Part shown: piece by piece, positions 1 to 64,000 of the stretch | How the letters are laid out: every line of letters starts with the position of its first letter | Numbering within the stretch: position 1 is the first letter of the stretch | DNA from: a virus | Lineage: Duplodnaviria; Heunggongvirae; Uroviricota; Caudoviricetes | Reading direction: 5' to 3' (one strand) | IMG/VR virus record: IMGVR_UViG_2778261268_000002 | DNA length: 64,000 nt | Translations under genes and position numbers: made by a program | The notes under the pieces: model-generated | What the model was told of the DNA's origin: nothing | What the model saw: the letters and a program-made list of their open reading frames with translations, nothing else | Database searches by the model: none

Positions 1-286
1 ACTCATCACTTACCGAAGAACAAATCACACCAATGCAGCGATCAACGCCTTCTCGTTCTTCAGTGCTGAAAAAATCCTCTTCGGTAAGAACATGAGTGCA
101 TTGCTCATCAGCATAGGTCGGAAATACATGCTCGATGCAATCCGGGTGTTTTAAACCAAGCTGATTGGCAAGCTCGAAAGCATGACGGTATTGTTCAGAT
201 CCTGGCTTGCCAACAGTGATTTGCTCAATTTTGTAGATTGAAGTCGCTTTGTTGATAGTTTGCTTTACTGTTACTTTATCAGACAT
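1..286 (-). CDS. hypothetical protein, truncated by window edge
   Basis: ATG at about 284-286 on the minus strand opens a frame (MSDKVTVKQTINKATSIYKIEQ...) that runs off the window start; absent from ORF track because it has no stop in the window. Confidence 0.4.
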   Translation of the reverse strand, partial: MSDKVTVKQTINKATSIYKIEQITVGKPGSEQYRHAFELANQLGLKHPDCIEHVFPTYADEQCTHVLTEEDFFSTEEREGVDRCIGVICSSVSDE

Positions 287-297
287 AAAAATCCCTT

Positions 298-630
298 TTA
301 GTTACCGCTGATAGCGCGGTTGTAATCATTAACGTTGCGATTCTTCCTGTTAATCCCCATCAGCATCGTTTCTGTATCAAGGATATACGCTGGCAGATCA
401 TCAAAATATTCACTGCTAAACTCTGGCATCCTGCACATAAACGCACTTTTGGGGGCAGGGTGGTTAACCTTTGTCGGCGTCGGCGTTAAATTCGCTGATC
501 GACTCCCGGAGCAACCGCTGAGTGTCAGCAGGAATACGCTGGCGAACATTACCCGCCGCAACCAGTTGTTTCTGAACTTCAGCTTTTCGTTCCATTTGCC
601 TGTCAGCATACTTGGCTTGTTCTGATTCAT
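298..630 (-). CDS. putative o-spanin-like outer-membrane lipoprotein (Rz1-like), overlapping the upstream gene in another frame
   Basis: Signal peptide plus lipobox (FLLTLSGC), Pro-rich mature region; starts inside the 464-886 gene in a different frame; true start probably the internal Met near 552. Confidence 0.5.
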   Translation of the reverse strand: MNQNKPSMLTGKWNEKLKFRNNWLRRVMFASVFLLTLSGCSGSRSANLTPTPTKVNHPAPKSAFMCRMPEFSSEYFDDLPAYILDTETMLMGINRKNRNVNDYNRAISGN

Positions 631-886
631 TTTTCACTTCCTGGCTGTGAAAATGTTGCTCTGCTTTGTTCATCGTCTCAATGGTCTGGTTAAGATCCTT
701 TATTGACTTATCACGTTCCTTAACAGCCTGATCAAGACTGCCAATTTTCTCGATGGCTTGCTTTAGCTGATGACGTTCCCATACAAACCCAGCACCAACA
801 AGTGCGCAAATCAGAACAAGAACACCAGTAGCAGCAAGTTTCTCCTTCAAAGACAAAGCTGTTTTTAACGTAGAAAAGAATGACAT
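464..886 (-). CDS. putative i-spanin-like inner-membrane protein (Rz-like)
   Basis: AGGAGG RBS then ATG (MSFFSTLK...); one N-terminal TM helix followed by a charged coiled-coil periplasmic domain; architecture of lambda Rz. Confidence 0.5.
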   Translation of the reverse strand: MSFFSTLKTALSLKEKLAATGVLVLICALVGAGFVWERHQLKQAIEKIGSLDQAVKERDKSIKDLNQTIETMNKAEQHFHSQEVKNESEQAKYADRQMERKAEVQKQLVAAGNVRQRIPADTQRLLRESISEFNADADKG

Positions 887-925
887 GTCTTCCTCCTGAA
901 GAAAAATTATCAATGAAGTCCTTTG

Positions 926-1714
926 TTACTGTGCCGCTTTGTTTAATTCATCAAGAACAGAATCAGGAACCAAAGCGGCAACTGCGCTGGCTGTGCTGGC
1001 CTTATTTGCTGATGCTTCCGCAAGCGCGGTACCGATAGCATGGTTATAAGCAGTTATGGCTACGTTGGCGCTTTCATTCGCTCGTTCATACTGCTGTTGT
1101 AACGCAGTTGTGGGCGCTGTTGTCTGGTTGAAAACAACCCCAAACTGTTCAGTTGCTACTTTCAGAGATTCAATTTGCTCTTCTGTTAGTGTTGGTGGGG
1201 GAGTGGCAGTGCCGCCGCCTGAACCAGAGCCTGACGAGCTTACTGAGCCAGTGTTAAGGGTCTGGTTAATCTCCCCCATAGCAGCGACTAAACTTGATGT
1301 ATTAAGCGCGTTAACAGCGTCCTCAAGCGATTTAGTAATATTCACATCACCAATGGCAATAGAGATCGGCAGTTCTGAAACTTCTCGCTCATTAGCACGG
1401 CAGTAAACATCCCAACCAATATCGAGTTGAAGCAGCATTGACAGATCTGCATAACCAGCCAACAGGTCCGCGTGCTTAGTTGCCAGTTCTCCAATGTTCG
1501 TTAAGCCGGTTGTAGTTGTTCTGATCGTTGAAACATAACTGGTAATAGTGTCGGGATAGACAATTGTATCCAGAATTAATCCGGTCAATTCTTCTGCAAG
1601 CAGTTTTGCTGTGTTAGCACTGTTTCGTGCCGATGTTATGGCACCAGGTGTTTTCATCCCACCAGCGGCGGCCAATTTTTTATATGCGGATAACTGGTAG
1701 TCTTTTTCCAGCAT
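926..1714 (-). CDS. hypothetical protein (Ala/Thr/Ser-rich, Gly-Ser linker)
   Basis: ORF track 926..1771; start moved to the Met preceded by AGGAG (MLEKDYQLSAYKK...); no recognisable catalytic motif. Confidence 0.5.
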   Translation of the reverse strand: MLEKDYQLSAYKKLAAAGGMKTPGAITSARNSANTAKLLAEELTGLILDTIVYPDTITSYVSTIRTTTTGLTNIGELATKHADLLAGYADLSMLLQLDIGWDVYCRANEREVSELPISIAIGDVNITKSLEDAVNALNTSSLVAAMGEINQTLNTGSVSSSGSGSGGGTATPPPTLTEEQIESLKVATEQFGVVFNQTTAPTTALQQQYERANESANVAITAYNHAIGTALAEASANKASTASAVAALVPDSVLDELNKAAQ

Positions 1715-1722
1715 GATATCTC

Positions 1723-2007
1723 CTAACTTACCTGAACCAGGCCGTCTCCGGACGCTACGGTAGATCCGCATGAAACAGGGTCACCAACGCATACGATCCC
1801 TTTACCATTGACGGTAAACCATGCCCTGGTTGATATAGCTTGCCCACCGTGCGTACTGTTTCCATCGGTATGCTGTGCATATTGCTTACCATCAACTAAC
1901 ACTTCGACTCCGTTGACTTTAAGTAGTGGTTCACTCTCTACAGGAGGCCTGGATGGGAATCCTCCGTGCCCCGAACAAATGCTGTCTTTTGTTGCAATAC
2001 TTGCCAC
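1723..2007 (-). CDS. PAAR-like small protein
   Basis: 94 aa with the Gly/Cys/His-rich beta pattern of PAAR spike-tip proteins (CSGHGG..., VNGK..VCVGDPVSCG). Confidence 0.45.
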   Translation of the reverse strand: MASIATKDSICSGHGGFPSRPPVESEPLLKVNGVEVLVDGKQYAQHTDGNSTHGGQAISTRAWFTVNGKGIVCVGDPVSCGSTVASGDGLVQVS

Positions 2008-2088
2008 GTCATCACCAATTATTTGCTCTGATTTTCGTTATTTTAACTCAGGTTGTTTGTGGTCTACATGGCGTTTACCTATTATAAA

Positions 2089-2105
2089 ATTGCTCTAATA
2101 AATAT
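2089..2105 (+). promoter_or_regulatory. C1 operator box
   Basis: ATTGCTCTAATAAATAT. Confidence 0.65.
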
Positions 2106-2176
2106 TGTTTTTTATGTCGTATTTTCGGTACCATTCAGCCATCGCCCTTCAATGGGCATTTGTTTGGAGTCGTCAG

Positions 2177-2461
2177 ATGCAGATGGAGCTAATAAGCCGC
2201 AAAGAGTTCGATAGCCGTGTAACCAGCGGTGAACTCGACAACTTGCAGGCTATCAAGGTGAAAGAAGGCTTTTGCCTCATTGGGAATCAGAGCGGAACAA
2301 ATCGCGTTTTTATGCTTCGCCGTACGGATTTGAAGCCATTTGTCTGGAAGAACGAAATTGGTCCCAGCTCATACGCTCAAACGAGGGGGGGCCACAACCT
2401 GGCCTTTTTCTACAAAGACGAGCTTTCTGTGGTTGATATTCAAGGGTTACAACATGTTTAA
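2177..2461 (+). CDS. hypothetical small protein upstream of the rdgC homolog
   Basis: ORF 2105..2461; internal Met with GGAG spacing chosen as start; a C1 operator box lies just upstream. Confidence 0.4.
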
Positions 2462-3359
2462 GCACTGGAAAAACATTACTATTTATAAACTTTCTCGTGA
2501 GGCGGATCTGACCGACTTAGAAGATAAAAAGAAAATGATCCTTTTCACGCCATGCGGTAGTCAGGATATGGCCAAGTTCGGTTTTGTATCTCCATTTGGT
2601 GATAATTCCGAAGTTATCGCTATGCATGGAAATGGTTTTATCCTTGTTGAAGCAAAGCGCGAAACAAAAATTCTTCCCCCGCCGGTTATCCAGCGAGCTA
2701 TTCAAGAAAAAATTGAAAAACTTGAGCAAGAACAAGCGCGTAAACTGAAGAAAACAGAGAAGGACTCCCTGAAAGACGAAGTTCTGCATTCTCTTCTGCC
2801 ACGAGCTTTTTCAAAGTTTTCTGTTATCCAGGCGATCTACGACGGTTCAACTAAACGTATCTATATCAATGCCAGCGCGCGGCAGGCAGAGGATATGCTC
2901 GCGCTTATGCGTAAGTCTCTGGGTTCTCTTCCTGTTGTTCCCCTGAGTGTTGAAAATCCCATTGAATTAACGCTGACCGACTGGGTACGTGATGCTCGTG
3001 CTCCACAGGGATTTCAAATGGGGGATGCGGCAGAACTTAAGGCAGTGCTTGAGGATGGCGGTATCGCCCGAGTGAAAAAGCAGGATTTGGGAAGCGATGA
3101 AATTTCCACACACCTGGAAGCTGGCAAGCTCGTCACAAAGTTGGCACTCGACTGGCAGAACCGCATTAAATTTACACTGGACCATAACTTCAGCCTTACC
3201 AGCGTCAAATTTGCGGATGAATTGCTTGAGCAGAACTCTGATATTGATAGTGAAGATGTAGCGCAGCGACTGGACGCAGATTTCTTCCTGTTAACCAGTG
3301 AAATTTCGTGCCTGGTTGATGCTCTGGTAAATGCCCTGGGCGGAGAGGCTAAGCAGTGA
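2454..3359 (+). CDS. hrdC: recombination-associated protein RdgC homolog
   Basis: N-terminus ([16 protein letters not shown]...[19 protein letters not shown]) closely resembles E. coli RdgC; start ATG at 2454 in frame with ORF 2340..3359. Confidence 0.85.
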
Positions 3360-5374
3360 GAGAGCTGTGCTATGGATCTGTTTGCAGTGGAATTGAAGCC
3401 GCGAGCATTGCCTGGGAACCGTTGGGTATGCGTCCGGCGTGGTTTGCTGAGATCGAGCCTTTTCCATCTGCCGTTCTTGCGCACCGCTGGCCCCATGTCG
3501 CCAACCTTGGCGACATGACAAAACTCGCCCAAAAAGTCCAGGCAGGAGAAATTGAAGCCCCTGATATGCTCGTCGGGGGTACGCCTTGTCAGGCATTCAG
3601 TATCGCGGGCTTACGTGGTGGGCTTGATGATGAGCGCGGCGCGCTAACTTTGAAGTATGTGGAGCTTGCAAATGCAATTGACGACAAACGGGCTGAGTCC
3701 TTCCTCAAACCAGCAGTTATCGTCTGGGAAAATGTCCCAGGAGTCCTGTCATCAGCAGATAACGCGTTCGGATGTTTCCTTGCCGGATTGGCTGGAGAAG
3801 ATGCGCCATTCGAACCTGGTGATCGACCTGAATCACGAAAAAGTAATACGTTCTGGCGGTGGGATGTCAAAACCGGTTGCCATGCTCCAAAGTGGCCGCA
3901 GTGTGGTTGTATTTATGGACCGCAGCGAAAAGTGGCCTGGAGAATCCTTGATGCCCAATACTTCGGAGTGGCACAACGACGCCGACGCGTGTTTGTTGTC
4001 GCAAGTGCTCGAACAGACCTCGATCCCGCAACGGTACTTTTTGAGTTCGAAGGCGTGCGCCGGAATATTGCGCCGAGCAGAGGCGAGGGGAAGGAAACTA
4101 CCAGATATACTTCAAACATCGCTATCAGAACTTGCGATGATACAAACATAATTGCCATGGCACATGGGCAAGGAGGGGCTGAGATAAAAACCGATAATTC
4201 GGCACCAACTTTGACATGTAACCATGAAGCACCAATTGTATTGCTCGGCGACGGTAGAATGCGCCGTCTTACCCCTGTCGAATGTGAAAGGCTGCAAGGT
4301 TTTCCTGATGGGCATACGTTGATCCCGACGGAAAAGCGTAAAAAAGTTAATTCAGATGAACTGGCATATCTTCGCAATCACTATCCAGATTTAAGCGAAG
4401 AAGAGGTCGCGATGCTTGCAGCTGACGGACCGCGTTACAAAGCGATCGGCAATAGTATGGCAATACCAGTAATGTGCTGGATTGGAGATCGGATTACTAA
4501 GGCCGTATGTCGGCAGAAAGAAGGAAGTGAAACAAAAGAGCGAAAAGTTAAACCAGCGGCAGAATTCGAACGGTCCATATTCAAATGGGCTGGTGGAAAA
4601 TTTGGTGTTCTGGAACAAATCTTTCACTATTTGCCAGAAGGGAAGCGCCTGATTGAACCTTTCGTTGGTGGCGGAGCTGTCTTCATGAATGCCGGATACC
4701 AGGAAAATCTGCTAAATGATGTGAATGCTGACCTGATTAACTTTTACAAGACTCTGCAACGCGAGGCGCATTCACTTATCACTCTGGCACATCGTTTCTT
4801 CCTGGACTACAACACCCAGGAGGGATTCCTGGCAGTACGGAATGCGTTTAACAAACAAGTCTATGATGATTTACATCGCGCAGCGGCGTTTTTGTTCCTG
4901 AACCGACATTGTTTTAATGGATTGACGCGCTACAACCAGGCCGGTGAGTTCAATGTCGGTTATGGGAAGTATAAAACTCCGTATTTCCCATTACAGGAGA
5001 TGGAAGCCTTCCTCGGTGCGGAAGGGCGGTCTGAGTTTGTATGCGGTGATTTTGCAGCAGTGATTGAAGCTGCCGGAGAAGGAGATGTCATCTTTTGCGA
5101 TCCGCCGTATGAACCGCTCCCCAATACAGAGGGGTTTACGAACTATTCCGGTCATGACTTTAAGTTTGAAGAGCAAAAACGCCTGGTGTCTCTGTTGACG
5201 GATGCTCATCGCCGAGGTGCAAAGGTACTCATTACTAACAGTGGCGCGCCAAACGTCAGAGAACTTTATCAGGACAGTGGCTTCAGAGTGGAACCTCTCT
5301 TTGCCAGACGTTCTGTGTCTTGTAAGGGAGACACTCGTGGTGTTGCTCATGACGTTATGGCTATATTGCTCTAA
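3356..5374 (+). CDS. dmt: bifunctional DNA methyltransferase: N-terminal C5-cytosine MTase domain fused to C-terminal Dam-like N6-adenine MTase domain
   Basis: N-terminal half has PCQ ([12 protein letters not shown]) and ENV (VIVWENVPG) motifs; C-terminal half has FKWAGGK and DPPY motifs typical of Dam. Confidence 0.85.
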
Positions 5375-5381
5375 TAAATTT
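5365..5381 (+). promoter_or_regulatory. C1 operator box overlapping dmt stop codon
   Basis: ATTGCTCTAATAAATTT (full consensus). Confidence 0.7.
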
Positions 5382-5557
5382 ATTAGTGTAATATCACCTC
5401 AATGAATCGTGATTTATAGAGCGATTTAGCTGTTAGCCGCGACAGGCGCGGCGGCAAGTATGGCGGGGTAGTGACTCCTTCCCCATCATGACGCCGAGTT
5501 GCCAGGTTGACCATACGCCTAAGTGGCAACACCGAAGTGCGTTACGAGCTTCCAGTT

Positions 5558-5587
5558 TGCCCATCTTCGGGTGGGCGTTTTTTTCAG
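5558..5587 (+). terminator. rho-independent terminator downstream of dmt
   Basis: GC-rich hairpin (gcccatcttcgggtgggc) followed by a run of 7 T; coordinates approximate. Confidence 0.5.
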
Positions 5588-6050
5588 GGTTTTCGTCATG
5601 GTTAGCGACTTTGCGGCGGTTTAGAAACTGACCATTAAAGTAAATGCAAACGATGATCTGATGATGGTAGCGGCCTAAGAAGCCAGACGCCACGGGGTAT
5701 GAGTCGTCCCCCGTCAAAAAATCGACCGCAGAGTGTCCCCGTCTGTGTATTAGGGAACGGGGAGGCACAACAGGTAAGGGCGCTGGTTCGATTAACCAGA
5801 TGAGCGAGAAGGGGTCATCTTTTTGGTCAGCGTCCTTACCTGTTACGTCCTTTTTCATTCTGCGTAACAGCAATTGCTTTTAGCAATTTGAAGATAACGT
5901 CCTACTACGGGTGTATCCCGTCATGCTGAAGGCGCTAATCACGCTGGAAGCCAGGGTTGTGCATCCCCTGTTACCGAATTGCAGCCAGGGCGCGGTGCGC
6001 CGAAAAGCATACGGAGGTGGAAGCCCTCGCCGGAGACGTACCCGGCAAGT

Positions 6051-6126
6051 GATGGTGTAGCTCAGCGGTTAGAGCGGTTGACTGTTAATCAACGGGTCGA
6101 TGGTTCAAATCCATCCACCATCGCCA
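6051..6126 (+). tRNA. tRNA-Asn (anticodon GUU)
   Basis: 76-nt cloverleaf: acceptor GATGGTG/CACCATC, D-arm GCTC/GAGC, anticodon loop CTGTTAA, T-loop TTCAAAT, encoded CCA. Confidence 0.85.
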
Positions 6127-6128
6127 AT

Positions 6129-6204
6129 GCCGGTTTAGCTCAGTTGGTAGAGCGCCTGCCTTGTAAGCAGGATGTCAGCGGTTCGAGTCCGTTAACCGGC
6201 ACCA
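6129..6204 (+). tRNA. tRNA-Thr (anticodon UGU)
   Basis: 76-nt cloverleaf 2 nt after tRNA-Asn: acceptor GCCGGTT/AACCGGC, anticodon loop CTTGTAA, T-loop TTCGAGT, encoded CCA. Confidence 0.85.
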
Positions 6205-6767
6205 GCACAACAGGTAAGGGCATTCTCCCTTATAGGGCTTGGCTTAAATGCATCGAGTGCTCTTACCGTTGTGATGAAGTGCAGCTCTTTGAAGCAACCA
6301 GAAGATAAGCATCTGGCTTCACAACATAAACCGCAGGAACGACCAATAAACGGTAGTCCGTATGGAGAACACCCCGTTGAGGAAGAGGCCTGGCCGGAAC
6401 CGTAACCGGCGACTGGTAATGTGTGTAAATGGAGCGAAATATGTGGGCGTTTAACGGGATACGGGTTGTAACAGCGATTATTAACGGCGAACTTAAGTAT
6501 TCACGTTTCGAGACAAATGAACGTGATGGGAAATGTATTGGTGTGCGGTTAGTAAGAGAATACGCATAACAACTACAACGTTGAGAACACTGGCGTAACG
6601 GGGTCATATCCCAATCTATGAATAAATGTTGCGTTGCAGCGTGACAACCAGTGTTCTCAACATTGTGGTGAATGCACAGGCTGATGTGCCGCAACTACAG
6701 TAGTGCGCGCTTTGCGGGGCTTGCTACAACCCTGTGTCGGAGTTCAGCACCGACCATCACAATCACT

Positions 6768-6854
6768 GGAGAGTAGGGAGCATGGTGCTCAAACGGTCTT
6801 GAAAACCGTCCCATTGCGCAAGCGATGATGGTTCGATTCCATTACTCTCCGCCA
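6768..6854 (+). tRNA. tRNA-like element, possibly tRNA-Ser (anticodon UGA) with long variable arm; D-arm non-canonical
   Basis: 87 nt: acceptor GGAGAGT/ACTCTCC, anticodon stem-loop ACGGT-CTTGAAA-ACCGT (same loop as E. coli tRNA-Ser UGA), T-arm GATGG-TTCGATT-CCATT, discriminator G plus CCA; position 8 is A and the D-loop is short. Confidence 0.5.
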
Positions 6855-6888
6855 GTGCAACGTTAAGAGTATTTGGCTAATTAAGCGA

Positions 6889-7101
6889 ATGCCGGAAGCA
6901 GAACCGGATCACCAAATGCGTACAGGCGTCATCGCCGCCCAGCCAGCCAAGTGCTCTTACCATTGCGGTGAATGCGGCTATGCGCACGCGGAACAGTTAA
7001 AACAATCCTCCTTAGTGGTTAAGTCAAACATCCCGGCGTTAATTGTTAACTGGTTAACGTCACCTGGAGGCACCAGGCACCGCAGCTTTTTTATTCGTTA
7101 A
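6889..7101 (+). CDS. hypothetical small protein (uncertain)
   Basis: 70-aa ORF with ATG; contains one copy of the 27-bp repeat family; could be non-coding. Confidence 0.3.
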   Translation: MPEAEPDHQMRTGVIAAQPAKCSYHCGECGYAHAEQLKQSSLVVKSNIPALIVNWLTSPGGTRHRSFFIR

Positions 7102-7117
7102 ATAATGGAGTGAGAGG

Positions 7118-7354
7118 ATGCAGAACAATCCGAACAAATGTCGAACGCTATGGGTGCGGTTATATATTTATGCCGTCCTCTGTTTGATTGTGTCACTGGT
7201 TCTGTATGTTTGGCTTTTGCCAAATATGATCTCATCTAACAGCACAATACTTGTATTGTTGGGAGTCCTTTTCGCGCTCATTTACCCGGCTTTCGCAGTA
7301 GTCTTTTTTCGTGAAAAAACCAGGAAATTAATTAATGAAAAAAACGTTGATTAG
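7118..7354 (+). CDS. small membrane protein (two predicted TM helices)
   Basis: 78 aa, hydrophobic stretches LYIYAVLCLIVSLVLYVWLL and ILVLLGVLFALIYPAFAVVFF. Confidence 0.5.
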   Translation: MQNNPNKCRTLWVRLYIYAVLCLIVSLVLYVWLLPNMISSNSTILVLLGVLFALIYPAFAVVFFREKTRKLINEKNVD

Positions 7355-8162
7355 TGCAGCGATTATTTTGGGTTCTTTATGTCTGACCGGATGCGATCGG
7401 GTAGAGCCAGGTAACGTAGGGATCAAAGTAAATAAGCTGGGGGATGATAAAGGTATCGGTGAAGTAGTTGGTGTTGGTCGCTACTGGACAGGCTTGAATA
7501 CTGAAGTTTATATCTTCCCGACCTTTAAGCAAATGAAGACATACGATGAGCCGTTCAGCTTCCAGATGAGCGACGGAACAACCATTGGTTACCACATCGG
7601 CGTAGCCTACAAGGTTGATCCAGCAAAAGTCACAACGGTATTTCAGACCTATCGCAAAGGTGTAGATGATATTACTGATACCGATCTACGCCAGAAGGTT
7701 GCAGATGCTCTGAACCGGTTAGCCAGCAAAATGACCACCGACAAATTTATCGACGGTGGCAAATCTGAATTGCTTGATGCAGCCCTTAAAGACATTCAGG
7801 AAGAAATGACGCCAATCGGCATTCAGGTGATGAGCCTCTCTTATGTAGGTAAGCCAGAATATCCGCCAACAGTTATTGACAGTATTAACGCCAAAGTTAC
7901 GGCAAACCAAAAAACCCTGCAACGCGAGCAAGAGGTCAAACAACGTGAAGCAGAGGCCAACATGCTGCGCGCGGAAGCTGCCGGACAGGCTGATGCTATT
8001 CGCACAAAAGCCCAGGCCGAAGCTGATGCCATTCGTTTACGTGGTGAAGCTCTGCGCCAGAACCCCGGTGTTATGGAGTTGGAAGCGATCAACAAATGGA
8101 ACGGTACATTACCGCAGTATATGACCAGTAATGCCGCTGTTCCGTTTGTTCCGGTGAAATAA
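7335..8162 (+). CDS. lipoprotein with SPFH/band-7 (prohibitin-like) domain
   Basis: Lipobox LCLTGC after signal peptide; C-terminal Ala/Glu/Gln-rich coiled region typical of HflK/C-type SPFH proteins. Confidence 0.6.
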   Translation: MKKTLISAAIILGSLCLTGCDRVEPGNVGIKVNKLGDDKGIGEVVGVGRYWTGLNTEVYIFPTFKQMKTYDEPFSFQMSDGTTIGYHIGVAYKVDPAKVTTVFQTYRKGVDDITDTDLRQKVADALNRLASKMTTDKFIDGGKSELLDAALKDIQEEMTPIGIQVMSLSYVGKPEYPPTVIDSINAKVTANQKTLQREQEVKQREAEANMLRAEAAGQADAIRTKAQAEADAIRLRGEALRQNPGVMELEAINKWNGTLPQYMTSNAAVPFVPVK

Positions 8163-8189
8163 AAGCGTAAGCAAAATTGGCAGTAATCC

Positions 8190-8265
8190 GGCCCTTTAGC
8201 TCAGTGGTTAGAGCTGGCGACTCATAATCGCACGGTCACCGGTTCAAGTCCGGTAGGGGCCACCA
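8190..8265 (+). tRNA. tRNA with CAU anticodon, most similar to tRNA-Ile2 (lysidine-type, ileX-like)
   Basis: 76 nt, near-identical in outline to E. coli ileX (GGCCC.TTAGCTCAGTGGTTAGAGC...CTCATAATCG...GGTTCAAGTCC...GGGGCCACCA). Confidence 0.8.
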
Positions 8266-8506
8266 TATTTGGTTGTAACACGGCGTCTGGCACATGCGTC
8301 GTTAGCGGTCTGGTGACGTTAAAGGGGTTACCTTTTCCCCTAGCTCAGGCAACAAACCAGGTAGCCGGAATGTGCAAGTCACCGTTGGAGGGATAGCGGA
8401 TACAGGGACTCACCATCCTGGCGATTCGGTGTGACAGCCGGGAAGAGTCCGGCGCATTAATCCTGATTTTCTGGTGATGACTCATATCGTTAGGAGTGAT
8501 TTGAGT

Positions 8507-8551
8507 ATGCCGATTATATCTGACATTCAGCACGCCTGGGTGGAGTGCTAA
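8507..8551 (+). CDS. putative 14-aa leader ORF translationally coupled to ban (TAATG overlap)
   Basis: AGGAG RBS then ATG; MPIISDIQHAWVEC; stop overlaps the ban ATG; coordinates approximate. Confidence 0.3.
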   Translation: MPIISDIQHAWVEC

Positions 8552-21745: not shown

Positions 21746-22327
21746 ATGAAAGGCGAAGTGAAAGAGCGCGGCATGATTTTTAACGATGAGATGGTCCGGG
21801 CAATTCTTGGCGGGAATAAAACACAGACTCGCAGGATTGTTGAAGAAAAATTCTATGGACGGGCAGTGGCCGCAGAGTTGCTTGCCAAGCATTGTCCATA
21901 TGGTCAACCGGGCGATCGTATTTGGGTTCGCGAAACCTACCGGGTACATGGCAAAGCGACGGACGTCGCAACGCTGGTTTATCGCGCAAGCGTGCGTAAC
22001 TCCTGGACAGAACAAACGCACCGGGTTCCGGTCGAGGTTTGTAATAAACCAGTATCAGAAAAGTGGACGCCATCAATTCACATGCCGCGCTGGGCATCGC
22101 GCATTCTTCTGGAAATTACCAACGTGCGCGTTGAGCGGTTGAACGATATCAGCGAATGCGATGCAAGGGCTGAGGGCGCACCAACAGAATCGACCCTCAT
22201 TGGCGATAAGCATTACCCAGGTTTCCGTAGCCTATGGAAATCAATTTATGGCGAAGATAGTTGGAACGCTAATCCCTGGGTGTGGGTAATCGAGTTTGAG
22301 CGTATTCAGGGGGCAACCAGTGAGTAA
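21746..22327 (+). CDS. conserved phage protein (ASCH-like fold suspected)
   Basis: FNDEMVRAILGGNKTQTRR motif common in prophage proteins. Confidence 0.45.
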   Translation: MKGEVKERGMIFNDEMVRAILGGNKTQTRRIVEEKFYGRAVAAELLAKHCPYGQPGDRIWVRETYRVHGKATDVATLVYRASVRNSWTEQTHRVPVEVCNKPVSEKWTPSIHMPRWASRILLEITNVRVERLNDISECDARAEGAPTESTLIGDKHYPGFRSLWKSIYGEDSWNANPWVWVIEFERIQGATSE

Positions 22328-22964
22328 CCGTTTTTACATGATGTGCTTGCGTGAAACTGTGGGTAATAACGCCTCATTCCATTGCCATAACGGCAATGGT
22401 TACAGTTCTGATATCGATCGCGCTCATATTTACACGCTGGAAGAAGCCCAAAAAGCCTGGAATTGTGGGCGAGATATCGATCAGCCTGTTTGTGCCGATA
22501 GTGTGGATGCAATGGCTGTGTGGCACGTTGATTGCCAGTACATCCCTACAGAAAGCCTGATTGAGTCAGATTGCACTGAGTATGTGGCCTACAAAAAAGG
22601 TAGCTGGAACGGCAACGATGTTTACTGGCTTCAACACGGTGGATTGCCAACAGATGACTTCAGTAAAGCGACCATCTTTAGCGTCGTCAACAAAAACGAA
22701 CCAGGAATAGTTTGGTTGCCATTTTCCATTGCTGATGCAGCAAAGCGCCGGACGTTCAATATCAATAACTTTAACCGCAGAACAATGGTTCAGGGCGCAG
22801 GTTTGGTCATGCCTGACTGGTTGAAAGAGCAGAACAGAAGAAAGAAGTCGCGAAGCGGGAAGGTGCGTTGGAATTGTCCGCATTGCGGAAAAATAACCTG
22901 GCAGTACAGCCCATATGATTTTGAAGGCTGTAGTGATTACAACTGTGAAGGATGGCGAGAATGA
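22296..22964 (+). CDS. hypothetical Cys-rich protein
   Basis: 222-aa ORF; C-terminal CPHCGK...CSDYNCEGW cysteine cluster. Confidence 0.45.
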   Translation: MSVFRGQPVSNRFYMMCLRETVGNNASFHCHNGNGYSSDIDRAHIYTLEEAQKAWNCGRDIDQPVCADSVDAMAVWHVDCQYIPTESLIESDCTEYVAYKKGSWNGNDVYWLQHGGLPTDDFSKATIFSVVNKNEPGIVWLPFSIADAAKRRTFNINNFNRRTMVQGAGLVMPDWLKEQNRRKKSRSGKVRWNCPHCGKITWQYSPYDFEGCSDYNCEGWRE

Positions 22965-23614
22965 CAATTGACTATCAGGTACTGCGTGAGGCGGCAGAAA
23001 AGGCAACACCAGACGAATGGGTCGCATTTATTTCGACGGATACTGGTACTTATGCGGTGCACACGCCCGGTGATGAACGATGTGAAGACGTTATCAAATG
23101 GACCGGCTTTGATGGACAGAAAAATGCAGAGAACAACGCTCGTCATGTTGCCGCGTTCAACCCAAAGGTTGCACTGGAGCTGCTTGGTGAAATTAAGTGC
23201 TTGGAGGACACAAATATTGATGCCACGTGCCGAATTTCAGAGCTTGAGACTAATCTCGCTGCGCTGGTGGCAGAGAACGCTGGGCTGAAACACGCAATGG
23301 CCGTAACTCTTGAGCATGTGTCGGTCACGGATGCAGGGCAGGCCGGAGTTGCTGCAATGATTATCAACGATGCCCTGCACCACAGCGAAACTCCAGCTAC
23401 CGATGCTTTCCTGTCTGAAGTGCGGGCGCAGGGGGTGGATGCTGCTATAGAAGCTGCAAAAAATCTGGTGGCCCAAGAATATGAGTATAAGGATTTCAAA
23501 GCGGCGCAGAGTGATTGCTGTATGCACCCTGGTTCAGACCTGGTAGGGAAGGTTGAAATGACTGAGTGGTTAGTTGACTTTGCTGCCCAGCTTCGCAAAG
23601 GAGGCAACCAGTGA
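22952..23614 (+). CDS. hypothetical protein (paralog pair A)
   Basis: N-terminus MTIDYQVLREAAEKATP shared with next gene. Confidence 0.5.
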   Translation: MARMTIDYQVLREAAEKATPDEWVAFISTDTGTYAVHTPGDERCEDVIKWTGFDGQKNAENNARHVAAFNPKVALELLGEIKCLEDTNIDATCRISELETNLAALVAENAGLKHAMAVTLEHVSVTDAGQAGVAAMIINDALHHSETPATDAFLSEVRAQGVDAAIEAAKNLVAQEYEYKDFKAAQSDCCMHPGSDLVGKVEMTEWLVDFAAQLRKGGNQ

Positions 23615-24363
23615 GCGAAATTAATTACCAGGCACTGCGTGAGGCGGCGGAACGTGCAATTCCAGCAATGGAACGCCTGTTAATGTTGCCAGCTGATGAT
23701 GATTTGTTAAGTGAACAGGAACTTAAAGATTACGGTGTGGATATTGATGCGCTCAACGCCTTCAAATTTCTGACCGGACCAGAAACCGTGCTGGCGCTGC
23801 TGGATGAACGGGAAAGAAACCAGCAATACATAAAACGCCGCGATCAGGAGAACGAGGATATTGCGCTAACGGTAGGGAAGCTGAGAGTTGAGCTTGAGGA
23901 AGTAAAACAACACGCTGAAGAATTATCCGAAACCAAGGCTGTTCGTAACCAATGGCGGCCAGATATTTGCCCAATAACCGGACGTGCATTTTTCATGTGG
24001 ATTGAGCATCCAACATTGGGAAATGTGCCGACATATGGTGGCCCATTAGATAGTTACACCATTCCAACAAAGGACGGTGACGGTGAGTTTTCATGTGAGC
24101 GTTACGATCATGATTTTGGCGGTTGGGTAGAAAGCGAATGTCTTGGGTTATATCTGATTGATGATAGAGAACAATGCAGGGTCTACGAACTGGAGGAACG
24201 CGTTAAGGAACTGGATGCTCGGGAAATATCGCTCCCGGAACGTAGCAGCATGCTTCATCGAACAGATTTTCACGATGATTACCAAACGGTAATGGCATAC
24301 AAAGTTTCTGAAGTCATCGCTGCAATCCGCGCCGCAGGCATTCGCATCAAAGGAGGTGAGTAA
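23611..24363 (+). CDS. hypothetical protein (paralog pair B)
   Basis: N-terminus MSEINYQALREAAERAIP; ATGA overlap with previous gene. Confidence 0.5.
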   Translation: MSEINYQALREAAERAIPAMERLLMLPADDDLLSEQELKDYGVDIDALNAFKFLTGPETVLALLDERERNQQYIKRRDQENEDIALTVGKLRVELEEVKQHAEELSETKAVRNQWRPDICPITGRAFFMWIEHPTLGNVPTYGGPLDSYTIPTKDGDGEFSCERYDHDFGGWVESECLGLYLIDDREQCRVYELEERVKELDAREISLPERSSMLHRTDFHDDYQTVMAYKVSEVIAAIRAAGIRIKGGE

Positions 24364-24538
24364 TGCGTGTGGCATGTATCGGCTTGTTACCGTACCCGAC
24401 TCGTTTTTGGGCTTCTGCGCTAATTGCAAAGCCGTATGTCCTGATGGCTGACAACATCATCCCGGCACCAAAGCGCCGCCATACCGGTATTGCAGCGGCA
24501 CGACGAGCAGCAAAGAGACGCAGGAGAGCAAAGCGATG
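24363..24538 (+). CDS. putative small protein with Arg-rich tail (uncertain)
   Basis: TAATG overlap with upstream gene, ends ...RRAAKRRRRAKR with ATGA overlap to next small ORF; below track cutoff. Confidence 0.3.
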
Positions 24539-24712
24539 AAAAACCGTAAGGCAAAACGACTTTTTTTACAGCGACCTGTGCGTGTGGTGGAGCTGGTTAT
24601 TAGCAACCATAAGATAGCGGTACTCCATCCATTTGGTCAGGTGGCTTTTGCCGCAAAGCGTAAGCCTACTGCGTCACAGAACAGGCGGAAGAAAGGGTAC
24701 GCTGTAAGATGA
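24536..24712 (+). CDS. small basic protein MKNRKAK family, copy 1
   Basis: 58 codons; N-terminus MKNRKAKRLFLQRP; paralogous to next ORF. Confidence 0.35.
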   Translation: MKNRKAKRLFLQRPVRVVELVISNHKIAVLHPFGQVAFAAKRKPTASQNRRKKGYAVR

Positions 24713-24897
24713 AAAACCGTAAAGCAAAGATTCTGTTAGTTCGTAGAAACGCTCCTGGCGTCTGGCAGTGGGTGAGACTCAGCAACCGACGGATGGGGTT
24801 GATGAAATATTACGGGATGATGGATTGTGGTTTTTGCAAAAAGCCCAGCGCGGCGCAAAACCGCTGGAAAAACCACTTGCGCACTAAAGGAGAGTGA
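24709..24897 (+). CDS. small basic protein MKNRKAK family, copy 2
   Basis: 62 aa; N-terminus MKNRKAKILLVRR; ATGA overlap with copy 1. Confidence 0.4.
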   Translation: MKNRKAKILLVRRNAPGVWQWVRLSNRRMGLMKYYGMMDCGFCKKPSAAQNRWKNHLRTKGE

Positions 24898-24898
24898 T

Positions 24899-25414
24899 AT
24901 GGCGTTAACACACCGCGAACTCTGTCAGATTGCGTATAAGTTCCTTAAGCGCAACGGGTTCAAGGTTTGTTTTCATGACCGCTTTATAGCTGTAACCAGT
25001 ACCGGAGAACAGCCAGATGCTATGGGATTCAGAAATTCAGCATCATGCCTGATAGAGGCGAAGTGTTCTCGTGCTGACTTGTTGGCAGATAGAAAAAAGC
25101 GTTTTCGTAAAAATCCATCTCTTGGAATGGGCGACTGGCGATTCTTTATTAGTGAGCCGGGAATTATTTCAGTTGAGGATTTACCACCTGGCTGGGGATT
25201 ACTTCACGTTGTTAACGGAAGAGTACGGAAAGTACATGGGTGGCCCAAGGGTAATTGCTGTTGGGGTAATCCTGACGATAAGCCATTTACTGGAAATAAG
25301 CAGGTTGAATGCGATTACATGTTATCTGCATTAAGGCGCATGGAGTTGAGAGGGCACCTTAATGAAATATATGACGGTGTAATTGTTAATAAGAAAGAAG
25401 GAAACGCGGCATGA
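24899..25414 (+). CDS. putative PD-(D/E)xK nuclease-fold protein
   Basis: AGGAG RBS then ATG (MALTHREL...); PDAMGF ... LIEAKCS arrangement resembles D-x(n)-E-x-K. Confidence 0.45.
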   Translation: MALTHRELCQIAYKFLKRNGFKVCFHDRFIAVTSTGEQPDAMGFRNSASCLIEAKCSRADLLADRKKRFRKNPSLGMGDWRFFISEPGIISVEDLPPGWGLLHVVNGRVRKVHGWPKGNCCWGNPDDKPFTGNKQVECDYMLSALRRMELRGHLNEIYDGVIVNKKEGNAA

Positions 25415-26127
25415 TCACTATTACCAAAGAGCGACTACTGACAATCAAGCAGTGGCGCGAAACATACGGACCTGGTAGCAACGTTGTACTGCCAGCAGAA
25501 GAGGCGGAAGAACTGGCACGAATTGCGCTGGCATCGCTGGAAGCAGATCCAGTTGCTTATATTTTCAAACATCCGGCCGGGAAATTATTCTGGTCTTTAA
25601 CGGATGAAAGCAATAAAGAGCAAGCGGACGTTATTCCTGTTTATGCTGCCGCGCCTGCGTCGGTTGTGCCGGATAATGCATCAGAGCCTCTTGCTTATGC
25701 TTACAAAGAGCTTACGCCTGAGATTATGCGCAACCATTTAGCTGTATTCGAGCGATATGGAATAGCCCCAAACGATAGCTCTACCACAATTCAGGCACTG
25801 CGAATCGCGCTGGATGGCATAGAGCGGAGCGACGCCATGCTTCATGGTGCCGAACCTGTAAGCCAAACTTACAAGTTGAACCAGCTATCGGGCAACTCTC
25901 CGGCAACTCCGGATGGTTGGATAAGCTGTAGTGAGCGAATGCCGAATACCAAAACAGCCGTTCTTGTTGCCGTGGAGTTTGACAGGAAAGGTGACTGGCG
26001 AATGAAATGGGCTACTTACATCCCCGGGCATCCTGACGCTAATGATGGGTGGATAATTCCTGGTGCGTCGTGGAAACCGTCACACTGGATGCCGCTACCA
26101 GAACCGCCGCAGGAGGTGAATCAATGA
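25411..26127 (+). CDS. DUF551-like phage protein
   Basis: C-terminal Trp-rich segment ...WISCSERMP...HWMPLPEPP characteristic of DUF551. Confidence 0.5.
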   Translation: MITITKERLLTIKQWRETYGPGSNVVLPAEEAEELARIALASLEADPVAYIFKHPAGKLFWSLTDESNKEQADVIPVYAAAPASVVPDNASEPLAYAYKELTPEIMRNHLAVFERYGIAPNDSSTTIQALRIALDGIERSDAMLHGAEPVSQTYKLNQLSGNSPATPDGWISCSERMPNTKTAVLVAVEFDRKGDWRMKWATYIPGHPDANDGWIIPGASWKPSHWMPLPEPPQEVNQ

Positions 26128-26191
26128 GCTGGCCTGAAGCATTCACCACGGTAGGAATTGTGATGGCGGCAGCACTGGGTTTGTATTCAAT

Positions 26192-26443
26192 TTGTCGCTG
26201 GTGGTAACGATGGGAAAAATAACTTTTGTAGTCGAATTTGAGGATGGCAAAGAGCCACCTGTTAGCGCCAATCTTGATGTTGCTGGTGGCAGGCTGGTTT
26301 CGGTTCTATTTGGTGATTACCGCGACGACTTCTTTCAGCCTGAAGAAGTTGATGTAGTGCGAGAAGCATTAAACGAGCTAAGTGTTGATAACGATGATGC
26401 TCATGCGGAAATCATCAAAAAAATGGAACTGCTAACTCACTAA
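26192..26443 (+). CDS. hypothetical acidic small protein
   Basis: 83-aa ORF. Confidence 0.4.
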   Translation: MSLVVTMGKITFVVEFEDGKEPPVSANLDVAGGRLVSVLFGDYRDDFFQPEEVDVVREALNELSVDNDDAHAEIIKKMELLTH

Positions 26444-26525
26444 ATTATCAATTATGGTGCTATCACCTACGACACCGAGAGAAAATTTATAATGTCAAAA
26501 GTAAATGTTTTGATTTTTTCAGCAA

Positions 26526-26915
26526 TTGTTTGCTTTGGTTTTACTGCCGGAGTGCAGATTTATATTGCGTGGGAAAAAATCATCAACTACGCATGGAGTT
26601 GTTTTATTAAGTGAGGTAAGTATGTGGAGAGGTAATAGTCATGGCAAAAGCCAGATGATACTTACCGAATATAAGCTAGACCACAAAACCAATAAATCAC
26701 GCTCAGTATATTTGCTCCGGCACAATAGCCGCGTAAGAAATACCGTTCTGGAGCAAAATCTGACCGTTGAAATGGATAATTTGGGAAACTTCAAGCCAAC
26801 AATATCGCTTGATGATTTTCCGTGTGGTTTAAGCGAAAGAGAAGCAATGCTGAAATTAGCAGAATGGCTACAAAGATTAAGCATTGCTATTGAAGATAAC
26901 TGGTCTGAACCTTAA
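26526..26915 (+). CDS. hypothetical protein (AT-rich gene)
   Basis: 129-aa ORF; start uncertain. Confidence 0.35.
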   Translation: MFALVLLPECRFILRGKKSSTTHGVVLLSEVSMWRGNSHGKSQMILTEYKLDHKTNKSRSVYLLRHNSRVRNTVLEQNLTVEMDNLGNFKPTISLDDFPCGLSEREAMLKLAEWLQRLSIAIEDNWSEP

Positions 26916-26921
26916 ATTAAT

Positions 26922-27296
26922 ATGATGACACTAAAACATTTTCTTGACCGCCCATTATGGGCGGCAGCCGCAGGCTATGACTTTAATTATATGGATTGCA
27001 TGTCTTATACTGCCAATGCATACGACCATTCGTTCAGCCTGCTGTTTAATTCTTTAAGAATATTGCCGGAAACAGAAGTTGGAGAGCTTCATTTATGGAT
27101 ATTGGGCTTTATCGCGGCTGGAGTTGGTATTGCCGTATGGCCTTTTATTTTCTGGCTGGTGGCTGTTGTAGTGTGGTTTAAGTGCAAGACGTACCGGAAA
27201 AAGTATTTCTTAGGTGATGGAATGACTGATATTGCCAAAATGAACATTGAAAAATGGACTAAGGAATGTGAAAAGAAATGGCGCAAAAAGAAATGA
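26922..27296 (+). CDS. membrane protein
   Basis: Two hydrophobic helices (LWILGFIAAGVGIAVWPFIFWLVAVVVWF). Confidence 0.45.
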   Translation: MMTLKHFLDRPLWAAAAGYDFNYMDCMSYTANAYDHSFSLLFNSLRILPETEVGELHLWILGFIAAGVGIAVWPFIFWLVAVVVWFKCKTYRKKYFLGDGMTDIAKMNIEKWTKECEKKWRKKK

Positions 27297-27958
27297 CTAC
27301 TCTAACGACAGCATACTTACAGCAATTGGTATTTTTTGCAGGCGAGGCTACTTGTCATCCTGACGCAAACTATTTATTGGAATTTGAGAGGTTAGCGTCA
27401 CCCGGTATCGTTCTGGAACTGGCCCAACAGGTGCTGGCCTTGAGACAAAAAGAGCAACATGAAAGTAATACGTGTAGATTGAATTTTGAGCAGTGGCTGG
27501 AACAGCAACGCGGAAAAATCGATGTGGACTGTGGTTGTGTGTCCACTGAAACATTCATGCACTGGCTGCGGGTAGCTTACGAGGCTGGCAACTATCCGGA
27601 TATTCCGGATAGTTCGGTGCCAGCGCCAGGAAAGGGCGTCACCGGTGAACGTATCCGCATTAAGCCGCATGTTTATCGCGAACTGGTTAACCGTCTCCAC
27701 GATACAGCGATCAAGTGTGCTGGCACCCAGCAATTACGAGAAAGAATTAGCCGTGTTTTGGGCGACGTTATTACGCCAGATCATCATAAACAAGCCGAGA
27801 AAAGTGACCTGGAAAGGTGTCACCTTGAGGCGGCATTAAACATTAAGCCGGGGCATACGCTTGGCATTATCGATGCTCTGTTGGTTCATAAGATGGCCAG
27901 GGCTTTATTGCCGCTGGTGGCTGAAAAACATGAGGTGGACCATGCCAACGAAAGCTGA
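27278..27958 (+). CDS. hypothetical protein
   Basis: 226-aa ORF. Confidence 0.5.
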   Translation: MAQKEMTTLTTAYLQQLVFFAGEATCHPDANYLLEFERLASPGIVLELAQQVLALRQKEQHESNTCRLNFEQWLEQQRGKIDVDCGCVSTETFMHWLRVAYEAGNYPDIPDSSVPAPGKGVTGERIRIKPHVYRELVNRLHDTAIKCAGTQQLRERISRVLGDVITPDHHKQAEKSDLERCHLEAALNIKPGHTLGIIDALLVHKMARALLPLVAEKHEVDHANES

Positions 27959-28226
27959 GTTACAGGCGCGCATAGATATTCTTGAAAAAGAGAATGCGAG
28001 TCTAAAAGGAATGCTGGCGCGGGCGGAAAGGGAATTATCAGGCAAATTATTGCCAGAAGAGCTGCCACCAGCAGATATACCTGATCGAGTGTCCTGGTGG
28101 ATGAAGTATTTCCGTGCACCGTGGGAGGCGTTTTGGTGCTACGACCATCGCAGATGGTGTGATGAGCTTGATAGCAGTTTCCCCTATTTTGCGGAAGGGA
28201 ACTCTTGCCCTGAATGTAGGAGTTAA
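27942..28226 (+). CDS. small protein with C-terminal Cys pair (paralog 1)
   Basis: Start at RBS-preceded ATG (MPTKAELQARID...); C-terminus W..FWCYDHRRWCDELDSSFPYF...CPEC. Confidence 0.5.
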   Translation: MPTKAELQARIDILEKENASLKGMLARAERELSGKLLPEELPPADIPDRVSWWMKYFRAPWEAFWCYDHRRWCDELDSSFPYFAEGNSCPECRS

Positions 28227-28531
28227 TGATGACCGGCGAGCTTTATTTTAAAATGGCACGGGAGCGGCGTGTGCATCTGGATCGGATATTTCATCTCCAG
28301 AAGAGAGTAGAAGAACTGGAACGTCGTCTGAACTGTTATCCTGTTGATATGGTGTCTGCAATACCGCCGATTCCAATAGAAATGCAGATCCGCCTATGGA
28401 TGGAAGAATATGGAATGCCGTGGGAGATATTTTTCTGCTTCGACCATAAACAGTGGGTAGATGAGCTGGATAATAGTTTCCCATATTTCACAGAGAACAC
28501 ATGCCCAGTATGCAGGAAGAACGGAATATGA
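28226..28531 (+). CDS. small protein with C-terminal Cys pair (paralog 2)
   Basis: C-terminus W..FFCFDHKQWVDELDNSFPYF...CPVC, same layout as previous gene. Confidence 0.5.
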   Translation: MMTGELYFKMARERRVHLDRIFHLQKRVEELERRLNCYPVDMVSAIPPIPIEMQIRLWMEEYGMPWEIFFCFDHKQWVDELDNSFPYFTENTCPVCRKNGI

Positions 28532-29052
28532 CAAAATTTGGAAAGCTGGAAGCTCATTTGCTAACTCGTAACTACCGCCATGATATACACCCATATAGAC
28601 AGTGGATCGATGAAAGCGAAGGAGTAGTTACATTCCCTCTATACAGGTTTGATGGGATGTTGGCTGGGTATCAGACATATAGACCAGGTGCTCCTAAGCA
28701 GCATAGCAATCCGAAGATGGCCCGGTATTTCACGCGATCACACGGCAGACAATTACTTTGGGGAACCTATCTTCCTTTAAAAGATGGCCCAATATGGATA
28801 ACTGAGTCTATTTTTAAGAGCGCAGCTGTACACAATGCGGGCGGCAATTCGTGGGCGCTGTTAGGTTCGACTTTCTCCGCAGGATTACGCCGTCAACTTG
28901 CGATGCTGCCGTATGACTTTCGTGTAATAGGTGACAATGATGCGGCTGGTGAATTACTTGTGAAGTCTTTCGGAAAAGGTTTTGTGGCCCCGGATCTTGA
29001 CGAGCTACAACCACATGAAGTGTCTCATTTGATTTTTAGCCATAGCCAATAA
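28528..29052 (+). CDS. Toprim-domain protein
   Basis: IWITESIFKSAAVHNAG ... VIGDNDAAGE matches Toprim E...DxD signature. Confidence 0.5.
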   Translation: MTKFGKLEAHLLTRNYRHDIHPYRQWIDESEGVVTFPLYRFDGMLAGYQTYRPGAPKQHSNPKMARYFTRSHGRQLLWGTYLPLKDGPIWITESIFKSAAVHNAGGNSWALLGSTFSAGLRRQLAMLPYDFRVIGDNDAAGELLVKSFGKGFVAPDLDELQPHEVSHLIFSHSQ

Positions 29053-29112
29053 GCATCTCTCCCCTTTGAGGCCACAATTAGTGGCCTTAAACAATGTGTT
29101 TTCTACCTCGAT

Positions 29113-29694
29113 TTAGCCTCTATTATCGTTTTGCATTTCTCTAATCCGGTTCAGAACTACTTCATGCTGGGCTTGGATAGCGGCTTTTTCGTTTTCAAGT
29201 CGGGCAATAGACATCTCTAATTCTTTGCTGTACCAGGCGAGTTGGGCCAGGTTCATCCGGTTGTGGTCGAGAGTTGGAGACACTTCGACGCGATCCCTTT
29301 CTTCCTGCTTTAATGAGAAGAGATTCATCTCATCCCTTGAGGAAAATTCAGCAACAATTTCTTGTTGATGATCCGGTCGCTGCGGCATCCTCGCCAGTAT
29401 AAATGGCGGTTCTTTTGAAAACATGAATGACGGTTTAGACCGTGTTTTGACCCATCTAGCTTGCTGTCTTTCGGCAAGTTCACAGGCTTCATCATAGTTA
29501 TCTACAAAACCAAGCACGGATGGACGGTCCCACGCGCCACCATTCAGACAATAAACAAGAATTTTCCCGTCAGGTTCTGTAACTCCATAGGGATGGTCCC
29601 ACCAGGCGTCCAGCTGGGCTTTGGAGCGTTTCTCGTTAGGAGTGCAGTCAAAATTTTTGGGCAATGCAGGATCGAGAGGAATGCGGGCAGGCAT
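29113..29694 (-). CDS. hypothetical protein divergent from humD
   Basis: 193-aa ORF; coiled-coil C-terminus. Confidence 0.5.
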   Translation of the reverse strand: MPARIPLDPALPKNFDCTPNEKRSKAQLDAWWDHPYGVTEPDGKILVYCLNGGAWDRPSVLGFVDNYDEACELAERQQARWVKTRSKPSFMFSKEPPFILARMPQRPDHQQEIVAEFSSRDEMNLFSLKQEERDRVEVSPTLDHNRMNLAQLAWYSKELEMSIARLENEKAAIQAQHEVVLNRIREMQNDNRG

Positions 29695-29828
29695 GGCTAA
29701 TTCCTTATTAATTGATTAGTAACGAGGTTACGCTGATCCAGCGGTGATGAATAGTAGCAAAGCGCACAAAGTCATCAGAGGGGTTAAGATCCATAACGCG
29801 TTTGCACCAAAGGTGTCTCTTTAATGTA

Positions 29829-29848
29829 TACTGTATAAATGAACAGTA
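29829..29848 (+). promoter_or_regulatory. LexA (SOS) box upstream of humD
   Basis: TACTGTATAAATGAACAGTA matches CTGT-N8-ACAG consensus 20 bp before the humD start. Confidence 0.7.
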
Positions 29849-29867
29849 TTATTGAGGTGAAAACGCT

Positions 29868-30257
29868 ATGGGCTTCCCTTCTCCTGCGGCGGATTATGTT
29901 GAAAGCCGAATTTCTCTTGATCAGCAACTAATCAGGCATCCATCAGCAACCTACTTCATGCGGGCAGCTGATAGCCATCACCGTGAGGGAATATTGCAGG
30001 GTGCTTTGCTGGTGGTTGATTCTTCGCTTACTCCAGTTGATGGTTCGCTGCTTGTGTGCGCTATGGAGGGTGAATATCGCATAAAGAGATACCGAAAGTA
30101 TCCGCGCCAGCACCTGGAGGATTTAAGCACCGGGAAGAAAGAGGCGTTACCAGTAGATGACGATGGATGCACGGGCAGTAATGCTGTGTTTGGTGTGATC
30201 ACTCATGTCATTAATGATGCCCGAAGTGGGGAATTTGATGATTGTCCGGTGATTTAA
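29868..30257 (+). CDS. humD: UmuD-like protein (UmuD-prime-like, lacking N-terminal arm)
   Basis: S24 peptidase-like core with strong resemblance to UmuD C-terminal domain. Confidence 0.8.
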   Translation: MGFPSPAADYVESRISLDQQLIRHPSATYFMRAADSHHREGILQGALLVVDSSLTPVDGSLLVCAMEGEYRIKRYRKYPRQHLEDLSTGKKEALPVDDDGCTGSNAVFGVITHVINDARSGEFDDCPVI

Positions 30258-30329
30258 GCTGCAAAGTGCTGGTGCTTTATGCCTGTGACGTTTATAATTG
30301 TGTACACATAACGAGTACACGAGGTGTTT

Positions 30330-30551
30330 ATGCAATCCATTAACTTCCGTACCGCGCGCGGCAACCTTTCTGAAGTGCTCAACAATGTTGAAGCCGGGGA
30401 AGAGGTTGAAATCACCCGCAGAGGCCGTGAGCCAGCAGTAATTGTCAGCAAGGCTACTTTCGAAGCCTACAAAAAAGCGGCGCTGGATGCTGAATTTGCA
30501 TCCCTGTTTGACACCCTGGACTCCACCAACAAGGAACTGGTTAACCGATAA
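30330..30551 (+). CDS. phd: antitoxin Phd
   Basis: [49 protein letters not shown]... recalled as P1 Phd; ATGA overlap with doc. Confidence 0.9.
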
Positions 30552-30931
30552 TGAGGCATATATCACCGGAAGAACTTATTGCGCTTCATGATGCGAATAT
30601 AAGCCGCTACGGCGGCCTGCCTGGCATGTCAGATCCGGGCAGGGCAGAGGCCATTATCGGGAGAGTTCAGGCCAGAGTTGCCTACGAAGAGATCACCGAC
30701 CTTTTCGAAGTCTCCGCCACCTACCTAGTGGCTACAGCGAGAGGGCATATATTCAATGATGCCAATAAGCGTACCGCGCTAAACAGCGCGCTGCTATTTC
30801 TACGCCGTAACGGGGTGCAGGTATTTGATTCACCTGAACTGGCAGACCTTACTGTAGGCGCTGCGACTGGCGAGATATCTGTATCTTCTGTCGCCGACAC
30901 GTTACGTAGATTGTATGGTTCTGCGGAGTAG
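30551..30931 (+). CDS. doc: toxin Doc (Fic-fold kinase)
   Basis: 126 aa, [25 protein letters not shown]... recalled as P1 Doc. Confidence 0.9.
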
Positions 30932-31115
30932 ATTAATGGCACGTAAATACAACAAGTTGTCCCGTGAAGCGTTAAAGATGCTTCTTGATGGCGTGAGTCG
31001 CCGCGAGGTAAAGCAATACCTGGTTGGTAAGCAAGTTGGTGTCAGGACCGCTATTGCTGTGTTATGCCGTCAGGAAATGGTTGTGCTTAAACAGAGAATG
31101 CCGGGCAGCAGATAA
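30915..31115 (+). CDS. hypothetical small basic protein downstream of doc
   Basis: 66-aa ORF overlapping doc 3-prime end. Confidence 0.4.
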
Positions 31116-31142
31116 AGCCCAATCAGTGATGAAAGGTGTGAT

Positions 31143-32186
31143 GTGAAAGCCGTAATTACTCCCTTTGTACAAAAAGAGCTTGGCGTCGCCACATTCAAAG
31201 TGGATCAGGAGGTCAGAAAGCTGGTGGAGGCTGGCCGTAAATTTATTATGGAGCCGGTGCCGCGTGAGTTAATCGAGCACATGGACGACGGCCTCGTTGT
31301 TTCCGAGCAAACTATGGCAACAAATGAGGCGTTGCAGCCGTTTTTTAACAGCGATGAACTGTTTCGCCGTATTGGTGGGATTGACTCGCTGGTGGCGTGG
31401 TTGCGCAGGAAAGAGGGGCAATGCCAGGCCGCAGATCGTAGTTGGTGTGACAACCATATTGTCCACGCTGAACGAGACAATAGCGCGGTGTTGTTGTGCT
31501 GGCATCACGATAACCATTACCGGATGCGTGGTTTTAATGAGCTGAAAGAAACGCTGCATAATAATCGCGTTAACTGGATACTGGATGTCGCCCGTCAGGA
31601 AATGGGGCTTTCAGATGGCCATGATTTAAGTATTCAGGAACTGTGCTGGTGGGCTTTCATGCGCAACATGATGCACCTGATGCCGGAAGAAGTTTGCCGT
31701 ATATCAATAAATAAGATGAAAGCCGCAACGCAGGATAGCGGACCTCTGAAAGAGGCGGATATTCGCCCGTATGACGATCGCGCTACAGCATATGTTCAGA
31801 TGATGGAAGAACGCGCCGCGCCGATGCGTGCAAAAGTATGCCCTGTGGATGTTGACTCCGACCCTGGCATGGCGCATTTCAAAATACCAAAACTGCAATC
31901 GCTAAAATTACCTGAGTACATGGACTTTGTTGCTTCCCGTCCATGCTGTGGGTGTGGAGCGGCGGGAGCTGGCGCTCACATTATGCCTTATATCGTTCGT
32001 CATAGTCGATTATGCGCGCATGACATTTACGCAATTCCTCTGTGCCAGTCATGCCAGCGTGATATTGAGCGTGACCGCGATAATTGGGAGAAGACGCACG
32101 GTAGGCTGGCGATGCATCAACGATTGTTCTTTGATTACGCGCTTGGAGTCGGCGCTATCACAAGTCACTCGTCGAGCGTTAGATAA
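31143..32186 (+). CDS. hypothetical Cys/His-rich protein
   Basis: 347 aa; C-terminal CCGCGAAG...[27 protein letters not shown] cluster. Confidence 0.5.
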
Positions 32187-32187
32187 A

Positions 32188-32204
32188 ATTGCTCTAATGT
32201 ATTG
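32188..32204 (+). promoter_or_regulatory. C1 operator box upstream of the lpa-position gene
   Basis: ATTGCTCTAATGTATTG. Confidence 0.6.
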
Positions 32205-32274
32205 CTATTTCTTTAATCGAGGGTATTATATTCCACGTTGATTAGTTGACATGGGCTAATCAGTAGGTGACAGG

Positions 32275-32727
32275 ATGTTACTTAACTGGCAGGGACGCCA
32301 CTTCATGGAAATAAATCACTCACGAATAACATCGTACGAGATTGCGGATTACATGATCCGCACTAAATCTCTTCTATCAGCGAAAGAACTCGCAGCAATT
32401 CTTGAAAAGGAATACCCGCATCTGGATGTCGATAAGCGCGATGTTTATCTGCGCTTAAAGGCTATCGCTGTGTCTAAGTATTCGTCTGTTTTGATTGATG
32501 ACAGTACACGCCCACGTAGATTTCAGATCCACTCTCTGAATCCTGAATTCTTTCGCCGTAGCCGCGCTCCGCGCCGGTTTGATGAAAAACTCCAGAACGA
32601 ACTCTATATGACGCAGGACGAAAAGGAACGCCGGGAGCACCAGCCTTGGGTAATGGCGCGTCAACTTTTCAATAAGGTGGCCCGTCAGCACCGTCATTAC
32701 GGTAATGCCACATCCGCACGTATCTGA
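32275..32727 (+). CDS. putative late-gene activator (position of P1 lpa)
   Basis: ~140-150 aa basic protein immediately upstream of pacA; preceded by a C1 operator box. Confidence 0.45.
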   Translation: MLLNWQGRHFMEINHSRITSYEIADYMIRTKSLLSAKELAAILEKEYPHLDVDKRDVYLRLKAIAVSKYSSVLIDDSTRPRRFQIHSLNPEFFRRSRAPRRFDEKLQNELYMTQDEKERREHQPWVMARQLFNKVARQHRHYGNATSARI

Positions 32728-32812
32728 TTGATTGCTTGCCCGTTCCGGGCCTTTTGACATGTGACTTTCGTTACCCTCGCGTCAAAAAGAGTTTTTACGA
32801 AAGGAAGCATAA

Positions 32813-34006
32813 GTGACCTGGGACGATCACAAGAAGAATTTTGCTCGCCTGGCGCGAGATGGTGGTTACACCATCGCACAGTATGCCGCCGAGTTTAATC
32901 TTAACCCTAATACTGCACGTCGTTATCTCCGTGCCTTCAAAGAAGACACTAGGACAGCGGACAGCCGCAAGCCAAATAAGCCAGTCAGGAAGCCACTAAA
33001 AAGCATGATCATTGATCACTCTAATGATCAACATGCAGGTGATCACATTGCGGCTGAAATAGCGGAAAAACAAAGGGTTAATGCCGTTGTCAGTGCCGCA
33101 GTCGAGAATGCGAAGCGCCAAAATAAGCGCATAAATGATCGTTCTGATGATCATGACGTGATCACCCGCGCCCACCGGACCTTACGTGATCGCCTGGAAC
33201 GCGACACCCTGGATGATGATGGTGAACGCTTTGAATTCGAAGCTGGCGATTACCTGATAGATAACGTTGAAGCGCGGAAGGCCGCGCGCGCTATGTTGCG
33301 TCGGTCCGGGGCCGATGTTCTGGAAACCACTCTTCTGGAAAAGTCTCTTTCTCATCTCCTTATGCTGGAGAATGCCAGGGATACGTGTATTCGTCTGGTG
33401 CAGGAAATGCGCGATCAGCAAAAAGACGATGATGAAGGGACTCCGCCTGAATATCGTATCGCGAGCATGCTAAACAGCTGTTCCGCGCAGATAAGCAGCC
33501 TGATCAACACCATTTACAGCATCCGGAATAACTATCGAAAAGAAAGCCGGGAGGCGGAAAAGCACGCTTTATCTATGGGGCAAGCTGGCATTGTTAAGCT
33601 GGCATACGAACGAAAGCGTGAAAATAACTGGTCAGTGCTGGAAGCAGCTGAATTCATCGAGGCGCATGGCGGAAAAGTGCCGCCCCTGATGCTGGAGCAA
33701 ATCAAAGCCGATCTGCGTGCTCCTAAGACCAATACCGATGATGAGGAAAGGCAAACAGCCGTCGGTGGCCCTTCTCTTGAAGATCTGGACAAAGTTGCGC
33801 GAGAACGGGCCGCCAACCGCCGCGCCGATGCCGCATTGTGGATTGAGCAGCGTAGGGAAGAAATCGCCGATATCGTTGATACAGGCGGTTATGGAGATGT
33901 TGATACTGAAGGTGTATCAAACGACCCATGGCTGGAACAAGACCTGGACGAAGACGAGGAGGAAGACGAAGAAGTTACCCGCAAGCTATACGGGGATGAT
34001 GATTAA
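32813..34006 (+). CDS. pacA: terminase small (pac-recognition) subunit PacA
   Basis: 397 aa with GTG start; gene body contains the clustered TGATCA hexamers of the pac site. Confidence 0.85.
33006..33164 (+). other. pac packaging site (two clusters of TGATCA/G hexamers carrying GATC Dam sites)
   Basis: Four hexamers at ~33006-33045 and three at ~33136-33164 inside pacA. Confidence 0.75.
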
Positions 34007-35490
34007 TGGCCAGAAGTTGCGTAACGGATCCACGTTGGCGCGAGCTGGTGGCGCTATATCGTTATGACTGGATTGCTGCCGCTGATGTTTTGTTCGGCAA
34101 AACACCTACCTGGCAGCAGGATCTGATTATTGAGTCTGTGCAGGAACAGGGTAGCAAGACATCTGTTTCGTCTGGTCACGGTACCGGGAAATCAGACATG
34201 ACTTCTATCATGATCATGTTGTTCATAATCATGTATCCCGGTGCCCGCGCCATTATCGTTGCGAACAAAATTCAGCAGGTAATGACCGGTATATTCAAGT
34301 ACATCAAGATAAACTGGGCTACTGCCACCAGCCGTTTTCCATGGCTTGCTGATTATTTTGTTCTGACAGAAACCGCTTTCTATGAGGTTACTGGTAAAGG
34401 TGTATGGACTGTAGTACCGAAGGGCTTTCGTCTGGGAAGTGAAGAAGCTCTCGCCGGTGAACACGCAGATCATCTTCTGTATATTATCGATGAAGCCTCC
34501 GGTGTCAGTGATAGAGCTTTCGGTATCATCACCGGTGCTCTTACCGGACAGGATAACCGCATCTTATTACTGTCACAGCCTACACGCCCAAGCGGCTATT
34601 TCTACGATACTCACCATAAACTGGCCAAGCGTCCTGGTAACCCTGATGGCGTTTATACGGCGATCACGCTTAACAGTGAGGAATCACCGCTGGTAACGCC
34701 AGCATTTATCAAAATGAAGCTGGCGGAGTACGGCGGGCGTGATAACCCTATGTACATGATTAAGGTACGCGGACTATTCCCTAAATCACAGGATGGCTTC
34801 CTTCTTGGACGTGATGAGGTTGAACGTGCGACGCGGCGGAAAGTCAAGATTGCCAAAGGATGGGGCTGGCTTGCATGTGTGGACGTTGCTGGTGGTACGG
34901 GACGGGATAAGTCCGTTATCAATATCATGATGGTGTCCGGCCAGAGAAATAAACGCCGTGTAATCAACTATCGAATGCTGGAATACACAGACGTTACAGA
35001 AACGCAGCTTGCCGCCAAAATTTTCGCAGAATGTAATCCTGAGCGATTCCCAAATATCACCATAGCGATAGACGGCGATGGGCTGGGTAAAGCAACGGCG
35101 GATCTGATGTACGAGTATTATGGTATTACCGTACAGCGTATACGCTGGGGTAAAAAGATGCATAGCCGTGAAGATAAGAGCCTGTACTTTGATAAACGTG
35201 CTTATGCCAACGTTCAAGCCGCAGAGGCCGTAAAATCAGGTCGTATGAGACTGGATAAGGGTAATGAAACTATTGAGGAAGCGTCGAAAATCCCTGTAGG
35301 GATTAACTCCGCAGGTCAATGGAAGGTGATGAGTAAGGAGGATATGAAGAAAAAACTCAACCTGCACTCACCAGACCATTGGGATACATATTGTTTCGCT
35401 ATGCTGGCGGATTATGTTCCCCAGGATGAAGTGCTTAGCGTCGAAGACGAAGCGCAGGTTGATGAAGCTCTGGCATGGCTTAATGAATAA
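34006..35490 (+). CDS. pacB: terminase large subunit PacB
   Basis: 494 aa immediately after pacA with ATGA overlap; ATPase-like N-terminal region. Confidence 0.8.
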
Positions 35491-35514
35491 CTCATTGACC
35501 ATGCCGGATGGAAA

Positions 35515-36366
35515 CTATTGCGCGCTTTCGGGGTTGTCGTTTACTGGCTGCCCTTTCTTAGTTTTACGGCTGCGCGTAACTGATGCGGCTGATTTGACCT
35601 TTTTCTCTTCGCGAGTGATGGCAATTTGTTTTTTTACATTTTCAATATCTGCCAGGCGATATATTTTTGCCTGCGGCCAGCGGTCGCAGATGATCGGTTC
35701 TATAGAGTCATAAAGGCTAAATTTTGCTTTCTCGAATTCACCGTTGATGATAATTCCATCACGGAGAGTTTCATCGCAGATAAACACACCACATAGCGGC
35801 ACATGGTAACTAACTGATTTACCATCATTGTAGTTAGGGCTACTAGAAATGTAATGGACGCGCAGCATTGTTTCGCTAAAGCCGTGTACGCGCATACGGA
35901 ATTTTTCATCCTCCGGGTACTGCTTCATTAGCTCTTTTGTTGCTTCCAGGTTCTCTATGTATTTCGCACTGTGCTCATTGATCCCTGCGCTTTTCTGGAT
36001 GCGAATGTCCTTATCAATCAGATGAATAATGCGGCCAGCGGTCATGTTGACGCTGTTCACAGCTTCTGTCTGATAAGTCGTAACCTTACGCACACCGCGA
36101 AGGATGTTAGGCACTGGATATAAAATAGTCTTTGGGATATTGAGGTCTGGGTACTGTTCCAGTTCCCGCGCCATTAAAGTCCATTTATCAATTTCAGCCT
36201 GAATGCTGTCAGTTTCTTTGAACGGCAGAACGACAACCGGGCGTACAGGACGACCGTCGCTGGCGGCATCAACGTGTTGGGCGCGTGCAACAGCTTTTTT
36301 TAGAAAGAGATCCCTGAAGCTGACGAACTCCTGGTACAGTTGTTCGCCGTAGACATAATTTATCAT
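35515..36366 (-). CDS. c1: C1 repressor of lysogeny
   Basis: 283 aa, MINYVYGEQLYQEFVSFRDLFLKK... recalled as P1 C1. Confidence 0.9.
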   Translation of the reverse strand: MINYVYGEQLYQEFVSFRDLFLKKAVARAQHVDAASDGRPVRPVVVLPFKETDSIQAEIDKWTLMARELEQYPDLNIPKTILYPVPNILRGVRKVTTYQTEAVNSVNMTAGRIIHLIDKDIRIQKSAGINEHSAKYIENLEATKELMKQYPEDEKFRMRVHGFSETMLRVHYISSSPNYNDGKSVSYHVPLCGVFICDETLRDGIIINGEFEKAKFSLYDSIEPIICDRWPQAKIYRLADIENVKKQIAITREEKKVKSAASVTRSRKTKKGQPVNDNPESAQ

Positions 36367-36387
36367 TGATCCTCCTCCAGAATTGAC

Positions 36388-36431
36388 ATGGCCAACAACT
36401 CACAGCGGATTACACTGGGAGTTGTTGGCCA
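36388..36431 (-). other. 12-bp perfect inverted repeat (hairpin) between coi and c1
   Basis: GGCCAACAACTC ... GAGTTGTTGGCC with ~18-nt loop; coordinates approximate. Confidence 0.4.
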
Positions 36432-36476
36432 CCATTATAGAAGGATCCAACGAAAATAATAGATTTATTAGTGCAT

Positions 36477-36686
36477 TTATTGTGAGTCTGGCTGGTTAGT
36501 GGCCATGAGATATTCGATTGTGTCAGTGAGATCATCCAGGTCGTCTTGGGTGATGCGGTACTCCTGATTGGATATCTTTGAGTAGTGTTCAGCAATGGCG
36601 CGGGCAGCGTCGGTTTCGGCGGGGTCTACAGATAAAGCGTTAGAGCAATGTCTAACGTCGTCGATGGTTGGTGGAATGAAAGCCAT
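36477..36686 (-). CDS. coi: C1 inactivator Coi
   Basis: 69 aa, MAFIPPTIDDVRHCSNALSVDPAETDAARAIAEHYSK... Confidence 0.85.
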   Translation of the reverse strand: MAFIPPTIDDVRHCSNALSVDPAETDAARAIAEHYSKISNQEYRITQDDLDDLTDTIEYLMATNQPDSQ

Positions 36687-36924
36687 AATTATGCCTCACT
36701 GTATTGACAACACAGAGCCTGAAGCTCTGACCTACTGTTTCACCCATGTTCCATGCTGGGGTAATCTAACAACATTGCGCTGTGTGTAAGATGAGCAATG
36801 CATAGCTGTAATGCCGTTGTATAAGGTTTCCCTGTTTGCTCATTTCCTTCTGAGCCGCTCTACAACGCTGAAGACACATTAAATAGTGAATCCAAAGTCG
36901 TATTACGAAACGGCGGCAAAACTA

Positions 36925-36941
36925 TAATTTATTAGAGCAAT
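36925..36941 (-). promoter_or_regulatory. C1 operator box (inverted) upstream of coi-c1
   Basis: reverse complement ATTGCTCTAATAAATTA. Confidence 0.6.
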
Positions 36942-37007
36942 TGTCAAACAACTATGAAAAACAATCCAGTTTTTGGCTGGTGGAGTGGGATTATTCTCTC
37001 AAAATTT

Positions 37008-37024
37008 ATTGCTCTAATAATTCT
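37008..37024 (+). promoter_or_regulatory. C1 operator box
   Basis: ATTGCTCTAATAATTCT. Confidence 0.6.
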
Positions 37025-37067
37025 TGATTTTTATGCGCAGCTGGACGTAAACTCCTCTTCAGACCTA

Positions 37068-37101
37068 ATAACTTCGTATAGCATACATTATACGAAGTTA
37101 T
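37068..37101 (+). other. loxP recombination site
   Basis: Exact ATAACTTCGTATA-GCATACAT-TATACGAAGTTAT 34-bp element. Confidence 0.95.
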
Positions 37102-37119
37102 CTTAAGGGTTATTGAACA

Positions 37120-37195
37120 TGATCAATTTACCTGTAAATCCATACAGTTCAATACCTTATCAGGTCAAATAGTGATCACTTGATCATTTGATCAA
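37120..37195 (+). promoter_or_regulatory. GATC-rich cre promoter region (Dam-methylation sensitive)
   Basis: Four GATC sites within ~75 bp (gatcaattta, agtgatcact tgatcatttgatcaagg) between loxP and cra. Confidence 0.5.
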
Positions 37196-37290
37196 GGTTG
37201 CGCTACGTAAAATCTGCGAAATGTTGGCAGTGTTAGTGCTCCAGATTTCGCGTAGCGCACTTAGCACCACCAATCAATCAGAGGTGAAAA

Positions 37291-37512
37291 ATGGGATATT
37301 CAGCTGCTAAAGTGTCCACTCATATTGAGCTTGAGAAAAACCGTGGTTACTGGCGGGCAAAAGGGTTTGATCGTGATAGTTGTCAACTGTCATTATCGCG
37401 CGGTGAAGAGAAAATAGAACGCACGCGCGGTCGCTGGCGTTTCTATGACGAGAACCATAAACAGGTAAAGGCAGAGCCGATCCTGTACACTTTACTTAAA
37501 ACCATTATCTGA
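37291..37512 (+). CDS. cra: small protein immediately upstream of cre (cra position)
   Basis: 73-aa ORF in the position of P1 cra. Confidence 0.6.
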   Translation: MGYSAAKVSTHIELEKNRGYWRAKGFDRDSCQLSLSRGEEKIERTRGRWRFYDENHKQVKAEPILYTLLKTII

Positions 37513-37519
37513 GTGTTAA

Positions 37520-38551
37520 ATGTCCAATTTACTGACCGTACACCAAAATTTGCCTGCATTACCGGTCGATGCAACGAGTGATGAGGTTCGCAAGAACCTG
37601 ATGGACATGTTCAGGGATCGCCAGGCGTTTTCTGAGCATACCTGGAAAATGCTTCTGTCCGTTTGCCGGTCGTGGGCGGCATGGTGCAAGTTGAATAACC
37701 GGAAATGGTTTCCCGCAGAACCTGAAGATGTTCGCGATTACCTTCTATATCTTCAGGCGCGTGGTCTGGCAGTAAAAACTATCCAGCAACATTTGGGCCA
37801 GCTAAACATGCTTCATCGTCGGTCCGGGCTGCCACGACCAAGTGACAGCAATGCTGTTTCACTGGTCATGCGACGGATCCGAAAAGAAAACGTTGATGCC
37901 GGTGAACGTGCAAAACAGGCACTGGCGTTCGAACGCACTGATTTCGACCAGGTTCGTTCACTCATGGAAAATAGCGATCGCTGCCAGGATATACGTAATC
38001 TGGCATTTCTGGGGATTGCTTATAACACCCTGTTACGTATAGCCGAAATTGCCAGGATCAGGGTTAAAGATATCTCACGTACAGACGGTGGGAGAATGTT
38101 AATCCATATTGGCAGAACGAAAACGCTGGTTAGTACCGCGGGTGTAGAGAAGGCACTTAGCCTGGGGGTAACTAAACTGGTCGAGCGATGGATTTCTGTC
38201 TCTGGTGTGGCTGATGATCCGAATAACTACTTGTTTTGCCGTGTCAGAAAAAATGGCGTAGCTGCGCCATCTGCCACAAGCCAGCTATCAACTCGCGCCC
38301 TGGAAGGGATTTTTGAAGCAACTCATCGATTGATTTACGGCGCTAAGGATGACTCTGGTCAGAGATACCTGGCCTGGTCTGGACACAGTGCCCGTGTCGG
38401 AGCCGCGCGAGATATGGCCCGCGCCGGAGTTTCAATACCGGAGATCATGCAAGCTGGTGGCTGGACCAACGTAAATATTGTCATGAACTATATCCGTAAC
38501 CTGGATAGTGAAACAGGGGCAATGGTGCGCCTGCTGGAAGGTGGCGATTAG
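37520..38551 (+). CDS. cre: Cre site-specific tyrosine recombinase
   Basis: 343 aa beginning MSNLLTVHQNLPALPVDATSDEVRKNLMDMFRDRQAFSEHTWKMLLSVCRSWAAWCKLNNRKWFPAEPEDVRDYLLYLQARGLAVKTIQQHLGQLNMLHRRSGLPRPSDSNAVSLVMRRIRKEN...; matches Cre throughout as recalled. Confidence 0.97.
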   Translation: MSNLLTVHQNLPALPVDATSDEVRKNLMDMFRDRQAFSEHTWKMLLSVCRSWAAWCKLNNRKWFPAEPEDVRDYLLYLQARGLAVKTIQQHLGQLNMLHRRSGLPRPSDSNAVSLVMRRIRKENVDAGERAKQALAFERTDFDQVRSLMENSDRCQDIRNLAFLGIAYNTLLRIAEIARIRVKDISRTDGGRMLIHIGRTKTLVSTAGVEKALSLGVTKLVERWISVSGVADDPNNYLFCRVRKNGVAAPSATSQLSTRALEGIFEATHRLIYGAKDDSGQRYLAWSGHSARVGAARDMARAGVSIPEIMQAGGWTNVNIVMNYIRNLDSETGAMVRLLEGGD

Positions 38552-38568
38552 CCATTAACGCGTAAATG

Positions 38569-38585
38569 ATTGCTCTAATTCTTTG
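38569..38585 (+). promoter_or_regulatory. C1 operator box
   Basis: ATTGCTCTAATTCTTTG. Confidence 0.6.
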
Positions 38586-38601
38586 ATATTTATGGCGACA
38601 T

Positions 38602-38913
38602 ATGAGAAAGGATTTCAACATCGACGGAAAATATGTAGTGCTGTCTGTGAGCACTAATATTCAGTCGCCAGCCGTCATTGTCACTGTAAAGCTGAGCGAT
38701 AGAATGCCTGATATTGACTCAATATCCGTTGCGTTCCCTGTCAGAAGTATGCGTAGTGCTGAACATTTCGTGATGAATGCCACCGAGGAAGAAGCACGGC
38801 GCGGTTTTGCTAAAGTGATGTCTGAGTTTGGAGAATTTTTGGGGCACGTTGACAAAGCCCTCTCAATCAGTTCAGCAAAGTCCAAAGCGTTAACAGCTTC
38901 CATGATGAAATAA
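38602..38913 (+). CDS. hypothetical protein between cre and ref
   Basis: 103-aa ORF preceded by a C1 operator box. Confidence 0.5.
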   Translation: MRKDFNIDGKYVVLSVSTNIQSPAVIVTVKLSDRMPDIDSISVAFPVRSMRSAEHFVMNATEEEARRGFAKVMSEFGEFLGHVDKALSISSAKSKALTASMMK

Positions 38914-39041
38914 AAAAAGCCTGGCAAGAGGCCAGGCTGCACAAAATAGCGGAGATTGTATTCCGCATCCAATCAATCAGAAAGGAGTATAGCACATAGA
39001 TACTAAAGTGAAAAAATGCGACTGACGATAAAAAACATGAC

Positions 39042-39058
39042 ATTGCTCTAATTGATTG
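39042..39058 (+). promoter_or_regulatory. C1 operator box upstream of ref
   Basis: ATTGCTCTAATTGATTG. Confidence 0.6.
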
Positions 39059-39125
39059 TTATAATTAAGCCGTGGCGTTAGTCAACTACGAAGACATGGC
39101 CATTATCTACTCCTTTGAAATCATT

Positions 39126-39152
39126 GGCGGCCTAAAGGCCGCCTTTTTTTTT
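39126..39152 (+). terminator. rho-independent terminator upstream of ref
   Basis: GGCGGCC-taaa-GGCCGCC followed by ~9 T. Confidence 0.7.
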
Positions 39153-39157
39153 ACCTT

Positions 39158-39718
39158 ATGAAAACAATCGAACAAAAAATTGAACAGCGCCGTAATTGGC
39201 AGAAGGCAGCCAGAGAACGAGCGATCGCCCGGCAACGGGAAAAGTTGGCTGATCCGGCCTGGCGCGAATCGCAATATCAGAAAATCCGGGATGCTATCGA
39301 TCGCCGTATCGCTAAACAGAAAGAACGCCCGCCAGCCAGCAAAGCGCTGAAAAGCGCGGTAAAAATAAAATCTCGGGGCTTGAAGGGGCGAACACCGACG
39401 GCGGAGGAACGTCGCATCGCCAATGCTCTTGGCGCTCTCCCCTGCATTGCCTGCTATATGCATGGAGTAATATCTGAAGAGGTGTCTCTGCACCATATCT
39501 CCGGTCGTACCGCGCCGGGTTGTCACAAAAAACAATTGCCACTTTGTAGATGGCACCACCAGCATGCAGCACCGGCTGAAGTAAGAGAAAAATACCCCTG
39601 GCTGGTCCCTGTTCATGCCGATGGCGTGGTAGGAGGCAAGAAAGAATTCACTCTGCTGAACAAATCAGAAATGGAGTTGCTGGCTGACGCTTATGAGATG
39701 GCAAATATCATGCACTAA
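39158..39718 (+). CDS. ref: Ref recombination enhancement function (HNH-type nuclease)
   Basis: 186 aa, MKTIEQKIEQRRNWQKAARERAIARQREKLADPAWRES...; Cys/His cluster CIACYMHG...HH...CRWHHQH. Confidence 0.9.
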   Translation: MKTIEQKIEQRRNWQKAARERAIARQREKLADPAWRESQYQKIRDAIDRRIAKQKERPPASKALKSAVKIKSRGLKGRTPTAEERRIANALGALPCIACYMHGVISEEVSLHHISGRTAPGCHKKQLPLCRWHHQHAAPAEVREKYPWLVPVHADGVVGGKKEFTLLNKSEMELLADAYEMANIMH

Positions 39719-39809
39719 TATATTTATTATTTTATAATCATTGCTTTGCATTATCATTAACACATTGCTAACATCGGACTTACCTATATCGGAGGAGATA
39801 AATGAAAAA

Positions 39810-40532
39810 ATGGCAATCCACAGAATTCCTAAATTCTTTTCGGATGTTAAATCCGTAGAGTGGCCATGCCCAACTTGTGGGCAAAAGACGCTGAGAATAT
39901 TAGAAGATTCCTTTGTTTGTAAGGAAACGGCTAGTACAACAAAAATGCTATCAGACGAATGGCTTGATCTGGAGTATGTTTCTTCAATCTTTAGCTGTAT
40001 GTCCCAGTGTATAAGACAAGAATGTAATGAAGTTGTTGCATGCTCAGGAAGAAGCGGCTTAGAACCTGACTGGGATGAACACAACGGAATCCAATATAAA
40101 CCTTGGTATGAACCTTTGAGCTTTATACCGGGGTTAAAACTTTTCACTCTTCCGGAAAAATGCCCTGTAAAAATTTCTGCCCCACTGGAGGCATCGTTTA
40201 CCCTAAGTAAGATCTGCCCAGGAGCTGCGGCAAATCTGATAAGGATTTCTATTGAAGAGTTACTTACAGCTATCGACGTCCCTAACAAAAAAGGTGACAA
40301 ACTTCACAATAGAATTAAAGCAATCCCTGATAATTATTCTCGCTTTAAAGATCTCTTAATGCCGATTAAATTTCTGGGAAATGCAGGGAGTCATAGCTAT
40401 GAAAAAGTCACCTCAGAAGACTTAGAGTGTTCTTACGAGATAATGGATTTCATCTTAAATGATATATATTCAGGTGGTCGAGAAATGGTCCAAGAGTTAG
40501 CTAACAGTTTGGACGTAAAATTTCGCACTTAA
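39810..40532 (+). CDS. accessory-island protein A: N-terminal zinc ribbon plus C-terminal DUF4145-like domain
   Basis: GGAGGAG RBS then ATG; WPCPTCGQ...FVCKE zinc ribbon; C-terminal ...IKFLGNAGSHSYEKVTSEDLECSYEIMDFILNDIY matches the GN-x3-H signature of DUF4145; gene is markedly AT-rich. Confidence 0.55.
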   Translation: MAIHRIPKFFSDVKSVEWPCPTCGQKTLRILEDSFVCKETASTTKMLSDEWLDLEYVSSIFSCMSQCIRQECNEVVACSGRSGLEPDWDEHNGIQYKPWYEPLSFIPGLKLFTLPEKCPVKISAPLEASFTLSKICPGAAANLIRISIEELLTAIDVPNKKGDKLHNRIKAIPDNYSRFKDLLMPIKFLGNAGSHSYEKVTSEDLECSYEIMDFILNDIYSGGREMVQELANSLDVKFRT

Positions 40533-40552
40533 AATGCAAAAAAAAATTGACA

Positions 40553-40575
40553 TTTGACAAATTACTTCTGTCAAA
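40553..40575. promoter_or_regulatory. operator-like palindrome TTTGACA-N9-TGTCAAA overlapping tandem TTGACA hexamers
   Basis: Inverted repeat in the A-B intergenic region; TTGACA at ~40547 and ~40554. Confidence 0.3.
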
Positions 40576-40706
40576 ATTGCAACACGCCCGGTACGGATGG
40601 ATCCCTTTTCAAATATTCCATGGACGGCACAGTCTGAGTACCGGGCGCTACCTTCTGTTGTATTGCTAAGCCGCCGCTGGTGGCTTTTCTTTTTTGTAGG
40701 GGTGCT

Positions 40707-41348
40707 ATGGATAAGAAAATATGCGTTGTTTCAATGAGCGTCGGCAAACCGGCGTCAATGACTGCTGCATGGATCAACAACGAGCTGATAATGGCTGAGC
40801 GGACCAGCTACCCTGAACGCCGCCGCGATATGGAACTCCAGCTGCTGCGCGAATTGCGAGAAAAAGAGGAAAAGGGTTTTATCGTGCTGGTGGAAGAGGA
40901 AAACAGCTTTATTACCGGTCGAGTTGGCCAGCGTGTAAGGTTGCGCGATCCCTTCATGAACAGCAGGCCGGTACTAATTGAAGCAATGCAGATTTACAAG
41001 GCGCTGGAACGCCAGAAAGCGATCAAGTTACCGCGCAAAGAATCCGGCAAATACATCCTCCACCAAAGCATCTTCGATTCCGAACACGATAAAAAAGGCG
41101 ATGAATTTTTCAACATCAACTGGAGCGAAATAACGACAGAGCATGTTCTGACGTTACTATGTTGCTTTGCGACGGAATACAACAACGTTGCCAGCGCAGA
41201 CTACATAAGGGCAATGGCTGGGGAAATTGATACCCATCAGGAACCATCGTTACTAAGCCCCCTGATTAATATAATTCGCGGTACCCATGCGCTGACACAA
41301 AAGCAAGTTCCGCAAGGATTGTTAACAGGAAAAGGAAATTTTTTTTAA
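40707..41348 (+). CDS. accessory-island protein B, unknown function
   Basis: ORF 40680..41348; start set at MDKKICVV; followed by a hairpin (AACGGAGA...TCTCCGTT). Confidence 0.5.
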   Translation: MDKKICVVSMSVGKPASMTAAWINNELIMAERTSYPERRRDMELQLLRELREKEEKGFIVLVEEENSFITGRVGQRVRLRDPFMNSRPVLIEAMQIYKALERQKAIKLPRKESGKYILHQSIFDSEHDKKGDEFFNINWSEITTEHVLTLLCCFATEYNNVASADYIRAMAGEIDTHQEPSLLSPLINIIRGTHALTQKQVPQGLLTGKGNFF

Positions 41349-41494
41349 CCGACTATTTGTTTAAAAACGGAGATCGTTGTTTACCATTTCTCCGTTTTCT
41401 ATCAAGAGGGGCAACCTCTTTAAGAGAGTCAAAATTGTTTCTCCTTCATCGCTATCGCTGATAACATCAGCTCAAAAAACGAAGGAGTTTTTCT

Positions 41495-42100
41495 ATGTCT
41501 GACACTTCGACAAACGAAATTGTACCACACCTACCATTAATCTTCGAAAATGAAGCTAATGGGATTCTTCAGGATCTGGCCTGTACCCCATCGCTGATGG
41601 GGATGATGATGTTTGCGACAGAAGAGGAACTGAAAGCGGCACGAAGCCACATAATAGACGTATTTGAAGAGTGTTACCGAGCCGGACATTTACGCATTAT
41701 GGGCTTTACTAATGAAGGACAGTTGTTCGGGTACGCCTTAATTTTTGGGCATCCATCAGGAAACTTACCATTGTACTGTCATAAAATTTATGTATATGAG
41801 CAATATCGTGGTAATGGACTTGGAAGTAAGATACTGGCAGAAATACTTGCATTTCCAAATGAAGTCGGATTGATTTGCCAGTCTGCTTTAGTTCCTTTTT
41901 ATGAATCAGCGGGGATGCACTTTAAAGGGAATTACACTACTCCACCAGTCGCTAATTTCACAAAAACCCGAGGGATGTATGAGGGGCTTTGCGTGATGAG
42001 TACCAATAAGACGGACAAGATTAATGATATCCCCATCTTCATGTTAAATAATCGCGATATTGATACCATTATACAAGCTATGGTATCGGCAAAAAAATAA
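41495..42100 (+). CDS. GNAT-family N-acetyltransferase
   Basis: AAGGAG RBS; motif A YVYEQYRGNGLGSKILAEIL and motif B-like FYESAGMHFKG; AT-rich. Confidence 0.6.
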   Translation: MSDTSTNEIVPHLPLIFENEANGILQDLACTPSLMGMMMFATEEELKAARSHIIDVFEECYRAGHLRIMGFTNEGQLFGYALIFGHPSGNLPLYCHKIYVYEQYRGNGLGSKILAEILAFPNEVGLICQSALVPFYESAGMHFKGNYTTPPVANFTKTRGMYEGLCVMSTNKTDKINDIPIFMLNNRDIDTIIQAMVSAKK

Positions 42101-42220
42101 CCCTACAGCTCCAAAATGCTGAAAAGATCACAAATGGTTTAATCTCCAAATGTTAAACATGATTACTTCTGCATAAAACTTTTTCAGCCCGGTCGAGTGC
42201 CGGGCATAAACTCGGAAAGT

Positions 42221-42469
42221 TTAATCAGCATTCAGAAGCAACGCATTATCTATGATGATCTGCTCCCATTCTTCGAATGCCCGGTCGCGGACGCCCTGGG
42301 GGACACTGTTTGTTTTGAAATCGACGACCGTCCGCCATTTCCCGTCCGGACGGTACATGCGCAGAGCTTTACTTCCCCCTTCCCTGCGCACCTCAACGTT
42401 ATGCTTGTCAGCAAACTCTTGTAATGCTCGTAGCGTCCCGTGCTTTACTGTGTAGTATCGCTTTTTCAA
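42221..42469 (-). CDS. small protein at the position of P1 lxc/bof (C1 co-repressor)
   Basis: 82-aa ORF directly preceding the ulx-darB genes; assignment by position and size only. Confidence 0.45.
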   Translation of the reverse strand: MKKRYYTVKHGTLRALQEFADKHNVEVRREGGSKALRMYRPDGKWRTVVDFKTNSVPQGVRDRAFEEWEQIIIDNALLLNAD

Positions 42470-42906
42470 GTTTTCTCTCCAGCCTGTGCCAAGGCTTCAA
42501 CTTCCAAATCGTAAGACTCAAACTCATAGTCCTGATCGTCAACTTCTTCAGGCACTGGCAGTAAATGCCAGGCTGAGTATATCTGACCATTATCAAAACG
42601 CTCCTGGCTGTAGAGCGTCGCGGCTATGAGTGTCAGCGCCGGGCGGTCATAACGGTAAATTTTGCGAACGTCACGGTCAACGAGACGACCGAAATTACCA
42701 TAACCGCGCTCCAGTAATAATTTTTTAATTTCCGGCCAGTATGGACCATAGCTGCGGTACAGGCGGGGATTTTTCAGTAATCGCCCGCGTAGCCCTGACA
42801 GGAAGAAATCAACGTATTCGTCTTCTGTCTTTCCTAACAACGCCGTACGCAGTACCGCCTCAAGATATGTTTTATTCGGTTTTATTGTATCAGATAGTGT
42901 GGCCAT
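42466..42906 (-). CDS. small protein co-transcribed upstream of darB (ulx position)
   Basis: 146-aa ORF with overlapping stop/start to neighbours. Confidence 0.5.
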   Translation of the reverse strand: MATLSDTIKPNKTYLEAVLRTALLGKTEDEYVDFFLSGLRGRLLKNPRLYRSYGPYWPEIKKLLLERGYGNFGRLVDRDVRKIYRYDRPALTLIAATLYSQERFDNGQIYSAWHLLPVPEEVDDQDYEFESYDLEVEALAQAGEKT

Positions 42907-42939
42907 ATTATGCGACGCCCGGCGAACCGGGCGCTCCTG

Positions 42940-45900
42940 TTATGCGTATTGTTGGATGACGGCCAGAACGTCCGCCACGTTGTGTTTTGTCTCGATAATC
43001 CACCAGTTACCCAGGAAATCGCTGTTCTTCGCCTTCGCTGGCAGCCAGCGAGCGCCGAATTTCGCCTTGATTGCGTCTTTCGCACGGAAAAGAACGCCTT
43101 TCATGCCTGAGGCTTCCTGAAGCCCAAATACCTCGCCAGCGGCGAATTTTGGTGCGTACATCATCTCCAGGTCGGCGGTGGATACGCGATAATTCAGACC
43201 AAGAGACTGAGCTATGCTGGTGGCATCACCCTGTATTGATGATAACTCTTCTTGTTTCTCGTTTCTGGCGGCAATTTCTTCCTCCGTGATGTTGCCAAGG
43301 GCCAGGTTTATCCGATCAGCGTCGGCCTGTTTCTCTTCATCGGTGCGCCCGGCAAGAACCGTGTTAATACTCTGCAATATCTCCACATGATTCTTGCGCA
43401 TGCTGAGCAATTCCGGCGTAACCTCGTTAAGGTCCACCAGCCCAAGGATGGCAAGGTCGGTAAACATCGATACTAGGTTGTAGGTCATGCGATAGCTGAG
43501 TTGCCCATAGGCTGATGGCAACTGCACCGCATCCATTTTATAGGCATCCATAAATTTAGAGCCGTCGTTTACGACATCCGCAATTGCCGGTGTGATTTTC
43601 CCTGTGGTGGCGGCCTCCCTGATTGCTGTTACCCACGATTGAGTCAGCGCGGCGACTGCATGATTCAGATTGACTTTCCGTTCTGCTGCAATGCGCGCGC
43701 TTGCTGCGTCCATTGCCTGCTTGATCTCGTCTTTATTGCTGTAAATGCCAATGGTGCCAAACTGTGCTGTGGTGATCTCATAATCTGACGCCCGGAACTC
43801 ATTGGTACCGAAAATGGCATTGGTGACTTCAAGTTCAGAATCCCCGTTACGAGTAGCCCCCTGGCTTGTTTTCTCCGGCATTCTGGCGATCGCATCCGCT
43901 ATTTTCTCCTGAATTGCTTCAGGGGATAGCGTATCTCCGTATGACGCGATTACATCGCCATAATTGGAGCCAAACAGTTCAACCAGGAATGCTTCTGCCG
44001 AACGGATCTGGCGGTTATTCCCTTCCGACATCATACCAAGCACCCATTTTGCAATTGACGACTTCAGCGCGCCGTCACGGCGATCCGGGTAAACCGCATG
44101 CTTCAGTGGGTCCGTATAGGTACCAACAAAATCAATGCTATAGCCTGACTCTGTAGTCTGAACGCCGTATGAGTCAGTGATTTTGATCATGCCGCGCTGC
44201 TGGAAACGGTAGAAATCGTCACAGGAAACGATGTCGTTAATCCCGGCGATGGAGACGCCACCACTGATTTTCTGCATAACAGCATCTTCATCGGGAGTTA
44301 CATCAACCTGTTTATCCAGCGTCTTCACATCCCAGTTACCAGATTTGGTGCCTTTGAAGGTGAAGATGATCTCCACGTCTGCGCGCTGGCTGTCGAAGTC
44401 CAGCGACTTAATGCGAACGATATCACCGGCACAATCGTAGTATTGGCCTACACGCCATGAGCGATCGCCGATAACAAGGAACTCACTCGCATGGTTAACC
44501 AGGTCAGGATCAACATCCAGAATGCCTTTATTTAATGCATCCTCCACCAGCGGGCGCAGGCGTTTGATATCCGTCGCGGCCTTCTGAGTACGGTTCAATA
44601 ATTTCTCATAGCGGGAGATGGCTTGAGAGATATTAGCCTTGCGCTGAATGGCGCTTTTCAACGACGCGCGATACTGTGCTAACAACATACGGTCTGTGTG
44701 ATGGACACTCCCCCAGCGTGCCTTCCAGTCTGCGTTATCCGCTGCCTTGGCCATTGCCGCCTGTTTGAATTTAGCTACCTCGGCGGTGGTCTTTTCAAGT
44801 TCCGCTTTGCTTCGCTCTAATTCAGCGGTAAGCACCTCCACATCCTCACCAGCTGCGTGCTGCGCCTTGATGTAGTTCTGAAGGTCGATAGTAGCCTGTT
44901 CTTTCTGGCGAGCGCGTTGCGCGGCTTTCGCCTTATCCATTTGAACCTGCATCATTGCCAGACGTTCGCCATCATCCTTAGCGGTATACATCTGCATTTC
45001 GATCATATCGTTGGCGTCGGCGTTCTCCATTTCTGACTTATCTGAACGGAGGATATCGGAGATCCAGCCTGCTTTACGCTTCAGCGTCTTCAGTCGGTAT
45101 TCATCGAAAGAACCCTTGCCGCAGTAGTAGTGAACGCGAACGCTTGCACGGTTGGAGCCAACTCGGGCACCGCGACCGTTTCGTTGCGCAATACTGGCTG
45201 GAGTCCATGGCAACGTCAGATGATGGATGTCAGTCGTTCCTCGATGCAGGTTGATACCCACCTCTGCCTTTTTGTTGCAGATGATGATCGGAGTCCGGCC
45301 CTCCTGGAAGTCGGCTGCAATCTTTTCCAGACCGCCCAACGACATTTCATTTTGCTGCGCGATATAGGCGTCATACAGAGCCATTTGCTCGTTGTATTTC
45401 GCTATCTGTGCATCTGTTGGTTCATCCGGTAACTCTTTCGGCGGTTTAACCGCTTTCAGTTTCTTACCGGTTTTACCTGCCTCGGCAACCGTCTGAGCAT
45501 TCAGTATCCCCACCTTTGAAGGTTCAAGGTTAAGAGCATTGCAGATAATGCGCTTGAGCTTCTGGTGCTGCGTTTTTTCATCGGTGAAGATGATTTGCTT
45601 ACCTTCCGGGAAAAACTCCTTCAGCGTGGCAATCAGCTTCGCGTATTTGGGCGTAACGGGGTGAGTTACGGTCTGTTCGTCAATGCCAAACCTGGCCAGG
45701 CGCTTATTCACTTCCTGCTCGAACGCTTCCGGAACCTGCAACTGAATAAACTCGCCCTTATCTATCAGGGAGTATTGCGATTGCTGCGTGATTGAATCAT
45801 CACTGTCGTCGTCTTCGCTGGTGGCTTGTTTAGGCAAACTGTCTGCCAGCTGCTGCACCGCATCGGCGTACTCCGGCAGGAAACGATAGGTGATCCGGCG

Positions 45901-48900
45901 ATAGTACAGGTCCATGTCAGTACATACGCGGTCCATATCCCTGATTATTGAGAAGATCGGACGGGCTTTCTCGTGCTCAATCACGCCGTCTTCATTGACC
46001 GAGGTCGTTACACCATTGTTGGCTTTGGCCGCCGCTTCCGCCTGCTGACGCAATTCTTCATACGCCGCCAGTTGTTCTTCAGTAAGTGGTGCATCCTGCT
46101 GGTGTTCGTCCAGTTCCGGGATCTCCACGGTATCCTTAACGTCTTCCGCCGTTTTAAGCGTTGTCCAGCGATGGAATATGCCGCGCAGCGCATCAAGGTT
46201 TTCAAAACCCACCAGCGCCATTTTTTCTTCAACTTCGCCGCTGATTTTCTGTACCGTTTCCAGCCTGGTCTTGCCGAAGAATTTTACGAAGTCATCAGGA
46301 CTGTAGATCCCCATCTTCTGCCAGTATTCCTTCGGCAGAACATGAGAAAGCATGTTGTATGCATCGATCGGGGTGTTAACGACTGGTGTTGCAGTCAGGA
46401 GAACCGGTCCGCGCCCGCCATTCTTTTTCATCAAGTACGCGTTTTTGATTGCCATATCTCGCGCCGATTGCGCCACCGCGCTGGTGGGCAGATAGGCCAG
46501 CTGTGACGCTTCGCGACCATTTTTATAGCTATTGCGGTAGTTGTGGCCTTCGTCAGCAATCACGCTGTCGAAGCCCATATCCTCAAAGTACGGATACTTC
46601 TCTGCTTTTTCGGTACCGGTATCTGAATACTCCGACAATACCCGGCGACGCGCCGCCTCTTTGCGGTGGGAGTCGGAGTCCATTGCGCTGGCTACGCGCC
46701 CGGCGGCAACGAAGTCATAAAGCATGTCTTGTGCATGCTCATCTACGGTGTCATCACGTAGCGGAATGCGGGCGTATTGTTCTTTGGTAAACACGACTGC
46801 ACGGTAATTTGAGTGCGGGATCGCGTTCATCCGCGCCGTGATAGTGGCTTCATCTGCCAGCTTAAGAGCATCGCGCATAACTGGAGTGCCATCAGTACCA
46901 AGAACAGGTTTACCGTTCTCATTGAGCACCGGCACCTGGCGAATCTGATCGCCATCCATCAGCACATCAAGACCGACGAACAAGTAGTTACTGAATGCCT
47001 CTTCACTCAGGAATTCTTTTGCTTCGTAATACCAATTTTCCAGCACTGATTTAGGCACTACATACGCAGTACGGGTGGAGCGACCGTTCTCATAGTTGAA
47101 CGCCTCAAGCGCCAGCGCGGTCGTGGTTTTACCCAGCCCGGTGCCGAAGCCCAGGATGCCGCGCCCATCTTCGGACAGTCGGCGCACCTCGCTATTCTGG
47201 TAATCAAATGGCTGGCGCTTACCGCTTAATCCCTTCAACCCAAGCGGATCGCCAGAGTGTTCATACGGGATATTGCTATTGAACACATCGTTGTATTTGG
47301 TAACCAGTTCATCGTAGCGATCGTGCGTCTTGATCCACTTATTGAACTGGTCCTCAAGCAGTGCCATCTGCTCGCGGTAGCCGTTCGCCGTCGCGCTATC
47401 TTTGCCACCGATACGCGCACCATTGAGATACTTTTCCAGCTGTGCCGGGAACCCGGTCGCGTTTTCACCTGATTTACGGTCCCACTCGTAGCGGATCTCG
47501 CCTGTTTCTTTATCCTTGCGCTGGACGACACCGTATCGGTGCCCGACGAACAGGCCATCACTACCGTGATAGGTGTCAGAAACCATTTCGTCGCCTTCCA
47601 GCTGCACTGACTGCACATAGCGCAGATCCGGATAGCCGTTTTCCTGCAAAAATTCCAGAATGACGGAACGGTCGAACCAACGGCTATTGAGCTTAAAGCG
47701 GATATTCTCTGCTGGCGTCTTGATGCGCTTCTCTTCGATCGCTGCCAGCTGATTAAGGACGTTGTTCTTTACTGGACCGTCGGGGAGTGTGGCAAGGAAT
47801 TCCTGTTTTGGAGCCACTATCTCGTTAATGTCGCCGCTGGTGGCGCGGGCGAACGGAACAATCCCGCCATACGGTGAAACCGCAATGCCAGGGGTGCTGG
47901 CCAATAAATTAAGCAACTCGTCATCACTGGCTGGCAGTTCACCGGTAAACGCAAGGCGGAAATCATCGAGCTGGATTGGATCGCGAGTGAGATCACTGTA
48001 GAGATAACGCAGGGTGTCCTGATAGCTGGTGGAGTCATAACTGGCGCTGGAATCATGCGTAACCAGTTTTCCTGTCAGCTCGTCAGAAATAGCGCCATCC
48101 AGCTTAATTGCACCACGGAAAGCAAACCAAGCGCGCGCACCGCTTCCTGATAATTTCGCTATAGGACCGCGACCGGGGTTACCAAAACGGTCAATCTCTG
48201 CCTGCAAACGGGATACCAGAGAAAGGCGCTGCTGTTCGATTTGTTCAGCACTATGCCCGGCGGCCTTCATATCCTGATATTCAATTAACATCCGGCCAAT
48301 CATCGCCCCGCGATACAAGCGTTCACGGTATTTTTCAGGCTGGCTGTTAATCCAGTCCACCAGCTGCACCATATCGTCGCTGATTGATGTGGTGTACTTA
48401 TCGCGGACATTTGCCATCTGGGTAAATGTCATACCGAGACGGCCTTCTGTTGTAGTCAGGTTACGCTGAAGAGCCTCCCAGCTATCCGCGCCATAACTGG
48501 CAGCATCGATCTTAAGTTCCTTCCCGGCATCAGCTTCAATCCAGCGACCACCAGCATATTTTTGCCATACGCCATTAATCAGGCGCATTTCCCCTTCACC
48601 AACAACGTCTGCGGTCGGTGACGGTTCAGCCATATCGAGCAAAGACCAGTCGATACGGCTTTCGAAACGATGAATCAGCTTCGCTTTAAGAGCCTGGTTA
48701 TCAATCTGACCGTCGGCACGAACCTCAATACGCCCCTGGAAGCCCTTTTCCTGGGTGCCATGAACAAACCGGCGGCCATCCTTTTCAAACCACTTGCCAG
48801 AAATAAACGTTGGCCAAAGCACATTTGCCGATTCAAGAGTGCTTTCATCCACCAGGGGGATTTTCTCAGCCATCTCTGCCGGATGTTTGCGCATCAGCAC

Positions 48901-49707
48901 CACATCTACGACCGTACTGGTCCCGTTTGCGTCAAAAGTACCGGTAGGCAAGCGGTGGGCACCAAGAAATTCAGCTTTCCGTGATAGGCGCAGGCGTAAC
49001 CGCTTCATGTTTGAACCTGAAACAATGGACGGCGGCACAATCACGCACATGAATCCGCCTGGCTTTATCTTGTCCAGCATGCGGAGCATGAAGTAAGAAC
49101 CCATGTCCGTTTCTTCTGCGTAAGGCTTATCGATGTTGCGTGTGTTATCACGACCGCCGAACGGAACGTTACCCACAACATGGTCGAATGAATCGTTAGG
49201 CGTGCTTACAGCCAGTTGTTCGAACGGGGAAATCTGTACGCTGTCTTCCGGGTGTAACAGCTGGTTTATACGACCGGAAACACTGCTGATCTCAGTCGCG
49301 GTCATCACCGTACCAACCGGTTTTGTCTCATTAAAAACGCCGGTTCCCGCCGATGGTTCCAGAGTGTTACCTACGTCCGCGCCGTAGAGCTTCATGATCT
49401 CCCAGACACCTTCAGCGATCGGCTTTGGTGTGTAATATTCGGAGACGGACCCGCCAATGCCGCCTTCACCGGTGTACCCAGCCAGGATCTGGCGCTGTTC
49501 ATCTGTCAGTGTCGCGCCGTCCACCAGTGAATTAAGCAAATCTATCGCCTTCTGATTCGCCTCCCGGCGCAGTCGGTCATAGCTTTTGCCTTCCACCTTT
49601 TCCACGCCGTATTTAATCGGCGCTCGGTGAGATGTTATTGCCCTAATGTATTTCAATATTTCGCTGACACTTGAACAGCGAAACACCCCCATAGATAGCT
49701 TGTTCAT
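42940..49707 (-). CDS. darB: giant anti-restriction protein: N6-adenine methyltransferase domain fused to DExH/SF2 helicase (DarB-like)
   Basis: 2255 aa; N-terminal MTase motifs (SAGTGVF, GNVPFG), central Walker A (GFGTGLGKTT), DEGH box (ADEGHNYRN), helicase motif VI (QRNGRGAR). Confidence 0.85.
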   Translation of the reverse strand: MNKLSMGVFRCSSVSEILKYIRAITSHRAPIKYGVEKVEGKSYDRLRREANQKAIDLLNSLVDGATLTDEQRQILAGYTGEGGIGGSVSEYYTPKPIAEGVWEIMKLYGADVGNTLEPSAGTGVFNETKPVGTVMTATEISSVSGRINQLLHPEDSVQISPFEQLAVSTPNDSFDHVVGNVPFGGRDNTRNIDKPYAEETDMGSYFMLRMLDKIKPGGFMCVIVPPSIVSGSNMKRLRLRLSRKAEFLGAHRLPTGTFDANGTSTVVDVVLMRKHPAEMAEKIPLVDESTLESANVLWPTFISGKWFEKDGRRFVHGTQEKGFQGRIEVRADGQIDNQALKAKLIHRFESRIDWSLLDMAEPSPTADVVGEGEMRLINGVWQKYAGGRWIEADAGKELKIDAASYGADSWEALQRNLTTTEGRLGMTFTQMANVRDKYTTSISDDMVQLVDWINSQPEKYRERLYRGAMIGRMLIEYQDMKAAGHSAEQIEQQRLSLVSRLQAEIDRFGNPGRGPIAKLSGSGARAWFAFRGAIKLDGAISDELTGKLVTHDSSASYDSTSYQDTLRYLYSDLTRDPIQLDDFRLAFTGELPASDDELLNLLASTPGIAVSPYGGIVPFARATSGDINEIVAPKQEFLATLPDGPVKNNVLNQLAAIEEKRIKTPAENIRFKLNSRWFDRSVILEFLQENGYPDLRYVQSVQLEGDEMVSDTYHGSDGLFVGHRYGVVQRKDKETGEIRYEWDRKSGENATGFPAQLEKYLNGARIGGKDSATANGYREQMALLEDQFNKWIKTHDRYDELVTKYNDVFNSNIPYEHSGDPLGLKGLSGKRQPFDYQNSEVRRLSEDGRGILGFGTGLGKTTTALALEAFNYENGRSTRTAYVVPKSVLENWYYEAKEFLSEEAFSNYLFVGLDVLMDGDQIRQVPVLNENGKPVLGTDGTPVMRDALKLADEATITARMNAIPHSNYRAVVFTKEQYARIPLRDDTVDEHAQDMLYDFVAAGRVASAMDSDSHRKEAARRRVLSEYSDTGTEKAEKYPYFEDMGFDSVIADEGHNYRNSYKNGREASQLAYLPTSAVAQSARDMAIKNAYLMKKNGGRGPVLLTATPVVNTPIDAYNMLSHVLPKEYWQKMGIYSPDDFVKFFGKTRLETVQKISGEVEEKMALVGFENLDALRGIFHRWTTLKTAEDVKDTVEIPELDEHQQDAPLTEEQLAAYEELRQQAEAAAKANNGVTTSVNEDGVIEHEKARPIFSIIRDMDRVCTDMDLYYRRITYRFLPEYADAVQQLADSLPKQATSEDDDSDDSITQQSQYSLIDKGEFIQLQVPEAFEQEVNKRLARFGIDEQTVTHPVTPKYAKLIATLKEFFPEGKQIIFTDEKTQHQKLKRIICNALNLEPSKVGILNAQTVAEAGKTGKKLKAVKPPKELPDEPTDAQIAKYNEQMALYDAYIAQQNEMSLGGLEKIAADFQEGRTPIIICNKKAEVGINLHRGTTDIHHLTLPWTPASIAQRNGRGARVGSNRASVRVHYYCGKGSFDEYRLKTLKRKAGWISDILRSDKSEMENADANDMIEMQMYTAKDDGERLAMMQVQMDKAKAAQRARQKEQATIDLQNYIKAQHAAGEDVEVLTAELERSKAELEKTTAEVAKFKQAAMAKAADNADWKARWGSVHHTDRMLLAQYRASLKSAIQRKANISQAISRYEKLLNRTQKAATDIKRLRPLVEDALNKGILDVDPDLVNHASEFLVIGDRSWRVGQYYDCAGDIVRIKSLDFDSQRADVEIIFTFKGTKSGNWDVKTLDKQVDVTPDEDAVMQKISGGVSIAGINDIVSCDDFYRFQQRGMIKITDSYGVQTTESGYSIDFVGTYTDPLKHAVYPDRRDGALKSSIAKWVLGMMSEGNNRQIRSAEAFLVELFGSNYGDVIASYGDTLSPEAIQEKIADAIARMPEKTSQGATRNGDSELEVTNAIFGTNEFRASDYEITTAQFGTIGIYSNKDEIKQAMDAASARIAAERKVNLNHAVAALTQSWVTAIREAATTGKITPAIADVVNDGSKFMDAYKMDAVQLPSAYGQLSYRMTYNLVSMFTDLAILGLVDLNEVTPELLSMRKNHVEILQSINTVLAGRTDEEKQADADRINLALGNITEEEIAARNEKQEELSSIQGDATSIAQSLGLNYRVSTADLEMMYAPKFAAGEVFGLQEASGMKGVLFRAKDAIKAKFGARWLPAKAKNSDFLGNWWIIETKHNVADVLAVIQQYA

Positions 49708-49773
49708 TGGTAATCCTTAACAAGTGACTAGTGTTAAATTCCGTTCAAACACGATGCGAATTATTCTAATTAA

Positions 49774-52504
<2,731 letters not shown>

Positions 52505-53850
52505 CACCCTCCACGCCCTGACGGGCGTGGATTCCTGCTACGTTCAGGCTGTCGCCTGAATCATTTCGGTGGGTTCCTGCTTCAACGGACGGCCTGACTG
52601 CACCATCCCTCCACAGGCAAGTACGGCGTGCCCCGCCGCTAAAATGTTACGAGCGCCGTTTACATCGGCGTTCGCTGTATATCCACATACCTGGCATCTG
52701 AATTTACTTTGTGACAGGCGATTTTCTTTCGCGGTATGACCACAGCACGCGCAACGCTGGCTTGTGTACGCTGGCGGCACTGCCAGTACCTGACCACCAT
52801 GCCAGAGCTGCTTATACTCAAGCTGGCGGCGCATTTCATACCAGCCCTGATCCAGTATCGAACGGTTTAAACCTGATTTTGCCCGGACATTGCGACCCGG
52901 CTGACTTATCGTACCCGCCGCTGACTTTGACATGTGTTTAACCTTCAAATCCTCAATGACAATCATTGCGTGGTTTTTGCTGATGATCGTTGTGACTTTA
53001 TGAAGGTAGTCTCTGCGGATATTTGCGATACGGGAGTGCAGTTGCTGTATTTTGCGTTTCTGCTTCTGCCAGTTGTTGCTGAATCTGACCTTGCGGCTTA
53101 ACTGGCGCTGAAGTCTCGCCAGCTTTTTCTGGTTTTTCTGGAAACTGTTTACAGGCTCAAAGACTGTGCCATCTGACAGCGTGGCGAGCCTGGCCACGCC
53201 AGCATCCAATCCGACCATTGATGCTGAAGGGTGAGCCGGAGTGGATACTTCACTTTCTGTCTGAATACTGATGTACCATTTACCGCAGGACTGGCTGACA
53301 GTGACATTTTTCACAATCCCCGTGACCTGCCGGCTGTTACGGTAGCGCATCCAGCCAAGTTTCGGCAGAAAAATACGGCTGTTTTCCTGGTCGAGCTTAA
53401 CACCCTGCGGGTAGCGGAATGCATCATTCTGTCCCCGCTTTTTGAATCGGGGAAAAGCCGCCCGCTTCTGGAAGAAATTTTTGTAGGCCCGCTCAAGGTC
53501 TTTCAGTGACTGCTGCAATGGCTGTGAGGGAGAATCTTTAAGCCATTCGGTTTCAGTGTCTTTTTTCCACTCAACCAACCAGGAAGCCATTTTCGTGTAA
53601 GGGATGTATTTATTCCCGGCCTCATAATTCTCATTCTGAAGTGCCAGTGCACGATTGAAAACGAAACGACAAGCTCCGGCAAAGAGCCTCATTTGACGCT
53701 CCTGTTGACCACCGGGTCTTAACTGGAATTTAAATGCTTGTAGTCGCTTCATCCCACTATTTTAAACAAAAACAGTTAGGTGGAAAACCACGCCTTATAT
53801 CCCCTCCCTGAAGGACGGGATTTTACGGCGCACCGGATAACCACCAAAAA
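52505..53850 (-). mobile_element. IS200/IS605-family element carrying only tnpB (IS609-like), inserted between head and lysis genes
   Basis: TnpB ORF flanked by subterminal hairpin CCACGCCCTGACGGGCGTGG at ~52511-52530; no tnpA present; boundaries approximate. Confidence 0.6.
52544..53752 (-). CDS. tnpB: TnpB (OrfB) RNA-guided nuclease of IS200/IS605 family, IS609 InsQ-like
   Basis: 402 aa; RuvC-I ([10 protein letters not shown]), RuvC-II (IVIEDL), zinc finger CACCGH...CQVCG, RuvC-III ([10 protein letters not shown]); near-identical in outline to E. coli InsQ as recalled. Confidence 0.9.
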
Positions 53851-53873
53851 TAACCCCGGCGGCTTCCGGGGTT
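53846..53873 (-). terminator. rho-independent terminator of the lysis operon
   Basis: AACCCCGG-cggctt-CCGGGGTT followed on the minus strand by TTTTT. Confidence 0.6.
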
Positions 53874-53884
53874 ATCGTTAACTA

Positions 53885-54139
53885 TTATCGCCTTCGCCTG
53901 CGTGCCATATATTTGCGCACCGCGCGGCGTGGACAATCTGAAGCGGTTTCTTTCTGCTGCATCAATCTCGCAGCCATGCTCAAAAATGTCAGGCACAGCC
54001 GAAGCCCGGCATATAATAGCGGTTCCAGTGGCCACGTCTCATTGAGCACATATACCGCCATGAAAATCGAGTCGAAAACTATCGCCGCCAGCGATAACTT
54101 CATTGTCGAAAGTCGGCGGAGCTGCCGGAGTTTATTCAT
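53885..54139 (-). CDS. small membrane protein in lysis cassette
   Basis: 84 aa with hydrophobic segments and Arg-rich C-terminus, overlapping lyz stop. Confidence 0.45.
   Translation of the reverse strand: MNKLRQLRRLSTMKLSLAAIVFDSIFMAVYVLNETWPLEPLLYAGLRLCLTFLSMAARLMQQKETASDCPRRAVRKYMARRRRR

Positions 54140-64000: not shown

Follow-up and report, generated by a model that had tools for sequence, protein, structure and literature searches.

A P7-type allele of the phage dmt gene, predicted to encode a fused C5-cytosine and N6-adenine DNA methyltransferase

A long open reading frame (ORF) in a 64,000-nucleotide stretch of tailed-phage DNA (hereafter the window) raises the question of whether one polypeptide carries two functional DNA methyltransferases, and of how such an enzyme would be controlled and used. 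The ORF begins with GTG, encodes 672 aa and contains zero internal stops, as read from the sequence. The original prediction was that of an orphan enzyme in which a C5-cytosine half is followed by a Dam-like adenine half. Pfam and NCBIfam agreed on two intact domains in this order, and both catalytic motif sets (PCQ/ENV and FKWAGGK/DPPY) were complete in the ORF. The orphan state was also confirmed by the neighbouring genes, which are uhr and hrdC upstream and tRNAs downstream, with no nuclease gene among them. The ORF had been presented as noteworthy in itself, but it is already annotated as dmt or dam in P1 and P7, respectively; by alignment, it is a P7-type allele of the catalogued dmt gene (dam in P7) of P1-family phage-plasmids. 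The PHROG profile phrog_116 (779 positions) covers both halves of Dmt, and dmt was found in 498 PLSDB plasmids. Purifying selection was detected on both halves by dN/dS among seven alleles, with values of mostly 0.06-0.25 for the C5 residues 2-236 (a few low-count pairs up to 0.52) and of about 0.1 or less for the Dam half except for one pair. Taken jointly, the identity, architecture, regulation and Dam function proposed here for dmt (features in Table 1) are very likely to be correct.

Table 1. Coordinates of dmt, its domains, the flanking transcription units and the GATC-rich sites in the window
Feature	Position	Strand	Basis
Odmt (former Op68), monovalent C1 operator of the uhr-hrdC-dmt operon	2089..2105	+	1 mismatch to consensus; identical to P1 Odmt and P7 Op(dam)
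Pdmt, sigma-70 promoter; -35 TTGTTT 2105-2110, -10 TACCAT 2129-2134	2105..2134	+	P1 annotation transferred; both hexamers identical in P1 and P7
uhr, 94 aa, first operon gene	2177..2461	+	coordinates from P1 and P7
hrdC, RdgC-family recombination-associated protein	2454..3359	+	PF04381 RdgC, E=2e-97; P1 and P7 annotation
dmt (P7 'dam'), fused C5-cytosine/N6-adenine DNA methyltransferase, P7-type allele	3356..5374	+	profile searches; alignment to P7 Dam and P1 Dmt
C5-cytosine methyltransferase domain, aa 1-385; motifs I, IV, VI, VIII, IX, X	3356..4510	+	PF00145, TIGR00675, M.HhaI match, Foldseek
PCQ motif, catalytic Cys78; empty intein homing site in the window allele	3584..3592	+	sequence read; intein alleles compared
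Variable (target-recognition) region, aa 241-302; short P7 type with SAPTLTCNH	4076..4261	+	allele comparison
Charged inter-domain linker, aa 386-408	4511..4579	+	between the two Pfam/PDB matches; AlphaFold pLDDT <50 at residues 388-407
Dam-family N6-adenine methyltransferase domain, aa 409-672; DPPY at 5099-5110	4580..5371	+	PF02086, TIGR00571, 2G1P alignment, Foldseek
Oban-ab (former Op72ab), bivalent C1 operator; a 5365-5381 (+), 0 mismatches; b 5376-5392 (-), 2 mismatches	5365..5392	.	consensus scan; P1 and P7 annotation (tRNA/ban operon)
P1ban promoter; -35 TTGCTC 5366-5371, 17-nt spacer, -10 TAATAT 5389-5394; towards tRNA-Asn/Thr ... ban	5366..5394	+	P1 annotation transferred; sequence read
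pac site region, Dam-half substrate; 4 GATC hexamers, ~90 bp, 3 (+1) GATC hexamers	33006..33190	+	sequence read; in pacA by relatives' annotation
GATC cluster between loxP and cre (cre ORF 37520-38551)	37120..37195	+	GATC scan, sequence

The C-terminal half was assigned by both profile collections. PF02086 scored 192.2 bits against a cut-off of 22 (E=2e-56; residues 411-644 on profile positions 1-243 of 253), and TIGR00571 scored 248.6 bits against a cut-off of 114.85 (profile positions 3-265 of 267). The motifs were read as FKWAGGK (aa 409, nt 4580-4600), PFVGGGAV (aa 435-442, with FVGGG at aa 436) and DPPY (aa 582-585). An end-to-end alignment with E. coli Dam (2G1P) was obtained at E=5e-58 and a match to DpnM (2DPM) at 2e-43, and Foldseek matched the C half to Dam and DpnM, with E. 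coli Dam at the top. The score for NF008152, the NCBIfam equivalog of the host Dam, was 242.8 bits and below its cut-off of 441; the Dam half is a phage paralogue and not the host gene. P134 of E. coli Dam contacts the third base pair. Together with K9, Y119, N120, L122 and R124, it is said to have been described by Horton and colleagues in 2006 as a GATC-contact residue. K9, N120, L122 and R124 are kept in the window Dmt as K410, N521, L523 and R525, respectively, and Y138 is kept as well. Y119 and P134 are replaced by F520 and G535, respectively; P1 Dmt, a GATC methylator according to its annotation, has the identical residues. The C-terminal domain, closely related to E. coli Dam, would methylate the adenine in GATC.

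GATC-rich sites lie elsewhere in the window. The richness in GATC that had been claimed for pac and for the cre promoter was recovered at both places (Table 1), and the pac region is the densest GATC cluster of the window, with eight in 200 bp. The proposed link between Dmt and pac agrees with a function documented for the P1 enzyme, in that pac cleavage and efficient progeny need methylation by either the host Dam or the phage Dmt (Sternberg & Coulby 1990, as cited in PMC12707154 and PMC11437467), and the gene is dispensable when the host is Dam+ (PMC10695390). Dam methylation of pac for packaging is the only documented role of Dmt. With Dmt, the phage would bring its own GATC methylation to the stage that follows induction or infection; the 7-8 GATC elements of pac would thereby become fully methylated and then open to cleavage by the pacase, irrespective of the host's Dam status.

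For the N-terminal half, PF00145 scored 123.1 bits against a cut-off of 22 (Pfam) and TIGR00675 scored 115.6 bits against a cut-off of 100.65 (NCBIfam). A sequence match to M.HhaI was obtained at 3e-10 over motifs IV-VI and IX, and M.HhaI, M.HaeIII and DNMT3 were matched by Foldseek. Motif IV (GGTPCQ, aa 74-79, with PCQ at aa 77-79), motif VI (WENVPG, aa 124-129, with ENV at aa 125-127, nt 3728-3736) and motif VIII (QRRRRVF, aa 207-213) were each aligned with the corresponding M.HhaI motif, and motifs IX and X were found at aa 303-317 and in GNSMAIPV (aa 365-372, with GNS at aa 365), respectively. Motif I reads VCSGIEAAS (CSGIE at aa 10), in which the second Gly of FxGxG is replaced by Glu; it falls within the Pfam alignment (profile positions 5-119), and the CSGIE variant is near-invariant in 64 homologues. 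Also invariant in these homologues, many of which are stand-alone prophage C5 methyltransferases, are G74, beside the catalytic loop, and most of the motif residues. We consider it reasonably likely that the C5 half is catalytically active.

The target of such an activity would be set by the short variable region, the only segment that differs grossly among the P7/window, P1, SJ46 and pEC190329_2 alleles. In P1-family alleles this region is a mosaic of common blocks; the window allele consists of one block of ~60 aa, and the short P7 type was found in 184 PLSDB plasmids. Its SAPTLTCNH (aa 282-290) aligns with TLSAYGGG of M.HhaI. When the region was compared with solved methyltransferases, matches were obtained to motif IX only and none to the recognition loops (E >= 0.1). 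The AlphaFold model of Dmt, built from 64 sequences, had a pLDDT of 67 overall and of less than 50 in the variable region, and was of no use for specificity. Paralogy between the blocks of different alleles, as expected of tandem modules, was not significant: Smith-Waterman scores against shuffles were mostly z<3, too low to demonstrate multispecificity, and only identical block types matched each other (B between window and SJ46, z=26; D between SJ46 and pEC, z=30). Several tandem target-recognition modules of the SPR/phi3T type were not found in the single ~60-aa block of the window allele.

The catalytic cysteine is also the site of an intein in other alleles. In RCS47 and OP279344, an intein of 341 aa with Hint and LAGLIDADG domains lies between P77 and C78, and an intein at this cysteine, which looks splicing-competent, was found in 133 plasmids. 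It is absent from the window, where GGTPCQ is uninterrupted, and a published Dmt intein was not found in the literature searched. Inteins usually persist at such sites in functional genes. A speculative but possible reading of these mosaics is that the C5 half is a fast-evolving anti-restriction module built from cassettes, in which target-recognition blocks are swapped among alleles and the catalytic Cys is parasitised by the intein; the P1, SJ46 and pEC190329_2 alleles, with several blocks, might be multispecific, and the window allele would be minimal, monospecific and probably active. As part of the same speculative reading, G74W in the laboratory P1 reference, a change at an invariant position, may be why m5C activity escaped notice for decades.

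With respect to expression, the window has the locus conserved in P1 and P7, namely Odmt-Pdmt, uhr, hrdC, dmt, Oban-ab, tRNA-Asn, tRNA-Thr, ... ban, with the tRNAs at 6051-6204 and the DnaB-like ban gene at 8545-9915. Zero Pfam matches were obtained for uhr. The GTG start of dmt shares GTGA with the TGA of the preceding RdgC-family gene, and GGAGAGG lies 7 nt 5' of it. Operator-like sites with three or fewer mismatches numbered 14 in the window, against 0.19 expected by chance, and Odmt among them lies 1.27 kb upstream of dmt. Neither Pdmt nor Pban was recovered by a simple sigma-70 consensus scan, and both calls therefore rest on homology to the annotated P1 promoters. A DicF-like RNA 3' of dmt was not detected at the Rfam gathering threshold, although a 'dicF-like region' is annotated there in P1. 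According to this arrangement, dmt would be the last gene of the uhr-hrdC-dmt operon and would be transcribed from Pdmt, its translation is probably coupled to that of hrdC via the GTGA overlap, and the operon would be silenced in the lysogen by C1 repressor bound to Odmt.

Three other explanations bear on this picture. One is that only the Dam half works, with the C5 half being either a relic without activity or an appendage for DNA binding or structure. Neither m5C activity nor a target sequence was found for any dmt allele, those of P1 and P7 included, in the literature searched, and the GenBank notes for P1 Dmt and P7 Dam describe a bifunctional enzyme with N6-adenine and only 'perhaps' C5-cytosine activity. 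The sequenced laboratory P1 has W at position 74 by the PCQ loop, where the window allele and the 64 homologues have G; P1vir and one other phage are viable with a disrupted or split gene; and motif I departs from FxGxG. Against a relic stand the intact state of every catalytic motif in the window allele, the invariance of the motif residues even in stand-alone prophage enzymes, the dN/dS of the C5 core, which is similar to that of the Dam half, and the maintenance of an in-frame intein at the catalytic Cys. A relic is thus regarded as unlikely, and a functional C5 half is preferred as an inference; against it count the failure of the literature searches to find a report of m5C, and a variable region that has no significant match to solved methyltransferases and is modelled with low confidence.

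The second explanation, rather improbable in our view, is that the C5 and Dam enzymes are normally two separate polypeptides, of which the Dam one is expressed from an internal promoter and start (e.g. M353, M368 or M373). The P7 annotation predicts a late promoter within the gene, LPdam2, which lies 5' of in-frame ATGs; dmt of vB_EcoM-673R5 is annotated as three CDSs, of which a 320-aa 'DNA adenine methylase' starts at the equivalent of M353; and the gene is listed as dmt-A and dmt-B in P1vir. From the split genes of these two phages it follows that the fusion is not obligatory for Dam function. The -22 box of LPdam2 (AAGTTTCTT in P7), however, is not kept in the window, where the sequence is AAGTTAATT as in P1, which has no annotated late promoter, and LPdam2 was rejected as a route to a separate Dam in the window. 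The frame is open over the junction in hundreds of plasmids and in several allele lengths, the linker codons are conserved, the PHROG profile covers the entire fusion, and independent fusions of a C5 enzyme with a PF05869-type Dam exist, which suggests that the fused state itself is selected. A single polypeptide is therefore preferred, in which two independently folded AdoMet-dependent domains would be joined by a charged and probably flexible linker of ~20 residues. The third explanation concerns the C1 operator at the stop codon. The full-consensus site that had been predicted there was found as ATTGCTCTAATAAATTT at 5365-5381 with 0 mismatches and with the TAA (5372-5374) inside it. The wording of that prediction implies an operator of dmt itself, which might act in the lysogen by roadblock or attenuation, since the site covers the last 10 nt of the ORF and a bound repressor could in principle keep transcription from Pdmt from running on into the ban operon. 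Both P1 and P7, however, have it on record as Oban-a (former Op72a), which forms with the inverted Oban-b a bivalent site over the -35 and -10 hexamers of the downstream-pointing ban promoters. Moreover, dmt has its own Odmt and Pdmt, conserved base for base, and synthesis of Dmt would not be prevented by a block at its very last codons. Control of dmt by this operator is accordingly considered highly unlikely; as judged from position and annotation, the site is an element of the transcription unit that follows (Oban/Pban), and dmt is not under its control.

The most likely role of the N-terminal C5 domain would be the pre-methylation of replicating phage DNA against host restriction enzymes, an anti-restriction assignment that we hold tentatively, as plausible rather than probable. 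An enzyme producing m5C could be a liability in McrBC+ hosts. The dmt gene is a known one, and the operator at its end is that of the neighbouring ban operon. P1-family phage-plasmids are common in E. coli and carry resistance genes (dmt was found in 493 of 5426 complete E. coli genomes, ~9%). Knowledge of which restriction systems are evaded by each dmt allele would help explain the host range of these phage-plasmids and would also be of help where P1 serves as a delivery vector.

Among known systems, E. coli Dam and DpnM have DPPY, the N-terminal KWAGGK and most of the GATC-contact residues in common with the C half of Dmt, which differs from E. coli Dam in its identity of only ~38% and in its fusion to another enzyme. 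The monospecific C5 enzymes of the M.HhaI/M.HaeIII type have in common with Dmt the motif order I-X, the PCQ/ENV/QxRxR/GN(S) set and a similarly sized variable region containing a T-L dipeptide, and the C5 half of Dmt differs from them by an identity of only ~16-20%, by an insertion of ~45 aa between motifs VI and VIII and by the CSGIE form of motif I. The Bacillus phage enzymes SPR, phi3T, rho11s and H2 are phage-encoded orphan C5 enzymes and are thought to pre-empt restriction. The variable regions of the multispecific Bacillus enzymes are described, in PMC12707154, as assembled from exchangeable modules, to which the block mosaic of P1-family dmt alleles is comparable; unlike Dmt, these enzymes have no Dam fusion, and the window allele is limited to a single short block.

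The closest relatives are the enzymes of P1 and P7. P1 Dmt (AAQ14041.1; AF234172 66412-68676; 754 aa) is an orthologue with the same locus and operon and with 90% aa identity including gaps. All gap-containing difference lies within the variable region, which in P1 differs from that of the window and is 82 aa longer, and which probably confers a different or additional m5C specificity; outside it the two proteins are near-identical, the Dam half differing at 8 of 264 residues. P7 Dam (AAQ07538.1; AF503408 68963-70981) is also of 672 aa and is 98% identical to the window Dmt in amino acids and 98.5% in nucleotides. The 13 substitutions include G319, E326, N332 and C374 of the window, which are W, G, S and R, respectively, in P7. 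The short variable region, the GTG start overlapping hrdC, the Oban on the stop codon and the flanking genes of P7 Dam are as in the window, and the synteny of Odmt, uhr, hrdC, dmt, Oban, tRNA-Asn and tRNA-Thr is identical.

The dmt gene (dam in phage P7), encoding a C5-cytosine and N6-adenine DNA methyltransferase fused in one polypeptide, was read from the sequence as an uninterrupted ORF of 672 codons with no internal stop. Its GTG start codon shares bases with the stop codon (TGA) of the preceding gene, giving GTGA, and is preceded by a Shine-Dalgarno sequence (GGAGAGG) 7 nt 5'. The product was matched above cut-off by Pfam (PF00145, 123 bits, and PF02086, 192 bits; cut-off 22 for each) and by NCBIfam (TIGR00675 and TIGR00571), for the N-terminal C5-cytosine domain (C5 half) and the C-terminal Dam-like domain (Dam half). 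Every catalytic motif named in the original prediction was present and further ones were added, and its structural description of a fused methylase is correct. The AlphaFold model (mean pLDDT 67) supports an architecture in which the two domains fold separately and are connected by a linker of low model confidence at residues 388-407.

Operon elements upstream of dmt, operator and promoter elements at its 3' end, and motifs of its product (locus order from the P1 and P7 annotations)
Feature	Position	Basis
Odmt (former Op68), C1 repressor operator	2089-2105	Sequence identical to P1
Pdmt -35 / -10, operon promoter	2105-2110 / 2129-2134	Sequence identical to P1
uhr	2177-2461	P1/P7 comparison
hrdC	2454-3359	PF04381 RdgC, E=2e-97
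dmt	3356-5374 (+)	ORF, P1/P7 comparison
dmt TAA stop	5372-5374	
Oban half a	5365-5381	0 mismatches
Oban half b, inverted	5376-5392	2 mismatches
ban -35 TTGCTC	5366-5371	
ban -10 TAATAT	5389-5394	
C5-half motif CSGIE	aa 10	Read from sequence
C5-half motif GGTPCQ	aa 74-79	Read from sequence
C5-half motif WENVPG	aa 124-129	Read from sequence
C5-half motif QRRRRVF	aa 207-213	Read from sequence
C5-half motif, 15 residues	aa 303-317	Read from sequence
C5-half motif GNSMAIPV	aa 365-372	Read from sequence
Dam-half motif FKWAGGK	aa 409-415	Read from sequence
Dam-half motif PFVGGGAV	aa 435-442	Read from sequence
Dam-half motif DPPY	aa 582-585	Read from sequence

The ORF was assigned by megablast to P1-family phages (Punavirus), with 98.5% identity to P7 'dam' over the full length and about 97% identity to P1 'dmt' across 91% of the ORF length. 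In GenBank, the P7 gene is noted as a 'hypothetical bifunctional DNA methyltransferase' for N6 adenine 'and perhaps C5 cytosine residues', and P1 Dmt as a 'bifunctional DNA methyltransferase' for N6 adenine in GATC 'and perhaps at C5 cytosine'. Since the gene is annotated in the P1 and P7 records, one PHROG family profile (phrog_116) covers both halves, and copies were counted on 498 PLSDB plasmids as well as in 493 of the 5426 complete E. coli genomes (nearly always plasmid-borne), the fusion is common and already catalogued; the feature is real and intact, and is the dmt/dam gene already known from P1 and P7. Split versions were given as two genes in P1vir (dmt-A and dmt-B, each scoring non-essential; PMC10695390) and as three CDSs in vB_EcoM-673R5; they reflect disruption of the gene, in nature or in the laboratory, or else frameshift errors of sequencing. 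Homologues of the C5 half (P0046, P0101, P0105 and P0111-P0113) were fused to another adenine methyltransferase family, the phage-type Dam PF05869, and therefore C5 and N6-adenine fusions arose more than once.

Residues 405-670 gave a full-length alignment with E. coli Dam (2G1P; E=5e-58), and the Dam half also matched DpnM (E=2e-43). K9, Y119, N120, L122, R124 and P134 of E. coli Dam reportedly act as GATC-contact residues (Horton et al. 2006). K9, N120, L122, R124 and Y138 are kept in the Dam half, whereas Y119 is replaced by Phe and P134 by Gly; P1 Dmt, differing from the window allele at 8 of 264 Dam-half positions, carries the same residues, both changes included. P1 Dmt methylates GATC according to its record and to passages in reviews, in which pac cleavage and efficient progeny are described as needing methylation by host Dam or phage Dmt (Sternberg & Coulby 1990, cited in PMC12707154 and PMC11437467); dmt is dispensable in a Dam+ host (PMC10695390). 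The densest GATC cluster of the window was located at 33006-33190 in pacA (four hexamers separated by about 90 bp from a further 3+1) and a second one at 37120-37195 between loxP and cre, so that the proposed GATC richness was borne out at both places. The pac cluster is the substrate of the Dam half, and its link to GATC methylation agrees with documented P1 function. GATC showed no other enrichment (270 sites versus about 250 expected for the window; 8 versus 7.9 for dmt). One GATC sits within the DPPY codons (5099-5102, GCGATCCG).

The C5 half matched M.HhaI and M.HaeIII across the catalytic motifs in sequence and fold searches, and most motif residues were invariant among 64 homologues, including many stand-alone prophage C5 methyltransferases. 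Among seven alleles, dN/dS was mostly 0.06-0.25 for C5 residues 2-236 and about 0.1 for most pairs in the Dam half. The intact motifs, the invariant residues and this similarity in dN/dS argue for a C5 half that is probably functional. Its anti-restriction role is a reasonable inference rather than a finding, because literature searches turned up neither m5C activity nor a recognition sequence, the variable region had no significant similarity to the recognition loops of solved enzymes, and that region was modelled at pLDDT <50. G74, beside the catalytic loop, is conserved in the window (3575-3577), P7, RCS47, SJ46 and 64/64 aligned homologues, and is Trp (LVWGTPCQ) in sequenced laboratory P1 (AF234172), a change which might be an inactivating laboratory-strain defect of the C5 domain.

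Fourteen operator-like sites were found in the window at ≤3 mismatches to the C1 consensus ATTGCTCTAATAAATTT (0.19 expected). The predicted overlap of one perfect site with the dmt stop was confirmed, but by P1/P7 comparison this site forms half a of a bivalent operator, Oban-ab (former Op72ab). Since Oban-ab overlaps the ban promoters, which point away from dmt to the genes for tRNA-Asn and tRNA-Thr and the more distant DnaB-like ban, the implied link to dmt is not supported, and the operator had been assigned to the wrong unit. The internal late promoter LPdam2 predicted in P7 was not conserved in the window (-22 box AAGTTTCTT in P7 versus AAGTTAATT in the window and P1). Shortly 3' of dmt, where P1 annotates a 'dicF-like region' (5489-5590), a strong terminator-like hairpin was observed at 5558-5577 (+), although Rfam gave no match at gathering threshold across 5489-5590. 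The region 3' of tRNA-Thr differs among the phages, with plp/upl/tciABC in P1, terB in P7 and a tRNA-Ser/SPFH cassette in the window. This cassette, between tRNA-Thr and tRNA-Met(CAT)/trnI (6205-8190), comprises tRNA-Ser(TGA) (6768-6854), a 78-aa ORF and a 275-aa SPFH/Band-7 protein (7335-8162); RCS47 shares it, as do some other P1-like phages.

The dmt alleles were near-identical except at two places, both within the C5 half. One is a 341-aa intein (Pfam Hint_2, LAGLIDADG_3 homing endonuclease and Intein_splicing) lying exactly before the catalytic Cys78, between P77 and C78 of PCQ (GGTP|CFTAGH...VVHN|CQAFS). It was carried by RCS47 (FO818745; 532-1554 of its locus L003), OP279344 (same position) and 133 PLSDB plasmids. 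In the window allele the site is empty (3584-3592), and nothing on a dmt intein was found in the literature. The other is a mosaic region between motifs VIII and IX (window 4076-4261 versus P1 locus L002 3221-3652; also the relatives' loci L006 and L007). The P7/window allele (672 aa) has a single short block, the P1 allele (754 aa) a different and longer region, SJ46 (807 aa) the P7 block with others, and pEC190329_2 (862 aa) the P1 block with SJ46 blocks; P7-type and P1-type blocks were counted in 184 and 257 PLSDB plasmids, respectively. Paralogy between the different blocks had no statistical support. The mosaic suggests that target-recognition modules are exchanged between alleles and that the enzymes may be multispecific. 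The layout of P1-family alleles resembles that of multispecific Bacillus-phage C5 methyltransferases, with one block only in the window allele.

What the first reader, a model, noticed from the sequence alone, without database searches (positions are those of the whole stretch)
6129..6990. Possible fourth tRNA (Ser-UGA-like) and three copies of a ~27-bp direct repeat around the tRNA cluster
Besides tRNA-Asn, tRNA-Thr and the distal tRNA-Ile2, an 87-nt sequence at 6768-6854 folds as a type II tRNA with a canonical anticodon loop CUUGAAA and encoded CCA, but an atypical D-arm. In addition the motif AGTG(C/T)TCT(T/C)A(C/A)C(G/A)TTG(T/C)G(A/G)TGAA(G/T)GC recurs at about 6255, 6650 and 6949, twice shortly downstream of a tRNA or tRNA-like 3-prime end. 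The repeats could be processing signals, relics of tRNA-module duplication or sRNA elements. A 14-bp inverted repeat (GTTGAGAACACTGG/CCAGTGTTCTCAAC) sits at 6581-6661.
Basis: seen in the sequence. Interest (0 to 1): 0.45.

Follow-up and report, generated by a model that had tools for sequence, protein, structure and literature searches.

The report
Processing hairpins around phage tRNA genes
The three "repeats" are the downstream halves of long RNA hairpins that punctuate a P1-like phage operon leader packed with tRNA genes and small RNAs, and the extra tRNA is a genuine, already annotated serine tRNA, so the finding is real but mostly an ordinary RNA-processing layout.

Summary
The window is a P1/P7/D6-like phage. 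The finding lies in the C1-repressed ban-operon leader.

- **Observation:** every item holds. ARAGORN calls tRNA-Ser(UGA) at 6768-6854. The repeat sits at 6256-6281, 6650-6675 and 6950-6975. The inverted repeat is real and longer than reported (22-nt arms).
- **tRNA:** it is not new. Phage D6 and RefSeq P1-like plasmids annotate it. It belongs to a phage tRNA-Ser family that shares the compact D arm and shows compensatory changes.
- **Repeats:** each copy is the 3' arm of a 17-22 bp hairpin (H_B, H_C, H_D, plus H_A at 5769-5844). Each 3' arm also runs into the closing helix of a small-RNA module. The third module scores just below threshold as Rfam STnc100.
- **Family:** these hairpins are common in enterobacterial phages, including lambda just after tR'. 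Stems covary, loops vary freely, and the better-folding strand matches nearby tRNAs 62:2.
- **Mechanism (inferred):** a related hairpin in E. coli Qin coincides with the mapped RNase III cut that makes the 190-nt DicF precursor. I infer that the hairpins are RNase III processing stems releasing tRNAs and sRNAs from one transcript. No RNA-end data exist for a P1-like phage.
- **Seen in passing:** a tmRNA-tag-like module at about 5586-5765.

The parts
5364..5380 (+). C1 repressor operator (Oban-like, ATTGCTCTAATAAATT) at the start of the ban operon. It sets the transcription direction for everything below.
   Evidence: Sequence. The corresponding P1 and P7 annotation of Oban, P1ban and P2ban lies directly after dmt/dam.
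5769..5844 (+). Hairpin H_A (arms 5769-5785 and 5828-5844). Its 5' arm shares the exact 17-mer GCACAACAGGTAAGGGC with H_B.
   Evidence: Inverted repeat I2 (17 nt, 94%) and direct repeat D4. Fold energy -43.4 kcal/mol.
6051..6126 (+). tRNA-Asn (GUU)
   Evidence: ARAGORN. Rfam tRNA 74.5 bits.
6129..6204 (+). tRNA-Thr (UGU)
   Evidence: ARAGORN. Rfam tRNA 74.9 bits.
6206..6273 (+). Hairpin H_B (5' arm 6206-6225, 3' arm 6254-6273, bulged A at 6212). It starts one base after the tRNA-Thr CCA. Repeat copy 1 (6256-6281) is its 3' arm.
   Evidence: Folds. Hairpin covariance model 53.3 bits, E 1.4e-13, against 25.9 bits on the minus strand.
6268..6325 (+). Small module S1. Closing helix GUUGUGAUGAAG (6268-6279) with CUUCACAAC (6317-6325), and an inner hairpin CCAGA...UCUGG. 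Its 5' strand overlaps the 3' arm of H_B.
   Evidence: Fold of 6262-6330. The same unit follows this hairpin in many viral contigs.
6441..6569 (+). 42-codon ORF with a GGAG Shine-Dalgarno sequence, inside an insertion of about 170 bp that most relatives lack.
   Evidence: ORF list. tblastn found it in only one other held locus, L061.
6572..6669 (+). Hairpin H_C (arms 6572-6593 and 6648-6669). Repeat copy 2 (6650-6675) is its 3' arm.
   Evidence: Inverted repeat I1. Fold z = -5.2. Model 43.5 bits, E 1.5e-10.
6662..6763 (+). Module S2. Closing helix AUUGUGGUG (6662-6670) with CAUCACAAU (6755-6763), first hairpin GCACA-GGCUGA-UGUGC, last hairpin UCGGAGUUCAGCACCGA. It has the same architecture as STnc100/PasD-type sRNAs.
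   Evidence: Folds. Homologous modules with covarying closing helices occur in 83 distinct sequences.
6768..6854 (+). tRNA-Ser (UGA), class II. It has a long variable arm with a GCAA tetraloop, a compact D arm (GAGC/GCUC stem with a 5-nt loop), discriminator G and an encoded CCA.
   Evidence: ARAGORN. tRNA-Sec model 45.1 bits against a gathering score of 47. D6 and RefSeq annotation. Family covariation.
6857..6966 (+). Hairpin H_D (5' arm 6857-6877, 3' arm 6946-6966; 19 of 21 positions pair, two of them as G.U). It starts 3 nt after the tRNA-Ser CCA. Repeat copy 3 (6950-6975) is its 3' arm.
   Evidence: Fold -44 kcal/mol. Model 38.7 bits, E 4.5e-09.
6878..6945 (+). Apical insert of H_D. It is a 65-nt structured element 98.5% identical to lambda 44866-44930 and 83-88% identical to the stretch that follows tRNA-Ser in rV5-like (Vequintavirus) phages.
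   Evidence: BLAST. In lambda it is closed by UGUGCUG/CAGCACA. In phage EmilHeitz it is closed by a different stem, UGUUGACCUUGU/ACAUGGUCAACA.
6963..7085 (+). Module S3, an STnc100-like sRNA. Closing helix UUGCGGUG with CACCGCAG, last hairpin CCUGGAGGCACCAGG, then a T-run at 7087-7092.
   Evidence: Rfam STnc100 40.1 bits, E 1.5e-06, gathering score 47, model positions 31-147. The homologue in P1 scores 33.4 bits. Fold.
8190..8265 (+). tRNA-Ile2 (CAU anticodon, called Met by ARAGORN), the distal tRNA of the same operon.
   Evidence: ARAGORN. P1 annotates it as trnI and RefSeq as tRNA-Ile.

Best explanation
The region is the non-coding leader of the C1-repressed ban operon of a P1-like phage. 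It is read left to right as one long RNA.

The RNA is built of cassettes: tRNA-Asn, tRNA-Thr, tRNA-Ser(UGA) and three small structured RNAs (S1, S2 and the STnc100-like S3). These are separated by long hairpins of one conserved family (H_A to H_D).

Shown here:
- the hairpins exist;
- they belong to a widespread phage family whose stems keep pairing through compensatory changes while the loops vary freely;
- they are strand-specific and co-oriented with tRNA genes;
- tRNA-Ser belongs to a conserved phage tRNA family.

Inferred: host RNase III cuts the roughly 20-bp stems. That would separate the tRNAs from their trailers, leaving RNase P and 3' exonucleases to finish them. It would also free the GUUGUG strand of the 3' arm, so that the following small RNA can close its own terminal helix and accumulate as a stable, probably Hfq-associated, sRNA.
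For: Structure: each of the three repeat copies has a complementary upstream arm.

Lambda carries one immediately after tR'.

Covariation: on 62 distinct arm pairs, 94% of cells pair and 13 of 19 pairs show changes on both sides. None of 500 shuffles reached this, and slid controls paired only 36-61%.

Strand: the strand that folds better once G.U pairs are allowed matches the strand of tRNAs within 1.5 kb in 62 cases against 2. Stems hold 266 G.U against 107 A.C. The model scores 53.3 against 25.9 bits and 43.5 against 31.7 bits for plus against minus strand.

Placement: hairpins start 1-3 nt after a tRNA CCA, or directly after a terminator T-run, or after the 3' strand of a preceding S module.

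Competing pairings: the hairpin and the S closing helix compete for the same GUUGUG.

sRNA identity: S3 matches Rfam STnc100 at E 1.5e-06. STnc100 and PasD are prophage sRNAs (bioRxiv 10.64898/2026.05.13.724894).

RNase III link:
- E. coli K-12 Qin has a related hairpin at 1,649,172-1,649,257.
- The RNase III-dependent 190-nt DicF species (Faubladier 1990, as cited and re-mapped in bioRxiv 10.1101/2023.04.14.536235) would begin at about 1,649,245, inside its 3' arm.
- The Qin segment that follows that hairpin is 83% identical to window 5437-5534.
- In Rac, the validated sRNA KilS (PMC8175672) begins at the junction of loop and 3' arm of another such hairpin.

tRNA-Ser: annotated in D6 and in RefSeq. 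The acceptor stem is 100% paired, with 6 of 7 pairs compensatory across 20 family members.
Against: - There is no RNA-end or RNase III data for any P1-like phage. The cleavage step rests on more distant relatives in Qin and Rac.
- The covariance model built from 62 family members does not detect the Qin (dicF) or Rac (KilS) hairpins, even with filters off. Their kinship rests on arm similarity read by eye, on intermediates such as CACAACAUGGAAGCGCAUUCC.../...GGAGUGCGCUUCCAGUUGUG, and on synteny.
- The position of the Qin cut is derived from a gel size of '190 nt', not from a coordinate I could read.
- KilS was reported as possibly having its own promoter rather than being processed (PMC8175672).
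- Hairpins for the covariation count were collected as inverted repeats, which inflates pairing and covariation.
- S1 and S2 do not score on any Rfam model. S3 and the tRNA both fall just under Rfam gathering scores.
- Stability or recombination roles would predict the same anatomy.
Confidence: 0.55

Rival explanations
1. The hairpins are DNA-level cassette boundaries. Their conserved 17-22 bp arms act as short homologies, or as recombinase sites, at which unrelated phages swap non-coding cargo such as tRNAs and sRNAs. Any RNA structure is a by-product.
For: Similarity breakpoints coincide with the arms. Lambda matches only the apical insert 6879-6943, and rV5-like similarity stops at 6945. 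P1 has a plain hairpin where this phage has tRNA-Ser plus H_D. The same stems flank different cargo in P1-like, lambdoid, Deseoctovirus-like and SSU5/Cyrano-like phages. The insertion of about 170 bp carrying ORF42 sits between modules.
Against: A pure DNA role would not predict the strand asymmetry: G.U 266 against A.C 107, and 62:2 co-orientation with tRNAs. It would not predict compensatory changes that preserve pairing. No recombinase gene is linked to the hairpins. The integron attC core GTTRRRY is not matched (the sequence here is GTTGTGR). This role is compatible with the RNA role as a side effect rather than an alternative to it.
Confidence: 0.2
2. The conserved 3' arm is the seed of a family of base-pairing sRNAs, and the 5' arm is a built-in mask or a sponge. 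In particular, the arms imitate the host sRNA GcvB (3' arm) and its CACAACA target motif (5' arm), as the prophage anti-sRNA AgvB does.
For: Repeat copy 1 matches GcvB nt 58-72 at 14 of 15 positions. The 5' arms and the S1 3' end carry CACAACA, the GcvB R1 target consensus (PMC4104026). KilS in Rac starts with the 3' arm of such a hairpin and binds Hfq (PMC8175672).
Against: In a crude duplex-energy ranking against GcvB R1, the 5' arms are not among the best 25 of 12,794 30-nt windows. The Rfam AgvB model gives no hit at E up to 10. AgvB is transcribed antisense to the late operon (PMC4104026). Within the precursor both arms are locked in a hairpin of about -40 kcal/mol.
Confidence: 0.1
3. The hairpins are RNA stabilisers or transcription-control elements rather than cleavage sites. 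They could act as 3'-exonuclease barriers protecting upstream tRNAs or sRNAs, or as put-like elements helping RNA polymerase read through the internal terminators to reach ban.
For: They sit directly 3' of tRNAs, S modules and terminators. The leader contains terminator-like sites at 5555-5585 and a T-run at 7087-7092 that must be read through to express ban.
Against: There is no similarity to known antiterminator RNAs in Rfam. In lambda the hairpin lies after tR', where Q already provides antitermination. The Qin relative coincides with an RNase III-dependent end.
Confidence: 0.1
4. The repeats are inert relics of duplicated tRNA modules. Alternatively, the region encodes minus-strand proteins, as in the P1 annotation of plp and upl.
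For: S modules look tRNA-derived. One contig (L070) has a tRNA-like element with acceptor UGUGGUG/CACCACA-A-CCA, a normal D arm and a T arm GCCGG/CCGGC, which is the same closing helix and last stem as in S modules. P1 annotates minus-strand ORFs over this stretch.
Against: Pairing is conserved through compensatory change across distant phages. The motif is not part of any tRNA here. The 143-codon minus-strand ORF breaks into two frames in relatives and is interrupted by an insertion or deletion.
Confidence: 0.05

Closest known systems
RNase III processing site upstream of DicF in the dicBF operon of E. coli prophage Qin (Faubladier et al. 1990; bioRxiv 10.1101/2023.04.14.536235)
   Same: A long hairpin inside a repressor-controlled polycistronic phage transcript. 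It is followed by a small RNA, then an STnc100-like module, then a cell-division or 'kil'-type gene. The arms resemble each other (CAUAAC...GCGCAU / GUGCGCUUCCGGUUGUGG). The Qin segment just downstream is 83% identical to window 5437-5534.
   Different: Here the hairpin occurs four times and flanks tRNAs. The family model does not score the Qin copy. Cleavage has not been tested in any P1-like phage.
STnc100 (Rfam RF02076) and PasD prophage sRNAs
   Same: S3 aligns to model positions 31-147. It shares the closing helix, the GAAU motif, the first hairpin and the GGAGGCACC last hairpin. It is prophage-borne and sits next to DicF-type loci.
   Different: It scores 40.1 bits against a gathering score of 47. 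It lies in a P1-type plasmid-prophage operon leader, not a lambdoid late region. S1 and S2 share only the architecture.
tRNA-Ser(UGA) of phage D6, RefSeq P1-like plasmids, phage Cyrano and rV5-like Vequintaviruses
   Same: The same gene, 83-99% identical. It has the compact D arm, a long variable arm, G73 and CCA.
   Different: Nothing of substance differs. Classical P1 lacks it and P7 carries it unannotated.
RNase III processing stems of rRNA operons and of the phage T7 early transcript (from established knowledge)
   Same: Repeated stems of about 20 bp punctuate one long transcript. Related stems enclose or separate stable RNAs, and tRNAs embedded in the transcript are finished by other RNases.
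   Different: There is no sequence relationship. In the phage family the loops carry variable cargo, and the 3' arm doubles as the 5' strand of the next RNA.
Integron attC sites
   Same: Imperfect palindromes of 50-130 nt with a conserved stem, a bulged base and a freely variable apical part. They recur between cassettes in one orientation.
   Different: The core is GTTGTGR, not GTTRRRY. There is no integrase. The cargo is non-coding RNA and there is no evidence of site-specific recombination.

Membership tests
tRNA (class II, serine) | Cloverleaf with a 7-bp acceptor stem, a 5-bp anticodon stem, a 7-nt anticodon loop with U33, and a T arm with GTTCGATTC | tested here: met
   ARAGORN call. Structure counted on 20 family members: 95% of cells paired and the acceptor stem 100% paired.
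tRNA (class II, serine) | Long variable arm, with G73 and G1-C72/G2-C71/A3-U70 as in E. coli tRNA-Ser (the E. coli identity set is from memory) | tested here: met
   Sequence 6768-6854: variable stem AUUGC/GCGAU with a GCAA loop, acceptor GGAGAGU/ACUCUCC, then G and CCA. The variable arm covaries.
tRNA (class II, serine) | Reaches the curated score of a general tRNA model | tested here: not met
   Not listed at Rfam gathering thresholds. The best clan hit is tRNA-Sec at 45.1 bits against 47. D6 authors note that tRNAscan-SE did not call the amino acid. RefSeq nevertheless annotates tRNA-Ser.
tRNA (class II, serine) | Processed, CCA-ended and charged with serine in vivo | not testable with these tools
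   Needs northern blots, acid gels or tRNA-seq.
tRNA-Sec | UCA anticodon reading UGA | tested here: not met
   The anticodon is UGA, which reads UCN serine codons.
STnc100 (RF02076) | Score at or above the Rfam gathering threshold over the full model | tested here: not met
   40.1 bits against 47, and only model positions 31-147 of 206.
STnc100 (RF02076) | Closing helix xxUGGUG...CACCAxx with GAAU, a first hairpin, and a CCxGGAGGCACCxGG last hairpin | tested here: met
   Alignment. Fold.
RNase III processing hairpin (Qin dicBF type) | Uninterrupted or nearly uninterrupted duplex of about two helical turns in the transcribed strand | tested here: met
   Stems of 17-22 bp with one bulge or mismatch. 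Strand specificity.
RNase III processing hairpin (Qin dicBF type) | Detectable homology to the experimentally cut Qin hairpin | tested here: inconclusive
   Arm similarity and shared downstream sequence support it. The family covariance model does not detect the Qin or Rac copies.
RNase III processing hairpin (Qin dicBF type) | rnc-dependent cleavage in the stem | not testable with these tools
   No RNA-end data for P1-like phages were found in the literature searches.
Integron attC | R''/R' cores RYYYAAC / GTTRRRY and a linked IntI integrase | tested here: not met
   The cores are GCACAAC / GTTGTGC-G, with one off-consensus position in each. No integrase lies next to the arrays in the loci inspected.
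HDV-like (theta) or other self-cleaving ribozymes 3' of phage tRNAs | Match to a ribozyme covariance model | tested here: not met
   No ribozyme family appears at E up to 10 in 5400-8600.

The most novel reading that the evidence does not exclude
The ban-operon leader is one instance of a widespread, so far undescribed 'non-coding cassette array'. In this reading, hairpin-bounded cassettes are shuffled between unrelated enterobacterial phages at the conserved stems. The cargo would be tRNAs, tRNA-derived STnc100/PasD-type sRNAs, the lambda post-tR' element, and a tmRNA-tag-like RNA that lacks an acceptor stem. The same stems would serve as RNase III release sites, and their arms might imitate the host GcvB seed and its CACAACA target.
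Probability: 0.2. Interest if true: 0.75.

Novelty: new member of a known kind. Interest (0 to 1): 0.45.

Why it matters
The tRNA itself adds nothing new. The useful results are these.

- **Reinterpreting old sequence:** stretches of 'junk' or doubtful ORFs become a regular array of processing hairpins and small RNAs. This applies to P1 plp and upl, and to the lambda region after tR'.
- **Linking separate systems:** three systems studied apart turn out to share modules. These are the P1 ban leader, the Qin dicBF and Rac kil operons, and the lambdoid late-region sRNAs (STnc100, PasD).
- **If RNase III does cut these stems:** it would explain how phage tRNAs and Hfq-binding sRNAs are released from repressor-controlled polycistronic transcripts. 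It would also give a simple sequence handle (CACAAC...GUUGUG hairpins) for finding phage non-coding RNA cargo.
- **The neighbouring tag module:** if functional, this tmRNA-tag-like module would be the more surprising finding.

Tried and rejected
- **Ribozyme after the tRNA:** no Rfam ribozyme hit appears at E up to 10.
- **tRNA-Sec:** the anticodon is wrong.
- **Integron attC:** the core consensus is not met and no integrase is present.
- **GcvB sponge or mimic:**
  - The 14 of 15 match to GcvB nt 58-72 is real.
  - The first duplex run, against full-length GcvB, was uninformative: random 45-mers scored as well.
  - The run restricted to R1 did not rank the 5' arms in the top 25 of 12,794 windows.
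- **Minus-strand coding (plp/upl-like):** the 143-codon ORF is not conserved as an ORF.
- **Functional tmRNA in the leader:** ARAGORN finds none in the window or in about 200 related loci. I could find no acceptor stem or CCA by eye.
- **Detecting the Qin and Rac hairpins with the family model:** this failed, with filters on and off.
- **Free-end-gap pairwise identities of the arms:** not a usable statistic, because random sequences reached high counts.
- **Literature searches:**
  - Searches on processing of the P1 ban-operon RNA found nothing relevant.
  - The P1 genome paper (PMC523184) is not held.
- **Sigma-70 promoter scan of 5000-8700:** it found none, against 4.1 expected. There is therefore no support for internal promoters.
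Full report
**Context**

The window matches phages P7 and D6 over the query at 93-94% identity. It matches classical P1 only as far as 6761. The P1 and P7 annotations place this stretch in the ban operon. That operon starts at the C1 operator Oban just after dmt/dam. It runs through a 'dicF-like region', tRNA-Asn, tRNA-Thr, tciA-C and tRNA-Ile2 to ban. In the window the operator lies at 5364-5380 and ban starts at 8545. Everything discussed here is on the plus strand of that operon. It is therefore presumably expressed only when C1 repression is lifted.

**Check of the observation**

- **tRNA-like element.** ARAGORN reports tRNA-Asn, tRNA-Thr, tRNA-Ser(tga) at 6768-6854 and the CAU-anticodon tRNA at 8190. 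At gathering thresholds Rfam lists only the three canonical tRNAs. With relaxed thresholds the Ser element scores 45.1 bits on the tRNA-Sec model, whose gathering score is 47. This reflects its compact D arm.
- **Direct repeat.** It is family D2 at 6256, 6650 and 6950. Its core occurs nowhere else in 64 kb, against 0.13 matches expected by chance.
- **Inverted repeat.** It is real, with 22-nt arms.

**The tRNA**

- D6 annotates the same gene, noting 'has apparent UGA Serine anticodon but AA not called by tRNAscan-SE'.
- RefSeq annotates a non-pseudo tRNA-Ser in P1-like plasmids that are 99% identical.
- Phage Cyrano and the rV5-like phages also carry it.
- A pattern scan recovered 84 viral contigs and 52 distinct sequence contexts with the same D arm and anticodon arm.
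- On 20 diverse members the cloverleaf is 95% paired. Six of seven acceptor pairs, and the variable arm, show changes on both sides. None of 500 shuffles reached this.
- The D arm and anticodon arm were fixed by the search pattern, so their invariance says nothing.

I conclude that it is a real phage tRNA-Ser(UGA) that is already known. P1 itself lacks it.

**What the repeats are**

Folding shows that each repeat copy pairs with an upstream arm.

| Hairpin | 5' arm | 3' arm | Position relative to tRNAs |
|---|---|---|---|
| H_B | 6206-6225 | 6254-6273 | starts one base after the tRNA-Thr CCA |
| H_C | 6572-6593 | 6648-6669 | none adjacent |
| H_D | 6857-6877 | 6946-6966 | starts three bases after the tRNA-Ser CCA |
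| H_A | 5769-5785 | 5828-5844 | upstream of the tRNA cluster |

The apical part of H_D (6878-6945) is 98.5% identical to lambda 44866-44930. Lambda itself has a canonical copy of the hairpin immediately after tR' (GCACAACAGGTAAGAGCA...AGTGCTCTTTCCGTTGTGC), followed by that same element. In rV5-like phages the element again follows tRNA-Ser, but a different stem encloses it.

**The hairpin family**

- **Abundance.** It gave 47 distinct hairpins with unrelated loops of 13 to more than 45 nt.
- **Subtypes.** A looser scan for anchored inverted repeats found about 140 further distinct instances in ten or so stem subtypes. Examples are GGUAAGAGCA/UGCUCUUACC, GUUGAGAACAC/GUGUUCUCAAC, AUUAAGGAGGC/GUCUCCUUAAU and AUGGAAGCGCA/UGCGCUUCCA.
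- **Covariation.** Counted on 62 distinct arm pairs, 94% of cells pair and 13 of 19 pairs change on both sides. None of 500 shuffles reached this, and slid controls paired 36-61%.
- **Caveat.** The instances were collected as inverted repeats, so these numbers are inflated. The unbiased part of the evidence is that all four window copies, which were found as direct repeats, have partners.
- **Strand.** The better-folding strand agrees with nearby tRNA genes 62 to 2. G.U outnumbers A.C 266 to 107. A model built from the arms scores the plus strand far higher than the minus strand. That model also finds an unannotated copy in the late region of K-12 Qin, at about 1,641,160-1,641,223 on the minus strand, with E 4.4e-05.

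**What follows each hairpin**

The last bases of the 3' arm (GUUGUG) continue into G/A-UGAAU. Together they form the 5' strand of a closing helix whose partner (CAC/UCACAA) lies 60-200 nt downstream, just after a conserved last hairpin. Closing-helix variants covary:

| 5' strand / 3' strand | Count |
|---|---|
| UGCGGUG / CACCGCA | 26 |
| UGUGGUG / CACCACA | 23 |
| UGUGAUG / CAUCACA | 9 |
| UGUGCUG / CAGCACA (the lambda element) | 5 |

These counts are, and complementarity was required in that search.

In the window these modules are S1 (6268-6325), S2 (6662-6763) and S3 (6963-7085). S3 aligns to Rfam STnc100 (40.1 bits, E 1.5e-06, gathering score 47). The P1 homologue scores 33.4 bits. A lambdoid prophage has a full-length hit directly after DicF and before dicB. 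STnc100 and PasD are described as related prophage sRNAs (bioRxiv 10.64898/2026.05.13.724894). Hairpin and closing helix compete for the same six bases.

One contig (L070) has, in the S position, a tRNA-like element. It has acceptor UGUGGUG/CACCACA-A-CCA, a normal D arm and the T stem GCCGG/CCGGC that S modules also use. S modules therefore look tRNA-derived. This is an inference from one intermediate.

**Link to RNase III**

- **Qin.** K-12 Qin has a related hairpin at 1,649,172-1,649,257. DicF is made as a 190-nt species whose 5' end needs RNase III, and as a 53-nt species that needs RNase E (bioRxiv 10.1101/2023.04.14.536235, citing Faubladier 1990). Counting 190 nt back from the annotated DicF 3' end (1,649,434) gives 1,649,245, inside the 3' arm.
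- **Shared downstream sequence.** Qin 1,649,262-1,649,358, just after that hairpin, is 83% identical to window 5437-5534. The two leaders are therefore related.
- **Rac.** A hairpin at 1,418,563-1,418,482 is followed by an S module and kilR. The validated Hfq sRNA KilS starts at 1,418,502, the junction of loop and 3' arm (PMC8175672).
- **Against.** The family model does not score the Qin or Rac copies. KilS may have its own promoter.

**Mechanism**

The anatomy, conservation, strand and placement are shown. The rest is inferred: RNase III cuts the stems in the ban-leader transcript, and this separates the tRNAs from their trailers. It also lets the following sRNA close its terminal helix. I put this at about 0.55.

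The main rival is a DNA-level role as cassette boundaries. It is supported by breakpoints that coincide with the arms. It does not explain the strand asymmetry. It may well be a side effect of the conserved stems.

**Other readings tested**

- The minus-strand ORFs that P1 calls plp and upl are not conserved as ORFs here.
- No ribozyme is detected.
- The attC consensus is not met.
- The GcvB resemblance (14 of 15 positions, and the CACAACA motif, PMC4104026) is not backed by duplex-energy ranking.

**Outside the finding**

Window 5586-5765 holds a conserved module with a ten-codon frame, GCA AAC GAU GAU CUG AUG AUG GUA GCG GCC UAA, encoding ANDDLMMVAA. Seven variants exist in related loci, all exactly ten codons long and all tag-like: ANDDLMMAAA, ANDNLMMVAA, ANDDVVLMAA, ANDDLMLMAA, ANDEQFLAVA and ANEEMYLAVA.

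- There is an in-frame UAG eight codons upstream and no AUG, GUG or UUG start (read).
- A hairpin over the stop codon and two further helices show compensatory changes, and there is a pseudoknot-like pairing.
- Rfam gives only weak tmRNA hits, and ARAGORN gives none.
- I found no acceptor stem.

I did not resolve what this module is.

Noticed in passing
window 5586-5765 (tag frame 5645-5677); also L007 about 1320-1500, L009, L010, L037, L041, L048: A tmRNA-tag-like module. It has a ten-codon frame (ANDDLMMVAA*) with seven tag-like variants in related phages, all exactly 10 codons long, and no usable start codon. A hairpin over the stop codon and further helices show compensatory changes. No acceptor stem or CCA was found, and ARAGORN makes no tmRNA call. 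In Deseoctovirus-like siphophages it has its own sigma-70-like promoter and lies antisense to the tail genes.
   Followed up: partly
window 5437-5585: The stretch is 83% identical to the part of the Qin 190-nt DicF precursor that lies between the RNase III hairpin and DicF. It ends in a different stem-loop terminator (5555-5585) instead of DicF itself. This is probably a DicF-position sRNA with a new 3' half, corresponding to P1's 'dicF-like region'.
   Followed up: partly
window 6263-6694 (minus strand), and P1 plp/upl in L002 3475-4044: Minus-strand ORFs annotated in P1 as plp and upl overlap the hairpin and sRNA array. The equivalent 143-codon ORF here is not conserved as an ORF in relatives, so these genes are probably annotation artefacts.
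   Followed up: partly
window about 6400-6570: An insertion of about 170 bp between S1 and H_C carries a 42-codon ORF (6441-6569) with a GGAG Shine-Dalgarno sequence. It was found in only one other held locus (L061). Its function is unknown.
   Followed up: partly
L070 about 605-720: A degenerate tRNA-like element follows a family hairpin. It has acceptor UGUGGUG/CACCACA-A-CCA, a canonical D arm and T arm, and a long insert in place of the anticodon arm. ARAGORN does not call it. It looks like an intermediate between a tRNA and the S (STnc100-type) modules.
   Followed up: no
L209 11161-11224 minus strand (E. coli K-12, about 1,641,160-1,641,223): An unannotated family hairpin followed by an S module lies in the late region of cryptic prophage Qin. 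The covariance model found it at E 4.4e-05.
   Followed up: no
L211 (E. coli K-12 Rac) 1,418,563-1,418,260 minus strand: The order is family hairpin, then the KilS sRNA, then an STnc100-like module, then kilR. The annotated 5' end of KilS falls at the junction of loop and 3' arm of the hairpin.
   Followed up: partly
window 6262-6276 compared with E. coli GcvB nt 58-72 (L212): Repeat copy 1 (CTTACCGTTGTGATG) matches the start of the GcvB R1 seed region at 14 of 15 positions. The 5' arms carry CACAACA, the GcvB target consensus. A crude duplex-energy ranking did not support a sponge role.
   Followed up: partly
L005 685-783 and L133 990-1088 (rV5-like phages): A 97-99-nt tRNA-like gene next to tRNA-Ser is annotated as tRNA-Lys. 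ARAGORN reports it as tRNA-??? with a four-base anticodon (atcc).
   Followed up: no
window 7118-8162: In place of P1 tciA-tciC, this phage has a 78-codon membrane-protein ORF and a 275-codon SPFH-domain lipoprotein gene between S3 and tRNA-Ile2. The same cassette is in RefSeq plasmid NZ_CP050999.
   Followed up: no

Follow-up and report, generated by a model that had tools for sequence, protein, structure and literature searches.

The window analysed here, a 64 kb stretch of DNA, carries on its minus strand a 1336 bp insertion (positions 52501-53836) that is absent from phage P1 and is almost certainly a tnpB-only element of the IS609 type (IS200/IS605 family). The explanation that best accounts for the observations as a whole, and to which we assign a probability of about 0.8, is that an IS609-type element lacking tnpA reached a P1-like phage-plasmid through 'peel and paste' transposition of a single strand, that it has since been inherited with the plasmid lineage, and that its TnpB acts in retention or homing of the element. 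The nuclease and homing steps within this explanation are drawn by analogy with characterised TnpB proteins and are put forward with less assurance, as the probable rather than the established part of it.

The insertion is already known: Venturini et al. (2019; PMC6906374) reported IS609 at this P1 site in plasmid pJIE250-3 with cleavage sites TTAT/TCAA, and in these plasmids the gene is annotated in RefSeq as 'RNA-guided endonuclease InsQ/TnpB family protein'. What is added here are the exact ends, the covariation of the transposon-associated motif (TAM) with the DNA guide, a covariation-supported omega-RNA scaffold, a predicted guide with its natural targets, and occupancy figures for the site.

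Position, ends and family membership of the insertion

Alignment with P1 (NC_005856) at the pro/lyz junction placed the boundaries of the element at 52501 and 53836, because window positions 51800-52500 directly adjoin 53837-54700 in P1. The ends are exact, without ambiguity, and no target duplication was found (zero duplicated bases), the P1 sequence GGTTAT-TTAAAC being cleanly split directly 3' of TTAT. Read in the orientation of tnpB (minus strand), the left junction passes from ...GGTGGTTAT into CCGGTGCGCC... (also read as ...GGTGGTTAT followed by CCGGTGCG), and the right junction passes from ...GGAGGGTGTCAA into TTAAACGGGTTGATTG... The earlier note had placed an insertion at 52505-53884; its nature as an insertion was upheld, and its ends required correction, as this span leaves out four terminal nucleotides (TTGA) and takes in 48 nt of P1 DNA, the shared terminator hairpin among them. 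Only one copy of the element is present, no second copy being found in the 64 kb window.

Comparison with P1 and with the K-12 IS609, with which it is collinear, indicates that the non-autonomous element is complete in comprising a left end, tnpB and a right end, all on the minus strand and without tnpA. The target tetranucleotide TTAT (53837-53840), which is P1 DNA and the putative TAM as judged from the sequence and from the flanks of relatives, lies directly 5' of a 62 nt left end (53775-53836) that is conserved in the family. The left end holds a DNA guide AAAA (53821-53824), recognised by family comparison, and an imperfect subterminal hairpin read from the sequence at about 53800-53820. 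At the opposite end, the tetranucleotide GAAT (52531-52534) directly precedes the right-end hairpin, which is followed by the terminus ...TGTCAA, whose last four nucleotides (TCAA at 52501-52504; TTGA on the plus strand) constitute the terminal cleavage site according to a 47-sequence alignment of relatives. DNA-guide/cleavage-site pairs are therefore present at both ends (AAAA with TTAT at the left, GAAT with TCAA at the right), and both ends are intact.

To place these features in the family, eighty relatives from other species, for the most part Enterobacterales and with protein identities of 52-94%, were fetched. In the 47-sequence alignment, almost all of the intact ones terminate in GGAGGATGTCAA (TGTCAA), beyond which the flanking DNA is unrelated, and the right-end terminus is thus fixed independently of P1. 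Their 5' flank was TTAT in 20 of 32 cases and TTAC in eight of 32, and this flank covaries with the left-end guide (TTAT/AAAA in 17 and TTAC/AAAG in seven), with one exception among the 25 informative cases. Pairing of a DNA guide with the cleavage site is a known feature of IS608-type TnpA proteins, and IS608 of Helicobacter pylori, the type element of the IS200/IS605 mechanism, uses the pairs TTAC/AAAG and TCAA/GAAT where the window element has TTAT/AAAA and TCAA/GAAT. Both elements possess subterminal hairpins and 4 nt DNA guides and lack a target duplication; however, IS608 is autonomous, with its own tnpA, and there is no close sequence similarity between the two. The insertion 3' of a specific tetranucleotide without target-site duplication, the imperfect subterminal palindromes that take the place of terminal inverted repeats at both ends and the conserved right-end terminus are those of the IS200/IS605 family.

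Assignment to IS609, which had been proposed from the sequence, was confirmed by nucleotide identity to the annotated IS609 of E. coli K-12 (NC_000913, 1503161-1504908; left end, tnpA pseudogene yncK, insQ/ydcM and right end), which amounts to 93.2% over 1252 nt, with 92.4% for the left end (92% and 93%, respectively, when left end and tnpB plus right end are taken separately). The K-12 element likewise has a TTAT 5' flank (TTTAT in K-12), a TGTCAA terminus and a site just after a terminator-like hairpin and T-run. In contrast to the K-12 element, that of the window is carried by a phage-plasmid and lacks 435 bp holding the divergently oriented tnpA, in place of which 23 nt are found, giving a length of 1336 bp versus 1748 bp. 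Of 5426 complete E. coli genomes, about 5000 carry chromosomal IS609 copies with 90-95% identity.

These data also bear on whether the gene might instead belong to the P1 backbone and have since been lost from P1, for which only its presence in plasmids of several species can be cited. This reading is refuted by the empty-site alignment and retains a negligible probability: the junction is uninterrupted, with matching flanks and no insert, in P1, in P7 and in other P1-like phages of the phage collection as well as in 446 of 492 E. coli replicons, the ends are precise IS609 ends (directly after TTAT and TCAA), and the 90-95% identical copies reside in E. coli chromosomes. The original view of an insertion rather than a backbone gene is therefore sustained, as the element is not common to all P1-like genomes, neither of its ends is degraded and its protein retains the catalytic residues.

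The consequences for P1 genes are confined to two termini. In P1, the predicted lydE (putative antiholin; 53823-54035, minus strand) overlaps the 3' end of pro (head processing; 51485-52504, plus strand, by P1 comparison), and the insertion falls in the 3' end of lydE. The last Pro codon is changed from AAA to AAT (K to N), the element supplying the last base of this codon and a new stop codon (TGA at 52502-52504 for TAA), while the lydE ORF now terminates within the left end of the element with a C-terminus altered from FKRID to SGAP; lydD is unchanged. Between the convergent pro and lydE/lydD/lyz units lies a terminator hairpin of the P1 backbone (53852-53873), which is also present in P1 and is not part of the element; on the minus strand this hairpin and its T-run are followed by the TTAT target. 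An effect on late phage expression had been suggested in the earlier note; nothing was found that supports it, the element being located downstream of both convergent late units and altering only the last Pro residue and the last five predicted LydE residues. Read-through transcription from pro would be antisense to the element and to tnpB.

The TnpB protein and the missing tnpA

The intact minus-strand TnpB that had been noted from the sequence was verified as an ORF of 402 aa (52544-53752; stop codon at 52544-52546). Its Pfam matches (HTH_OrfB_IS605, OrfB_IS605 and Cas12f1-like_TNB) are all above their cut-offs, and it scores 389.6 bits against the NCBIfam model guided_TnpB ('RNA-guided endonuclease TnpB family protein'; cut-off 100). 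Furthermore, its alignment to the ISDra2 TnpB structures (8h1j and 8bf8; E about 5e-52) covers nearly the full length of the protein and places D183, E267 and D363, its three RuvC acidic residues, opposite the ISDra2 catalytic residues, and zinc-finger cysteines are present (C334, C337, C353 and C356). The protein architecture and catalytic residues are thus those of the TnpB proteins of ISDra2 and ISGst2 (Geobacillus), although identity to these is only about 40% or less. A CRISPR repeat array, as would apply to a type V/Cas12f-like system, was not found within 49000-58000.

The intact catalytic triad contradicts the idea that the gene encodes a domesticated, nuclease-dead TnpB-like regulator (TldR-type) controlling neighbouring phage genes, an idea suggested by its position adjoining the lysis genes and by a guide complementary to the 3' end of pro. 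The protein is full length, with neither truncation nor loss of RuvC or zinc-finger residues, the two ends of the transposon are preserved, most P1 relatives lack the element and the guide site adjoining it has no TAM; such a regulator is accordingly considered very improbable.

Selection on tnpB was assessed against copies at the same site in plasmids of E. albertii and E. fergusonii, which gave dN/dS values of 0.15-0.16, and the ORF was intact in all nine full-length collinear copies checked (one IMG/VR contig, L022, is rearranged within the element and was left out of this analysis). By these sequence comparisons, tnpB is under purifying selection. On the activity of IS609 TnpB, the literature search yielded only a mention of its purification for a trans-cleavage screen, the main text giving no result for this protein.

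As the earlier note had stated, the element has no tnpA partner: tblastn searches with six IS609-family TnpA queries found none across the 64 kb window, the element included. The sole match with E below 0.001 (53780-53848, 23 aa) lies on the left end of the element and was rejected as a transposase, since the similarity is confined to the extended C-terminal tail of the L065 ORF and represents left-end DNA homology. In the absence of the Y1 (HUH) transposase the element is a non-autonomous derivative. A promoter-like site on the minus strand (TTTCCA, a 16 nt spacer and TAAAAT; 53759-53786), which is a weak match in a consensus scan (9 of 12 positions), lies immediately ahead of tnpB, at the point where tnpA was deleted.

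An annotated intact tnpA adjoins chromosomal IS609 copies in some E. coli, and one intact copy is located beside yedK. Additionally, other tnpA-less copies of 1336-1337 bp, with a mutual identity of 93-96%, were identified at different sites of other phage-plasmids, each flanked by TTAT and ending in TGTCAA. Since these sister copies occupy other phage-plasmid sites, the tnpA-less form is itself mobile.

Right-end structure and the predicted guide

The hairpin CCACGCCCTGACGGGCGTGG that had been pointed out from the sequence is present as a perfect stem of 9 bp (52510-52518 with 52523-52531) with a 4 nt loop on the minus strand, and starts 6 nt past the pro stop codon. Its conservation in relatives, with compensatory changes, is more than chance as judged by sequence comparison. 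A role as a terminator was rejected, as no T-run follows it on either strand, it is not called by a terminator scan and it is the conserved right-end hairpin of the family. Hairpins at this position are bound by TnpA on single-stranded DNA, a second role beside that of an omega-RNA helix.

Folding of 29 relatives with RNAalifold predicted an omega-RNA scaffold of about 144 nt (52501-52644, minus strand) with 37 pairs in six helices, nine pairs of which show compensatory double changes. The right-end hairpin (52510-52531) forms the sixth and last of these helices, with four of its nine pairs covarying, in agreement with the suggestion that it sits where the omega-RNA would be encoded. In this structure 97.9% of cells are paired, as against only 35-51% in a control in which partners were slid by one to three columns, and none of 500 column shuffles reached the observed covariation score or number of covarying pairs. 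The scaffold covers the last ~100 nt of tnpB and continues to the right-end terminus, and this stretch of structure inside the reading frame argues for an RNA-level constraint in addition to the coding constraint. In ISDra2 and ISGst2, too, the DNA encoding the guide RNA spans the tnpB 3' end together with the right end. When 52200-54200 was scanned by E-value, no Rfam family reached its threshold; weak matches to HgcC (22 bits; threshold 50), sot0042 (17.6; 88) and RAGATH-18 (26; 44.9) overlap the predicted omega-RNA stretch.

One position of the scaffold sets the P1-borne copies apart. Position 52507, which is A in all 28 other aligned relatives, is G in the window copy and most P1-borne copies (GGAGGGTGTCAA). 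This base, 7 nt away from the right-end terminus, belongs to the 3' tail of the omega-RNA as well as to the TnpA substrate, and the change could weaken the activity of either.

The guide was defined by position, as the DNA directly 3' of the right end on the sense strand of tnpB, which gives a predicted 16 nt guide TTAAACGGGTTGATTG (52485-52500, minus strand) consisting of P1 DNA antisense to the 3' end of pro. No other copy within two mismatches was found in the window; two matches with three mismatches occur there, neither of them preceded by TTAT. The guide copy that adjoins the element is itself preceded by TCAA, which is not the TAM. The only TAM-flanked target of these 16 nt is the empty pro/lydE site (TTAT plus guide) of P1 relatives. 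This points, by analogy, to the known TnpB retention/homing function as the likely role of the protein.

Occupancy of the site and possible role of the element

Among complete E. coli genomes, 492 replicons carry the P1 region, of which 446 are empty and 22 occupied, all 22 by the same variant. A further search of PLSDB yielded 40 occupied plasmids, with E. coli, Salmonella enterica, E. fergusonii and E. albertii as hosts. In IMG/VR, 59 P1-like contigs contain the region: 46 are empty, nine are occupied, and four lack the element and read TCAA in place of TTAT. Seven of the 46 empty sites present TTAT and a perfect 16 nt match to the guide, while the remaining 39 have one mismatch, at guide position 9. 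Same-site copies differ from the window copy by 0.4% (E. coli and Salmonella), 1.4% (E. fergusonii) and 2.4% (E. albertii), a divergence similar to that of their flanks. Taken together with dN/dS, this pattern fits an old insertion kept by selection for TnpB function.

Plasmid pJIE250-3 (NZ_MN510445) has the element at the same pro/lydE site, in the same orientation and with the same length and cleavage sites. Nucleotides 1-85 of its element are identical to the window copy; however, nucleotides 86-1336 are 99.6% identical to the chromosomal IS609 of K-12 and 6% diverged from the window copy, from which it follows that the element is a chimera. An independent second insertion at the same TTAT is unlikely in view of about 600 TTAT sites in the window (two strands) and the identity of the first 85 nt, and replacement in situ is, on these sequences, the more likely origin. 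No further chimeras of this kind were found in E. coli RefSeq.

In the proposed mechanism, the element would have transposed as single-stranded DNA to a position 3' of TTAT after the pro/lysis terminator and would now be passed on with the plasmid lineage. As may be inferred from the TnpB systems of ISDra2 and Geobacillus, it would move only with TnpA supplied in trans from a chromosomal IS609, its TnpB would bind an omega-RNA that derives its 3' 16 nt by transcription of the adjoining pro sequence, and TnpB would recognise the target motif of TnpA, in this case TTAT. The complex would then be expected to cut the empty pro/lydE site, whose donor joint reads TTAT+TTAAACGGG... (TTAT and then TTAAACGGGTTGATTG) and which could arise anew through excision or be carried by a P1 relative sharing the cell; repair from the occupied copy would restore or spread the element. 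Such a retention/homing mechanism has been demonstrated for related TnpB proteins, for which the TAM corresponds to the transposase target motif, that of ISGst2 (TTTAT) resembling the TTAT found here (PMC10055086). The predicted target does exist in nature, as P1-like plasmids with an empty site are common.

Several observations caution against assuming that the nuclease is active. Published assays found no activity for the TnpB of the related IS608 (PMC10055086), the derived G at the near-invariant position 52507 and the weak promoter-like match have been described above, and read-through from pro would run antisense to tnpB. These observations leave some room for a reading in which the element is an inert passenger, a single immobile insertion with an inactive nuclease that persists because a successful plasmid lineage carries it at an intergenic position where it does no harm. 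The low number of occupied E. coli replicons (22 of 492), all with one variant, and the lack of tnpA on the plasmid segment are in keeping with such an insertion, as are the IS608 result and the G at 52507. Conversely, dN/dS is about 0.15 between the diverged same-site copies of E. coli, E. fergusonii and E. albertii with nine of nine ORFs intact, both ends and the omega-RNA helices are preserved, and sister tnpA-less copies at other phage-plasmid sites show the form to be mobile. An inert passenger is thus considered unlikely, albeit the most serious of the alternatives.

Variation at the site was also considered with respect to another reading, in which TnpB and its omega-RNA act as an inter-phage weapon or gene drive that cuts the empty sites of P1 relatives and thereby excludes or converts them; T at 52492, a mismatch in the seed, and the change of TTAT to TCAA, which removes the TAM, would then represent resistance alleles. 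The guide and TAM indeed match only the empty site of P1 relatives, the SNP at 52492 (inside the guide target) is C in all six occupied contigs versus five of 40 others, this being the only flank SNP with a complete association and linkage being lost within about 100 nt, and TTAT is replaced by TCAA in four of 59 contigs. However, the guide of every IS605-family insertion matches its own empty site, which makes the match non-specific as evidence, and the guide target holds one common SNP in its 16 nt, close to the background expectation of 0.46, so that no excess of polymorphism is seen in it. The TAM-less allele (TTGA for ATAA) belongs to a structurally different lineage, with an ImmI module inserted 32 nt away and T at 52492; the change requires only two substitutions, an excision footprint also having been considered. 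Furthermore, occupancy is low (4-15%). Both the drive and its proposed resistance alleles are consequently judged improbable. Were a drive to operate, the chimeric element of pJIE250-3 and a presumed hairpin-mediated deletion in NZ_CP016549 would also show active remodelling of these plasmids.

For the homing step of the preferred retention/homing explanation, the single mismatch at guide position 9 in 39 of the 46 empty IMG/VR sites is likewise a reason for caution. The association pattern around 52492 is predicted by homing and equally by vertical descent with recombination in the flanks, and the population pattern as a whole is explained equally well by homing and by simple vertical inheritance accompanied by flank recombination.

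As found, the element matters little, being a routine insertion sequence. Its value is modest and lies in providing a natural example with defined ends, a TAM (TTAT) and a predicted guide, together with hundreds of sequenced P1-like plasmids among which the site is variously empty, occupied or devoid of the TAM. Since its carrier is a genetically tractable phage, and since the tnpB copies in situ are under purifying selection, P1 offers a convenient system in which to test TnpB retention and homing on a phage-plasmid and competition between related phages.

The pJIE250-3 element and the right-end base at 52507

The element at the pro/lydE junction of the P1-like plasmid pJIE250-3 (comparison sequence L147, NZ_MN510445, 3201-4536) is the counterpart of window 52501-53836, occupies the same P1 site and, by sequence comparison, is a chimera. 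Its nucleotides 1-85, comprising the left end and the tnpA-deletion junction, match the window copy with no differences, while nucleotides 86-1336 are 99.6% identical to the chromosomal IS609 of K-12 and diverge by 6% from the window copy. The K-12-like part runs through the final base of the right end, and the flanks of the element differ from those of the window by only 1.3-1.8%. Such a replacement, extending to the very terminus, is not easily accounted for by ordinary homologous recombination; one speculative idea is that a circle may have integrated and that a TnpA-mediated deletion from right end to right end would then have followed.

The right-end motif itself is GGAGGGTGTCAA in the window copy and in most P1-borne copies, with GGAGGATGTCAA at the equivalent of window 52507 in 28 of the 28 other aligned relatives, in the E. 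albertii plasmid copies and in K-12. On these alignments the window variant is a derived change. It lies 7 nt from the right-end terminus, at a position that is near-invariant in the TnpA substrate and the omega-RNA tail alike.

Rearranged and element-free junctions

A rearranged right-end junction was found in an E. coli O177:H21 plasmid (L003, NZ_CP016549, 3700-3745), where 31 nt of the right end come after pro and lead, across the hairpin loop, into an inverted right-end tail (GGAGGATGTCA) and then ddrA; the lysis cassette and ssb are absent from this pro/ddrA junction. The arrangement resembles the product of a deletion between two IS609 copies lying tail to tail, in which the crossover fell within the palindromic right-end hairpin.

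In a further P1 lineage (IMG/VR records L029, L035, L038 and L041, and L145, NZ_CP058684) the element is absent and the position equivalent to window 52501/53837 reads TTTAA-TTGAC-CACC, as opposed to TTTAA-ATAAC-CACC. Here TCAA, which equals the final four nucleotides of the right end, stands in place of the TAM TTAT, and the Pro C-terminus is N-TGA, like that of the occupied allele. This site could be the footprint of an imprecise excision, a TAM-less escape allele or a coincidence. The plasmids with this site carry an ImmI module (icd, ant) between the terminator and lydD.

The 6.8 kb darB of the window (42940-49707) is missing from this lineage (L035, L038, L041 and L145 compared) and likewise from pE2865-1 (L002); in both, the darB position is annotated with nothing more than a small remnant labelled 'N-6 DNA methylase'.

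Landing sites and occurrence in other phages

Further IS609-type copies of 1336-1337 bp, also without tnpA, occupy other phage-plasmid sites (L150, NZ_CP183090; L151, NZ_CP075488; L152, NZ_OY754396), adjoining icd/ant, downstream of the terminase gene pacB, and elsewhere. In the window, K-12 (L004, 5162) and L152, the TTAT target directly follows a terminator-like hairpin and T-run, and the flank consensus of the family is T-rich (TTTAT or TTTAC); together, these features suggest that terminator tails are preferred landing sites of IS609-type elements.

A search of the phage collection returned tnpB stretches with 93-94% identity to that of the window in the filamentous phage If1 (U02303/NC_001954, annotated as ORF348), Morganella phage IME1369_01 (KY653118) and Aeromonas phage AP1 (MT713136, a jumbo phage record), and thus IS609-type elements occur in very unlike phage genomes.
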